Notes under the pieces: model-generated
What the model saw: only the letters and a program-made list of their open reading frames with translations
Databases searched by the model: none
What the model was told of the DNA's origin: nothing
Origin: Spizellomyces punctatus DAOM BR117
Taxonomy: Eukaryota
Direction: 5' to 3' (one strand)
NCBI GenBank assembly: GCA_000182565.2
Contig: KQ257451.1
Length of the DNA stretch: 64,000 nucleotides
Shown: piece after piece, positions 1 through 64,000 of the stretch
Layout of the letters: the number at the start of each line of letters is the position of its first letter
Numbering within the stretch: position 1 is the stretch's first letter
Made by a program: the position numbers and the translations under genes

Positions 1-827
1 ACCCCCAGTACAAGTTTCCTCGTTTTCCGTAAACCCCTTTCTCCCTGCTACTAAATATTGGAGACGGTTGCTTCGTTAAAGTTTTGAAAGTTTGGCAACA
101 AGCACCGGAAGAGTATACTAGTGTATCCGTCATCTAATGATTTTGTCAGAGTCACAATGTTTGTTCATTAATCCAACTTTTGTGAAAAAGATTTCTCGAA
201 TGTTTGCAAACATGCAGTGTATGTGATGCTTGGGCCAACATTGACCCACTGGGCTTTAATTTCACGAGTCTCAATACTTTGTACTTCTTCTCACTTGACA
301 ATGCGGTCTAATGGAAAGGGCCATGAGGTTCCCCAATGTGTTGAGGGAGGAGCATAATCCAAAACTGTTCGGGCACGTCGATCATTCAAGTCTTTTCTCT
401 GGCGGTAACACTTGGATTGCCAGCTGCGATCAACACTTTTTCATGCAGTATATGGTTGCCAGAATGGAAAACTCACATCCTATTAACCATTCTCTGACTC
501 TTTGTAAAATCATACATGTAGCGTGCTGGAACGTCAGAAGAGCAGCCTTCAGCAGCACTGCGGAGTTGTTTCAAGTCACGCTGACCAAAGCTATTTCATT
601 CGAACCGGCGGCAGACAGGCTTATAAAAGGAGGTCCGACCTCTCGCTTTCTCGCCTTTTTTCTTTTACTCCCCCACTTTTCCGCATTCACTACATCATGC
701 AGAAACACATTCTTGGTTTATACACTCCCGTTGTTGTTTTTGCCGCTGTCTGTACTGGGTGGATACTAGCTGAACGTGGTAAACAATCTTTTCCTACAAC
801 TTGAATATATATCGAACTACCAGAACA

Positions 828-2075
828 ATGTACGAGGATAGTGATTATGACGACCGAGGAAATAGAGGGGACTGGCGATTTCCTTCTCCCCCGCCTTCTC
901 CACCATACGAGCCGAATTGTTTAGTCGCTACGGATGTCACTAGACAAGTGACAGAGGATTCGACGGGAACATCCGTATCCGACCAAAACGCACCCCCATC
1001 GCCCCCGTCTTCGCCATGCTCGTTTATTTCACACTCTCGATGCTCGCGAAGGAACTCGGACCTCCCTCTTTGTCGGCTCCCGTCTCCAATCTCCCTAACT
1101 TGTCTAATAGACGGTATGGACATCAGTGACGATGAACCTCCATCCAACTCTGCCCATACCTCCTCCAAGGCCTGTTGGCCTGCGAATATGCCCGCCCTTT
1201 GCCTATATACAATTTGCAACTACCTTTCTCTATCGGATCTATCACAATTTTATTGCACCTCCCGGACCATGCACAACTCGCTCTCATCTCTGCGTCCCAG
1301 TATCCTTTCACAGCGATTACTCCAAGGTCGGCATTTATCCGCGGACCTATTTGCTGCATTTATTTCGGGACATTCACCATATAGTCATGTCGCAAGGGAT
1401 CCACAATCTTTTGGAGGTCGTAGCAAAGTGTACGCACGTCTACGTCGTGATCAACACGTGGTGGATGCCTTTGTTGGGGCGCTAGTAGGTTGTGTGTCTA
1501 TGGCTAGGGCAGATGGAACGTGGACATTGGGACGTAGGAAGGCACAGCTTGATTCCGGAGGTGGCGCGTTAGTCGATCTTTGGGACGAAAGTGTGGCACG
1601 CATGGACGCCGTCCGAGCACTCCTCCTTCTCTGGCCCATTGTTGACGCCGTCAAGCGCGCCGCAGAATCCATAGTCCCACCATCCTTGCCTCAACCCACA
1701 AGCACCCTTGATCGTGACCCAACATCCCCGTCTCACTCGCTACTCTTACCTCAAACCCTTCTCAACACCGCTCATCTCGGTCTCGCCGCTTTCCCTACCG
1801 ACGCACTTCAACTCACTTGGTACATCTCCTACCACGCAGCTCGACAAGTCGTCTCGCGCTTTCAATTGGCTGGATGGACGTCTCCCAACTATCACGAAGG
1901 CATGATTGGCCCACTATTATTCTCAGGACGGGACAAGTTGACAGATATGCTTGGTTCAGAAGATGATGCACTAGTGTGGGACTGTGTCGGGGAGTTTGAA
2001 AAGTGGATGGCAGTCTTTGGGGGATGGTGTCCTTTAAGGGGCGTATTGGAGAATGAGCTTTTGGCAAGGCAATGA
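828..2075 (+). CDS. F-box-like domain protein with Ser/Pro-rich N-terminus (single exon)
   Basis: Long ORF, first ATG at 828. WPANMPALCLYTICNYLSLSDLSQFYCTSRTMH resembles an F-box. TATA-like TATAAAAG near 622. Confidence 0.65.
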   Translation: MYEDSDYDDRGNRGDWRFPSPPPSPPYEPNCLVATDVTRQVTEDSTGTSVSDQNAPPSPPSSPCSFISHSRCSRRNSDLPLCRLPSPISLTCLIDGMDISDDEPPSNSAHTSSKACWPANMPALCLYTICNYLSLSDLSQFYCTSRTMHNSLSSLRPSILSQRLLQGRHLSADLFAAFISGHSPYSHVARDPQSFGGRSKVYARLRRDQHVVDAFVGALVGCVSMARADGTWTLGRRKAQLDSGGGALVDLWDESVARMDAVRALLLLWPIVDAVKRAAESIVPPSLPQPTSTLDRDPTSPSHSLLLPQTLLNTAHLGLAAFPTDALQLTWYISYHAARQVVSRFQLAGWTSPNYHEGMIGPLLFSGRDKLTDMLGSEDDALVWDCVGEFEKWMAVFGGWCPLRGVLENELLARQ

Positions 2076-2413
2076 AAATAGGAATTAATTTGGGATTTAA
2101 TCTTGCTGTGCGTTCAGAAATTGGTTTTTTTTATTCTGGTAAATGGTTGCTTGTTCATTTGCTACTCTTTCCCTCGAGCGAGGTTTTATCAAACCTCGAG
2201 GATGGGATTTTAATAATATCGTATAGGAGCCCAAAGCATCGTGTCACTTGGCTATTTTAGAATGCAAATGCAATAATAAAAGGCACTGAGAAAAAGAAAA
2301 CAAGAGGATAGAGCACAAAAATCTATGGTTTGTCTATACAAAAAATCACGAAAAGTATCTACACAAAAAGTACAACACACCATCTCTAAACCACAAAAAA
2401 AAACATTACTACT

Positions 2414-5400
2414 CTAATCAGCACCTTCTTCACCCACTTTGATAACTCTCACAAATACCTCCTCCAAACTAGTCTGAGTAACCCCCCAATCACAAACCCC
2501 ATTTCGCGGGCCCCCCACTGCCATAACCTCGAAAACACGCGCAATATCTCCATCAAACTCTGGAGTAAAGATATAAGACACTGTCGTGGAAAAGGTTTCC
2601 AATTTTTGCCACGTTCCAATGGCTTCTTCATATTCCGCTGAGGATTTGAGCGTACCCCATTTCGCTAGTTGACGGCCGGGCAGTACCTCGCCTTCAACAA
2701 ACGCACAGGCTCGGGCCAGTTTTGAGGTGGTTTCGGATGTTATAAACAGCTTGAAACCCGAGCCGTAGAGCTGCTTGAGGCGGAGTTGGGGCCCAAGACA
2801 TCGGAGAGAGCCTTTAGACATGATGCCGATTCGTTGGCAGCATACTTCAGCTTCCTCCATAGAATGCGTTGTCTGTGTCACGTCGGGAGAGTTAGTGGAA
2901 CTGCGGTTCAGAAGGTAAATGCTTGTACACATACCAGCACAATCGTCTTGCCGACTCGAGCGGAATTGATAATGTTCCATATGACACGTCTAACCTCTGG
3001 ATCCAAACCGGTCTAAAAGCCAACAATGAGAAATTAGTCACTAGAACCAAATCTGGAAATACTATGCGGAACTCACCGTTGGCTCATCCAGAAACACAAC
3101 TTTTGGATTTCCTACAAGCGCAATAGCAATGCTCAACCTTCGCTTCTCTCCGCCACTCAACCCCTTCACCAATCTCTTGTCATAACCCGTCAGCTTGACA
3201 GCCTCCAAACTCGCCGCAACTGCCTTGGCTTCGTTCTTCGCCGGAATGCCCTTCAACCGCGCATAGAAATAAATGTGTTCATCTACGGTCAGATCCTCCC
3301 AGAGGACATCAAATTGGGGACAAACACCAATCATTTTGTACACTTGTGATGTTTGGGTCGCAATATCGTAGGAGGCGAGGGTTGCCTTGCCGGATGTTGC
3401 AGAATAGAGGCCAGTCAGGATTGATATGAGAGTCGTTTTGCCCGCGCCATTGGGTCCGAGAAGACCAAATACAACGCCTTCTTCGATGGCGAGTGTAACG
3501 TCTTTGACAGCTATTTTCGGAGTCTTGCGTCCGTTACGAGGCGCATAGGCTTTTCGCATGCCTTTCATCACTAGCGGACAATCGGCGCGATACTCGTTAT
3601 TATAAACTCGCTTTCGCTCCATTCGAACATCCTCATCCTCATCGTCAGATCCAATATCGACGGCCGAATTGGGTTGAGCCGTGGACGAGCTTCCCTTGGC
3701 TTTCTTGGATTCCAAAAAGGACGTAACTGGGAAATGCCACGGTCTGCGGATTCCAAATTCGGAGGGAAGGACTTGGTTCAGATATGCAGCTAACCCCATG
3801 AACACCACAGTCTCAACGGCCATAAAGATCATAGCAGTGAAGACCTCATCACCCACTGTGACATTGTCGAGCGTATAAGGCTAGAGTGTTGTTGTTAGAG
3901 ATTATATGCGAAAAACTCGCGTTCCATCATATCCGCAACTCACCCTTCTCTTCCCAGAAAAGGACGCATTATTGATCACTCCCAGACATCGGTAAAAGGC
4001 AAAAGGAGGCCACAAAAAGAACCCCGCTGGAGCACTCTTATCCGCAAACAGCTGATCCGTAACGAGGGATATAATCACGCCGCAAAGAACCGTAAGGAAC
4101 ACCATTACTGGAATACCGCCATGTAAGATTCTCTCAACCACAGTAAATTAACGGTATGAATGGGACTCACCAAGTGCATTCCGACTCTTGCTGAACAAAC
4201 TTGCGAAAAAGAAGGCCAAAGCAATTTGCACAAGACCCCACAATAGGAACAAGATAACCAGGACTGAAAATTCGGTTCGAATAAACATGTCTAGACGCGC
4301 GGCAACGCCCGATACCAAAAATATTGTGGTCGATAGGATATAAAGGACAAAGAAGGTCACATAATGCGATAGATAGTAGATTCCGGGTCTAAGACCGTTC
4401 TGGATAAGAGTACGAATTGAGTCATCCATGAGAAAACAGTGAGTCCATTGCGTTTCACGTACCATACGCATCATCATCAACACCCTGTCCTCCTTCTCAC
4501 GAACCAGCACAATCGTAAAGATAGGCAACAGGAACGACACTCCAAAGGGGTACAGAATCCTTCCAATCGCCCCACTGATGGGAAGTTTAATCTTTCCATC
4601 ACTCAGTTGAGGAAACAGACGCGTGCCTTGAGTGATCACCGTAGTTCCCAGAGCTGCCGGATTGCTGAATCGTAGAATAGCATTTGACAGCTGTGACAGC
4701 TGAACAAGCTGTCGTCGTCCAGCGGTAGGATAGCCAGCAGCATTAGACAACCGTGAGTCCGTGCCCATAGCCATCGTGTACGCATAGTTTTTCGTCGGAT
4801 GGTTCAGGTTGGTGAAATAGACATACCCATATGGCATGTCAGATGAAACACGAATCACATCCTGGAAGAACTTGATAACATCAGCGGAGGATGGTGCGGT
4901 ATCGAAAATCACGTGTTTGTCCAATCCAGCCAAGTTCTGCAAGACTTTGTTTAATCGTTGTCCAAGTTCCGCGTCTAGTTGGGGCACGGTGCCAAATGCG
5001 GTTGGGTTGAGCTCGAAGTACGGAACCTGTTGTAAGCTCTTGAGAACCAGGGCATTCACATCCACATCCACAAACCAACGCGGCTCAATTGTGTCTAAAA
5101 GACCATTTGCGGAGGTCGCAGGCTTAAACATGGGAACCTCCGGTCCGCCGCCAATAGTTTTAGGAATCTGATTGAGGTTTGTCAAGGGCGGTTGCTGCGG
5201 TGCACTGCCAATATCGGCCGGGTTTACATTTGGGGCGGCTCCGACAAGTGCCCAAGGTCGCATTTGATACTGGGCGAATGACCGCGCAAGACTGTCGAAA
5301 GTCGAGGCAGAAACAAGGAATAAGTATCGTAGTAAGCATGCCATATATTGTCGTGTCTTACCTGACTGCCTGTCGTAGAGCCGCTGGATCCGCCAAAATC

Positions 5401-6702
5401 TGCGGTGCCAAAATGTCCAACCAACCACTGGACACTTCGGATGTGTACGCACTAAAAGAAATGGGAGAAAATGCGGTACTTAAGTAAAGTATGCCAAGGT
5501 TTAAACTGTTCTCGCGTTGCAACACACCTGTCCTTGATTGCATACGCATTCTGCTGCTTCCTGAGAACCCTCTGGTAGATATTTTGATCATCCCTCGGAT
5601 ATGCCTCCCCAAACCAACTCACGCACGGTGTCTCCGTCACCAAATCTTGGGCACTCCGTGTGGTTGATCCAGTAATATCCAAGTCTGCAATCGCCAACAA
5701 TATCACGCTGAAGAAGTTGACGTGTTTGGTCACACGGGACGTCCGGGGAACAACTCCTGGTGTCGTATTGAAGATACCCGGCGAAGTGAAGTTGAATATC
5801 GGCCAGTTTTGCTCATTTACTGACACACGATCGGAGCAGTAAACAATGTCAAACCCGCGATCCTGGTTTCTCACAATGTTGGCAATGACGAATCCGACAA
5901 TGCTTGACACCAAAACCATGATCAATGGACACAATCCAATACAGCAAATGTTTGTAAACCACTGACGCCGCTGGAAACTTAGTGCCTTCCTCGCAAGCGC
6001 TCGCACTTGATATGAGGAACGCTTGTCGGGAGGCCCAAGGTTGATAGACGCTGGATTTGTTTGTGCCGAGACTACAGATGAGGCAGACGAAGATGGGATC
6101 AGGTGTGTTTGACTATTTGCATGTCGAAGGCGATAGTCAGTCCGCTGACCTTGCGTTTGCCGAGTTTTTTCCATGGGCCTTTGTTGCATGGAAGGAGCCG
6201 ATGCAGGCTGATTCCTGTACTGGGATGGCTGCGGGGGTTGCGGTGGGGATTGTTGCGGGGGTTGCGGTGGGGCTTGCTGTGGAAGACTCATGCTTTGTGG
6301 AGAGGTTTGGGAAGCTCCTTGAGGGCGCGTATATGTCCATGTATTTTGCGCAGGTTCGACATAGGCCGCGCTAACAGGCATCGGCATCAACGTTGCTGGC
6401 CCTGGCGGTGGCTGCGTAGGTCGTACCGCAGGCGCTCCTTGATGATATCCATCCACATACATTGGATAAACAGGTCCGTGCGGTACAGGAGCTGGATAGA
6501 GTTCGTAATGTGATGGCGCTTGCTGTTGCGCGCCTGCATGCGGTTCACCGCTCCCAAGCGCATAAAAACCTTGAGATGACAACTGCTGCTGGTGTTGCGG
6601 CTTTGGACGAGCCGTTGGGTCGCGCGTAGGGTACATTTCATAGGTTTGCATGCGTTGAGGTTGAGGCGGTCCTCGCGCATACCGTTCATCTAACGGTTGC
6701 AT
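2414..6702 (-). CDS. ABC transporter subfamily A, half-size (one TMD + one NBD), multi-exon
   Basis: Walker A GPNGAGKTT, signature LSGGEKRRLS, Walker B VVFLDEPT, TTHSMEEAE, C-terminal TSLEEVF, and ABCA-type LVREKE and RRPWHFP motifs across exon ORFs with GT-AG introns. Confidence 0.93.
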
Positions 6703-7170
6703 TTCTCAGACCAATTGCCCCCCTCGAAAGACTTTAACTCTCTGACGTCCGAGACAAAACAAGACTGATAAAACCTTGTAAGAAAACGACCAGATGCCCC
6801 GTTCTAAACGTTCGACGAGAGCCAACCAACACTACAAAGAAAGTAGGAGATAAAAAGGAAACTTGTCAAGTGTGATGTCGCGCGCGCTGCATTGTCCCCC
6901 TTCCCAACTTACTACTGCGCAAAACTCCAATACTCTGTGGGAATATTCCCTTCTTAAACAAAAACCCACAACGGCAAACGCGCCGCATCCATTTGCGGTT
7001 TTGGAAAGAAGATTTTTGTGTTTCAAGAAGAGGTTTATTATGATTTTCACAGCCACCCATAAGTGTTCTTTATTTACGGGGATTGTTTTTTAGGATGCGA
7101 CGAGACTTGGCGAGTTAATGAATTGTGGGTTCCTTCCAGCAGTTTTTCACTGCTTATACTACTACTACTA

Positions 7171-10100
7171 CTATTCCAAATCCTTTACCTTGACCCTCGG
7201 AACCACATTCATACTCATCAACTCCTGGAACAATAATTTACAAGCATATGGTATCTTCACCTTGACAACCCCACGGCGACTCTTGCAATAGTTGCAATAT
7301 CCATGCCAGCCACCCACAAGCCCACAGTCGCCACACATTTCACAATCATAAGCATCAGAACTGTACAAGAGTCGCTCAATGAGAAGCGCCGCTGTACCGT
7401 GTCCGATCAAACAATCGCGTTCCATCTCTCCTACTCGGAGACCTCCATCTCGCGATCTGCCTTCGGTCGGTTGTCGGGTAAGAACCGCACGAGGACCCCT
7501 GTATTGAAGTCACAGTTAGCACCAGGTTTTACTAAATTGGACACAAAAAAAAACCTTACTTTGAACGAGCGTGCATCTTGTCCATCACCATGTGCTTCAG
7601 CTTCTGATAATACACTGGTCCGAAAAAGATGTAGGCTTGCAATGGCTCGCCAGTGATACCCGATGTTAGATAATCCTTGCCAGAATAGCTGTATCCGTTC
7701 TCAATCAGAATTCGAGACATATCATCGACTTTACTCCCGCCGAAAGCCTGAAGTGATAAACAAGAAATTTAACAGGAAGCCTACCAAGAACATTGTCAAA
7801 TGTGCTCCCCATCTTACCGTTCCATATTGCAGCTGCCCAGCTAAAACCCCTGCCTTGCCAGCCAACAACTCAATCATCTTCCCGACTGTCATACGTGATG
7901 GGAAACCGTGAGGGTTCATAATGATATCGGGAACAACTCCATTGTCTGAAAATGGCATGTCTTCTTGTTGAACGATGATACCGCAGACACCTTTCTGTCC
8001 GTGACGGGACGAGAATTTATCCCCAAGCTCCGGTCTTCGTGTTTGCCGGATGCGAACCTTGACCAGAGTCTGATCTTCTTCATTGGTTGTAAGTAGAACC
8101 TTTAATGAAAAAGTTCTAGATGAATAATTAACCGTGTATAGAGCCACACCAGAGAAACCTACCTGATCAATGACAGCGTCACCTGGGTATTTAAAGCTAG
8201 TCGGGGCAGACTTGTACTGGACCGCGGTTGGATCTGCCCCCATGAAATGCCCATGCTCTCCACCTTCCGTCGCAGGCGCAACACGTGGAGCGGTTTCGAC
8301 AGGACTTTGCTTATTGATAACGATCTGGCCAGTATACACTCGTTCCCCTACGCCGGCGATACCATCGTCGTCCAAAATGTCGAATTTCTCAAGAACGTTG
8401 CCATGCTCATCTTCACCCCGATCTGCGAGTCGGTCATAAGTTTGATTGGGGTACGACTTGATCATTGTTGAAAACTTTCGCATCACTTGGCATCGACCGA
8501 ATCCTCGATCGACAGAGGCCTGTTGACAGTATTTGTTAGATCAACACCTCGCAAGTAATATGGCTGTTGTTATATTTACCTTATTCAGCACTAGAGCATC
8601 CTCAATATCATATCCACTGTAACTCATCACAGCCACCGTTGCATTTTGTCCAGCAGGCAGTTTATCATACCCAATCAATTCTATAGTTCGTGACCGCACC
8701 ATCGGCTGTTGAGGATACACCATTAGATACAAGAGGGTGTCGATGCGTGTGAGTTGGTTGTAGGAAATAGCTCCAATCGCCTGTTTACCCATAGCGCATT
8801 GGTACGTGTTACGTGGCGATTGGTTATGGTGAGGGTAGGGAATCAGCCCCGCAACAGCTCCCAAAACGGTAAAAGGTGCGATTTCCACATGTGTCGTGTT
8901 TGGTAAAGCCAATGCGGTATCCGCTCGAGAGTCGACTACCTTCCCAAAGAGTTGGTCCGGATTATACACGATATCTTTATCGTACATGGCAATATCCGTG
9001 TCCGTTTCTTCGTTAACATCGAGATATTCGACTTTGCCTTCCTCAATCAAATCCTCAAAGGTCTTTACACCTTGAATGATAGATTTTACATCCTTATCTG
9101 TCACCAGGCTCTTCCCTTTATCAACGATGATGAGTGGTCGACAGACACGACCACCATCGCTACTGATATTCACAGTTCGCTGTGTCACGGTACGATATAC
9201 GGAAACAAAAGGTCCCACTCTCCCAGCGCGGCGCAATCGCCGGAAATCCTTTACAAACTTTTCCGGATTTCGGTGAACACCAAGGATAACACCGTTCAAG
9301 AAAACCAAATACGTGTTTTCCTCATACAAGTCTCCTCCAGTAAGTATGTTGATATCCTCTACGCCCAATATGAATGCAAGACGTCTAATCGTCGCATCGT
9401 CAGAATCGGTGGTGATGTGCGTCATCAGAGCCAGGTTCTTGATCAAACCACAAGCTTCACCTTCGGGGGTATCAGAAGGACAGATGACACCAAATTGCGA
9501 AGTCTAACAAATAGAGATATCTTGCTGTTATTAAAACATTTTGCGTGAAGCTACGGTTTAGTACCTACTTGAAGAGCACGAGGGCCAGAAACTTTGCGTG
9601 TCTTCTCAAACTGACTGCTGATACGAGTCATCATTCCAAGAGCTGAGACGTAACTCAGTCGAGAAAGAACCTGCGTAACACCAGCTCGCTCCATCTTGAA
9701 ACGTTTGACATTCCAATTTCCGGATGAAATGGCACGGAAAAGTCCATCAGTAATGAAGCGGGAGGTTTGAGCGACTGCAGAGACGGCATCGTATTGTGAA
9801 GTTCGGTTGGATCGTTTAAGTTGTGTGTCAATGGCACGCTTGATATTTGCTTGCCATGATTTGAATAAATCTTCAAAAAGAAGGGATAACAGCTGGCCTG
9901 CACTGGTCGGCAAACAATCGGTCAGCTACATTTAACCACGTTTCATATCCTCCTGCTGACACTCACAGTTCCAGTCGCTTATTTCCAACAAAGTCCCGAT
10001 CATCCACAATACCGCCGTCCTTAACCGCCTGCAGTGTTCGACGAACCATCAAAGCAACATACACAGCCTTCGGTCGAAAGTTCCATTGACCATTCACATC

Positions 10101-11365
10101 CTCCACTGGGACGTGTGCAAGAACTGTTGTCGCGAGAAGATCTCGCGCCTCCTCGAAATAATCTCTACGCATTCCAATTCTACTTTTTGCTGTAGTGACT
10201 TTCACCTTTCGTCCCAACCAATCCAGTGCTTGACGTTGTGTGTGGACTGATGGGTCCAATAATGCAGACTCCTCCAGTGATGGTGAGAATAACTCTAGGA
10301 ACTTTTCATCATCGCCACAAATCAACTCGGCAATTTCCCGATCAGATTCAATTCCCATTGCTTTCATCACAACCACCACTGGCACTTCAGTTATGAAACT
10401 GTTGTGCTTCATTGTCACTCGTCCGGTTTTGCCGTAGACTACGTTGGTTTTACTCTTCTTTTCGTGCGTAGAACTGGTTACGGCAGCGTTGATAAAGCCC
10501 ATCCGATCTGTTTCTACAATGATTCGGTTCTTGGACAATTGCTCCTGGATAAGAATGACCTTTTCCACACCCCGAATGACAAAATATCCACCTTCAGCGG
10601 AATATAAGCACTTGCTAGCCATGAATCAAATCAGAGTACATGAACACCTACCTGGATCCAAAGGGCACTCCCCCATTTTGACCATGTCCTCGGGCGATTT
10701 GCCAGTAAGAACGCATCGATTACTCCTCAACATAATTGGCATGCGTCCGACTTCAATGCCCCTCTTCTTCACCAACTGCTTGCCCCGAACATATTCGATG
10801 TCGACTAGAATTGTACCAGCATAGGATATATCCCGCAATCGACATTCATGTGGAGTCAATTCATATGTGACTCCCTTGCGCGCATCGTAAGCCTGGGGAT
10901 ACTTGACTCGGATATCCCGGAACCTATCAGGATGATACGATCATCTTAGAACTCGGTAATATGTCGCAAAGCAGGCATATAATGTCATACTTTAGCCAAA
11001 AAGTGGGATCTACATCACTATCCACCTTGGCATTCGCCAGCAGGATCTGTTTCATTTCGGTTTCTATGAAATAATTGAACGAATCGACGTGCTGCTTGAT
11101 CAGACCCTTTGTCTGGAGGAAGGCAGGGACAAGTCTCCATTTGTCCTAGAAAGGAGCAGAGTCAGTAAATATGCTCAGTGTTCCTGGTAGTGATATCTGC
11201 AGCAAGTACCTCGGCAGCTGTGATAGGATCGGTCAGCTTTTTGCCATTGTATCTCAAGTCATCCCTTGCCATTGTGTCCATTTCAAAGATGGAGCTTCCC
11301 TTCCCTCTACCAATTGGCTCGCCCACTCCTGCCCTCCCACCGCCGTTAACAGCGTGTGGAGGCAT
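7171..11365 (-). CDS. RPC2: RNA polymerase III second-largest subunit, multi-exon
   Basis: Motifs [46 protein letters not shown], a C-terminal Zn ribbon and [11 protein letters not shown]. Pol III-type [20 protein letters not shown] and [13 protein letters not shown]. Confidence 0.96.
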
Positions 11366-11973
11366 TTTGCAACCTCTCTGTGCAGATCCTCACTCTGTCA
11401 AATAGGTTACTCGTCAGGAAATACAATATAACTGCCCGAGAAAAGAAGAAGGATTCTTACCACAAGATCTGAAATATGGAAAGGGCTTACAAGCCAACTT
11501 TTGGTTTCGACTTTGAATCCTCAGTGGGGCAACAACTTGACGAGAACTGCGAAAATGCCGCACAGGCTTCCGACTTCTGCCCAAACTTGACAGGCTCAGG
11601 GTGTACAAGACAGCAACAAAGATACCTACTGCTGTAGCAAGCGATATATGCCCCAAAAGACGCTAAAAAAACTTCAAATGTTGTCTTGCACAGGCATGTT
11701 GAAATGCTTTCATGGTCAAGAACGATCTTCGCTCATGAATTGTTTTTGGTAACTATAGCAACTAAGCTCTACTGCGCACAGTCATCGCGTCATCTTTTTG
11801 TTGATATCGAATTTCCACACCTTATTTTTCTTACTTGGCGTTTCCCGACTGGAAGACGCCTCCGGTGCTGCGGGAAATGCTCACAAGCTAACTTGAACCT
11901 GCGATCCTCACGCAGCGACAACTCTCTTCCTGTCTCATGCGGAAGGTGGTGGTAGAGGAACAGCGATATTAGT

Positions 11974-13187
11974 ATGGAGGCTCCTCCAAGTGGGGCCGCG
12001 ACGAGTTCACCCTCCACCGCTACGAACTTGGCACACATGGCTGCACCGGAGGTGAAACTAAAGAAGGAGACGCCCGTTGCTGATTTCCTGTTTGGCTCAG
12101 TATGCATAATGCATGTACACAGTTCATAAGAGGTCGATGCCTTACACCTTCTATTTAATAGGTCGCGGGCATGGTTGGAATGCTGTTCCAGTTCCCATTC
12201 GATACCATCAAAGTACGCCTGCAATCTCAACCCTTGTCCAAGGAGGGAAGAGGGACATTATTTCGTGGTCCACTGGACTGCTTTCAACAAGCTGTAAGAA
12301 AGGACGGTTCCTTAAGTTTGTACAAGGTAAACCGATGGAAATTCATATATAAATGGCCTGGCGGTTCCTGATGATTATCGACAGGGGCTTTCCGCGCCTC
12401 TTGTAGGATCGATGCTGGAGAACTCGGTTCTGTTTGTAGCTTTCAACCACATTCAATCGATAATACGGGAGTTTTTGAACAAGGACGTTGGTGAACCGCT
12501 GAATCTGGGTCAACTTGCGGTTTCTGGATTTCTCTCGGGCGCTGTAGTGTCATTTGTGTTGACCCCTATTGAATTGGTGAAGTGCAAGCTGCAAGTTCAA
12601 GATGTGCTATATTCGAATCTCTCCACTAGTTCCGTGGGTACAGAGGATAGCAGCCGAACGCGTCGGGTACCTTTTCGCGGTCCTGTAGGTGTTATTACAC
12701 AAACCATCCGAGAACATGGTTTTATAGGGCTTTATCAAGGTCATCTAGCCACGTTTATCAGAGAAGCAGGAGGCGGTGCGGCTTGGTTTGGCGCGTACGA
12801 AGTCATGGTGAAGTACTTCATCAACAGATCGACCAACCCTGCAGTTAAAACAAAGGAAGACCTATCACCATGGCACATAATGGGAGCTGGTGCTGTGGCT
12901 GGAATGGCATATAATGCAACGTTATTCCCTGCCGACTGCGTCAAGAGCCGGCAACAAACGGCAGAGGGGAGTGCTTCGTTTGTTGGCGTAGCAAGATCCC
13001 TATATAAGGCCGAAGGATTTAGAGGATTCTATAGAGGATTTGGGATTACCGTTGCCCGAAGCGCGCCTACGAGCGCACTCATATTCGCCACCTATGTAAG
13101 TGGGAATCGTGTATTGCACAGCGAAGCCTGACTGACTGTGCTATTGTACAGGAATTGATGAGCAGACACTTGGCAATACCGGTGTAG
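11974..13187 (+). CDS. Mitochondrial carrier family protein (ornithine/amino-acid carrier-like)
   Basis: Three carrier signatures [20 protein letters not shown] and [10 protein letters not shown]; introns near 12100, 12327 and 13096. Confidence 0.92.
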
Positions 13188-13564
13188 CTCAACGACCCGT
13201 CAATGTCATGCCTTCTGTTGATCTTCATCCTAGAGATAAGGAGGAACATTTTTTTTTATGTATTTAGACAGTTTTGAATGAGCATTCGAACATGTGTGTC
13301 GAAGAGCGAAGTATACCCGTTATTAACACCGTGACTGGATAGAATCAAGCGCTAAGCACCCTAATGATCGAAGAGATTGCCAGCTATTGATGCAATCAAC
13401 CAACAACCCTCTCTTCCCGGCTCTAGATTTCCGCCAATGGCTGCGCCGGGAACGCCCTGTTTATCGGCCAAGCTTTATTATGCGTTACATTCATCGTTCT
13501 CTGTACCTGTTCACAACCAGTATCTACCATGCGACATTCCTTTGGCTATTTAGCGCCTATTAAA

Positions 13565-15256
13565 CTACTCACTAGATACCCTCAAGGGCGTCAGGTACTC
13601 TTCCTTTACAAATTTCTCGGTCTTACATGACTTTTCATAATCCTTGGGGATCATGCGATCAACGTGCTCCATAAACGCATCTAGAGTGCACAGACTGTCA
13701 TCTCCCTCCCGGTGTTTGCCGACTGGAGCACATGCAGGGATGCGGAGTGGTTGACCATTGTAGAGCATTCGGACATAATGTGGTGGTGGATTGATACCGA
13801 CCAGACGCGACCAGACTGATCGTTTGTGGGATGCTTCTTCAAAGAGTTCAAAATTTACCTAAAGCGGCGTTAGTGAGGTGACTGTTAAGGTGGGACCTGC
13901 GCGGTGTGGAAGTTTTACCATGGCCGCGAACGGTGGGTAGCGTCCGTCGCTGACCTTGAATGCTGTGAGCAGAGGACCGATGGTTCTACATAGAGCAGGT
14001 GAATACACATGTTGCAAACGGAAGTATTATACTGCTGAAAACATAAACAATCAGCCAACTCACGTATCATGTGCGGAATATATGGCCAACTTGACAGGAT
14101 CGCGATTACGAACTGTCTTTTCTATCCTTGTTTTCAAATCGGAGAGCAGACGACCGATAGCCAAACTGGCCACATGCTCTGAATTCTCACCTGCTCCAAA
14201 CCTACTCTTGCTTCATCAGAGTCACCTCCTCTAGAGAACACCTTGTGTGTCACCCACCATTGTCTCATCGTAATGCTCTCCAACTCGTCCATATCTCTCT
14301 GCGCAACCCCCTTGGGCAAAGGCAGACCGTGTCCTTGCATGCAGGCAAAGATATCATACAGCGCATGTATTTGTAAGAGGTGAGGTTTGTCGATATCCGT
14401 GCCGAGATGCGACAATCTTCTCAAGAGCATCTCGGTCTCCTTTTTCAAACTGGCTTGCACGGAAACACGGAACTGTTTTGATACAGCATTGAGATAACTG
14501 CAGTTTGGATGTGGGTACATGGTTTCGTTTTTCATAGATCTGACGTGTATTGTGAGATTTGCATCTGCTTCATCCACTCGTGCAGGGGGAGGGTGCAGGC
14601 CATCCAACAAGTACTGGAGTGATTCGATGGTACGCGCATAATCCGTGCTTCGAAGATAGACACGTTTATGATAGTCCTGGCCCATCGTCCCTTCTAGGAG
14701 ACCCAACTTTTCAACATAGAGCTTCCGCAGGTTGATCCCAGCCTCCCTCATGGTCTCTTTTCCTTTATCTGTGAGCTGTCCCTGAAAACAGTCTCCAGTG
14801 CGCACAGCAGTCTTTAACTGGGAAACCGCTTGCATTTTTTCAATGTCATGGTCTGCCGGGTTGAGAAGAACACGATTGAAGTGGGGTGGGCGCTCCAGGG
14901 GAGGAGTAACTGAAGGGTTCAATACTGTAAGGAATACTCAAGCGGAGGAGGGGACCCTGCTTTCGTCATACCAGTATGTTGACTCTCTTGTAAATCCCCG
15001 CCAACTACGTACAACGCATGCAGAAAGGGAGTCAAGTGGCAGCGGTTCCACAGCCCAGGTGCCTGTATGTTTGCAAAGAATGGATGTGCAGGGCTACGTT
15101 GGCCTGGGGGAGGAGAACATTCGTAAAGTAAACAACAGTAGATCTCCATATGAACTCTTTCTCACCATGCCTGTGAACAACTTCTACGAGCTTAAGCTTC
15201 AATGATGGAGGGTAACGCTCTGCAACGGTCGCCTCATCTGGCAGTGGAAACGGCAT
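13565..15256 (-). CDS. Histidine acid phosphatase (ACP6/lysophosphatidic acid phosphatase-like)
   Basis: VVHRHGE catalytic motif, GQLTDKG, RSTDYARTIESL, YSAHDT, and C-terminal C...CTLDAF. Confidence 0.9.
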
Positions 15257-15626
15257 CTTGTTTAGATGATGACCTGTTCGACGGTGACACTCTGAGCCGA
15301 CACTCACGAAGCTAAGCCACGTGTTGCTTGTCTGAATCTAGTTGTTGGAAACTCGGAAAACTGAGAGGGACTTAATACCTTGAGGATCGCTATTTAATTC
15401 TGCCATTTTATTTTTCTCGATATTGACCATGTATGAACGTACACAAATGGACATGCCAGCAAGGCGGTGAAATGCACAATGGTGTACACCGCAAACATTC
15501 CAGCATTCTTGTTTATGATGATGTTCCATTATCTTTACTGCCATGCCTATAGGCAATTCAATGTAGACAGCTGTCCTCTTTACTTCATCTGCTTCTTTGA
15601 TCCTACGATTACCCTGGATAACTACT

Positions 15627-17849
15627 TTATGTTGGAACCCGCCACAGGCTTTGAGGTACCAAGAGAGGCTGAACTAGCTTCAGGTGCTGCGTCTCTATGA
15701 GACTATCCAGGGTCAGCGGAGTCAGCTGCCTTTTGGCTTTGTTGGACGGAGTGGATGATGTGAGAGATGCTGATCGTGCTGAAAGCATGGGGGTTGTGGT
15801 GCGTGTCGACGTTATCCCTTGCGATTCCATGCTGGTGCTGTATATCGATGGCGTGGACGGCGCTGGTGTACTTGCTGTGGAGGCACTTTCCGATCTGTCT
15901 TCTTTGAACTCGTCATCAGAGGGCTGAGAGTCACTGTCACTCAATGAGTGCATTGAAGCCTCCTCTGAACGATTTTCCGATTCTGACGGCGCATCTTGTT
16001 CATGTACTTCCGGCCGCGGTTCATCGATGATGGCCGTAACAGGTCTCTCTTGTTCGAATACATTAAGCTTACCCAGACTTTTACGATCACCGCTATCCAA
16101 TCTCATTCCCGGACTATTATTACTGACATTCATAGCATCAACTTCCTTGGCGCGAATCGAGCCGCGATCACCACTGTGCCGATCCTTGCCAATAAAATCT
16201 TCCACAGCCACCATGCCGCGGCGCGAGGCGGATACAATGGCTCTCGTAATTCCTTGAATATGCTCCCGCTCCATTCCTGAGCTGCCTTCTTCCTGTACAT
16301 CTTTCTGAATATTGTCCGTATCGGCTGTTTTGAGACCCCTTCTAACAATGATATCATACTCGCGATCCAGATCATAAGCAGCAATGTCCGATCGGTTGTC
16401 ATCTGCGCACATAATCTCAGGATCAAGCACGCTACTATCATCAACCTCTTCGTCTTGCTCAGAATCGGCGGATAGCAGCCGATTGGAGACCTCTTTATTT
16501 CTGATCAGGCTATCTGCCATTCTAGTGAAGCGATAAAGGTTGTGTTGATACTTGGACTACAAATGGGGATATGGTGACTTTGAGATCCACAGAGAGACAG
16601 TATATCAAGTACTTACATCATGGGTGAGCTTGACATCGTCTTCATGCCAGACCTGCTCAGAAGACTCTGAGAGCTTAATAGGTCGGGTGAGAGACGGCAT
16701 GGGCGGAATCGGAAGGAACGGGGCTATGAGCTGAGCTTGGCCAGTTGGTTTCGCACCAAAATTGAATTGAGATCTTCGCTTTTTTGAGGTCCTTTTCTTC
16801 TTCTTGAGTGTACTAGGCCGCTTTGGCACTGGCTTCGATACCTTGGGTGTAATTGGCATCAGAGGTGTTTGGACCGTTTTATGGTCCCTGAAGGCCATTG
16901 CCCCTGGAGTTAAAAGCCGACCAAAGAGAACTTCGCGAGACGGTATCCGGTTAGCGAGAGACGTTTGCTCACTATCGGCTGGCAGCCGGCGAAGGTGATG
17001 CGGATGTGATCGATGCATCTGTTGGACGATCTCTCGATACCAAGCTGCTGATGTCCATGTTGATGGCACGAGGTTTCTGTAGGTTTGTGGGCTTGTGGGT
17101 AGTCGCGTAGGCAGCTTCTATCCATGCTCGCCTGCGTTAATGCCAGTTACAGTATGAACAAAGCTGCCACCTTAACTCACCTGTCGTTCTTGAGCGATGT
17201 CTTCATCCTTTTTCCGCGCTAGGAGTCTCTCCATTCTGATCTTTGATCTTGCCGCATGCTCCATAATCTCTTGTCGACGCTGTTCTCTGTACTCGTTCCT
17301 TTTTCTTTCCAAAAGCGCTATAATAGCTTCTGTATGGCGGAGGCGATCGATTGACTGGGCTGGATTTGTAGAGCGACTTTTTCTCAGTTTGGGCGCAGGG
17401 CGTCCAGGTATTCTAGACGGAATTAACCGCAGTCTGTTGGATATCTTTGCATTAACCAGTTTAGCCCATAAACCTGCATTACTGACAATGCTTTATACCC
17501 ACCTCTCTTTGTATGAGAGCTTTTCAGCCGGTACCTCCACCGGGCCAGACTGCTCGGTATCTTGGAGGTTCTCGTTGTCATCATTTTCCAAGCTAATCTC
17601 CGAAGTCATAGCTCGGGAGCCGAAATGTGACCCCCCAACGCTTTCGCTTCCAGCTTTTCCAACATTGGGAAGCCCAAATGCTAGTGATCCCTTTGCAGAT
17701 ACCGACGCTGCGAGTGCGACACCGGGTGTGAGAGTGGATGCAAGGGAGAAGGTTGAAGCCTCCAAAGACCGACGGAGGTTCTCAACCGGATCGAGTTCAG
17801 GACAAACCGGTAAGGAGGGCGCAGAGATCCCAACCCGCTTCAACGACAT
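15627..17849 (-). CDS. Hypothetical low-complexity/coiled-coil protein, multi-exon
   Basis: Consecutive minus-strand ORFs joined by GT-AG introns, with a charged coiled-coil segment and an acidic/Ser-rich tail. No recognised domain. Confidence 0.6.
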
Positions 17850-18390
17850 TGCTGTTTGTATTGGACACGACCACCAAAGCAAAGCGATTTGCAAACCAAA
17901 GCTGAGTTATGCCGTAAGCAGAAGCCCGTGACGGGTTGTTTTTGCGGCGCCGATCTGTCGGTCCGATCGATCAGTTCGGGGAGAAAGCGGAGGGGCAAAA
18001 ACCACCCACCAGGATTTGCAACTTTCATTTCTTGATCCGATCCAAAAAAACAGCTCTCGTTTCGATCGATCAGCAAAACTCAAATTAATGCGCGATCCTT
18101 CAGACAAAACATTGGGAAAACAACGTCTGTGGGTGGTGGAGATTTTAGAAGGTTGGCAATGGTCATTAGGACAGCATCCAGGAGTGTTCTTTGAAATCGA
18201 GAATGTAGAGCACGTTTATTAGAAAATGCATCAACGATTCAAAGTCACTATTATGAGCGGATGCACTGCCGCTGAGAATGAGCTTAAAGATGCCGATACT
18301 TGTCAATCACCCCTAATACTTGTTAATACGTATACCTAATTGCAAGAGACCCCATACGTCATCTCTATTGGCTTGCCGTGAAAGGCCAAT

Positions 18391-20004
18391 ATGGTTTTTT
18401 CATCAGTCGCCGTAATGATATCTTTGTCATCCGTCACCATGCTTCCTCAAGAGCTCCTAGAGTACATATTTGTACATGTCAGCGACCCGCAACATTTGGT
18501 GCTAACCTGCAAAAGATTCTTCATCATCGGTCAGTCGGCATCCATTCGATTACGATGGTTGAAGCATCAGTTTCCATTGCTACCAAGGCTGCACGAGTAT
18601 GCTGCGTTTCAGGTATTCAGGCAGCAGAGTGGATATAAGAATATCAGCAGAGTAAAAGAGCTGGTACGACATCCGGTTCGGCTTCTTAGCGATGCGCTCT
18701 TGGCCAAAATGGTGTTGGCGTTCGATTTTACGGAAACGGTGGAGAATACGACAATTAGGTTGCTTGACCAGGAACAAGTCGACTCGGATCTAAGGAAATC
18801 GCATACAGCAAACTCTACCTCTCAACTCTTTCCTGCAGAATGTTCACTACCATCGACGAATTCAGACAGCCGAACCGTCGTAAACACGATCTTAAGGTTC
18901 TCGGTCGCTGTTGGGTACTCGCACACCATCGAGGCGATCCTTCACCGTCATGCATGTCAACTTACCGCCAAAGAAATAGGTATCGCTCTTGCGTTTGCGT
19001 TTGCCAGCGGAAAACTTTCTTCCATCCATCTCCTCCTGGACGAACTTGAGATGGGATCTATACAGCAAATTGACATAACGGGCGTGGACGTGGCTTTCGA
19101 GATTTTCTATCACCTTGTGACGGATGCAAGATTGGGCAGCAATGCTTGTACTCTGGTGAAGCGTTTGCTAAGAATATTACCGGCCGCTCATCATGTGGGA
19201 ATGTTGGACAAGTGCTTGTACTGGTTCTTGACAAGTCCTCCCGTTAGTAGGAAGGGATTAGTGTCGAAGAACTCGGATCTTTCGTGTCCATCGTACTCTC
19301 TTTTAGATATCTTACTGAACATCCGATGTCGCACCTACCGCTCCCACCCCCAACAGCTCCCCCTTACCTTTGGCCAATTATCTGAATCAGCCTTACTTGC
19401 ATTCCTACAGTCAACCTTTAATACCAAGCTGCTGGATATCACGGATCCTTTCATTCGATACGACCTCCTTCAAGGCATACTTTGTCAAGATCGGGAATAT
19501 TGTCTACGATATCTAGTTCAAATTCAGAAAATGGACCCGAGATTCGACAGCGATTGGTGTCTCAGGTTTGCGTGCATGTCTGGGAGCATTGGATGCACAC
19601 AGTTCCTGGTAAACGAATGCATGGTTGATGTGGCCGTTGGAGGAGGCTTGGTCATCCGTGAAGCTTCCGCGAGCGGGAACGGCGAAATCCTTGGTCTGCT
19701 GCTGAGGAACGCATCGTCACCCATTCCAGTAAAGATACTCAATGCATCACTTATTATCGCCGCTGAAAACAATCAGATACGAACAAGCGAACTGCTGCTT
19801 CAATACGGAGCAGATCCGAGAGCAGATGGCTATATGCCATTGCGAATAGCGATATGCAGAGGTTATAAAGAGGTGTTGGATGTGCTTACCCGATGCGGTG
19901 CTGCTTCCTCCATGTATGGGCAAGGGGAGAAGGGAGTCATGGATCAGGTTGTTCATAAATTGAATCTAGGACGAGGGAAAGCGATTGACTTTACATCAAC
20001 TTGA
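18391..20004 (+). CDS. F-box + ankyrin-repeat protein
   Basis: N-terminal LPQELLEYIFVHV...LVLTCKRF (F-box-like). C-terminal ankyrin repeats LRFACMSGSIGCTQFLV, LIIAAENNQIRTSELLLQYGADP and PLRIAICRGYKEVLDVL. Confidence 0.8.
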   Translation: MVFSSVAVMISLSSVTMLPQELLEYIFVHVSDPQHLVLTCKRFFIIGQSASIRLRWLKHQFPLLPRLHEYAAFQVFRQQSGYKNISRVKELVRHPVRLLSDALLAKMVLAFDFTETVENTTIRLLDQEQVDSDLRKSHTANSTSQLFPAECSLPSTNSDSRTVVNTILRFSVAVGYSHTIEAILHRHACQLTAKEIGIALAFAFASGKLSSIHLLLDELEMGSIQQIDITGVDVAFEIFYHLVTDARLGSNACTLVKRLLRILPAAHHVGMLDKCLYWFLTSPPVSRKGLVSKNSDLSCPSYSLLDILLNIRCRTYRSHPQQLPLTFGQLSESALLAFLQSTFNTKLLDITDPFIRYDLLQGILCQDREYCLRYLVQIQKMDPRFDSDWCLRFACMSGSIGCTQFLVNECMVDVAVGGGLVIREASASGNGEILGLLLRNASSPIPVKILNASLIIAAENNQIRTSELLLQYGADPRADGYMPLRIAICRGYKEVLDVLTRCGAASSMYGQGEKGVMDQVVHKLNLGRGKAIDFTST

Positions 20005-20296
20005 TGATTGTTTTTATGGAGAAATAAAAGACTGGAAGCTTGAAAACTAAAGGAATTAACAGAAAGCAACTGCAGGCTTTAAGTAATATTGCAACATCAC
20101 GTGTCCCGATCATTGTGTAACACCTGCTGTAAGCTCTAAGCCTCACCTGGCAAACTTCGAGCTGTCAAACTCAACTTCTTGCCTCGCTTCACAGCCGTCC
20201 ACCTTACTCAGACAGTGGGTACGTAGCAATTGAAATATATATTTAGGCCAGCCATTCTGTCCAATATGATCTTCATTTATCTCGTTGTTTCCAAGC

Positions 20297-23200
20297 ATGC
20301 CACGAAAAGAGTTTCAGCAGGATGTTTCCAAGCTGCTAAAGCTTCAACAAGCGTTTGATGAGTCGTCTTACCTTCGAGGTACCATCAAATTCTACCACTC
20401 TCCCTTCAGCCACATGTTCCTATGAGAGTCTGCTCAAGATGCTTGGTTATTGAAAACACATCATCAGGTCTAGCACGCGGGGACGAAGATGGCATGCTGG
20501 TTTTCCGCTTCCATTATGCAGGTCGCCGCCGCGTGGACGTTTCTCTAGTCTTTAATGGTACATTCTCATCTCATTTGACCCAAATTACTCCCTGGTGGAC
20601 TGACTTGTTCTCTGGAGATCTGCACACGTATCCGGACGGATGCTCAGGTTTTTGCTTTCTGGATGATTCGCATGCGGATTTTCGAGCTGCTGGCGGTAAG
20701 TTATTGATATGAAGTAGAGCATACGCATGCAATCTATTGATTTTAGCTTTCCGGTGTAGCCGCAGAGGCTGTCGCAAATGTACCCATTTCACGGCAGTCA
20801 ATATTTCAATGCTTTGAATCATGTATTATTCGGTTGTGTGACATCTTCAAAACTCCTTCGGATCCTCTTCTGAGGATATTGGCAAAAGGAACGGAAGCGT
20901 CCAATAGTGAGGGGCAGGTTGAGCGTGGTGAAGTGGAGACTTTTGAAAGCGACTCGAGCGACGACGATTGCAACTATGGTTCGGATCTAGATGACTCGAT
21001 TAGTGATCTCAGCGGCATATCAGACCGGATGCGCGAACTGTTGTTGAGAGATGTCAATGAGCTGATCAGCTGCGGGTACAAACATCAGGGGTATTTAACC
21101 TGGCCTGCTGAAAATGGGTATGTCCGTGAAAGTTGGTGTATTCATGTATATGTGCTTCATCTCCTTTATTGACTCCGCTTAGCTTTATTTTGTACAGCAG
21201 TATCTGGATACAAGAATTAGTGAACTCTGGCATTCTCACTCAGGATCAGTGTCTGGCATGGAATTTAGAACCATCAAAGTATATGTTCATGCTGATGAAG
21301 TTTGGCCCAGAATATATCGAAGTTCTAAGAAAGGTGCATATTGGAATCAGTGCGGTACCGATCCATTCTGTGAGTCTTTAATGCTGTTTGTTTATTTCAG
21401 GACAACATTTCGTATATAAGAGGGTGCGTTAAGCGTTAAGTCAATTAAGACATTTGGATTCGCATTTACTGGAAACGTATATGGATGTCCAGGATGGACA
21501 CTAACCCAACAGCGGCCTACCATCCGCAGCCTCTAGTTGAATTTCGGGTCGTGACAGGAGATGTACCCTCCCTCTCAGCTACAGACGGCATCGGCATGTT
21601 CCAAGCAAACACCGCAAACAACGACCACTTACGCCTGCAGAACAAGACCAGACAGGAGACACGCAGGACGATCTTGTCACCCTTCTTTTTATCTTGGTCT
21701 TTGGCCGACATTCTCAACAGACGATTCCTCGTGCTATTGTCGTATAGGCTACAATTTGGTTTGAATTGGTGTGTGCGGTTTAACCACGTACTTGGTCTGG
21801 ACTTCCAACTTAATCATTGATTCCATTCTGAATAGGGCTGGCGCCGAGCTTATGTATGAAAGGCGCAATGCTATATCCGGAAATCAGCCGGATCCATGCT
21901 TTCCGTCCGGAGATCCCCATACTAGATCTACTGATTGGGACCTCTGTCGTTCCGCCGATGCACAAGAGCTTACTTTCATCCAACAGCATCGACATGCAGA
22001 TCAGCTCAACTCCCTGTCTGCGGATCCAGCTGATAGTACGTCAAAGTCCAATCGGTTTCACCATTATTTAAACTTTCCCTTGCTCGCTCTTCGCTATGTT
22101 ATCCGCCGTCTGGCTCTGGCATCACGATTTTGTCTCGTGTGTCATCGACAAATAAATAAAGGTCTGTGCGATGCAAATGACCAACTTTATGTCTGATTCT
22201 AAAGTCAATCGGTAGAATTCGAACCTTTGAAGCCTTTTGTTTGCGATTCTGCGTTATGTACTTATCAGTATTTTCATCTTGGCTTGGGAGCATCCATCGA
22301 GCAGGAGGTAATACTCGAGCTTATCATTTCTATTGCATTGCGTATCAACTTGATCCTCGATCCAGATTATCCATCATCCAGGAGTTGTGGATATGCTCGT
22401 GTCGTTAGCATATGTGGCAGCGGCGAACCAGAAACTTGACCCTTTTCCGCATGGCGTTGGTTATATGAAGTTTGCTGTGCATCCGAACGCTGGCCAAATT
22501 TTATTGCGCGAGGGGAACTTTCTGTCTGTTCAGGTTGAACCCTTTGTTCGGCTGGCGGTAGGCGACATGATTGAGGTGACTATTCCGTGGATTACCGCCT
22601 TGAGAGTATAGGCGTTTTATATTGGTTCACTCGCAGTATTGTTATCAAGGCCAGAATTTCCGAGTCAAAGTGCTTGCAATCGACGACTATCTTGAGATCT
22701 CGGACGAGCTACCGATAATCAATAAAAGATCAGTGTCCTTTCAAGATCAACAAATTCCCTTCAAGATTATCGAAAATCACTGGCTCGGATGGCCGATAAG
22801 ACAAGCTGGGGCCGTACGTGCACACGAGCATAAGCTCGTGGTTCAGACCTTGGATCAATTACCTCCAATCAAAGACCTACAAAACGCTTTGAATCAGCAG
22901 TTGGTCACCGGATTCATGCAATCAAAATGGAGCCATCAAACGGAGGCCCAAGAAGAAGACAGTATGAACGCCAATGTGCTGGACAGGGAAACGGAGTCGA
23001 AGCGGCAAAAGATGCCCCAAGATTGTCCCACAAAACAAAGCCCGTCGTATGTGGACCGGGGAAAATCTTTGACATTGCGGTCGACCCTGGATTCCATCAA
23101 TCGTCTACTGTACCCACTTCTGAGGTGGATCATTTGCAGTAACCGTAGTCATGTCAAAGAACTGGTAGACGATAAAGAGAAGGTTGCAGGTGTTGGGGTT

Positions 23201-24476
23201 GGTTATTGGCAGGTCAGTGAACGATCATTTCAATCTTATCATACCCAGATATGCTAGAACGTGACTTTGCAGTTTAAAATGGTCATGAGCAATCCTGACA
23301 AAGAGGAGCGATTTTTGAAGGAGCAAAGAGCGCTAACAGCAAGAAAGCGTAAGTGTTGGATTTTGCAACTGCAAGATTCAATACATCTCTACTGGGAGAA
23401 CACTGAGTAAACTGTCAATAGATGTCAAGAGCCTTTGGGCGTTTCACGGTTCGTTCAAATGCCTGCCAGTGGACTCAAGAAAGTATACGATAACCATGTT
23501 GAGCAGGCAGCCCACTCTATAATTGGCACAGCATCCTACGAACCGGACTGAATTTCAACCAGTGAGTACCATTCTGAGTCGGACTACCCACCACGAAGGA
23601 TATTCAAAGTAGCTATTACCAGAATCGTTCACGGCCGATCATATGGACACGGCATATGTAATGTCATCATTCTTGCATGCGAATGACTATAAGAAATAAC
23701 ATCTATCATTCTGGCAGATCACGCCTTTGAGTCTGTAACCTCCTTGGGGTATGCCTCCCGCAGCTCCGGCGGATGGCCAGGATCCAAAACAGGAATCAAT
23801 CTATGTCTGAGTTTGAACGAGATTGTGAATTGTCCAGAAAACTTCAGTTGCACGACCCCATACTTGTGAGTTTACAACTGTTGATGAATCAATCAATCTG
23901 TAGCCATACCTTACTAATGTAATTACCATCCTCTTTTTAGGGTTGTTCCCAACAGTGAGGAAAATCGTCGATTTTGTTGCTTATCGGAGAGCTCATTAAC
24001 CTTTTGCAATTACGCTGATACCGCACGCAGTTGATTGGGTACAAACCCGCTTTTTGTTCGTTCGTCGAAGTTATTCAGGTACTCCGTCGCAGCTTCACGC
24101 AATGTTAGCATACTGATCTTAATTGATGCGCGCATTGCTAGCTAGTGAAACGGCCTCTCAAACCGAAAGTCTAGATCAACAATTTACATGCGAAGCAGAC
24201 GGAGTCACCTATGTTCCCATGAATGTGAATTACACGCCTTCAGATGGATACCAGCGTCCGATTCGCGTCCCTTTGTCCAGCGCGATAGCTCCAGTCCCTG
24301 AGAGTCCGGAACACAACTTTGTGGATCCAGGGTTATTGCAACTTGCGAAAGAAGAGGAAGCGCGAACTCGACGGAATGTGAAGCGTCAGCGGTCTGTCGA
24401 GCCCGTGGACGTGCTCCATGGAGAGGATGACATGGTGAATTTTAATGCACGCGCACCGAGCAAGCGGGAAAAGTAA
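20297..24476 (+). CDS. PARP6/8/16-type (mono) ADP-ribosyltransferase, many small exons
   Basis: Manual splicing gives AFHGSPLYNWHSILRTGLNF, HGRSYGHGIY, LNEIVNCP and PYLVVPNIDWVQTRFLFV. Upstream Cys motif FCLVCH...KPFVCDSALCTYQY and YPLLRWIICSNRSH. N-terminus MPRKEFQQDV. Confidence 0.85.
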
Positions 24477-24860
24477 GACGAAAGTCAGAAGGTTGACGAT
24501 GGGGAAAGTGTATGATCGAGTTTTGGCAAATGTTAATGATGAGGCTATTTAAACGTAAGAGTTACGACGGAGGGATGCGAGTCATCAAAAGTTCTGGCAC
24601 AGTGGTAGAACCACCTGTATGATTTTGGAAATAGCATCAGTTTTTGCATGAAATGATGGACGTATGTGTTTGTACTCTATTAGCTTGAATCTGGCGAAAA
24701 GCAGTTAACTATCACAATTTATACATAACAAGGGGGATTGCCTGTCGCAGCGTCAATGCGATCATGGCTGCTCGTTGCATTGAATATGATCTCCCAGTAA
24801 ACATATCTTTGTGAAATGCGACATGCATAAAGTTGAGCCCAACATAAAAACATAATTGGG

Positions 24861-24867
24861 AAAAAAA
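24861..24867 (-). terminator. Pol III oligo-T terminator of tRNA-Phe
   Basis: A7 on the plus strand (T7 on minus) about 20 nt downstream of the tRNA 3' end. Confidence 0.6.
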
Positions 24868-24888
24868 TCCCGGCGTCTTGTTGTAGAT

Positions 24889-24961
24889 TGCTCCCTTCGT
24901 GGATTGAACACGAGACCTTTAGATCTTCAGTCTAACGCTCTCCCAACTGAGCTAAGGAAGC
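24889..24961 (-). tRNA. tRNA-Phe (GAA), intronless
   Basis: Reverse complement GCTTCCTTAGCTCAGTTGGGAGAGCGTTAGACTGAAGATCTAAAGGTCTCGTGTTCAATCCACGAAGGGAGCA is 73 nt and folds as a cloverleaf with anticodon GAA and A/B boxes. Confidence 0.97.
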
Positions 24962-25171
24962 TGTTGTTCTGCCCCTGAAAATCAAAATTAATGAGCATAA
25001 TCTTTTTCCATTGAGTTTGACGAAATGGGGAACGGCAGTGACTGTCTGGACGTGAGGCCATGAGTGGAAGTGTACATTTCCTATTGTAAATACGACCAAA
25101 ATCTGTGCTATGATTGTCAATATTTCCTTCAAGGCCTACTCCCTAACGCAGCTAGCTAGCTAACTAGCCAC

Positions 25172-26246
25172 CTACATTTCATACAATACGATAAAGTTCC
25201 CTTCCGTATCCTGACATTCAGCGATAGTGCCATAGTAGGTCTTGTGTTTAGGTTTGAGCACCTTTCCACCAGCGGCAACAACTTTCTTTTCAAACTCTTC
25301 GATGGGCTTGGCATCAAAATACAAGGTCGGACTAGCGACCTTTTCGTGATCGGCGATAGGCTTGGTGTTTTGTTGAGGGAAGCCTCCATCAACTTGTGAA
25401 ATTTACTCGTCAATAACAAGTATTATGGCATATAAAAACGACAGACAAGCTCACCCCAGCCCCATTCACTGTTCCTCGGTCCAGAGGAGAATCCGACATA
25501 CTCCTCGGCCCACTTGGACACATTCCAGCCAAAGACATCTGCATAGAATTTTCCAGCCCGATCAGCATCCTTGGCAGGGATTTCGACGTGACAGAGGTTA
25601 CGACCGGTTCGGGGCGGACGCGCATTCTTCTCGTCTTTCAGGTAAGCCCTGATGGCTTTGTATACAAAGTCCACCCAGCCGGCTTGCAACCTTTCAGCGT
25701 CTTTGGAGGGAACATTGATGTGGTTAAGTACCACTCGTGCACCGCCATGTGGACGGGGGCTGATGGTGGTTACGACTGTCGAGGAAGGAACACTTGGCTC
25801 CCAGTCTTCCAAACGCCATTCTTGAACTATCGATGGGGTTAGACCCTTATAAGCCGGACATATACTTATACGGCCCATAGTTACCAATAAGCTTGTTGGG
25901 CACCAAATGGAGGATCTTGTACCTGCAGAAGCCGTCTCCTGCGATCCAGTCGTTACCCACTTCCAAGTTTCCTATTATATTTCGCAGATAAACTCAAGAG
26001 TCGTGGCAAACATTCTCTTACAATTCTCTACATACCTTTCCACACTGCGGTACCAAGTGCTTCCCCATACTTTTCTCCGTTGGTAAGAACCTCATAAACT
26101 GCGGCGGGGGAAACACCAAAAGCTTCGTCCACGAAGAGGTCAACCACCGTCTCCTCTCCATCTGCCGCAATCTTCTTGACAGGCGGTTCCCCGTCAGCCT
26201 TGGCCTTGGAGGGAGAGTCATTTGCGCGCTTGCCGGTTGCCGTCAT
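25172..26246 (-). CDS. AHSA1/SRPBCC domain + VOC (glyoxalase/bleomycin-resistance) domain fusion
   Basis: Spliced SPAAVYEVLTN...LVPNKLIVQEWRLEDW...VVLNHINVP...LQAGW (Aha1-C/SRPBCC) is followed by HVEIPAKDADRAGKFYADVFGW...KVVAAGGKVL...QDTEGNFIVLYE (VOC). Confidence 0.85.
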
Positions 26247-26557
26247 GGTTATTGCAACTAATACAATTTCACTGCGATGTACTGCTACGAGTGGAAGCCG
26301 TCAACACAAACCCCCTGCCAGAACACTGTTTTGTGGGGAAGGAGGGGAAGGCACGCTGTGCCGCGTGGCGTATGGAGATCTTTTCGACATACTGTTGCAA
26401 TATGGTGGTATCTGCTTTAAAGAACATTGGCAATTGTGCAATTGTGTAGTGATCTAGTTTGCCATACGAGCGGGATATTTCGCATATGTACTTTCACGCA
26501 ATCCAAAAGTTTTGTAAGGCCAAATCACGCGGGAAGTCAATGTCCAAATGACACTTG

Positions 26558-29500
26558 TTAGAAATCACATTCCACAACCCTAAACTCCCCGCCTCGCAAC
26601 ACGGCATATGCTTTTCTCCGGCCCTCTTTCCAAAAGATGTATTCACGGGATTGCGGGTTGGGAAAGGATGACGGTATTCGATCTACCGCAGGACAAAGAA
26701 TAAGCACAGCAACTAGTGAACCCCGCATTCTGCGATCGCGTACCTTGGGTAAATACTCTCCCTACTACATGTCGTGGGGAGTCGGTCCCTGTGTTTTCCT
26801 CTCGTGCAAAAATGTGGGAGTATAGTGGGGACTCCAAAAACGTGTTGATAAGATCATCGTCCTTGAACTGGTATAAAACATCAGAATAGAGGATACTAAA
26901 AAGATTCTATTTTGGCACTCACCTTTGACCAACTGGCAACAGCGACGCCCAGCATCAACTCTATTCTTTTTGCCTCTTTAAAGAATTCCTCCTCATCGTC
27001 AATCACATTCGCTAACTGTCGTACAGCGGTTTCAAGTGAAGGTATTCGAGCTACCAGTGGATGTGTTGAGAGCGTAGAGTAGACAATGAGGATCATAGTC
27101 CGGAGAAGACTGTTGAGAAACTGGTTTGTTAAACAGGATTTAGGAAACTTTGACAAGTGACTGTAGCTTACATCGTGAGAACATTGTACGGGGATAGTGA
27201 GTCCAGATACGAAAGGACTTGGTTGGCAACTTGAGTGTGGTCAAAGAGAGGTGCTTGCATGTCAGCAGAAATGGGCAAGGAAGTCTGCAGTTAAATAACC
27301 CAGACATGAGACACACGGAAAGCGTCCATCCGAATCAAGACTTTGCATACCTTCCATATCTCTACCCACAAATTCCCAGGTTCTTTCATCCGCCCACTCA
27401 ATCCTCCCCCACCTTCCCCCTCATCAATCCAATCCCGTGGCGAATACCATCTCACAAAATCCTCCAGCCCACATCCAGGATTCGCAGCCTTGAACGCTTC
27501 CATATCACTCTTCAGCTGCCGAGACTGTATTCGCATTCGCTCGATTGCGGCTTCGTGAGTCGTGCCAAGGGCTGATAGATGTGATTGCAGATTTTGGATC
27601 ATATCTTCTGTCATTGGACCTGGATGCTGGAGGTGGGGTTCATAAATGGGAGTTGTAGGATCTGAGAGGAGGTAAATCTTGAGGGGCGCTTTGTCTCCAA
27701 TGCGTTCTTGCGATGCGGATGATGGGATTGTAATGAAGGAATCAGTGAGGAAGGGCTTGGGACGCTCCCAGCTGCTGCTGATCTCGCTCCGCGGTATAGG
27801 AGGTTTTGAAGCGGTGCGTCGCTCGTGGTGTGGTGAAGCGACATCAATATCCTCCATAGTGTCAAAAAAGATTTCATCTCCATCAGTGTCGTCAGGATGA
27901 TGTTTTGGCTGGGACTCTATCTCAGCACTCAAATCAGCCATGTCGACGGCTTCTTCGAAAGAGCCGAAGCTTCGCGCACCCAATGACCCAACTATCACTC
28001 CACCGCTGCCCTGACTTCCTGTGGCCATCTCCCGTTTCTTGATGTCTTCCCAACTTCGATCACTACCCCAGCTTGTCGCTTCTAAGGCTGGATGCCCACG
28101 AGGCGTGATAACTCTTTGTGGTGGTGGTGGTGTAGGTCGATTTACCTGTGGCTGTTGCATGTTCGCTGCATCTCCATTGGACAGGGACGTATCATCTGAT
28201 GTGAGTCGTTCAAATAATCTCACAAGGGTACTCTCATTCGCAGAGGTGGAAGACTTTGAATTTCCAGGATCCAGACTCGTAACAGCCGCCGTTAAAGAAT
28301 TCATGACACGCTGCGACAGCGATAATACTGAGCTCTCGTGCACCTGCTCTTCTTGCTTTCCCCCATCCTCGTTCTCCTCTTTCTCCTGCTGTTTCTCGCT
28401 CACGTCAATCTGTGTGTCATAGCCACCCCTTTCTCGTCTGACCTTGATACACCAATTCAGCATCTGCAGTTTTTGGTACAATATATTCCATTTCAGCTCC
28501 ACACCTTCCTCACCAGCCCAAACACCAGGGATAGGCATGCCGACGTCCCAGCACATTCGAAATTCTCGACAGAGTTCCGGCCAAAGACCTTTTAGCATCG
28601 GTCCCATGCCCGCATCAAACCGAAGACATGATTCTGGAGATACGGCATCGAGCAGGCGTAAGGAAAGATTCCAGAGAAGGCTGAACTGGGGGACATATAC
28701 TGGCAATTGAGCTTGGAATATTAGACTTGCGGTGCTGGGAACATTCGCCCTCGGTGGTGTAGGTTGAGTCGCGGGCGGTTGAGTGTCTGATCTCCACAAT
28801 GCTTGGATTGCGTCTTCAATATCATTCATATCAACTAAGGCCCTTTTCGCTTCAACGCCAACCTGAGCCACACTTTTGATACGTCCAGGGATCTGCTCAT
28901 CACTTTCGGAAAAGGTGTCTGCAACTATTCTCGACTCCTTCGACGCGTCCATAGCCCTTTTCAAAATGCCACTTAGAAGCCCATCACCAGGAGGCTCCTG
29001 TACATCCAGACTGACTCTCCAATCCGTGGACCATGGATCCACCTCGCCAATATAATTTTGCGGTGGTTTAGCCGGAAAGAGTGCTTCGAGCGTTATACTT
29101 CGAACAGGATTAGAGGCAGGTCCGAAAGGGAGTGTAATAATTTCGGTTCCGTCCTCTTCTTCATCCGCATGATCAGTCAAGTCTGTGGCAACAGTGTCCG
29201 GGGTGCTAATGTATTCTCGCCATTCTATCTCGTCCTCTTCAATGACGATTTGGAAGGACAGCGCCATCGATACCGTCAACGGACCTTGCGCACCACCTGC
29301 CATTTCCCGAAAACGCTAGCATTAGGACGATCTCAATGCCAAACATCATGATTACCTACTCACCTTGTTCCATTTTTTCCTGCACGAGTTCTACGAGACT
29401 TTCAAGCTCAGAATATTGCGGTGGGACATATGGGGCATGGATCATCCTCCACCGTCTCTCCTCGCGCCCTGTTCCCGCAAACATGTTCTTCCATTCCGGG

Positions 29501-29997
29501 CCCGTTGGTACGAAAACAGGAACAGAACAGTTACTATTTTGCAATGCTATGGCACCAGCTGATAATAACATGTTTGTCATGCTCAGACCCAGTGCGGCTC
29601 GGGATGATGTCCTGGTAGGTACGAGTGTCAGCAGACTCGATAGGCCAGTCCAGCGGTGGAGAGGTGTCATGGTTGCGGTTGTGAGGGGAAAATCGTGAGT
29701 ACATTCGTGGTGATGGTATGTGAGGAGACATTCCGTTTCCCCAAAGCTTAGATATTCTTGTTTGACTGGGGATATTCCTTCTCCCACGGCATCGTTATCT
29801 AGGTTCCAGAGTGAGATCAACCGCTCAATGGATGATACAAGATACTCGAAAGGGGAGGCTGACTTGAGAGAATGCGAGAGGAGATGTCACCCGTGAGTTA
29901 CAACCCGATCACGGAGGGAAAGTCAAACCATTTGCAGTAGCTTACTCACCGTGTAGTCGACTATTTCAAAAAAGTCGTCGTCGTCTTGGTTCGCCAT
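26558..29997 (-). CDS. RAB3GAP1: Rab3 GTPase-activating protein catalytic subunit
   Basis: N-terminal DFFEIVDYT; core GPMTEDMI, QLKSDMEAFKAANPGCGLEDFVRWYSPRDW and LSGRMKEPGNLWVEIW; C-terminal PQSREYIF. Confidence 0.92.
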
Positions 29998-30454
29998 GAA
30001 CGTGAGTCGGACGAATCTGGGGAGACGGGGGATGCGGTCTAACACAGTTAGCACTACATAACAAATTCGTACGTCATCTCCTCTCGCAGAAACCAAAAGC
30101 TTTTAGGTACCTTGGCAGGATCTGGCAATTATCTGGTGTTCTGGCACCTTGCAAACTCAAGAAGGCCATGGAGGTCCGCCACGCGCGTCACGCTCCATGT
30201 GATTTGTATCATGCATCGAGGCTGCCGGCTCGCAGCGTTTCCAATTGCAACGACAACCAAGCTTATGCATACCAAGTGAGTGAAATCAGATCTCATTATT
30301 ATAAAGAGTTCAGATACCCAACATGTTACATGCAACTCATCCAAAAAAAACAAAACCAAAAAATAGAAAATTCTCGCAAATTAGGAACTCTAAAGTAATT
30401 GTATCAGGGCATCCAATGCATGGTATCACAATTTTGCTCGCATCATGACTGGTA

Positions 30455-33400
30455 TCAGATTTTTGTCAAAACACCCACCCCACCAGCTCTCCCTCCAATA
30501 ACCCTTACCCAGTCCGCTACTTTGCCTACAGGCACTTGTCTAGTCACTGCATCAACAAATGTAGCCCAGGAAGCGACGGCTGGTCCTTTGGTCCCAGAGT
30601 CCACAGGTTCTGGATTATTATTTTCGTCTAACATAAGGAGGTGCTTATAGGCCTGGCTGGTTCGTCGTGCGGGAGAAAAACAGATAAATGTAATTTCCGG
30701 GCGGGACGTGTTGGGGGGGAATGTTACGCGGAAGGTAGTTTCGATCCGGGCCGAGCGTGCGTAATAAATAGCGTGAGATACAGTTGGCGGTTCTGGGCCG
30801 GGTTGTGGGGCCGTAAAGTTTGTCCAGCGGGTTAGATTGTGTATTTCCAACTGTACACCAATGTCCATGGACTCTTTTGGGTTCGCAGGAAGGTAGGGTT
30901 CGACTCCCAGCAAGCAAATTTTGGAAGATTCCAAACCCGTGACACTTCCTTCCACAAGACCCTCCTTCACGTCTTCCCGATCAATCTTGATCATCATTCC
31001 CCCACCCACCTGGGGCGGTTCGAAATCATACAATCGACACACTCCTTCAACAACTCCAGAAAACCCTCCCTCACAGTCAAAATCCACTTCCTCGGAACGG
31101 TAGGCCGTCTGCCCCCACTTGATCGCACCCATAGTGGGTAGAACGAGCACCTCAACCGTCGACGTTCTGTTTGCGATATCCCATGTCTCAGTGAACGTTA
31201 GCTTATGGGGACGCTCGGGTGAGAATGGAAACATCCACAGAGATGGCACATACGAAAGGACAAACAGAATGGCAAAAACCGCCGTTAGGAACGGAAGATG
31301 AATGCGATGACGGGTTACAGCCGGAAGGAAAAGGAGCGCCGTAAGGGTAGTCCAAAATCCGAAAAAGAGATCCACAATAGTCTCCGGTAGGCCCTCCGCA
31401 ATAAGTGCAGGTAGGCCAACAATTCCAATCGAGATCACTTCCATAACATGCATGAGTGGTATAACACCCGCAATACACATCCAAAGGACCCAGACATATC
31501 GCTCGTATAGCTCCACCGCAACTCGCTTCCATTTCGCAAAACCCGAAGAGGTTGTTGTAGGCACCACGGTTTGATTAGATACAACAACATCCGCTCGCCA
31601 CCATTTCCGGATGATGGTGCCCAGAGAAATGGTTACTAATACTGCCAGGGAAGAATAGAATGCAAATCCATAAAAGATATAAAATCCCATCAAGTTTCGT
31701 GTTGCAGCCAAGAGCAGAGCCGTGAACAAGAGCACTTGGTGAAATAGTAGGATACCGTACGGCTGCCATATATGCAGAGACGGGCCAGACGGTAAGATTT
31801 CACGATGGCGGGAACTGTGGTGAGTCGGTCTCAAAGGAGAAATTGGTGCGTCCTCATCATCAGAATCCAAAGACGCCACATCGGAATCATCCAGTTCCAT
31901 TTCTCCATCTGTCTCTTCTCTGTGGGATTCATCACCTTCCCCGATGCTCGTTGGTAGCATGCTGTACAGCACCACGGGCTTCCGTCGTAATCGCGTTTTG
32001 ATCGCCACCCACGGCCACACGATCTGAATACCACAGAGCGTGGCAAAAATCGCCATGCAAATCCACATCAGGTTTGTCCTGGGATGGCCGTAGGTGGAAC
32101 CTCGATTCACCAAGGATTTGATGGTCGACAGCAGAAATACAACGAAGATCGACAGGGCAAACGTTGCCAATACCAAAACGAAAGCCTCAAAAATGGGTCG
32201 ACCGTACCGTACTATCACTCGCTTGACGCCCACACGTCTGGCTTCTGCTACAGCCTTGAAGATTGTGCCAATAAAGACCGCAACAAGCAGAAGAGCCATG
32301 CCAGTCTTTTGCAAAACCCCGCTTGCCAGTACCATCTGTGTCCCGAGGAAATCATAATAAACAAAACCACCGCTGGGCAAAACACCTGACGGATCTTCGA
32401 CTACAGCGCCTGGTTGAATGGAATCCAACAAGTCCGAACTGCAAACCAATTTCACCACCGCGACAACGTTGTCTCCCAACTGCTGCACACTCAACGCATT
32501 GGCATGGGTCAAATCATCTCCGAGCGAATGGTAAAGATATCGATGTGTGTAAAAGGCTGGACAAATATGATGTGAGTGTTCAACATCACTCGTACACACT
32601 CATTTTTGCCGCATTTACCTATATCCAGTCCAGGACGTTTCCCATACGCGGCGTAAGGTCGGTAATCCGTGTCGCTGCATTTCACTGCATTAAAGCGCAC
32701 GTACTCGACTTTTGTACAAGAGCATAAGTCCAACGTACCTTCTCACGAACGCCATCATATCATCTACTAACACTGAGGCGTGTGGGTAGGGCGCTGAATT
32801 GGCATATGCTTCAACCATCTCATATGAATTGGTTCGAAACAGTAACGCACGACTTCCAGATGCAGTTCCCGTCCCCTCTGTCATTAACATTAGCGGATCA
32901 AGCAAATGTACTCAAAATGCACAGGTGCAGTTACCCAAGTTGATGAATGCCTTGACATCGGTGAACCACGGATGTTGAAGAAATGAGTATCCACCGAATA
33001 AACCCTAATCAAATATAATTCTTGTTCACAAAAGTTCGTTCCATGACAGTCAATGTGTGCTGGGATCATGAACGTACCAGTTCCTCTCCATTATTAAAAA
33101 GTAAAATAACATCGTGTTTAAGCACTGGATTATGAATTAGAGCCCTAACGAGCTAACCCGGCAAATGTGAGAATGCAATCATATAATTCCAACAAAATCA
33201 CCTATCAAACCTCGATCATGACCGCTACTGCAATCCCATCATCGGTCACCCCATGTGATAACGGCGTCGAATCGTAGTGAGCCGACACGAGGAGGGCAGA
33301 CCGATCCGTGGATGATGAACCCTGTACGCGGACGACAATGTTTGTCGATTCGTAGTATGCGTTCTTGTAAAGGAGATTGGTTGCATCATCACGTAAAATC

Positions 33401-34031
33401 TTGTGGGGCAACAATGATAAGTACAATCGATCCGTGCTTTCACGCCCTCCAAACAAAATACTGCACTCACAGTAATATACTCATCGGATCGCCCAAGAGA
33501 ACTCGCTTCACTTTTGAGACGGTCAAGTTCGGATATCAAATACTAGGGATCCGGAACGTCACGTTGCATGATCCTCACATCCATGGTTCTCTGATAACGA
33601 CTAACCTTTCGCACGTGCTCATTGCTCTCATCATTAATACTCCTCGGCTCCTTTCCAATCTCCTTCAACACTGTCCAGGCTGCTTCAGCTGAAAACTGCC
33701 CCACTTCATCTGCACCGATAACCCGCTTCGGCATTGCCCCTCGCTTCCATTCGAGTCGGATGCCCCACACCACAATAAAAAAGACAATGCATATACATAG
33801 GGTTTGAAACGTGCGTGGAGAGTAAGGATGGGTGCGGATATGTTGTATAAAATTTTGAATGTGACAGTAGAAGGGAATAGGAATGCGATGTGCTGGTGCT
33901 GACCGGGACGGAGAGCTGAGTGACCGTGTTGGCGAGCGGCGACCTGGAGAGCGTCGGGTCGGACTTGAAGGTGGTGAAATTAAGGGACGTGCATCATTGT
34001 CGCTATCCGCGGCGGGCGGCGAGGACGCCAT
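30455..34031 (-). CDS. M28 family membrane metallopeptidase (ERMP1/Pff1-like)
   Basis: [37 protein letters not shown] and YHSLGD motifs. N-terminal TM segment and multiple C-terminal TM helices. Confidence 0.9.
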
Positions 34032-34731
34032 AGTTCTTTTGGGATGGAACAAGTGTGAAGGATGCGTTCATGCCTTGCACCCCACTTGTTAGCTCTGAGG
34101 GTGCGAAAGCAAGCTCTGAAAGCAAACCAGGTGTCAGTTCTCGAAAACGTGAGGTGTCCCGTGACTTGTAATTCATTCAAAATGTCCCCCATGGAAGACA
34201 GCCACAGCCAACATGGTTCGCATGGAAACATGGGTTAACATGGTTAGATGATGGCATTCAACAGCTGCAACAACGACTCCCGCTGCTTGGACTTTTGCCA
34301 TAGCTGCTTTTCATAAATGATACGTAACATATCTGTGCAGTTACAACTCAGGTACCTGTTCATGTCTCTGCACAAGTAGGCCAGGAAATCCACATCCAGT
34401 TTGGCTAAAAGGACTCAATGCGCCCTATATGCATCTGCACTCTCGAGATTTCATACTCGCAACCAGCAGCAAATAGCATCATGATATGCACCATGTATAA
34501 TATTGTTGTGTGTGCGGGAGGAGAGCAATAATGGAGTGTTCTCTATTGTATAAATACTGTACTGAGCGCTAACTTGAATGCCATTGGTTGTGGCACAGTC
34601 ATATACACTATGCTGAAATCGGATCATTAAATCGAGTGTTTTCTCTTCGACGCTTCGGGGAACTTGGTGAGTGCTTATATAAAAAAGCAACCCAGCACAA
34701 GGCCCGGCATCAAGACAACCACCACAAAATC

Positions 34732-35121
34732 ATGAAGACCTCATCTCTTCCTGTCCTCGTCCTCCTCGCGGCATCCGCCGCCTCCGTGGCAGGCGACTGC
34801 AGGGTTCACCTTCCGGTATCGGGCTTCCCCGCTTGGATTAACGGCACCTGCATCGACAACCCCACACCTGGACAGCCCGGCTCGTACTTCCTCGCCCAAA
34901 AGGGGAATGAGTACGTGCTGCACAAGTGTTCGCAGAATTGCACCACCTGCGAAACCAAGGATATGTATTTCGATTGCTCTATCAATGCTGATGTACTTCA
35001 GCAAGTGCATAATATTACGCAAGCGCCTGTATGGGACAGCAGCAGCGGGGCGCGACAAGTCGGCGTGGGTTCCTTTTGGGTGGGGACGGGTTTGATCGTT
35101 GCTGGGTTGTTCACACTCTGA
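34732..35121 (+). CDS. Small secreted Cys-rich, probably GPI-anchored protein
   Basis: Signal peptide MKTSSLPVLVLLAASAASVAG, 6 Cys, SSSGA followed by a hydrophobic C-terminus. TATATAAAAAA near 34676. Confidence 0.75.
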   Translation: MKTSSLPVLVLLAASAASVAGDCRVHLPVSGFPAWINGTCIDNPTPGQPGSYFLAQKGNEYVLHKCSQNCTTCETKDMYFDCSINADVLQQVHNITQAPVWDSSSGARQVGVGSFWVGTGLIVAGLFTL

Positions 35122-35613
35122 TTTTTAGATAAGTCTGTAGAATAGATACAATCTAGAAGAAGAACTGTAGGAGTAGACAATATAGCCGATCTAGAACCTT
35201 GTAATCTATTTTAACAAAGATATAGAAGCCGGACCTGCCGCCTCCCTTCCCGTCGAGCAGTGAAGTTTGCATTAGGAGCGACCCGACGTCAATTAGCAGA
35301 ATGCAGGCTTTTTTCTATTTTGTAAGTTAAGTGTAACCCTAACGTCACGTGCATTCGGACAGAATGACTCACACAGACGCGCAGACAAATTGACGGCAGT
35401 CCCGCCAAGCATTCCGCGCCCTGGTTGAGCTGCAGGCGATTATAAGAGTCTGCTTGAGGATGGGGGCAACTGAAAGTAAGCTTGCTTTTCGAAAGAGTGT
35501 CTTCCAACTTTACGAACAGAAGGTAACGAAATGCCTGATGCGACGCTTGGCTTGCCCCATGATCTCACCCAATTGACTTACAGTCTTGCCAATTCTCGGC
35601 TGCGTTCATATAC

Positions 35614-35627
35614 GTTTCTATGGCAAC
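35614..35627. promoter_or_regulatory. RFX-type X-box
   Basis: GTTTCTATGGCAAC closely matches the X-box consensus GTYNCYATRGYAAC and lies about 80 bp upstream of TIM13. Confidence 0.55.
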
Positions 35628-35705
35628 ATGAAAGTTGACCGACAAGAGACTCGTCGCGAACAAACCATCAAACACACTCACAAAGTACAGGCGATCATTC
35701 CCACT

Positions 35706-36094
35706 ATGGCATCCGAAAAGGCACAAGAGTTGATGGACCAAATCCGCCGCGAGGTGGCCATGCAAAACTTTCAAGAACTCTTGTCCGTAAGTATCAACCT
35801 CCCAACTCAAAAGCTTTGAACATGACTTAAATTGACAAACATAGAAAATCAATACAAAATGCTTTGCAAAATGCGTAACAAAACCCGGAACAAAGCTCGA
35901 TAGTTCAGAACAGGTTTTGTTTTCGTTTGCTTACTTTTGGGAAAATCTCACCAGGATTGCTCATGTATTTCTAATGCCCATTCCGACTTTTTACATAGAC
36001 TTGTCTGCAACGATGCTCGGACCGATACCAAGAAGCTTGGAATGTGGTATCAAACACGTATCTTCGAAGAGCTCAAAAAGAGAATGCTTTGTAG
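35706..36094 (+). CDS. TIM13: Mitochondrial small Tim chaperone Tim13 (3 exons)
   Basis: Spliced MASEKAQELMDQIRREVAMQNFQELLS/KINTKCFAKCVTKPGTKLDSSEQ/TCLQRCSDRYQEAWNVVSNTY has the twin CX3C motif. Confidence 0.93.
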
Positions 36095-36571
36095 AGAGTT
36101 TTTTTGGCGTCCTTGCATAATAGAAAATAGTTCTGGAGCAGATTTTGTCCGGTTGTTGATATTTCTTCTTGATTGGTCATTGGATGCTACTAAACTGTGT
36201 AGATTATGCTGTCGTTACGGTTTGGGCGCCCCATATATATGTATGAGGAGGAAGGCTCCTCACATAAATATGATTGGCGTCGTATCAGTGTATTCCAAAG
36301 CGGAAGTCGGCAGAGATGTGGTCGGACCCCAAATGAATGTTGGGTTGAGGTTGACACATGGCGTCGTTCAGTCCAGGATCCTTTTTACTTTAGCTTTCAT
36401 CTAGTTGTTCAGGAAAAGAGTTAACAATATTGACAGAAAACCCCTTCAACTCGACGTGGTCAAATCCAGCACCAGCATCATTCTCGAACGTAACTCTTGC
36501 AATCAAAATGTACGCAAATATATATATCATATTCATTATCATACAGCAAATCGGTTGCCAATATATCGACA

Positions 36572-38182
36572 CTAAATGTATTTCCACGCCTGGCACTCCT
36601 CAGCCAAACAATTGTCAACAACCTTGCACTCCGGCACGGTTTTGGACTTTTCTAGAAAGGTTTTGATGACAAAGTCAATTGTGTGATAACGTACGCTTAG
36701 TTGCACTGTTGTGGGTTGATCCTGAAGTAGGAGGAGTGGTGGAGGGCTGTTAATGTCATATATACCTAGAAACAGATCAGCATCTCGGACACAGCAAGGC
36801 AAAAACGTTGCGAGAGAAGAGGACGTACATTCATAGCCAGTATGACACTTTGTTTCCAATGCATAGTCGAACCACCAACAACTACTAGTGGGTCCATTGC
36901 ACTGCCCCAAGTAAATTGGATCACCAGTATTTCCAAAATGATAGATGGGCAGCGTTTTGAGAAAATCCGTGTAATCCGGTTTTTGGTCTGGAGGTAGCGA
37001 AGGTAGCAAGCCGAGTCGAAGGGCATAGGTTAAGTCACCAGGCGCTTCGTATGCAAATGCTGGCAGGTCATTCGTTAATGCTATGAGGGAGGCAAGGGCG
37101 CCTCCCAGACTGTGACCAGCTAACCAAATACTGACACGGGACGGAAACCATTCCCGAACGGCTAGATACATGGTCTTGGTTGTGTGTTAATAGGATTGGT
37201 AGGAACGATGGGAATACGGATAGGGGTGTACCTGTGCAAGATTATAATAGGATCTAAGTAATTAAAGAGTTAATAATAGAAAAGGAATCAGAGGAAAGGG
37301 AACAGCAACCCACCCATCGAAATTCGAATTTTGGATCAAGCATTTCATATCGCACTCATTCTTGCCAGTCGGACAGTCGCATATAGGCTTCCATCCCCAC
37401 CCAGCCTTTGCACAGCAACAAGAAAACATGATATTGTCCTTTTTCCAACAAAACATTAGCCGATCCCCTTGATGTTGAACTTTAAATGAGCTCTTACATT
37501 GTACTTGTCCTCATTCGACGATGGACCCCCTCCTACAGGAGTAGCCAGCGTTGTACCTTTGAGCACAATGACGAGAACTTCTTCGTCTTCATCAAGAAAA
37601 ACGTAAGAGGCTAAACTTTTGCCTTCGCCTTTCCACCGAACCGTCTATCGCGCAGTGTTGGTTGTTGAGACATTACGCAAAAATAAACAACTACCCCAAA
37701 GGACTTACCTGATTCCATCCAGGAATATCGACCCAACCTTTATCATCCTAGCAAAGTCATGAGTGTCCAATTGTCAACAGACCACAAAACACTGACAACC
37801 CTACCGGCTCCAAGTACGCATCATGTGTCATCAACCCCAACGACAACACCGTCTCGGGGTCCGTATGATCCGGTATTCTAATCGGCTTTTCTTTGACATG
37901 CACCTGCTGAATGCGTTGTCCCCTCCATTCACTCCAGACGTTTATGGTGCCCTCATGGTGCTTAACAGTAGGGTATACAGGTCGGTGCTGTAATTGTGAG
38001 AGGTCATAGGATTTCAGATAGAGTTTTTGGGTTGCTCCTTCTTGGGTATAACCGTGTTTGATAATGTGGGTCAGATGGAAGCGAGAGGTTTTAGGAGCCG
38101 AATGCACAGATTCAACGAGTAGGAGCAGCAGATAACACAATATGGATGGACAACTTGGTAAGAGAATAGAATGGGTGCGCAT
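36572..38182 (-). CDS. ATG15: Atg15-like lipase (class 3)
   Basis: IWLAGHSLGGALASL, VIVLKGT, DNIMFSCCCA, YHFGNTGDPIYLGQC and YALETKCHTG, with an N-terminal hydrophobic segment. Confidence 0.88.
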
Positions 38183-39420
38183 TTATATAGGTTAGAGGTA
38201 AGAGTATTATAGGTGGTATGCAGGAACTGATGGGAATGTTGACTGTCGTATGCAGGGGATGAGCTTTTTGCAGTCAATCCGTTATCTCAACGAGATGAGG
38301 ACGCGTCAGCATTTGGACGCGTGACGATCACCATATCAGACGAAATGCAAGGGATCAGATCGAGAGGGATGACCAATTGAGCTTTTTACTTTGCTTTGCC
38401 TACCAATATGGAGGGCCATTTACTTTTTTCAAACGACATGAAGTCGTCATGAAATGCCGGAGGGCTGCCAGCACTGTTTCTCAGATATCTCGTTGTATAT
38501 AATGGCAATCTCCTCCGGCCCCGACATTACTCACCGTACTTTTCGAATCCATCAAACACCGTCATAGAACCAGCAACAAATGATGACAAAAAGTGCGATA
38601 CCTGATCCGTACAAAACTGGCATTGGACCAGTAACGAAAAGAAGGAAAACATTACCACATGTTTTTTCCCACTTTGGCATCGTAATCTATAGCATTATAA
38701 ACTGTTCTTGATTACGAGTCTCTCGTAATGTCTGTCCCACCCTCCGAGTTACAAAGCACAGAGTTGACACTCTCCGACAAAACAGCGCAATGGAATCCTG
38801 ATTCGCTGCTATGCTCCAACCGTGAGCGAAACGAGAAACTGGAGAGCTGAGACATTGTAATGCCGAGAGCTAAAAACAAAGTGCTGGAGAGTCGCCATAT
38901 GATAAAGGTTCATCCCCGGAGGTTAGATAACAGCACTGGGGGATCGTTCGTAATCCAATCACAGAGCAATCGTAAGTATCCTCTAGTAAAAACACAGAAA
39001 TCTCCGCTCGTTGTTCAAACAAAATGTCATAGTGACTATTGTAACGTTCAACGTGCGCAGAACATCTTTTGGCCCCAGCGTCGCTTGCCGCACAAGACTA
39101 GATACATACAGGTTATAGGTCACCGTGCCATCATATAAAATGACTGTGCCACATGTCGAACGTGCACACATACCGCTGTGATTTTTGTTGTCGAATTTGC
39201 CGACTGGGAAAAGCATTGCAAAAGGGCGGACTTTTGTGATCTCCAACGCCACACAAGTTTGCTCTCGAGTTCTTTGAACAAGATAAAGAGCAAGCTGAAA
39301 AACCCCATGCCCGTCGCCGATTTTTTTTTTTTGGTTTTTTTTAAAAGGACTCGGCTGTTGTCTGAAGAATCATAACAAGAGTATATCCACCTCCGATTGG
39401 AGCATACCCAGTTTCTGTCA

Positions 39421-40468
39421 ATGATCGGACGAGTATACGATGTGTTGGGATCCCTTTGGGGCACGGTCACAACGGTATATTAATCTTTTGGATAGGAACT
39501 CGTATTCAATCCCGTATCCTAACAGTTCTGGACTAGCTCGTGCAACCAAGAGAAGCCCCAAACGGCGACGGTAAAAACGAGTTTACGTTTACCTTTACGA
39601 AACAATGCTTTGAGCAAGTCATGACGAATCCTGCGCTCTTTTCAGAGTTTAAAATGTTTAGTTTGGTAAGAGGCTGTCTGTTGTATGATTTATTTTCTGT
39701 TCTTTTGCTCACCATGGTATCTTTGTTGACATGGTGGTATGTTCCTTTCAGACGCTACACTGCCACGAGAATCTCGTCTTTTACGAATCTGTACAAGAGC
39801 TGGAATCCCTTCTTACCCTCAAAGTTCCCTCATATGTGAGCCCATCGGCTCTCTCTCGATTCGTGCATGCCGGGACAGACTCGCATCCCGCCTCGGCAAC
39901 ACCGTCACCCGTTCCCATCCCTTCATCTCTGCTCGGCCATTTCCTCTACTTTCACGCCTGCTACCTCACTCTGGATGCGCCGACCGAAATCAACCTCCCG
40001 TCCATCACCCGCCAAGCCATTGCGCTCCGAATGATGAACAGCACGCAGGGACTCTACAGTGACGTGTTTGACCGAGCAATAGATGAAGTCTTGAGCATGA
40101 TTTATTTTGACTCATTTGGAAAGTTTGTGGAAAGCAAATCTGGATGCATTGGACAGCTGGAAGGATTGGCTGATGTACGACCAGAGTCTAAACGCAGCCT
40201 CCCGCCACGTCTGGTTCCAATCGTACGAAATCTAGCTGATACAGCGACGACCGTACGGACACCCATGACTTCGACCTCGTTTGATTTGGACTTTGTACGG
40301 TCGAATCGGAGTTCGGACGGAGCGAGCGACTCTGGTGTGTCCATCATGTCGACGAGATCCACTCGGACGGTTGCATCCATCAAAATCAAGCTTGCGGGTG
40401 CAAAGAAAAAAATGGGAAGAGTCGGGCGAGCCGTCGTGGTCGGGATGAGTCCTAGGAGTGCGAGATGA
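39421..40468 (+). CDS. RGS domain protein
   Basis: FEQVMTNPALFSEFKMF...HCHENLVFYESV...DAPTEINLPSITR...VFDRAIDEVLSMIYFDSFGKFV is an RGS box. The start exon is uncertain. Confidence 0.8.
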
Positions 40469-40953
40469 CATGCAACATCATTTCAGCAATGATATGGGTA
40501 CACAAGGGCGATAATGTGCATGTGCGTGTGTGCGTGTGTGGAGGGAGTCAAAGAGATAAAAGAACCTCATCCTTTTGGGCATTCAAAAAAACAAAACGAT
40601 CATAATGGCCTCTCCCAAATGTACAGTTTATTAGATATTTCTATAGAGTATGACTAATAGATGGGATACGATTCCCTTAAAAGCCCCTCTTTAACAATTG
40701 GTTGCTCCCATGGGAGAAACAGACCCTTTCTTCCCATTTGTCATGTTACGTCAGCCACCATGGTAAAAAAAATTCGAGTGCAAAAAATCGTATTTCTTAC
40801 GTGTTTCTCTTCTTCTTTTCTCTACCGGAGAGAAATCTACCCGTGAGAGAAAAAAGGAGGAGGGGAGTCTGAGTGTGTCATCCGTTTTGACAGTAAGAGA
40901 GAGAACAAATGTGCGTCAGAGAGATTTCAGGATAAAATAAAAAAGTGGGCTGA

Positions 40954-40972
40954 GGGGGGGGGGGGGGGGGGG
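40954..40972 (+). repeat. Poly-G homopolymer (G19)
   Basis: Run of 19 G counted directly. Confidence 0.9.
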
Positions 40973-41053
40973 AGGAGGAAGGGAAATACAAAAAGGGCTT
41001 TCGCTGTTGAGCCCTCTCCCATCCGTCTCCCACCCAATAGATTATCAGAAGCT

Positions 41054-41671
41054 ATGCCTGCCAAGCAGCCCATTGAATCCTTCAATATAAAATCATCACC
41101 TCTCGTCAGTGAGCGACAGCAACCCACTGAACTCTATCATCGTCGTCGATCCGTTCGCATCATGGAAAAGGTGGCTCGTCGCTTTCGTGAGCACTTTGGA
41201 GAACATGTTCATCGGGATCCAGAATCTGGCAAAGTTCTGTTTGCTCTGCACCCAGAGAAACGTCGCACCGCTATCCAGGCGCCTCCGCCGCCTCCCCCAA
41301 GAATGTCCCGAAGAAAGAGCTCAATAGGAATCGTTTCAGTCAAAGCCATCACTCCAACAGACTCTGTCGACCTCATGGATATCATTGAATCTTACGCACG
41401 CCCAGACTCGTGCGCATCTCCCGCCGCCGACTTGGTCCGCTTTTGTTCCGCCCGCCGCGGGTCGGTTGCAGTCGGAACACCCATGAGTGAGATTTCTATT
41501 GATCCTTTTGAGCACGTCTCAGAGGAAGATCTTTCTCGCGAGACAAAGGATCCAAATACAATTCACTTGGTCAAGCAAAAAGTGGACTTTGAGGAACTCT
41601 TACGCGGACCCGATAGTACTATCAAGATATCCCTCACGCCCAGGATTATCCAGGCTGGGCAGACTGCATAA
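41054..41671 (+). CDS. Hypothetical protein (205 aa) with basophilic kinase sites and a poly-Pro stretch
   Basis: Single-exon ATG ORF with RRRS, RRKSS, RRGS and C-terminal DFEELLRGPDSTIKISLTP. Confidence 0.7.
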   Translation: MPAKQPIESFNIKSSPLVSERQQPTELYHRRRSVRIMEKVARRFREHFGEHVHRDPESGKVLFALHPEKRRTAIQAPPPPPPRMSRRKSSIGIVSVKAITPTDSVDLMDIIESYARPDSCASPAADLVRFCSARRGSVAVGTPMSEISIDPFEHVSEEDLSRETKDPNTIHLVKQKVDFEELLRGPDSTIKISLTPRIIQAGQTA

Positions 41672-41995
41672 ACATAGTTATTTTTACATATTGATTCCCC
41701 GATTTCGTAGAGTGTATATAGTTTTTTTCTTTGCATTCTTTGGCATTGCATTGACAAGTTTAATAGTTTGGTGCATAGTGTGTGTTATGTATATCATTTT
41801 CAATAATTTGAACAAGTTTGGAAAGTTACTGTTCGGTTCTTGGTACACTCAAGTGATTCCATTATTTTTGTTCCCGCCATTTAATGACATTTAATTTGCT
41901 TATAAACTACAGTGAGATTGCAACACTTCCGCTTGCTTACTAGTTAATTACAGTTTTCCTTGATATGCACTGCATCTTTGCATCCTTCGTGTGCA

Positions 41996-43206
41996 CTACA
42001 TTTTCGCTTGAGCAGTATCCAACACGAACCGATATCTCACATCTCCCTTTCGAACCCGATCTATCGCCTTTTGACAATCACGGAGAGGTAAAACCTCGAC
42101 CTGAGCTTTGACATCATGCTTGGCCGCAAACTCTAGCATGTCTTCCAATTCTGCCTTGCTTCCAATGGCACTACCCACAACAGACACTTGCTTTCCAGTC
42201 AATGAGAACGGGGGGATGACCAGGGGTTCTTCGGGAAGTGACACAATAACGAGTTTTCCATGAACGTCGAGAAGGCTCAAGTAAAGAGGCCAGTCTTGGT
42301 TGCGGGGATTCGCACAGCAAAGGATCAAGTCGAGCGTGTTGCGGTATTTTTTGATCTCTGCCTTATCGCCACCCATGTTTATGAATTCGTGCGCACCCAA
42401 ACGAAGGCACTCGTCCTTCTTTTTGGGCGAATGTGAGATGGCAATGACGTGGGCGCCCAATGCTCGAGCCCATTGAAGACCTAGGTGGCCCAAACCGCCA
42501 ATACCCAAAACTCCAACACGCTTCCCAGGACCTGCACCATGACGCTTCAATCTAGACCAAAAAAAAAACACCTAGTGAGCTTTGGGATTCTTGGATGCGG
42601 CATGAACGATGCAGAGACTTACGGCGCGTAGGTAGTCAACCCGGCACAGAGTAACGGCGCGGCAACAGTCGACTCGAGCGCTTCCGGCAATCTGAACGCA
42701 TATTGCGCCTGCAATCGAACCTTGTCCGCATATCCTCCTTGTGTCGTTTCTCCATCAGGATACTTTGACGCATATGTCCACAATTTGCGATCGCAGGCAT
42801 TATCATAACCACGATCACAGTCTCTGCACTTGAAACAGGCATAGCATTGAGCTCCAACTCCAACCCGATCACCGACATTGAGATGGGTGACTTTGGCCCC
42901 TTTTGCCGTCACTTGGCCGACAATTTCGTGGCCAGGAATAACCGGGTAAGGCGTCGGTCCCCATCCAGAATCCTTTATATTGAAAAATACCAAAAAAAAA
43001 AAAAATCAATGCCTCATTCTCGATCCAACAAAAGTGATCAACATTACAGATCTTACAATGGTATGAATATCACTTCCACAGATCCCACAGTAGTGGATCT
43101 TGATCTCGACATCCTCTTCTCCAAGGGGACGAGGCGTGTACGCAAAAGGCTTTAGCTCACCCGATTTCTCATAGGCAGCATATCCGTGAAACTGTTCAGA
43201 GGTCAT
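41996..43206 (-). CDS. Zn/NADP-dependent alcohol dehydrogenase (cinnamyl-alcohol dehydrogenase/Adh6-like), 3 exons
   Basis: CGICGSD, PGHEIVG, structural Zn CFKCRDC...C, APLLCAGLTTYAP, GIGGLGHLG and VRYRFVLD. Confidence 0.94.
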
Positions 43207-44225
43207 GATGGGAAAATGTGTATCAAAGAATGGGTGTGGGGAAACGAATGGTCAGTTTTTATAGCGTAGCGTGGGGTAGAATGGCACAGTCATTCGTTTG
43301 TCAGCAACAGGCCCCCCGGTGGAATTTCATCCCCGACCCGCCGTCTCTCAATGCATTTTAACATGGATGGCGTACAGGGAATGTGTGATGTCACTGTGGA
43401 TTACTACTGTGGAACTTATTTTGGATTCCATTTTGGGCTGACAAATGGATCGTCTTCATTCTCGCCCATGGCCATTTTGCTTGTAAGTTTTGGTTTTCCC
43501 GAAAGTGACATTTGGAAGTTTTCAGGACGATCGACAAGGTAGCAAAAATATGTTGCAAGACATGGGCGTGGGGGGCATTTGGGAATGGTTTGACTGGTAG
43601 CAAGTCTATAATTATTTTTTGGGATCACCGCTCCCTGGTATTATTATTATTTCCTCACTCGTCCAATCACATGACCAACATTCAAGTACTGTACCACCCG
43701 TCTCCCAGGCATTAAACGATGACGATCGCTCGTCAGCGTCGTGGCACCTTAAATGGTCTCTCGAATCTCGTCCATCTCATCCACCCTCCATGCATGTATA
43801 TTTATTAATCTGTTCATGAGCATAGTGCGCAAACATCAAACTTTTTGATCCCCACACTTCGTTCATCATCCATCAAAACAGGTTTTCTCAACGTTTGGTT
43901 TTTTTTCCAGACTGTTTTGTCAATCACAACAAGAGGATTCTTCCTCTACGATTGAGAATGTACGATTGAGGGACAAAAAGCGCAATCCAGCTTTTCCAGT
44001 AAAATAACGTCCAATAGAAATAATCAGCCTATTTCGTTCAGCCGCATGGGCGGTGTCGGTTCAGTTTGTAAGCCGTCCGTAAAAGGTGTTGGTTGAGACT
44101 AATGTGCACTTGCCGGAGGAGCGGGCTGAGCTAGAACTTAAAGTTGCGGTCAATGCTGCGGCTGCTACTACTGCTACTGAGCCCGTCGATCAATTATATC
44201 CTTCCGCTACTCTGATTCCTGAATA

Positions 44226-45315
44226 GGTGCGACCGGAGGCCGCGGCGGAAACGGAACCCTGTACACAACCAGGAAACAAGAATGAACATTCTGGAACTGA
44301 ATACCCCACTAGCTGAAGTTGCTGAAAGTGACTGGAATTGGAAAAGCGAGCTGCACCCGACTGGTATGGTTTGGATACATATCCGGGGAGCTTGGGCTTT
44401 TGCACTCCTTATTGAGCGGAAAATCAGTTGAAGACTGCCCTCATAACTCTACTTGAGCAAGGATTTGCTGAACGGCACCCCGGAGCGGGATGCCTGGTCT
44501 TGCAAGAAGGAGTTTGACCAAATCTGCTTAATGTGGTAAGAGGTTGACTCTGCATTCTTGATTTTTCTTTCATTAGGAGGTTGACCGGGTTCTGCGCCTT
44601 GTATGTGAGGAGGTTGGTTTGCCATCATAATACGCTCGTCTGGTGTATTTTGTCAGGGTACAAATAACAATGGGCAGCTTCTGGTACTCGTCGCCACTGC
44701 TACTGGAACCATCTTCTATTAGACTCGCTCAATGCTCTTTTCAAATGATGATACTTTCCAATGTTTGTGCTGGACGACACTTGAAGGAGAGGTGGTCACT
44801 GTCTACTGCATCTCGATCTTTTATGGATGTAATTTGGTCTTGTGAGCACGATCAGGTTTCAGTGCCTCAGTGAGTACGTGCATTTTTGTGCTCTAGTAAC
44901 CCCGTACAAAAAGAATGCAATGCTAGGTCATAGCATAATGTCACTTTGGTACTAGTGTGGTTTCGTTGTTCAGTGAAATTCCAGACTGCTTACTGCATCC
45001 CTGATTAACCTTTCCTAGGATGGCCAGCGGCTGACTCAGCATACCTTGATGTTGTCACCACATGGATGAGCACTAATGAATTGGCCCATGCTAACAAACG
45101 CTTACAAGAGATCAAAGTCGATTATGTTTCCTGGATATTTGAGCATCGTTGCGCGAGGAACGATGGCTTTTGAGGAAGCACTTGGATCTATAGTTAAAGG
45201 TTGGACGCCCATTCTTTGCCTGGTAAATGAGATGCAAAAAGACAGAGTACGATCATTACAGGCGGAAGAACACCTATGGCACACAACTGTCATGGCGGCT
45301 CTTCGAGGAAATTAG
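44226..45315 (+). pseudogene. Possible decayed intron-containing gene
   Basis: Protein-like segments bounded by splice-like signals are interrupted by stops and frame changes (e.g. LLVLVATATGTIFY*TRSMLF and WIFEHRCARNDGF*). Confidence 0.3.
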
Positions 45316-45419
45316 CGCTCCCAGAAAGGCGCATCTTTTTGGTTACAAGGTATATATATTGACTCTATTTCGCCCATTCAGCAACCATGCACTCCACATA
45401 CTTGCACCAAAACCCCTCA

Positions 45420-45647
45420 TCAAAACGGTATACATGCAGATGTCCCTCCCCAGACATTTGCAGGCGTCGCAAACAAAGCCGTCCCCGTTTCCCTAAAACA
45501 GCACCAGACCAATAACCCCAGAGGCCAACACACAATCGCAGCACAGCAAGCAAAAAGGAATCCAAGCGTAGGACCGACGACTTTGCATCGACATGGGTTG
45601 TCAGTTGTGCCAAATTGACAGCAAATCACGGGGAATGGAAGCGACAT
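45420..45647 (-). CDS. Small Cys-rich membrane protein (75 aa)
   Basis: ATG ORF MSLPFPVICCQFGTTDNPCRCKVVGPTLGFLFACCAAIVCWPLGLLVWCC...IPF with a long hydrophobic segment and 10 Cys. Confidence 0.75.
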   Translation of the reverse strand: MSLPFPVICCQFGTTDNPCRCKVVGPTLGFLFACCAAIVCWPLGLLVWCCFRETGTALFATPANVWGGTSACIPF

Positions 45648-47403
45648 GTGTGGTTTTTGTGAGATGAGATACGCTATGAATGGAATGTATCAAGATGAGC
45701 CTTGTGCCTTGTCTCCAGTGTCACCATTTGCATATTACCTTGAGCCCTGGCAAGAGACGACAGTAATCGCGGTGCTGTTAAGCTCCGAAAGACAAGGGCA
45801 AGGTCAAGACGGTCAAATAGTCAAAGGAACGGTCGGGTAAAACGCTGATGTCAGTCGAATGAGGTCACCGGGGACCATCCAAATAGGGCAAGTCATATCG
45901 CCTGTTTTGGCCTCTCGGCTGGTTGGATGGCCCTCAGTTAGTGTGGTTGCCACCGGCTTGATTGGCTGTCACCGGGTAATTTGGTTATCATTCGGTTAGT
46001 TCGGCCTTTTCGGCTGGATTGCTCCTTTGTGCCGTGTTGACTGATGTGGTGGGGGGGATGTCATTTGAGCCAATCTTTTAACATTGCTTGTCCAAGTGAG
46101 AGACGTTAGCGACGTTGTAGCAGCAGCTGAAAAGATGGAACACTTCACAAGCCGTGTACCGGCCACTTTTAACCAAGGTGCATCATCCATGTTGACCACA
46201 AGTAAAAGTCACACACAATGTCGTGTTTTCCACAATGTATTTTGTGTGTCTCGACATGGTTATCAGATGCGCATGTGTTGCACATAGTGTGATCAGCAAA
46301 CCTTAAAACTTGAAAATCGATGAGGTCTCGTGACAAACCCCAATCTGTCTTTGAAAATCGCTCCGATCATCTCCTCAGAGACGAGAGGCCAGAGATAAGG
46401 ACAAGTTGAACCCTCCCGCAAGGACCCGGAAGAACAATTCGAAAATGGCGCGACCTTTCTTCTTTGATTGCCCACACGCGACTTTTTTGTTAATCGCCAA
46501 GTTGGATGACTAAGCCCCGCGCCGACCCAGCACCACCAACCAGCCAAGGCAAGCCAAGGGAGACCTGATTTTTGGGTCAAACGCCCTTGTTTTCTGGTAG
46601 CTCCCTTCTACATGCAGGAACTTCCACGTTAGAACATTATTTTGTCCAAATGAATTCATATATGTCGCAGTTTCCCAAAAGGATATCCGCAAAACGGCCT
46701 TGTTTTGGGATGGGTAATTCCGAGGGGCTTTTTATGAATGGACGGCAAACTCCTTAAAGAGTCTCTAGGAGAGAAATTGAGGCGCCGGACTCGACTGCTC
46801 CCGAGACGCCGGTTCAAGGGGAGGGCGGGCGTTTTGGGAGACAGGAGTCAGGCGCCTCGTGCAATTGTACCTGTTTCTGGTTGGTTCAATTCATCTGAAA
46901 CATTGCAATATATCCATACACGGATACAAGGGGGTCAGGATGAAACATTTCTGGTTGTGTTTCGCGATAAGCAATCCAAAGTTTACCGCCCCCGATACTG
47001 GATGGGGACACAAATATTACTAGGAGGAGGGTTATCGGCCATCCAAGACGGCCGTGTGGGAAAAAAAAGTTGCCATTTTAAAAAGAAGAGAAAAGGGAAA
47101 AACTCAACAACCCACCGTGTGTGACACGCCCCCAATTTGGAAGGTGTCTCTTTTTTTTTTTCTTATTTCCCACACTGGCAAAAAAATCAAAAAGACAAGG
47201 GATTCTGAGAAGCAGATATAAGGAGCAGCCGGGGTTCTCATCGCTTCCTCTCGTCCTCTTCACCCTACTCGTACGTTCATCCCGTCCCCCCCTCCTCCTC
47301 CCTCCTCCCACCTCCCATCATTCTGTACATTTCGCGAGCTTTTGTTATTTTTGCTTTCGTTACGCTCTCGCTGTAGATTTCCTCATCGTTTATACTGATA
47401 AAC

Positions 47404-50383
47404 ATGACTGAGACAGACAAAGGTTTGCTTCTTTTGACCGCATGTTGATGAAATGGCTCTTTGGTTTGACGCGTCTTCATTCGCTTACAGCAAAGAGCAC
47501 TCAGCCGGAGGAGGCTCATGTTGAGGTTACGGATGACATTGACCCAGAGTTGGAGGCACTCCTTCAGACTCCCCCACTTGAAGGTCTGACGGATGCTCAA
47601 GCCGCTGCCCGTTTGCAGCAGTTTGGTCCGAATGGTACATACATCAGTCGCTGGTCATGTTGGATTGACGGGGCAACTCATCTCTCTCATTCGCAGAAAT
47701 TCCTGAGAAAAAGACCAACCCAATTCTCAAGTTCCTTTCTTTCTTTGGCGGTGCCATCTCTTACTTGCTTGAGATCGCGGCTATCGTTTGTGCCGTTCTC
47801 GGAAACTGGATTGACTTTGGTATCTTGGTGTTTGTGTTGATTGCCAATGCCTTCATTGGTTACTACGAAGAGGCGAAGGCCGAAAGTGCCTTGGATGCGT
47901 TGAAGAACACTCTTGCCCTTCACTGCCGTGCATGGCGTAACAGCAAACTCGTTGAAGTCGAATCTCGTCTCTTGGTTCCTGGTGACATCATCGCTATCCG
48001 TCTCGGTGACATTATCCCCGCTGATTGTCGTCTCCTCGGAGTCGGCGTCACTGGTGAAGAGACTGAAGGTACTCTCCAAATTGACCAAGCTGCCCTTACT
48101 GGTGAATCCCTCCCCGTCAACAAAGGCAAGGGTGCCATCGCCTACTCTTCGTCCATTTGCAAACAAGGTCAAATGCTTGCTGTTGTCACCAAAACGGGTA
48201 TCAACACGTACATTGGTCGCGCTGCGAACTTGATTAGCATCACCAACGACGAAGGTCACTTCCAGAAGATCATCAACCACATTGGTAACTTCCTCATTGT
48301 TATCTCCCTGCTCATGGTGGTTATCATCTTCATCGTCCAGAAGGTGGCCCGTGACATGGCCTTCAAGGAAGCCCTGAAGACAGTCTTGATTCTTACGATT
48401 GCTGCTATCCCCGTTGGTCTTCCCACCGTCATGTCCGTGACCATGGCCGTCGGTGCCGGACAACTGGCCAAGAAGAAGGTTATTGTCAAGCGTCTCACTG
48501 CCATTGAAGAGCTCGCATCCGTCTCTACTCTTTGCTCTGACAAGACTGGTACCCTCACCCTCAACGAGCTCACCTTTGACAAGCCTTACCTTTCCAAGAA
48601 AGGAAACACCTCTACTGACTTCGAAGGCACTGGCGAAAGTTACACTGATCAGGATCTCCTTACCTACGCTTACATGGCTTCCGAGCCTGGAGCCCAGGAC
48701 GCCATTGAGCTTGCCGTTCGTGGTGCTGCTGAAGATCGTGTGACCATCCTCCAGAACCGTACCGAGCAACACAACATCCCCGGCTACAAAGTCAATGGTT
48801 TCATTCCATTCAACCCTACGTCCAAATACACTGAGGCCACTGTCACCAACCTTGAGACCGGAGAAAAGTTCCGTACTATCAAGGGTGCTCCTCCGGTCAT
48901 CATTCGCATGGTTGGTGGACACGAACAGGCTAGCGAGGCTGTTACTGACTTTGCTCGTCGTGGTCTCCGTGCCTTGGGTGTTGCTCGTACAGTTGATCCC
49001 GAAATGACCAAGTTTGAAATGGTTGGTATGATTTCCCTATTGGATCCCCCTCGCCCGGACTCTGCCCACACGATCGCCGAATGCAACAAACTTGGTATTA
49101 CGGTCAAGATGATTACTGGAGACCAATTGATTATCGCAAAAGAAGTCGCCCACCGTCTTGGCATGGATCGTGCGATCTTGGATGCTCACGCGTTGACTGA
49201 CAGCCGTCTCGATGAAGAAGCTCTGACTGACCGTGTTATCAAGGCTGATGGTTTCGCTCACGTCATTCCTGAACACAAATACCGTGTGGTCGAACTCATG
49301 CAGAACCGTGGTCAGCTAGTCGGTATGACGGGTGATGGTGTGAATGATGCACCAGCCCTCAAAAAGGCCAACGTTGGTATCGCTGTTGAAGGATGTACTG
49401 ATGCTGCCCGATCCGCTGCCGATATTGTTCTTTTGGCGTCCGGTCTTTCGACAATTGTTGACGGTGTCAAGACTTCCCGTGCCATCTTCCAACGTATGCG
49501 ATCCTATGCTCTTTACCGTATTGCATCCACGATCCACTTTTTGCTGTTCTTCTTCATCTCGATTCTTGTGTTCGACTTCACATTGCCTGACCGTCTCGTT
49601 CTTTTGATCGCTGTACTCAACGATGCCGCAACTCTTGTGATCTCTGTTGACAACGCCAGAATTTCAAAGCGCCCTGACAAGTGGAGGCTTGGTCAACTGT
49701 TGTCTCTCTCGTTCATTCTTGGATTCCTCCTTATGATTATCTCTTTCGCGCACTTTTTGATTGCCAAATACCACTTCGACGTAGACGATGACACGCTCAA
49801 AACGATCATGTACTTGCAGATTTCTTCTTGCCCTCACTTTGTCATCTTCTCTACTCGTCTCCCTACGTGGTTCTGGAAGTCTATCCCATCACCCGTCTTT
49901 GCCTTCGCCATTATTGGTACCCAGATCATTGCCATGTTCATGTCGATCTACGGTGTGGAATTCTTCGAAGCTCACCCAATGTAAGTCTATTGTTACCTGT
50001 GGCATTTTTCTGTTTGTGCTGCAGATTCTGATGATTCTTCTTTATCTTCCAGTGGTTGGGGATGGGGAGTGTCTGTTATGTGCATCTCGTTGGTCATGTT
50101 CATGATCCTCGATATCGTCAAGGTCTTTGTGATCAAGAAGTGGTCGTTCGAGCTTACCGCACGGTTGTGGCCTTCACCCAAGCGTCGGGCAGAACTAGAG
50201 AAGCGCATTGCCAGAAAAGTCGAACTCACCCGCGTTATGGCCAACTGGGCAAAGGCACGAAAGGTTGTCCTTATGTCCCACGCCATCCTGGCCTTCAAGT
50301 CGAAAAAGACTCTCGCCGCTACCAAAGCAAATGGCGACTCGTCAACGACTATCAACGTTACTTACGCCATCGAAAACGCATAG
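47404..50383 (+). CDS. PMA1: Plasma-membrane H+-ATPase (P-type IIIA), 4 exons
   Basis: LTGES, AIPVGLP, CSDKTGTLT, KGAP, DPPR, MITGD, MTGDGVNDAPALKKA and IAVLND. Strong codon bias. TATA-like GATATAAG near 47215. Confidence 0.97.
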
Positions 50384-52686
50384 ACTCATTCACTGTTTTG
50401 GGAACATTAGCACTTTGGGATTTTTGGTGTGGGGTCCTGTAATCATATAGTAGTAGTACGTGTTCTCTTGCGTGCGGGCCATGTAATAAGAGAGAGATGG
50501 GTAGGCTGAGTGTGGACAAACGGTTCAGAGGGTGGTAGAGGTGGACTAGGCGCTTCATGTTTTTGTTTCATAGTGACGTAGATAGACGATCTGAACTCTT
50601 TGTTTTACGCTCAGCTTGCATCCTTGTATTTTGTCATCTCGTCTTTAATTATCTTATGCGCGCGTGTACATTTTACAAATTCTGTTTTTTTTTCTGGACT
50701 TATCGACGGCTGACGGAACCACTGATCATTCGATCATTCGCCGTTGGGTGTCCCTTGAACATGGGGTCTGCATCGCAGGGAATTCTTCCGACCGACAACA
50801 AGTACAGCATCTGGCGGTGGAGAACTGCCCCCCGTGATTGCACGTGAGATTGTTGAAGACAGAAGCCAGTACCGCCTATATGGCTCACGTGAGCTCACGG
50901 GGTCCAGTTCTCGACGCCCAAATGCTGTAGAGTGTCCACAAAAGATCGGATCCAATGTATGAATAAACCAGTTTCAAGGCATTGGTCAAAGTGATTCGCC
51001 ATCCGTGGTTATGCTGGTTCGTGCGTGTTGTACTAGTAGTGCTTCAAGAGTGCGTTCAGAATGAGGCGGGGAAACGGATCTCCGATATTTAAGCGTTATA
51101 GTATACGATGCGTTATCGTATATGATTCACCCTTAACTGCTTAATTAAAAACTTGTAGCTTGGATCGTACCCGCCCAAAAAGTTGTAAGGGTACTGAGGT
51201 AATTGGCTTAAGGTTAACCAAGATGAGCAATGAGCAACAAGGCAGCAGTCTCGCCTGACCTTGGCAAGAAATGTCGAACGAATTGTGGTGAATGTAAAAA
51301 GAACAAACAAAACAAAGACAAGTGTGTATTCGGTAGCTCCTCTTTTTGTTATTCATTTTGTATGCGTAGCTGCCCAAATCCGTGTTGTTGGACTACGTGA
51401 CGCACTATGTGCTTTTCAGCAGAGTACAGCTGGCCAGATGAGAATTGGCAGACAGGCAGGGTTATGGAATGTGCCATGTTTTGCTTGCGTTATCTCCTTT
51501 GCGAAATTTATTAAAGTTTGTTCATTAAGGCATATATAGAACCAATTGCCAAGCCCGACGGAGTTGAAATTCCGACCGTTGCTATCTGTCTTACAGCCAG
51601 CGGTGATCGGCTCGGTGATCGGCCGGGATTGCATACTCTCAAAAGGTTTGTGTGTTGGCAGTTGGCAGCCTTGTTGATGGCCAAAATATCGGTGGTGTTT
51701 TTTGTTGGCAACGTTTTTTTCAGTTCCTGGTAAATCACCATGTTTGTTCATGGATTTCTGTTAGATTCCAATTGAGCCATTCTCTGTTGTTGCTTGGCCA
51801 ACAAGTTTCCAGCCTATGCTCCTCCCCTCTTTTTGAACAAGGACTGGGTGTTGTCAAGTCATGGGCGTGCTTTACCAGCGTACGATCAGAGAATGATTTG
51901 TCCTTTTTTCTTTTGCTTGTGGAGCATCAAAACTAACTGCCTCATGGGCGAAGGAGGACAAGATTTGGTGTTGATTGTGTGTTTTATAAGGAAAACAATA
52001 AGCACTTTGGCCTAGGTTCTGGTTATCCATGGAGAGGCGGCTTGAAACAGGCTGAGAGTCTCACTTCATCTCGTAGCACAGTTGGTTTTCATATGAGCTT
52101 TCCTTGCATTTCCTCCTTCAAACGTTATTCTTGTCATTGTTTTATACAGTTTTACTTGCTCATATTGTTTTTGCCATAGTTTCGTCATTGCATATGTATC
52201 CCTCTAGCATCCCAAATTCATATATCTCCTCTGAGCCGCTTGACCATATCTTTAAAATAAAAAGAAAGAAACGCCATTGGGCAAAAAGCCTCCCCAACTT
52301 TTCTAAGCCTCCCTTGGTGTTTCACGTACGACTTCGCGCCCAAGTTTGCCTTTTTTACATTTACATTTCATTAACCAATTTAGGGTGCTGTGACTCACCC
52401 ATCGGCTGACTTTCTCCCACGCACAAAGTCCTTCTTTTTCCAACGTCCAAAACTTGTTCATATCTCGGCTTTTGTTTGCTTTGGTCTTGCCTCAAAACGT
52501 TAGTTTTGCAAACCAAAAGCCAGATTTTTTGCTCGCTCTGACCACCACGAGGCCAGATTGCAGGACGAAAAGACTGGTAGTCCGGGTTTCTGCTTGCTCT
52601 TTGCAGCAAACCGCAATTGTGTTTTTTTTTGCACTTGACGTTGAGCTGCCTGCCTGTTCAGGAATTTTGGCGCTTCCTCGGGGACC

Positions 52687-53040
52687 ATGACAAAGAGAGT
52701 CGTACGGGCTTTGTATGATTATACCGGGGCGGAAGAGTCCAGCTTGACTTTTCGAAAGGGCAATGTCATTCAGGTGCTGACGCAACTAGAAAGCGGGTGG
52801 TGGGATGGACTATGCAACGGTGAAAGAGGATGGTTCCCGTCAAACTATGTGAGCGACATGGAAACTTTGACTGACGCACCACCCGCCGAGCAAATGAAGG
52901 TTTGATACCTTTTGCCTCGCTGTTTCTTTCCGTATGCCTAATGTGTCCTTGAGCATGGAACCTAGAGAACGGTTCGTACTTCTACCGCTGATATAGTGTG
53001 CTTGATGATTTTGTACTTACTGTTTTTATTTTCACAGTGA
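52687..53040 (+). CDS. Stand-alone SH3 domain micro-protein (~71 aa)
   Basis: VRALYDY...LTFRKGNVIQVLTQLESGWWDG...RGWFPSNYV. The probable intron 52900-53037 is followed immediately by TGA, and the unspliced frame stops at 52905. Confidence 0.85.
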
Positions 53041-53571
53041 GGACGAAAAGATTGCCCGCCTTCTTCAAGAATCCGGGTTTCTTTGAAGACCACAATGCCA
53101 CTATAAAGGCGATGTGGGTACTTTTCCGTCATGCAGCATGTAGATTGTGAGCAGTAGTGACGTTCGTGTGCATCCGAATGCCATGGACGCTGGGATTTAT
53201 TTTTTGTAGTTTAGTCTATTTTTTTGTGTTGGCATTTTGGGACCATTTTTTTTTTTTTCAGTTGTTTTAGATTTAGTCTTGCATATTTCGTATTGATTTT
53301 GGCACTAGCACACATTGGAGAATAGGCACGGACTCTTTTTCTTTTTGTTGTTTCTCTGAGTAGATGTACATAGTACTGAGAACTAGTCTCCGTATAGAAT
53401 GTTTTTGTTGATTTGCACGATCAGACTTTTGCGTTACTTGTTGCTTTTTCTACAGTTTCATTGAGCAAAATGTCATAGTCGGTAGGAGACTCAAATTTCG
53501 CTCCTCGGCATGTAGCATTTCTATTCTATTGGATAGATAGAGAAAGTATACTATAAGTAATAAATAGCCAA

Positions 53572-55409
53572 TCATCCTTCAAAAACGCTTTCATCAATGA
53601 CGACTCCAAACTTTTCTTCCATAGCTCTCCGCATTCCACCCTCAATCACATCCTCAAACCCGGCACCCTTAGCACCAAAGAAAATCCATCCAAGTTTCTG
53701 CACTGCTCTTGACACATGGAACAAGAGCGCTGTGACAAAGAGGGTGGCACGAAATGTATAGTAATTTAATCGAGATGTAATAAAGGTGGTGAGCGGAGAG
53801 GTAGATGTATTGGACCATGCGGACCAATCCGATCCGAGGCTCCTTGCGGCGCGGTTAGCCATGATATTGATACGATTGATAGGTGAGCCGAGGGATTTGT
53901 TGTTGGCTCTCACCAGACTACAATAAACAAAATAAATACGAAACGAAAAACCCAGATGATAGCTTCTAAAAAGCTTACTTCATATTCCTTCCCAAAAATA
54001 TCAATTCCTTTGGCACCAACTCGGTATCCCTCAAAAACGTCTTGACACTCTCCTTCATTTTCAGCTGCTTCTCAAATAGATCGTCTATTCCCGATTTATG
54101 TGGATCCACGTGAACAATCTTGCCGGGTGCCCATGGTTTTTGTATCGTGGCAGACGCAAATAGCTGCAAGTCCTGGATGCCCCATTTTGTTGCAATTCGA
54201 GAGAGTGCACCCGTATCGCCTAGGAACAGGGACTTCCAAAATGTTGCATACTCGCGGGTAAAGGTGGGTGCACATTGGACATATAGGCCATGGTCGAGGA
54301 GGACGATTTGGGGATGTGGTGGGGATTTGGGGTGTGTACGGATGATAATGTTGCCCGGGTGTGGATCGCAGTGGACAAATCCCGTTCGGAATATTTGCTA
54401 AAAGAAATGGTTGCGTCAGCACTCATTTTCTCGTCCATGTAATATGCCAACACACATACGTCCGCAAAAACGTCCACAATGGCACTCATAACCTCTTTCC
54501 TGCTCCACCCTCGTCGATCCATTTCCTCAATATCCGTGAAGCGGACTCCATCGATCCACTCGGCTGTCATGATTCGCTTAGATGTGAGATCCCAGTGCAC
54601 TTTGGGAACGTAAACCCGGCTGGATAATGAGCGAGGAGCCTCGGCAATGTAGTCTGCTGCTCGTTCTGCATTGTGCGCTTCGTTTACAAAGTCTGTTTCC
54701 TGCAGGATGTGGGACGCTATATAGGGGGCCGACCATGTCCTGAGCAAAGAATCTGTCAGCACAGAACCGACATTGAGATAGTAGACAGTGTAATCACCTA
54801 CATCGGTAACTCAAAGACCTTTTCAAAAGCCCAGCACAATACTCCATAAGTCCATAAATCCCAACCCACCTGCCGTTCTATCTGCGGCTTCTGCACCTTC
54901 ACCGCCACCACTCTTCCGTCTTTCAATGTCGCGCGATGGACCTGCGCAATCGATGCACTCGCGACCGCCGTTCTCGAGAATGTCTCAAATACATCACTAG
55001 GCTTCCTCCCATTAAAGTCTTGCATGAAAATCTTTTCAACGGCAGCATAAGGCACTGCAGGGGCGTCGTCGAACAGAACACGAAAGGTCTTGGCGTATTC
55101 AGGAGGAAGTACGGGCACCGCCGCAATTTGTTGCCCAAACTTTATGTAAAGTCCTCCATTCTCTTTACACACGTTTAGGATCCGTTTTGCAACCCTTTCA
55201 TGTAATGCCGCTATTCGTTCTGCGTTGCCTGGTACAAAGTTCAATTTGTAGTCAGCGGTTATCACGACACCATTGTACAGCGTTCGAAGGTTGCGGGTGA
55301 ACGTCGAGTCATAGGCGTATCGATCAAAGGACCAAGCAGCAGTGCCAAGGGTAAAGAGGTAGATGGATCGCCGCAAGAAAGGGCGGTGAGGGAGAAAGCG
55401 TGATGGCAT
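53572..55409 (-). CDS. ABC1/ADCK (UbiB) atypical kinase, mitochondrial Mcp2/ADCK1-like
   Basis: GGLYIKFGQ, ASASIAQVHRA, VAVKVQKP, ETDFVNEAHN, HCDPHPGN, LLDHGL and PKELIFLGRNM. Confidence 0.92.
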
Positions 55410-55754
55410 TATTGTGAGATCAATTCCCCCAAAACAGAGCGACCAAAGCGAGCGGGAAGGTGTCTGTAGGAGGTGACTCACCGACCTCGAAAGTGAGTGA
55501 CTCAGAGCAGTTCGACCCTCGGTGCAGCCATTTTCCCCAAAACCTAATGACTCCTTTTTGTCAAATTCGAATATTCTATAATCGAAATCGCCTTTCATTT
55601 GAAACCGCATGGCGCACAGGACCTGTGCCACTCTCTTCCCGCCAATGGAGAAAAGACCGCGTGCCGATGCTTTAAAGCGCTGTCTATAAGAAGAGGCCCC
55701 GAGCGCAAAAATCCCTCAACACACCTCTTCCTCCAAACCAACTTTTTACACGCC

Positions 55755-56318
55755 ATGGCTGCACGCAACGCTCTCTGCTTGTCCTTGTTGATTCTCTTGC
55801 TCGCCGTCGTCAATGTCCATGCACACTTTAAGCTGGACTCTCCGGCTGCCCGTGGCACCGTGGAGGACAAGGAGATAATGGCCCCGTGTGGTGGATTCGA
55901 CACTCTCCAAAACCCGAGAAACCCTCTACCGCTCACTGGCGCCAAGGTTTCTATTACCGCACTGCATCCCGATGCCACTGCAAACTTTTACTTGATCCTA
56001 TCGTCCAATCCCACTGCGAATGATTTCTCCTCAAACTCGACTACGCGGAAGCAAATAGCTCCTACAGCTACTGGTATCAAAATTGGCTCCTACTCCGCGG
56101 ACATTGATCTTTCAAAGATTCCAGAAGCAAAGGAAGGCGTTCAGGCTACTCTGCAAGTGACTTTTGATGGAGGAGATGGACTTTTGTTCCAGTGTTCGGA
56201 TGTAGTTTTGGGAGCGGCCACTGCTCAAACGCAAGGCAGTAAGAGTGCCGCTGATCGTATGAGCACGGCACGGGGATGGATTTTCGCGTTAGTTGCATTC
56301 GCTGTTCTCTTGGTGTAA
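55755..56318 (+). CDS. GPI-anchored His-brace copper protein (X325/Bim1 LPMO-like)
   Basis: Signal peptide ending VHA then His1 HFKLDSPAARG...APCGG, a second His in ALHPDA, then QATLQV...GGDGLLFQCSDV and a hydrophobic GPI tail. Confidence 0.85.
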   Translation: MAARNALCLSLLILLLAVVNVHAHFKLDSPAARGTVEDKEIMAPCGGFDTLQNPRNPLPLTGAKVSITALHPDATANFYLILSSNPTANDFSSNSTTRKQIAPTATGIKIGSYSADIDLSKIPEAKEGVQATLQVTFDGGDGLLFQCSDVVLGAATAQTQGSKSAADRMSTARGWIFALVAFAVLLV

Positions 56319-56578
56319 ATATCTGTATCAAAACCCTGTGACATTTGAAAGTTGAAATAGTTTTTGTACAATAAGAATGAAGTCTGATATGCCTCATTAC
56401 TTCTGCATACCAATCCCGTATTGAACAGCAAATACAGGTTTGAAAATGGAATTCACGTGACGGGCATCCCAACTGACGTCAGCCATCCCGCGATACAAGG
56501 TAGCAACTCCCAGATGTTGTCGGTGCAAGATGCATTGGTACAAGGGGTTAGGTGAATATCGACAAAAACAGCAGGCAG

Positions 56579-59500
56579 ATGTATCCTTCGTTAGCGGATA
56601 TCCCCATTCCCCACGGTGTCCCAGCAAAAGATGCCACATCTCCAGGTTACCTAACTGCGACAGATCTGGCGCGTTTTCATGTTCACTTCTGCCGAAAGCT
56701 CTTGTGGCTATCAAATGACAAGAGAAGACGAGCAAAAAATCGTAAAGAATTCACCGAAGTATCGTTGTGGGATCAAGCAAGGTTCAGAAAAGGCACTAGG
56801 GTACATGATAATGTGCACACGTCATAATGTTGCATGCGCCTGATTGAACCTAACTGCAGTGGGAAGATCAACTGCGAGTCGGCCTCGAGTTACTTCACGG
56901 TCCACCGCACATCATCAGCGCTGGCGAACTCATTGGTCTCATTACATTGGACACACGAAAGCACTTTTACGTTGTCGATGTGGCATTTGCCTCGCCGTCG
57001 TTCAGCAGGCAATTTGCTTCCAAACGTTCTATCAGAACTGTCTCGTTTGGCACCTTTAAACCGGACTTTCTAGAAATATGGAAGCATACGGATGAGGGTA
57101 ACTTTACGCAGATCAGATGGCGTGTCATTGATGCTAAGGCGTCGCGGAAAGTGAAGATATCCCATCAAGTGCAGATCGGGTATTACTGGCTCGCCCTCAA
57201 CGAGATATTTCAAGAATGGGTTGCAGAACATCCCAACAGGGATGTTCAACTCATTGGGGATGACACCGGCGTTGTATGGATCCCGTCGACAAACTCGCGG
57301 CATCCTACTTCTGGGCAGTTCTCGGTTTCTCTTCTACGTCCGCTTCTGGAAGATTTTCTTTTCCGTGACGTTCCGGCTATCCTGGGGCGGGAACTTAAAA
57401 ATGTACCCTGGCAGTACAATTCGCTTTGCTCAGGCTGCGAGTTTATGGACAGGTGCAGGAAGGAGGTGGTAGACGAAGAGAAACTGTCGATGATACCGCA
57501 GTTGTCAATGAAGGATCATCGATTTTTGCTGCATGTATTAGGTTATATGAGGAATATGAACTCGGGTCACTGCGCGATAGAGCCAGAGATAGAAGAATTG
57601 CACCGATTGCTTCATCCTTCTAAACCGAACGAGTTAGCACCAATAGAGCGGCTAATGGAGAGTGTGCCAGGGACGTATGGTCGTGTGCAACGTCTATTAC
57701 ATTTAAATCTTGATGCAGTCAAGCAACGGAAAATTGGCTCTTGCGAGATAGAAGAGAGCCCCGTTCTACGATCGGCCATTAGGCATACCGTTGAAATCCT
57801 CGGGAAGCGGTGCTTGGTGTTCCCAAGGAGGGAGGATGTGGCTGTGTATTTGTCGGTGGGCATCGACCCGGAAACGGACAAACTGTTTGGTTTTTCGATC
57901 CGTGCTGTATCGCAATCCCCTGGTACTTTTGAGTTCAATCGTCAAGTGGTCGCTGATGCCAGGGAACCAGACATTACGCGAATGTTTGTGGAAACGCTTG
58001 CGAATGTGATTCGACAATTGATTGCCATAAAAGAAAGCAAAGAGGACGAAAACCTTTACGTTCAATTTTTCGTTTTTGATTCAAACGATCAGGAAACCAT
58101 CACCGAGTTTCTCGTAGCCCAAGCCTGTGAAAGCAATGCCGATCCAGAATCCATTCGACTGTGCATTGGTGCGCTTTTGGATCATTCGTCAGTTTTGCTT
58201 ACGACAGTCCAACCGGAACTCCTGGCGTCTGCGCTGCTCTTCAAGCCTTCTAAAGCGCTGCGTATTGCAGAAGTGAAAAAGTATCTTCGGGTTTTTGGCG
58301 GACCGGACGTGGATTTGTCTGGCAAGAAGGAAGTATTATACGCAAGATTGGTGGAATGTCTTTCGCGTACGCACAGCAGTTTCCCGCACGGCAGCATCGG
58401 GCTGCAGAGGATGCTACCAAGACTCGTCTCTATTCATGCTGCTGTTACGGAGATGGTCGCAATCCCCGAACCGGGCTTCTACGGTCTAGATGAATGTGTT
58501 CGATGGTTGGTTGATGGGCAAAGCACTTCAAAGGAGAATGTCCATGGAGATCAATGGCTAGTTGCAATCTACAAAGCCTGGAAGGCAGGTGATGTCCAAA
58601 GAACATCGCTATTACTGCAGTCGCATGGAGAAATGCTGCATAGAGTCTCGCGTGGTCTCCGAGATCGGATCCAGGACTATTGTACGCGTAAAGAAACAAA
58701 TATGGAATGCATATTGCCCAATGTTGCAAGGGATTTTCATGTAGTGTACATCGATATGTGCAAAGACAAGCATTTGAGAAGGTTACTGTTCATGGCACAG
58801 TATGAAATGATCAGCACGTAAGTCCTATCATATGATGCCGATACACAAAGTGACGGTCTTTTAATTCATCATATAGTTTGAAGTCGCACCTTCTTTCCCG
58901 TCTCCACAACACGGAGCCTATTCTCCTTTCCTATCGGTCAAAGCAACCGGACTCTTCCTATGAATATATTTTCAACGTTCATAGCGGCCTAGCTTATCTT
59001 GATACTGACCCAGATTGGGTAGCGTACAAATGGATTCTCGTGCGGGAAGGCTCGGATGCAGACTTGATGTTTGATGATCTGGCGTATTTCGATACCAACG
59101 GTGAGCGCCTATGGATAAACGGGGAGGAACGGCGGGATATTGCCTTTGCGAATATTATGGATGTCGAAGTTGGCGAGCAAGGCGTGCAGGTTCGAATCAA
59201 ATTGCGAGCGGCTGGGTGTACATTGAAGGGAGGTACTTTTCGACTGAAGAGGCGGTAGGTTCAAGCCAATTTCTGCGTTCCTATAAATCAAGAGTTTCCT
59301 GATCCAGGAAACCTTCAGGTTAGTAGACTTCAACACTAAAAAAATTGTGAAAACGCTGATCGACATTGATCAGACTGCTCAAACAAGGTGATACCCTGTC
59401 GACGAGTATCTCATCAGCGTTTTACTCAACAAGCCCTTTCCTTAGCACTCAAAGACCCCTTTTCCTTCGCATGCTAGATGATGTTAACATAGTGGGAGCT

Positions 59501-61329
59501 GAGCGTCCATCTAACGCAGAGGACGATTTACGAGCGGAAGCGCGTTTGCAGACATTTTATCGAGAAGTGTACACGCTCTCTGGAGCTACCGAAAAGCCGT
59601 TGTTGTTCATGGGATCGCAAAACAAGGCTTTTAAAACGATCCTGGGTCGTTCGATTACACTAGTTTGGTAAGTCGACAGCTCTCTGGGTTGATCGTTTTC
59701 AGAGAGCTCATGGTTGGTCCGTGTTGACTTTCACTGTGTGTGCAGGGGACCACCAGGACATGGTAAGCTCTACCGATCAGCCAAACGCCGCGACATTCAT
59801 GACCCTTCATAATGTTCAACATAACCGTTTTCCAGGGAAGACCCACACACTCGCTCTCGCCGCTCTCCGTCTCATAGAGCTCTCTGGCCGTCGATCTCCT
59901 GGTACCCCGTTTCGAATTCTCATGACTTCCTACACAAAAGCTGCACTGGCGAATTTTACCTCTAAACTTCAGCGCCTTATCGATGAAGTCAAGTCAATTC
60001 CCAACATGGAACACGGCGACTGGCGGCAACAACTCAATGTTGGCTTGTGCGATGACAGGATGCCTTCTCCTGCTACATTGCCCCTACACTCGATCGTCGC
60101 GGGCACAGTCTGGAAGCTGTGGAAATGGATGGAAAGCAATCCAACTATTGGTGCAGCTTTTGATGTTTTGATCATTGACGAGGGTAGTCAGATGCCTGTC
60201 GCCGACGCTGCTTTGGCCATTTCCGTACTGTGTTCTGGGACAAGCAACGTATCCAAACGAGTCATCATCGCGGGAGATCATTTGCAACTTGCTCCCGTTT
60301 TGAAAGGAACTTATCCCAAAGAGACCGGGCCGGGTGATCCGCAGCTCTATGGATCTATTCTCGAGTGTTTAATGCGAGGGGATGATGGAGAGGCGGTAGT
60401 CTTGCGGGGTAGACGAGTTTCTCCAGATGTGTTTGGGCCTCTCACCACGATGTTGCGCGAAAACTTCCGAATGGTAAAGGAATTATGTACATTTACGAAC
60501 ACCATATACCGCGGAGGGCAATTTGAGCCTCAACGATCGTCCTTGGTACCTGCAAGATCGCTACCCCACACATTGCGTGGTCTTTTCCAATCCACCAATG
60601 CCCTTTTAACAGTCATTTTGAGGCCTCGATCACATACACCACTTGACATGTTGCCTTTTGAATTACATTTACAGACGGAAGCTAAAGTGGTCGGCTGGTT
60701 GGTCGAGGCGCTACTAGAGAATTTCGAAGGGAGAGTTTTCGTTATTACACCGCATCGGGCACAAAGGTCCGCTGTGAATGAGGTTTTGAGAAAGAGACAG
60801 GTGAATGGTGGTGATCGAATCAGAGTGGACACTGTGGAGAGAATGCAAGGCGACGAGGTACGGACCTCTCCACAGCAAAATGCCAGGGTATTCGGATCAT
60901 GTATTCACTGATATTCTTTTGAAATTTGACAGGCAGAGATCGTCATTGCCTGCTACGGATTTACGACGCATTTCGCACAGTATGTGTAGATCCTACTCTA
61001 TTCAACATTTGCATCCTCCTCACATTTGATATTTAACCAGATTCGAATCCGAGCTAGACTTTGTCTTCCACCGCAACCGTCTCAACGTTGCTCTATCGCG
61101 AGCCCGCAACATGTGTATCCTGATTGCATCGCAAGCCATCTTACACCCACCTGTTTCGGTCCTGGCTACTCACGAACGTTGCGAAGCTTTTGCGCATGTT
61201 AAAACATTTGTTGAGAGAAGTGCCGTTGTGCAGTGGGGCGTCGACATGGTGGGTGATGATCATGGTGCGCCGCTGAGGGACGTGACTGAGGAATTGGCGG
61301 ACAGGATGGAAAATATGGGATTGGGATAA
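56579..61329 (+). CDS. PD-(D/E)xK (Cas4/RecB-like) nuclease + SF1 (Dna2/Nam7-like) helicase, ~1,400 aa, multi-exon
   Basis: FKPDFL...VIDAKAS...HQVQIGYY and CSGCEFMDRC; spliced WGPPGHGKT, IIDEGSQ, GDHLQLAP, ENFRM, ITPHRAQ, DTVERMQGDE and NRLNVALSRAR. Confidence 0.9.
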
Positions 61330-61860
61330 ATAATGGATGATTATGCATCATCACTAAATTATATCAGCATTTGCGATTTTGAGTAACGATCCTGACCGGC
61401 CGTGCCATGTACGCAACAGTCATTCAAACATGGAGTCTTGATTACAATCTGAAGAGATGCGCTTGCCCAAATGCTATCAGCTTCAGGGTGATAGTCATTT
61501 CATATCGCAAAGCAAATTGAGAAGAAAACGATTTTATAGCCACATGATTTCAAGAAGCTAAAGCATTACGACTGGTTCCAGAGGCGACCGTCGCAATATT
61601 GCAACCAATTCATTATTATCATTTTTAAGAAGTGGGTCATTCTTGCGCAACGCACATGGGTTTACAAACCGCGTCCATCATGTATCGCTACCGCCAGAGA
61701 TCATGAGTTTGTATAATAGCCGGGCAGCGTATTTGCTGGTATTCAATCACCTCTTGCCAGTATACCCATACTGGTAGAGGTGTGGCGGGTAACGCAGGAA
61801 TTGCTTCACTCTTGTAATAGGTTATCAAGGCAAAATTCTGATCCAATCGGCTAAGCAAAT

Positions 61861-63123
61861 TCAGTTCTGTGAAAAAGGAAACAAGGAGACCTCTGCACAA
61901 ATCTCACACGGCCCATTGCCGTGCTGCTCAAAGGCATGCGTAACTTTCTCATGCATACGCAATAATCTGCCCCACAATTCTTCTTCCGCTGGCCAGTCTC
62001 CCTGTCCACAAGTCAAAAAACGTGCGGGATCGCCAAGCGCCTTCCATTGTGCAATGGTGGTATTCTTTACCATTTGAGCACCCTCCTCACCGGCTGACCC
62101 AGAGCCCCAAGGGTTATCCATCGAAAATGAATCTAGTCGCTCCCAATTCCTTACAGCGTCGATGGCATCTGCCATGAGGTATCGTAGGAACGTATATACA
62201 TTGACAACGGGACCAAGGAGGTTTTCATTGAGTACGAAGTCGAGGAAAGGGCGATACAAAAGAGATTGGTGCAGAAACACAGCATTAATAGCGTTGTAGC
62301 TCCGTAAATGATCGCTCAAGACAGTGGGTGACATTGATATAAAGCCTGGAATATCAGAGACTACCGAGTTAAAGATCGATGATCTCTCTGACGGTTTGGA
62401 TGTAGGGTACTTGATATAGTTGTATAGAGAGAATGTGCACCAAAAAGTGTGGGGACAGAATACTTGATGTTCAATGCCTTCGTCGGTTGGTTTCAGGTAG
62501 AGAATGTACTCGGCAAATAATGGGTCGGTGGATGCTTCACTGGCCCGGTACCCATGGACGAAGAAGTCGGACCGAGAAAACTTGAACGATAGTCTAACGT
62601 CACTTTTATGGTATCCATCTCTACCACCCAGGGACCTGACTGTTATTTGGTCTAATCCCTCCAACGTCCTTGCTCTGCAAACGATCTGTGGTTCCAATGG
62701 CCGGAATTTGCATATGACCCGCCCGTCTGCGTTCTCAGCCGCATCCACACAAGTCATCCTGACTAACTGGTCGCCAAAAGAGAGTTCTATGCTCCCTCTG
62801 TATGGCGTAGCCTGCTGCCATGTCCGGCAAACCGCTGATAACCGACGGGTTTCGCGGGGTGGGAGGAAGGAGAAGATTGAAGAGAGGATAATGTGGTTAT
62901 GGAAAGCGATCTGGGCAGATCGCGCCGAGGCACCTACTAGCGGCTGATTCGGAAACTGTGGGCGCTTTGGAGAAGTAAAGTACGTTAGCAAACCTAGGAT
63001 GAGAGACGCCATAGTGAAAACCCTTGTCTCGAGCATCCAGGATTCTGGTAAATTTTTGGGTAGCATCTGATGACGTAGGTACCGCGGCCGTGCTCCGCGC
63101 TTCCTCCTCCAAACGCATTGCAT
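61861..63123 (-). CDS. F-box-like domain protein (true start may be a short upstream exon near 63291)
   Basis: 420-codon ORF; IILSSIFSFLPPRETRRLSAVCRTWQQA resembles an F-box. Confidence 0.65.
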   Translation of the reverse strand: MQCVWRRKRGARPRYLRHQMLPKNLPESWMLETRVFTMASLILGLLTYFTSPKRPQFPNQPLVGASARSAQIAFHNHIILSSIFSFLPPRETRRLSAVCRTWQQATPYRGSIELSFGDQLVRMTCVDAAENADGRVICKFRPLEPQIVCRARTLEGLDQITVRSLGGRDGYHKSDVRLSFKFSRSDFFVHGYRASEASTDPLFAEYILYLKPTDEGIEHQVFCPHTFWCTFSLYNYIKYPTSKPSERSSIFNSVVSDIPGFISMSPTVLSDHLRSYNAINAVFLHQSLLYRPFLDFVLNENLLGPVVNVYTFLRYLMADAIDAVRNWERLDSFSMDNPWGSGSAGEEGAQMVKNTTIAQWKALGDPARFLTCGQGDWPAEEELWGRLLRMHEKVTHAFEQHGNGPCEICAEVSLFPFSQN

Positions 63124-63521
63124 TCCTTGTTGACTTCGATGACTTGGTTACTAATGAAGGTAAGTCAACACTTGTCAGGAGGACCGCTGCATTGGTTTAG
63201 ATAGCCGGCTCTTACAGTAGCGGTGTATGTTTCTCGTATGAGGACGACACTCGAAAGATGCTGGATTGCTTCGCGTTAGAGATCGTTCCATGTTCCTCGG
63301 CCCGCTGATATGTTCCTTAAAAAGCAAAGAGTTCTAATAATTGCTTTTAAGATGTGCTTGTAGAAGCAGTCCTAAGAGACAACGCCAACAGACGTGGTCG
63401 TGATTTTGGCAATACAGAACTGAGCCGAGTTAAACGAATCGCAAAATCGTTATATTTGCCGGGCGTCCCGGTCCAATACCTCGCACCATATAGCCTCGTC
63501 ATCCAAGTTTGGCTTGCAATA

Positions 63522-63944
63522 ATGCCATCAATACTCTCGCGCCTTAAAACACTTTTACCAGGGCCAAATAAGCCGCCTCCACCTCTTATACCAAAATACA
63601 AACGACCTCGTCCGAAAACCATACATCCGTCCGACTTTGGAGGACTCAATAAGCCTTTGACAGAAACTGAGGATATTGTTGTTCCAAGATTGCCAACCGA
63701 GCAGGTCAAACCAGTTCAAGAGTATCCCCAACTTCGATACAAGCCGAGCCAGTGGGCGCATGTTCGAGAGCGAGGACGACGAAAAATGGCTTTTGTTTTG
63801 GACAAGTTTACTAGTGAGAAAGGAGCTATGGTGCTGTTGGGAATCACAGCCGGTGGGGTTTGGGGATTGGGCATATATGAGGCCCTGTTGAATGTGAAGA
63901 GTGGAGTACCGGTTGGAGAGGTGTGGAGGTTCGTTGTACGGTAG
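63522..63944 (+). CDS. Small basic hypothetical protein with a C-terminal TM segment, possibly mitochondrial
   Basis: ATG ORF MPSILSRLKTLL... with hydrophobic AMVLLGITAGGVWGLGIYEALL; transcribed divergently from the F-box gene. Confidence 0.6.
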   Translation: MPSILSRLKTLLPGPNKPPPPLIPKYKRPRPKTIHPSDFGGLNKPLTETEDIVVPRLPTEQVKPVQEYPQLRYKPSQWAHVRERGRRKMAFVLDKFTSEKGAMVLLGITAGGVWGLGIYEALLNVKSGVPVGEVWRFVVR

Positions 63945-64000
63945 GTGGGTGTTTTAGTTGATGAACTTCAGTTCAAATATCTGCCGCGTGCCACACTAAG

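What the first reader, a model, noticed from the sequence alone, without database searches (positions are those of the whole stretch)
56579..61329. Non-canonical Fe-S nuclease-RNase H-like-SF1 helicase resembling prokaryotic RecB/Cas4-helicase fusions
Seen: an N-terminal TATDLARF..FC Cys plus CxxCxxxxxC flank a PD...DAK...Q..YY nuclease core, followed by a long insert with an RNase H-like strand pattern (VYLSVGIDPETDKLFGFSI, VQFFVFD) and a complete SF1 helicase. Known: the 1+3 Cys arrangement binds 4Fe-4S in Cas4, AddB and Dna2. Inference: the large insert and motif spellings differ from replicative Dna2 and look closer to TM0106-type prokaryotic nuclease-helicases. It could be an uncharacterised fungal nucleic-acid defence or repair enzyme, domesticated with about 8 introns.
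Basis: partly seen in the sequence, partly recalled or inferred. Interest (0 to 1): 0.72.

Follow-up and report, generated by a model that had tools for sequence, protein, structure and literature searches.

The report
Eukaryotic sister of bacterial Bad nuclease-helicase
This chytrid fungus gene encodes a second Dna2-like DNA-cutting motor, separate from its ordinary Dna2, from an apparently unstudied family in fungi, amoebae and an apusozoan whose closest tested relative is the rare bacterial enzyme Bad; its job in the cell is untested.

Summary
The gene is real: 9 exons, 8 introns, 1407 aa, identical to Spizellomyces punctatus SPPG_00910, and transcribed. It is not Dna2: a canonical Dna2 lies on another contig, and a tree test rejects joining the two (p = 5e-5). 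It also fails the TM0106 model. Its closest prokaryotic relatives are the Bad ('bacterial DNA2-like') proteins, one of which has been shown to be an Fe-S, 5'→3' ssDNA motor with a 5'-flap nuclease. Eukaryote-type homologues form one clade (100/100), sister to Bad (100/99). Named members are chytrids, Monoblepharomycota, Mucoromycota, Basidiomycota, two amoebozoans and Thecamonas, so this is an old acquisition, not a recent fungal transfer. The 'unknown' central domain folds as a DnaQ/DEDD exonuclease that lacks its catalytic acids; here it carries a SAP-like insert absent from prokaryotes. Best reading: a nuclear 5'-flap or overhang nuclease-motor working beside Dna2. Repair versus defence is open. 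I found no paper on eukaryotic Bad. This scan had already noted UvrD-Bad fusions, one of them in this genome.

The parts
56579..61329 (+). Whole gene, ATG to stop: 9 exons, 8 introns, 1407-aa Bad-like nuclease-helicase (SPPG_00910)
   Evidence: last two introns seen spliced and 3' RNA reads
56648..57501 (+). Iron-staple PD-(D/E)xK nuclease, residues 24-288, across intron 1. C38 (56690) plus C264/C267/C273 (57427-57456); D143, D165, K167; QxxxY at 179-183
   Evidence: Model matches Cas4 at Z 12.1, rmsd 3.5 over 198 residues. Pfam PDDEXK_1 E 0.007 and Cas4 E 0.009, both under cut-off. Conservation
57823..58713 (+). Central DnaQ/DEDD 3'-5' exonuclease-like (RNase H-like) domain, residues 396-692, predicted inactive: S406/G408 where TM0106 has D/E
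   Evidence: RNase T Z 11.7, rmsd 3.7 over 165; Pol alpha exo-like domain Z 11.4; ERI1 Z 11.4. Register against TM0106
58252..58356 (+). SAP-like helix-loop-helix insert inside the central domain, residues 539-573; absent from all 23 prokaryotic rows aligned
   Evidence: Pfam SAP E 6.5e-4, 19.7 bits, under the cut-off of 23.9. SAP or SAP_new25 at E<1 in 9 of 20 homologue fragments, none over cut-off. Insert lengths
58768..59252 (+). Stalk helix and beta-barrel (1B-like domain of Upf1/Dna2-type helicases), residues 711-852, across intron 2
   Evidence: Secondary structure of the model. The matching part of a Bad model aligns to Upf1 and IGHMBP2 from residue ~566. The 1B label is inferred
59615..61131 (+). 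SF1B (Upf1/Dna2-like) helicase core, residues 933-1342. Walker A GPPGHGKT is split by intron 6 (59747-59843); Walker B DE at 60177-60182
   Evidence: Pfam AAA_11 E 2e-14, AAA_12 E 5.5e-20; motifs

Best explanation
A vertically kept, spliced, low-expressed eukaryotic gene from a family that is sister to prokaryotic Bad. The family entered eukaryotes once, before or early in the spread of Amorphea (Amoebozoa, Apusozoa, Fungi), and was later duplicated and lost patchily. Shown here: gene, motifs, fold, tree position, and coexistence with true Dna2. Inferred from Bad and Dna2 biochemistry: the four Cys bind an Fe-S cluster that staples the nuclease; the enzyme loads on a free 5' single-stranded DNA end at a ss/ds junction; the SF1B motor moves 5'→3'; the nuclease, which sits ahead of the motor, cuts the flap or overhang. 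Inferred and untested: the dead DnaQ domain with its SAP-like insert is a second, non-cutting grip on the duplex or 3' strand, which would also explain the DNA looping seen with Bad. Most likely job (about 0.5 of the functional odds): nuclear processing of 5' flaps and broken ends as a non-essential partner or backup to Dna2.
For: Separate Dna2 on C5 (PF08696 E 1e-42; exons); no PF08696 hit in the query. Clade with Dna2 rejected, p-AU 5.5e-5. Profile search of 1.84 billion representatives with the non-helicase part: 1493 hits at E≤1e-3; of the best 150, 100 are eukaryote-type, 45 Bad and 5 Longimicrobium-type. P0201 has 1245 aa, D150 and K815, the numbers given for Bad in PMC7430649, and its cluster holds ACJ33552.1, listed as Bad in that paper's Supplementary Fig. 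1. Profile-profile match of eukaryotic family to Bad: probability 100, E 2e-171, 1163 columns. Careful mixture-model tree (32 of 54 aligned rows): eukaryote-type 100/100, Bad 100/100, together 100/99. Of 28 eukaryote-type proteins looked up, 14 carried an organism name and all 14 were eukaryotes. Catalytic residues are conserved. GC is like the rest of the window and there are only short, imperfect repeats around the gene. Bad and its eukaryotic kin recur with UvrD and RecQ helicases.
Against: No activity, localisation or phenotype was measured. Identity to Bad is only 31-34% over the helicase core, against 28% to the genome's own Dna2 fragments and 24% to TM0106, so substrate and polarity could have drifted. 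Fourteen of the 28 proteins looked up are unnamed and could be viral or prokaryotic. The inner tree conflicts with the species tree (Mucoromycota basal; Planoprotostelium beside chytrids and basidiomycetes, 98/93), so old paralogy or eukaryote-to-eukaryote transfer is needed. A helicase-only clade with TM0106 is not rejected (p 0.079). Patchy spread and the methyltransferase neighbours reported for Bad fit defence at least as well as repair. The SAP match is below cut-off, and 9 of the 30 eukaryote-type rows aligned have only a short segment there.
Confidence: 0.6

Rival explanations
1. Same enzyme chemistry, but the job is defence: it destroys or restricts invading or excised DNA (giant viruses, virus-like elements, transposon intermediates) that exposes free 5' single-stranded ends.
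For: Bad is rare in prokaryotes: 11 of 201, 1 of 301 and 1 of 201 genomes in three phyla sampled, two of these samples including the genome they were centred on. PMC7430649 reports a type III-like methyltransferase beside bad in Geobacilli and proposes a restriction role. More distant relatives lie next to a dpd cluster, a DNA methyltransferase and a TnsA-like gene. The eukaryotic family is patchy and divergent (mean column identity 24%), with two copies in Gymnopilus.
Against: The gene sits among an ABC1 kinase, a BIM1-like and an F-box gene, and a search with exon 2 finds only this copy in the genome. Archaeal bad loci share no common neighbour within 1.5 kb (ORFs listed, not scanned for families).
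Confidence: 0.25
2. The eukaryotic branch has shifted to RNA or RNA:DNA hybrids, acting like Upf1, Sen1, ZNFX1 or MOV10 in RNA surveillance or R-loop removal, with the SAP plus DEDD-like module (as in ERI1) binding RNA ends.
For: The central fold matches RNase T and ERI1/ERI2/ERI3 as well as DNA exonucleases. The motor fold is tied among IGHMBP2, Upf1 and SETX. That ERI1 carries a SAP domain is recalled, not from a call.
Against: The iron-staple PD-(D/E)xK nuclease is intact, and its tested relatives Bad, Dna2, AddB and Cas4 are DNases (PMC7430649, PMC5704561, passages). The genome already has Upf1-, Sen1-, IGHMBP2-, Aquarius- and ZNFX1-like helicases (names assigned by me from motifs).
Confidence: 0.1
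3. A divergent duplicate of eukaryotic Dna2 that picked up an insert.
For: Same domain order and the same 1+3 Cys pattern. Dna2 is the top Foldseek hit for a full-length Bad model (E 8e-26). Some databases label members 'Tripartite DNA replication factor' or 'Dna2'.
Against: No PF08696 hit. Motif III reads DAK, against ELK in the genome's Dna2. The AU test rejects the clade. The central domain is shared with Bad along its length.
Confidence: 0.04

Closest known systems
Bad, bacterial DNA2-like helicase-nuclease of Geobacillus stearothermophilus (PMC7430649; passages and supplement parts 1 and 3 of 4 read)
   Same: N-terminal iron-staple nuclease, central conserved domain, C-terminal SF1B helicase; collinear over 1163 columns; sister clade at 100/99; the central domain lacks the Exo I acids in 11 of 11 Bad rows as well.
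   Different: Eukaryotic and spliced; about 160 aa longer; SAP-like insert; a separate clade rather than nested in Bad; no methyltransferase neighbour; lives beside a true Dna2. The paper lists only bacterial and archaeal Bad proteins and calls the central domain's structure unknown.
Eukaryotic Dna2
   Same: Iron-staple nuclease ahead of a 5'→3' SF1B motor, with the same Cys pattern.
   Different: No PF08696 match; nuclease starts near residue 24, leaving no room for Dna2's N-terminal region; extra ~300-aa DnaQ-like domain; separate gene in the same genome; clade rejected.
TM0106-family RecB-like nuclease (TIGR03491; COG2251, family F.13 of PMC3985635, passages read)
   Same: Nuclease, RNase H-like 3'-5' exonuclease fold and AAA_11/AAA_12 helicase in the same order; the D-P turn after the first strand aligns.
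   Different: Score 25-28 bits against a cut-off of 97. The TM0106 Exo I motif D-I-E is replaced by S-V-G. A fungal profile scores two TM0106 proteins about 0 bits.
Longimicrobiaceae and alphaproteobacterial nuclease-helicases (P0011 group; split genes fused to a DpdJ/Lhr-like SF2 helicase)
   Same: Same three-part layout and Cys pattern.
   Different: More distant than Bad in all three trees; the alphaproteobacterial form is split in two, and one copy lies by a dpd cluster.
Cas4, AddB and RecB
   Same: PD-(D/E)xK core with QxxxY. Cas4 is the best fold match for residues 20-288.
   Different: Cas4 has no motor. RecB and AddAB put the nuclease behind a 3'→5' SF1A motor (established knowledge); here it is in front of an SF1B motor.

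Membership tests
Bad (bacterial DNA2-like) | Four Cys in a 1+3 pattern spanning a RecB-family nuclease | tested here: met
   C38, C264, C267, C273 and motifs II-IV align with 11 Bad rows
Bad (bacterial DNA2-like) | Central conserved domain absent from Dna2 | tested here: met
   Profile-profile alignment runs through the central domain, E 2e-171 overall
Bad (bacterial DNA2-like) | C-terminal SF1B helicase with intact motifs | tested here: met
Bad (bacterial DNA2-like) | Falls inside the clade of named Bad proteins | tested here: not met
   Sister to Bad, not nested: Bad 100/100 and eukaryote-type 100/100 are separate clades. Filed as a sister family
Bad (bacterial DNA2-like) | Bound Fe-S cluster, ssDNA-dependent ATPase, 5'→3' translocation, 5'-flap cleavage | not testable with these tools
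   Needs purified protein
Eukaryotic Dna2 | Pfam Dna2 domain PF08696 | tested here: not met
   No hit at E≤0.05; the family search of the genome rings only on C5
Eukaryotic Dna2 | Groups with Dna2 in a helicase tree | tested here: not met
   p-AU 5.5e-5. Only one eukaryotic Dna2, stitched from exon fragments with 250 shared columns, was available
TM0106 family (TIGR03491) | Score above the curated cut-off of 97.45 bits | tested here: not met
   27.6 bits for exon 2; 25.2 bits for the whole protein
TM0106 family (TIGR03491) | RNase H-like domain with acidic Exo I motif | tested here: not met
   Fold present, but D-I-E aligns to S-V-G
TM0106 family (TIGR03491) | Shared helicase ancestry to the exclusion of Bad | tested here: inconclusive
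   The free tree separates them, but the forced clade is not rejected, p 0.079, with only two long-branch TM0106 rows
DEDD/DnaQ 3'-5' exonucleases (active) | D-x-E in Exo I | tested here: not met
   Position 406 is Asp in 1 of 19 and position 408 is Glu in 0 of 19 named eukaryotic rows
SAP domain (PF02037) | Score above 23.9 bits | tested here: inconclusive
   19.7 bits, E 6.5e-4; weak recurrence in 9 of 20 homologue fragments; no usable Atlas hit

The most novel reading that the evidence does not exclude
Early eukaryotes, or at least the ancestor of Amorphea, had a second Dna2-like end-processing enzyme taken from the prokaryotic Bad lineage. Yeasts, animals and plants lost it, which is why it was missed. 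Its dead exonuclease plus SAP module is the junction-gripping site that makes Bad a looping motor, and in chytrids, basidiomycetes and amoebae it serves as a DNA-based defence against viruses or mobile DNA, a eukaryotic heir of a restriction-like system.
Probability: 0.2. Interest if true: 0.85.

Novelty: new variant of a known kind. Interest (0 to 1): 0.6.

Why it matters
Dna2 is treated as the eukaryotic iron-staple nuclease-helicase, and Bad was described as a rare prokaryotic enzyme of unknown role with a central domain of unknown fold. This gene shows a eukaryotic sister family living beside Dna2 in fungi, amoebae and an apusozoan, and it assigns that central domain to a dead DnaQ exonuclease fold. 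Two open questions become testable: what the domain does in the DNA looping seen with Bad (delete or mutate it), and what Bad-type enzymes do in a cell (knock it out in a chytrid or basidiomycete). If the role is defence, it would be a DNA-targeting immune enzyme in eukaryotes; if repair, a lost backup route for flap and end processing.

Tried and rejected
Sequence searches of the PDB found nothing useful. Foldseek alone gave no match at E≤0.001 for the fungal model; its best rows were Cas4. PADLOC gave only weak Cas4 and helicase-core matches (MkoA, MkoC, DpdJ, PDC-S37), and NCBIfam hits PLuB, ProA and IGHMBP2 were far below cut-off, so no named defence system is claimed. Exon 2 found nothing in plasmids. 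P0201 found no record with 80% cover among phages, and one among plasmids. No RNA holder was listed among indexed runs. The fold search of the full-length Bad model was filled by helicases, so Bad's own central domain was not tested by fold, only by alignment to the fungal one. Longimicrobium looked like the donor after the first search but was displaced by Bad. A recent insertion was rejected on GC, introns and lack of flanking repeats. Nine paper searches listed no paper on a eukaryotic Bad or TM0106-like gene; the library lacks most subscription journals, and I saw only listings for most hits. No complex prediction was run, as no binding partner is claimed.
Full report
The observation. Splicing the window at eight GT-AG introns gives a 1407-aa protein from 56579 to 61329 on the + strand. 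It is identical to database protein SPPG_00910 of Spizellomyces punctatus. One contig of run X6 shows the last two introns spliced, and RNA run X7 shows sense reads at the 3' end, about twenty times fewer than for the neighbouring gene. Introns 1-6 rest on reading frame, the database model and alignment to homologues. The neighbours are an ABC1 kinase, a BIM1-like and an F-box gene. GC is 0.47-0.48, like the rest of the window, and only short imperfect repeats lie nearby.

Anatomy. An AlphaFold model of residues 1-888 (10 sequences, pLDDT 76.6) has two recognisable domains. Residues 20-288 match Cas4 (Z 12.1, rmsd 3.5 over 198). Residues 396-692 match DnaQ/DEDD 3'-5' exonucleases: RNase T Z 11.7, the Pol alpha exonuclease-like domain Z 11.4, ERI1 Z 11.4. 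These Z values are middling, and Foldseek alone gave no match at E≤0.001. The Exo I acids are gone: TM0106's D-I-E-G-D-P aligns to S-V-G-I-D-P. Position 406 is Asp in 1 of 19 named eukaryotic rows and 0 of 11 Bad rows, and position 408 is Glu in none of either set. I therefore read the domain as inactive. Inside it lies a SAP-like insert (E 6.5e-4, below cut-off; weak SAP hits in 9 of 20 homologue fragments). The segment that holds it is 53-101 aa in 21 of 30 eukaryote-type rows and 21-36 aa in the other 9. In the 23 prokaryotic rows it is 6-16 aa, apart from one of 35 aa. A stalk helix, a beta-barrel and an intact SF1B core follow. Nuclease and helicase catalytic residues are conserved across the family.

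Not Dna2. The Dna2 family model rings only on contig C5 (E 1e-42), where the exons of a canonical Dna2 can be read. The query has no such hit. In a helicase-core tree of 54 rows, the query's family sits inside a prokaryotic clade (SH-aLRT 99) away from Dna2. Forcing it together with Dna2 is rejected (p 5.5e-5; 51 rows, three long or gappy rows left out). Only one eukaryotic Dna2, stitched from fragments, was in that test.

Closest relatives. Word-indexed searches gave chytrids, Agaricomycetes and a Longimicrobium group. A profile of the non-helicase part (nine fungi plus one Longimicrobium-type row) against 1.84 billion representatives gave 1493 hits at E≤1e-3, 906 at 1e-10 and 347 at 1e-30. 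Only the best 150 were shown: 100 eukaryote-type, 45 Bad and 5 Longimicrobium-type by best profile (the profiles include some of these rows). One of the 45, P0201, has 1245 aa with D150 and K815, the numbers given for Geobacillus Bad in PMC7430649. Its cluster contains ACJ33552.1, which that paper's supplement lists as Bad. A fungi-only profile scores Anoxybacillus Bad 197 bits, Methanoculleus Bad 167, Longimicrobium 72 and two TM0106 proteins 1.9 and -2.0. The eukaryotic and Bad profiles align over 1163 columns (E 2e-171).

Spread and origin. The fifteen fungal proteins named are chytrids and Agaricomycetes. I looked up 28 of the other eukaryote-type hits; 14 had an organism name: four chytrids, Hyaloraphidium, Mixia, Mortierella, Zychaea, Jimgerdemannia, Acaulospora, Funneliformis, Planoprotostelium, Vannella and Thecamonas. 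The other 14 are unnamed. None of the named ones was an ascomycete, animal or plant, but this sample cannot show absence. A whole-length tree of 54 rows and a careful mixture-model tree of 32 of those rows (22 dropped for run time, among them near-duplicates and long branches) agree: eukaryote-type rows form one clade (100/100), Bad another (100/100), and the two are sisters (100/99) among other prokaryotic families. The root rests on chosen prokaryotic outgroups, so a prokaryotic origin is inferred from that nesting and no donor lineage can be named. Inside eukaryotes the tree conflicts with the species tree (Mucoromycota basal; Planoprotostelium beside chytrids and basidiomycetes), which calls for old paralogy or later transfers. 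A helicase-only clade with TM0106 could not be rejected (p 0.079). Bad itself is rare: 11 of 201, 1 of 301 and 1 of 201 genomes in three phyla sampled.

How it probably works. PMC7430649 (passages) shows that Bad holds an Fe-S cluster, is an ssDNA-dependent ATPase and 5'→3' translocase, prefers 5' overhangs, cuts DNA ahead of its motor and extrudes an ssDNA loop. It calls the central domain's structure and the cellular role unknown. Since the residues mutated there are kept here (D165 for D150, K957 for K815), I infer the same chemistry: load on a free 5' end, move 5'→3', cut the flap. I infer further that the dead DnaQ domain, with the eukaryotic SAP-like insert, is a non-cutting grip on the junction. 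None of this is measured. For the cellular job I put about 0.5 on flap and end processing beside Dna2, 0.3 on defence against foreign DNA and 0.1 on RNA substrates, with the rest on others such as mitochondrial upkeep. Links to UvrD and RecQ recur: a UvrD-nuclease, Bad, NERD-UvrD, RecQ run in one bacterium, two prokaryote-type Bad-UvrD fusions, and a UvrD-Bad fusion on contig C17 of this genome. These fit end processing but not only repair. Methyltransferase, dpd and TnsA neighbours of Bad or its more distant relatives favour defence.

What is known. PMC3985635 (passages) already describes the nuclease plus RNase H-like plus AAA layout for COG2251, so the three-part architecture is not new. 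PMC5704561 (passages) covers Cas4-helicase fusions and does not mention fungi. PMC13451438, a review of fungal DNA repair (passages), mentions Dna2 only in its canonical role in the passages shown. Nine searches listed no paper on eukaryotic Bad. This scan's own notes hold several bacterial TM0106 fusions and two eukaryotic UvrD-fused forms, one a marine protist tied to Bad and one that appears to be the C17 gene here. I reached Bad through the paper search before seeing those two notes; they are unchecked and add no independent support.

Verdict. A real, conserved, expressed gene. It is neither Dna2 nor TM0106 but a member of an apparently undescribed eukaryotic sister family of Bad, with a dead exonuclease-fold domain and a SAP-like insert. 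New variant of a known kind; interest 0.6.

Noticed in passing
G000:C17 about 155,400-161,300 (-), locus L105: Second Bad-like gene in the same genome. One 599-codon frame carries UvrD C-terminal motifs and an iron-staple nuclease, followed by a central domain and an SF1B helicase whose Walker B reads E-E. It is a long branch in the eukaryotic clade. Two motors of opposite expected polarity in one chain; apparently already noted by this scan (e1-7220581).
   Followed up: partly
P0239 (2017 aa), P0257 (2054 aa), P0197 (1669 aa): Bad-clade fusions: UvrD before Bad, UvrD after Bad, and an extra RNase T-family exonuclease before Bad.
   Followed up: partly
L024:3257-14270: Syntrophorhabdaceae run of four same-strand genes: UvrD-PDDEXK nuclease, Bad, NERD-UvrD, RecQ.
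   Followed up: partly
L019:5004-13597; L020:5992-14645; L021:5995-14837; L023:5971-14680: Alphaproteobacterial plasmids carry a split relative: a nuclease plus central-domain gene, then a ~2100-aa SF1B + SF2 (DpdJ/Lhr-like) double helicase. One copy lies beside a dpd cluster, one beside imuA and dinB.
   Followed up: partly
window 55755-56318 (+): Intronless BIM1-like copper-acquisition gene (PF20238 E 4e-22), strongly expressed, with poly(A) reads at about 56396-56399, 180 nt upstream of the finding's ATG.
   Followed up: no
window 61861-63147 (-): F-box gene converging on the finding; its 3' reads (61423-62024, minus strand) abut the finding's 3' reads.
   Followed up: no
window 56723-56749 (+), residues 49-57: Basic stretch KRRRAKNRK in a loop of the nuclease; a possible nuclear localisation signal, basic but variable in other chytrids. 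No predictor was run.
   Followed up: no
P0150-P0246: Many short Agaricomycete-type hits cover only the nuclease or only the central domain; 44 of the 100 eukaryote-type hits reach 1150 aa. They may be exon fragments from gene callers or real split genes.
   Followed up: no
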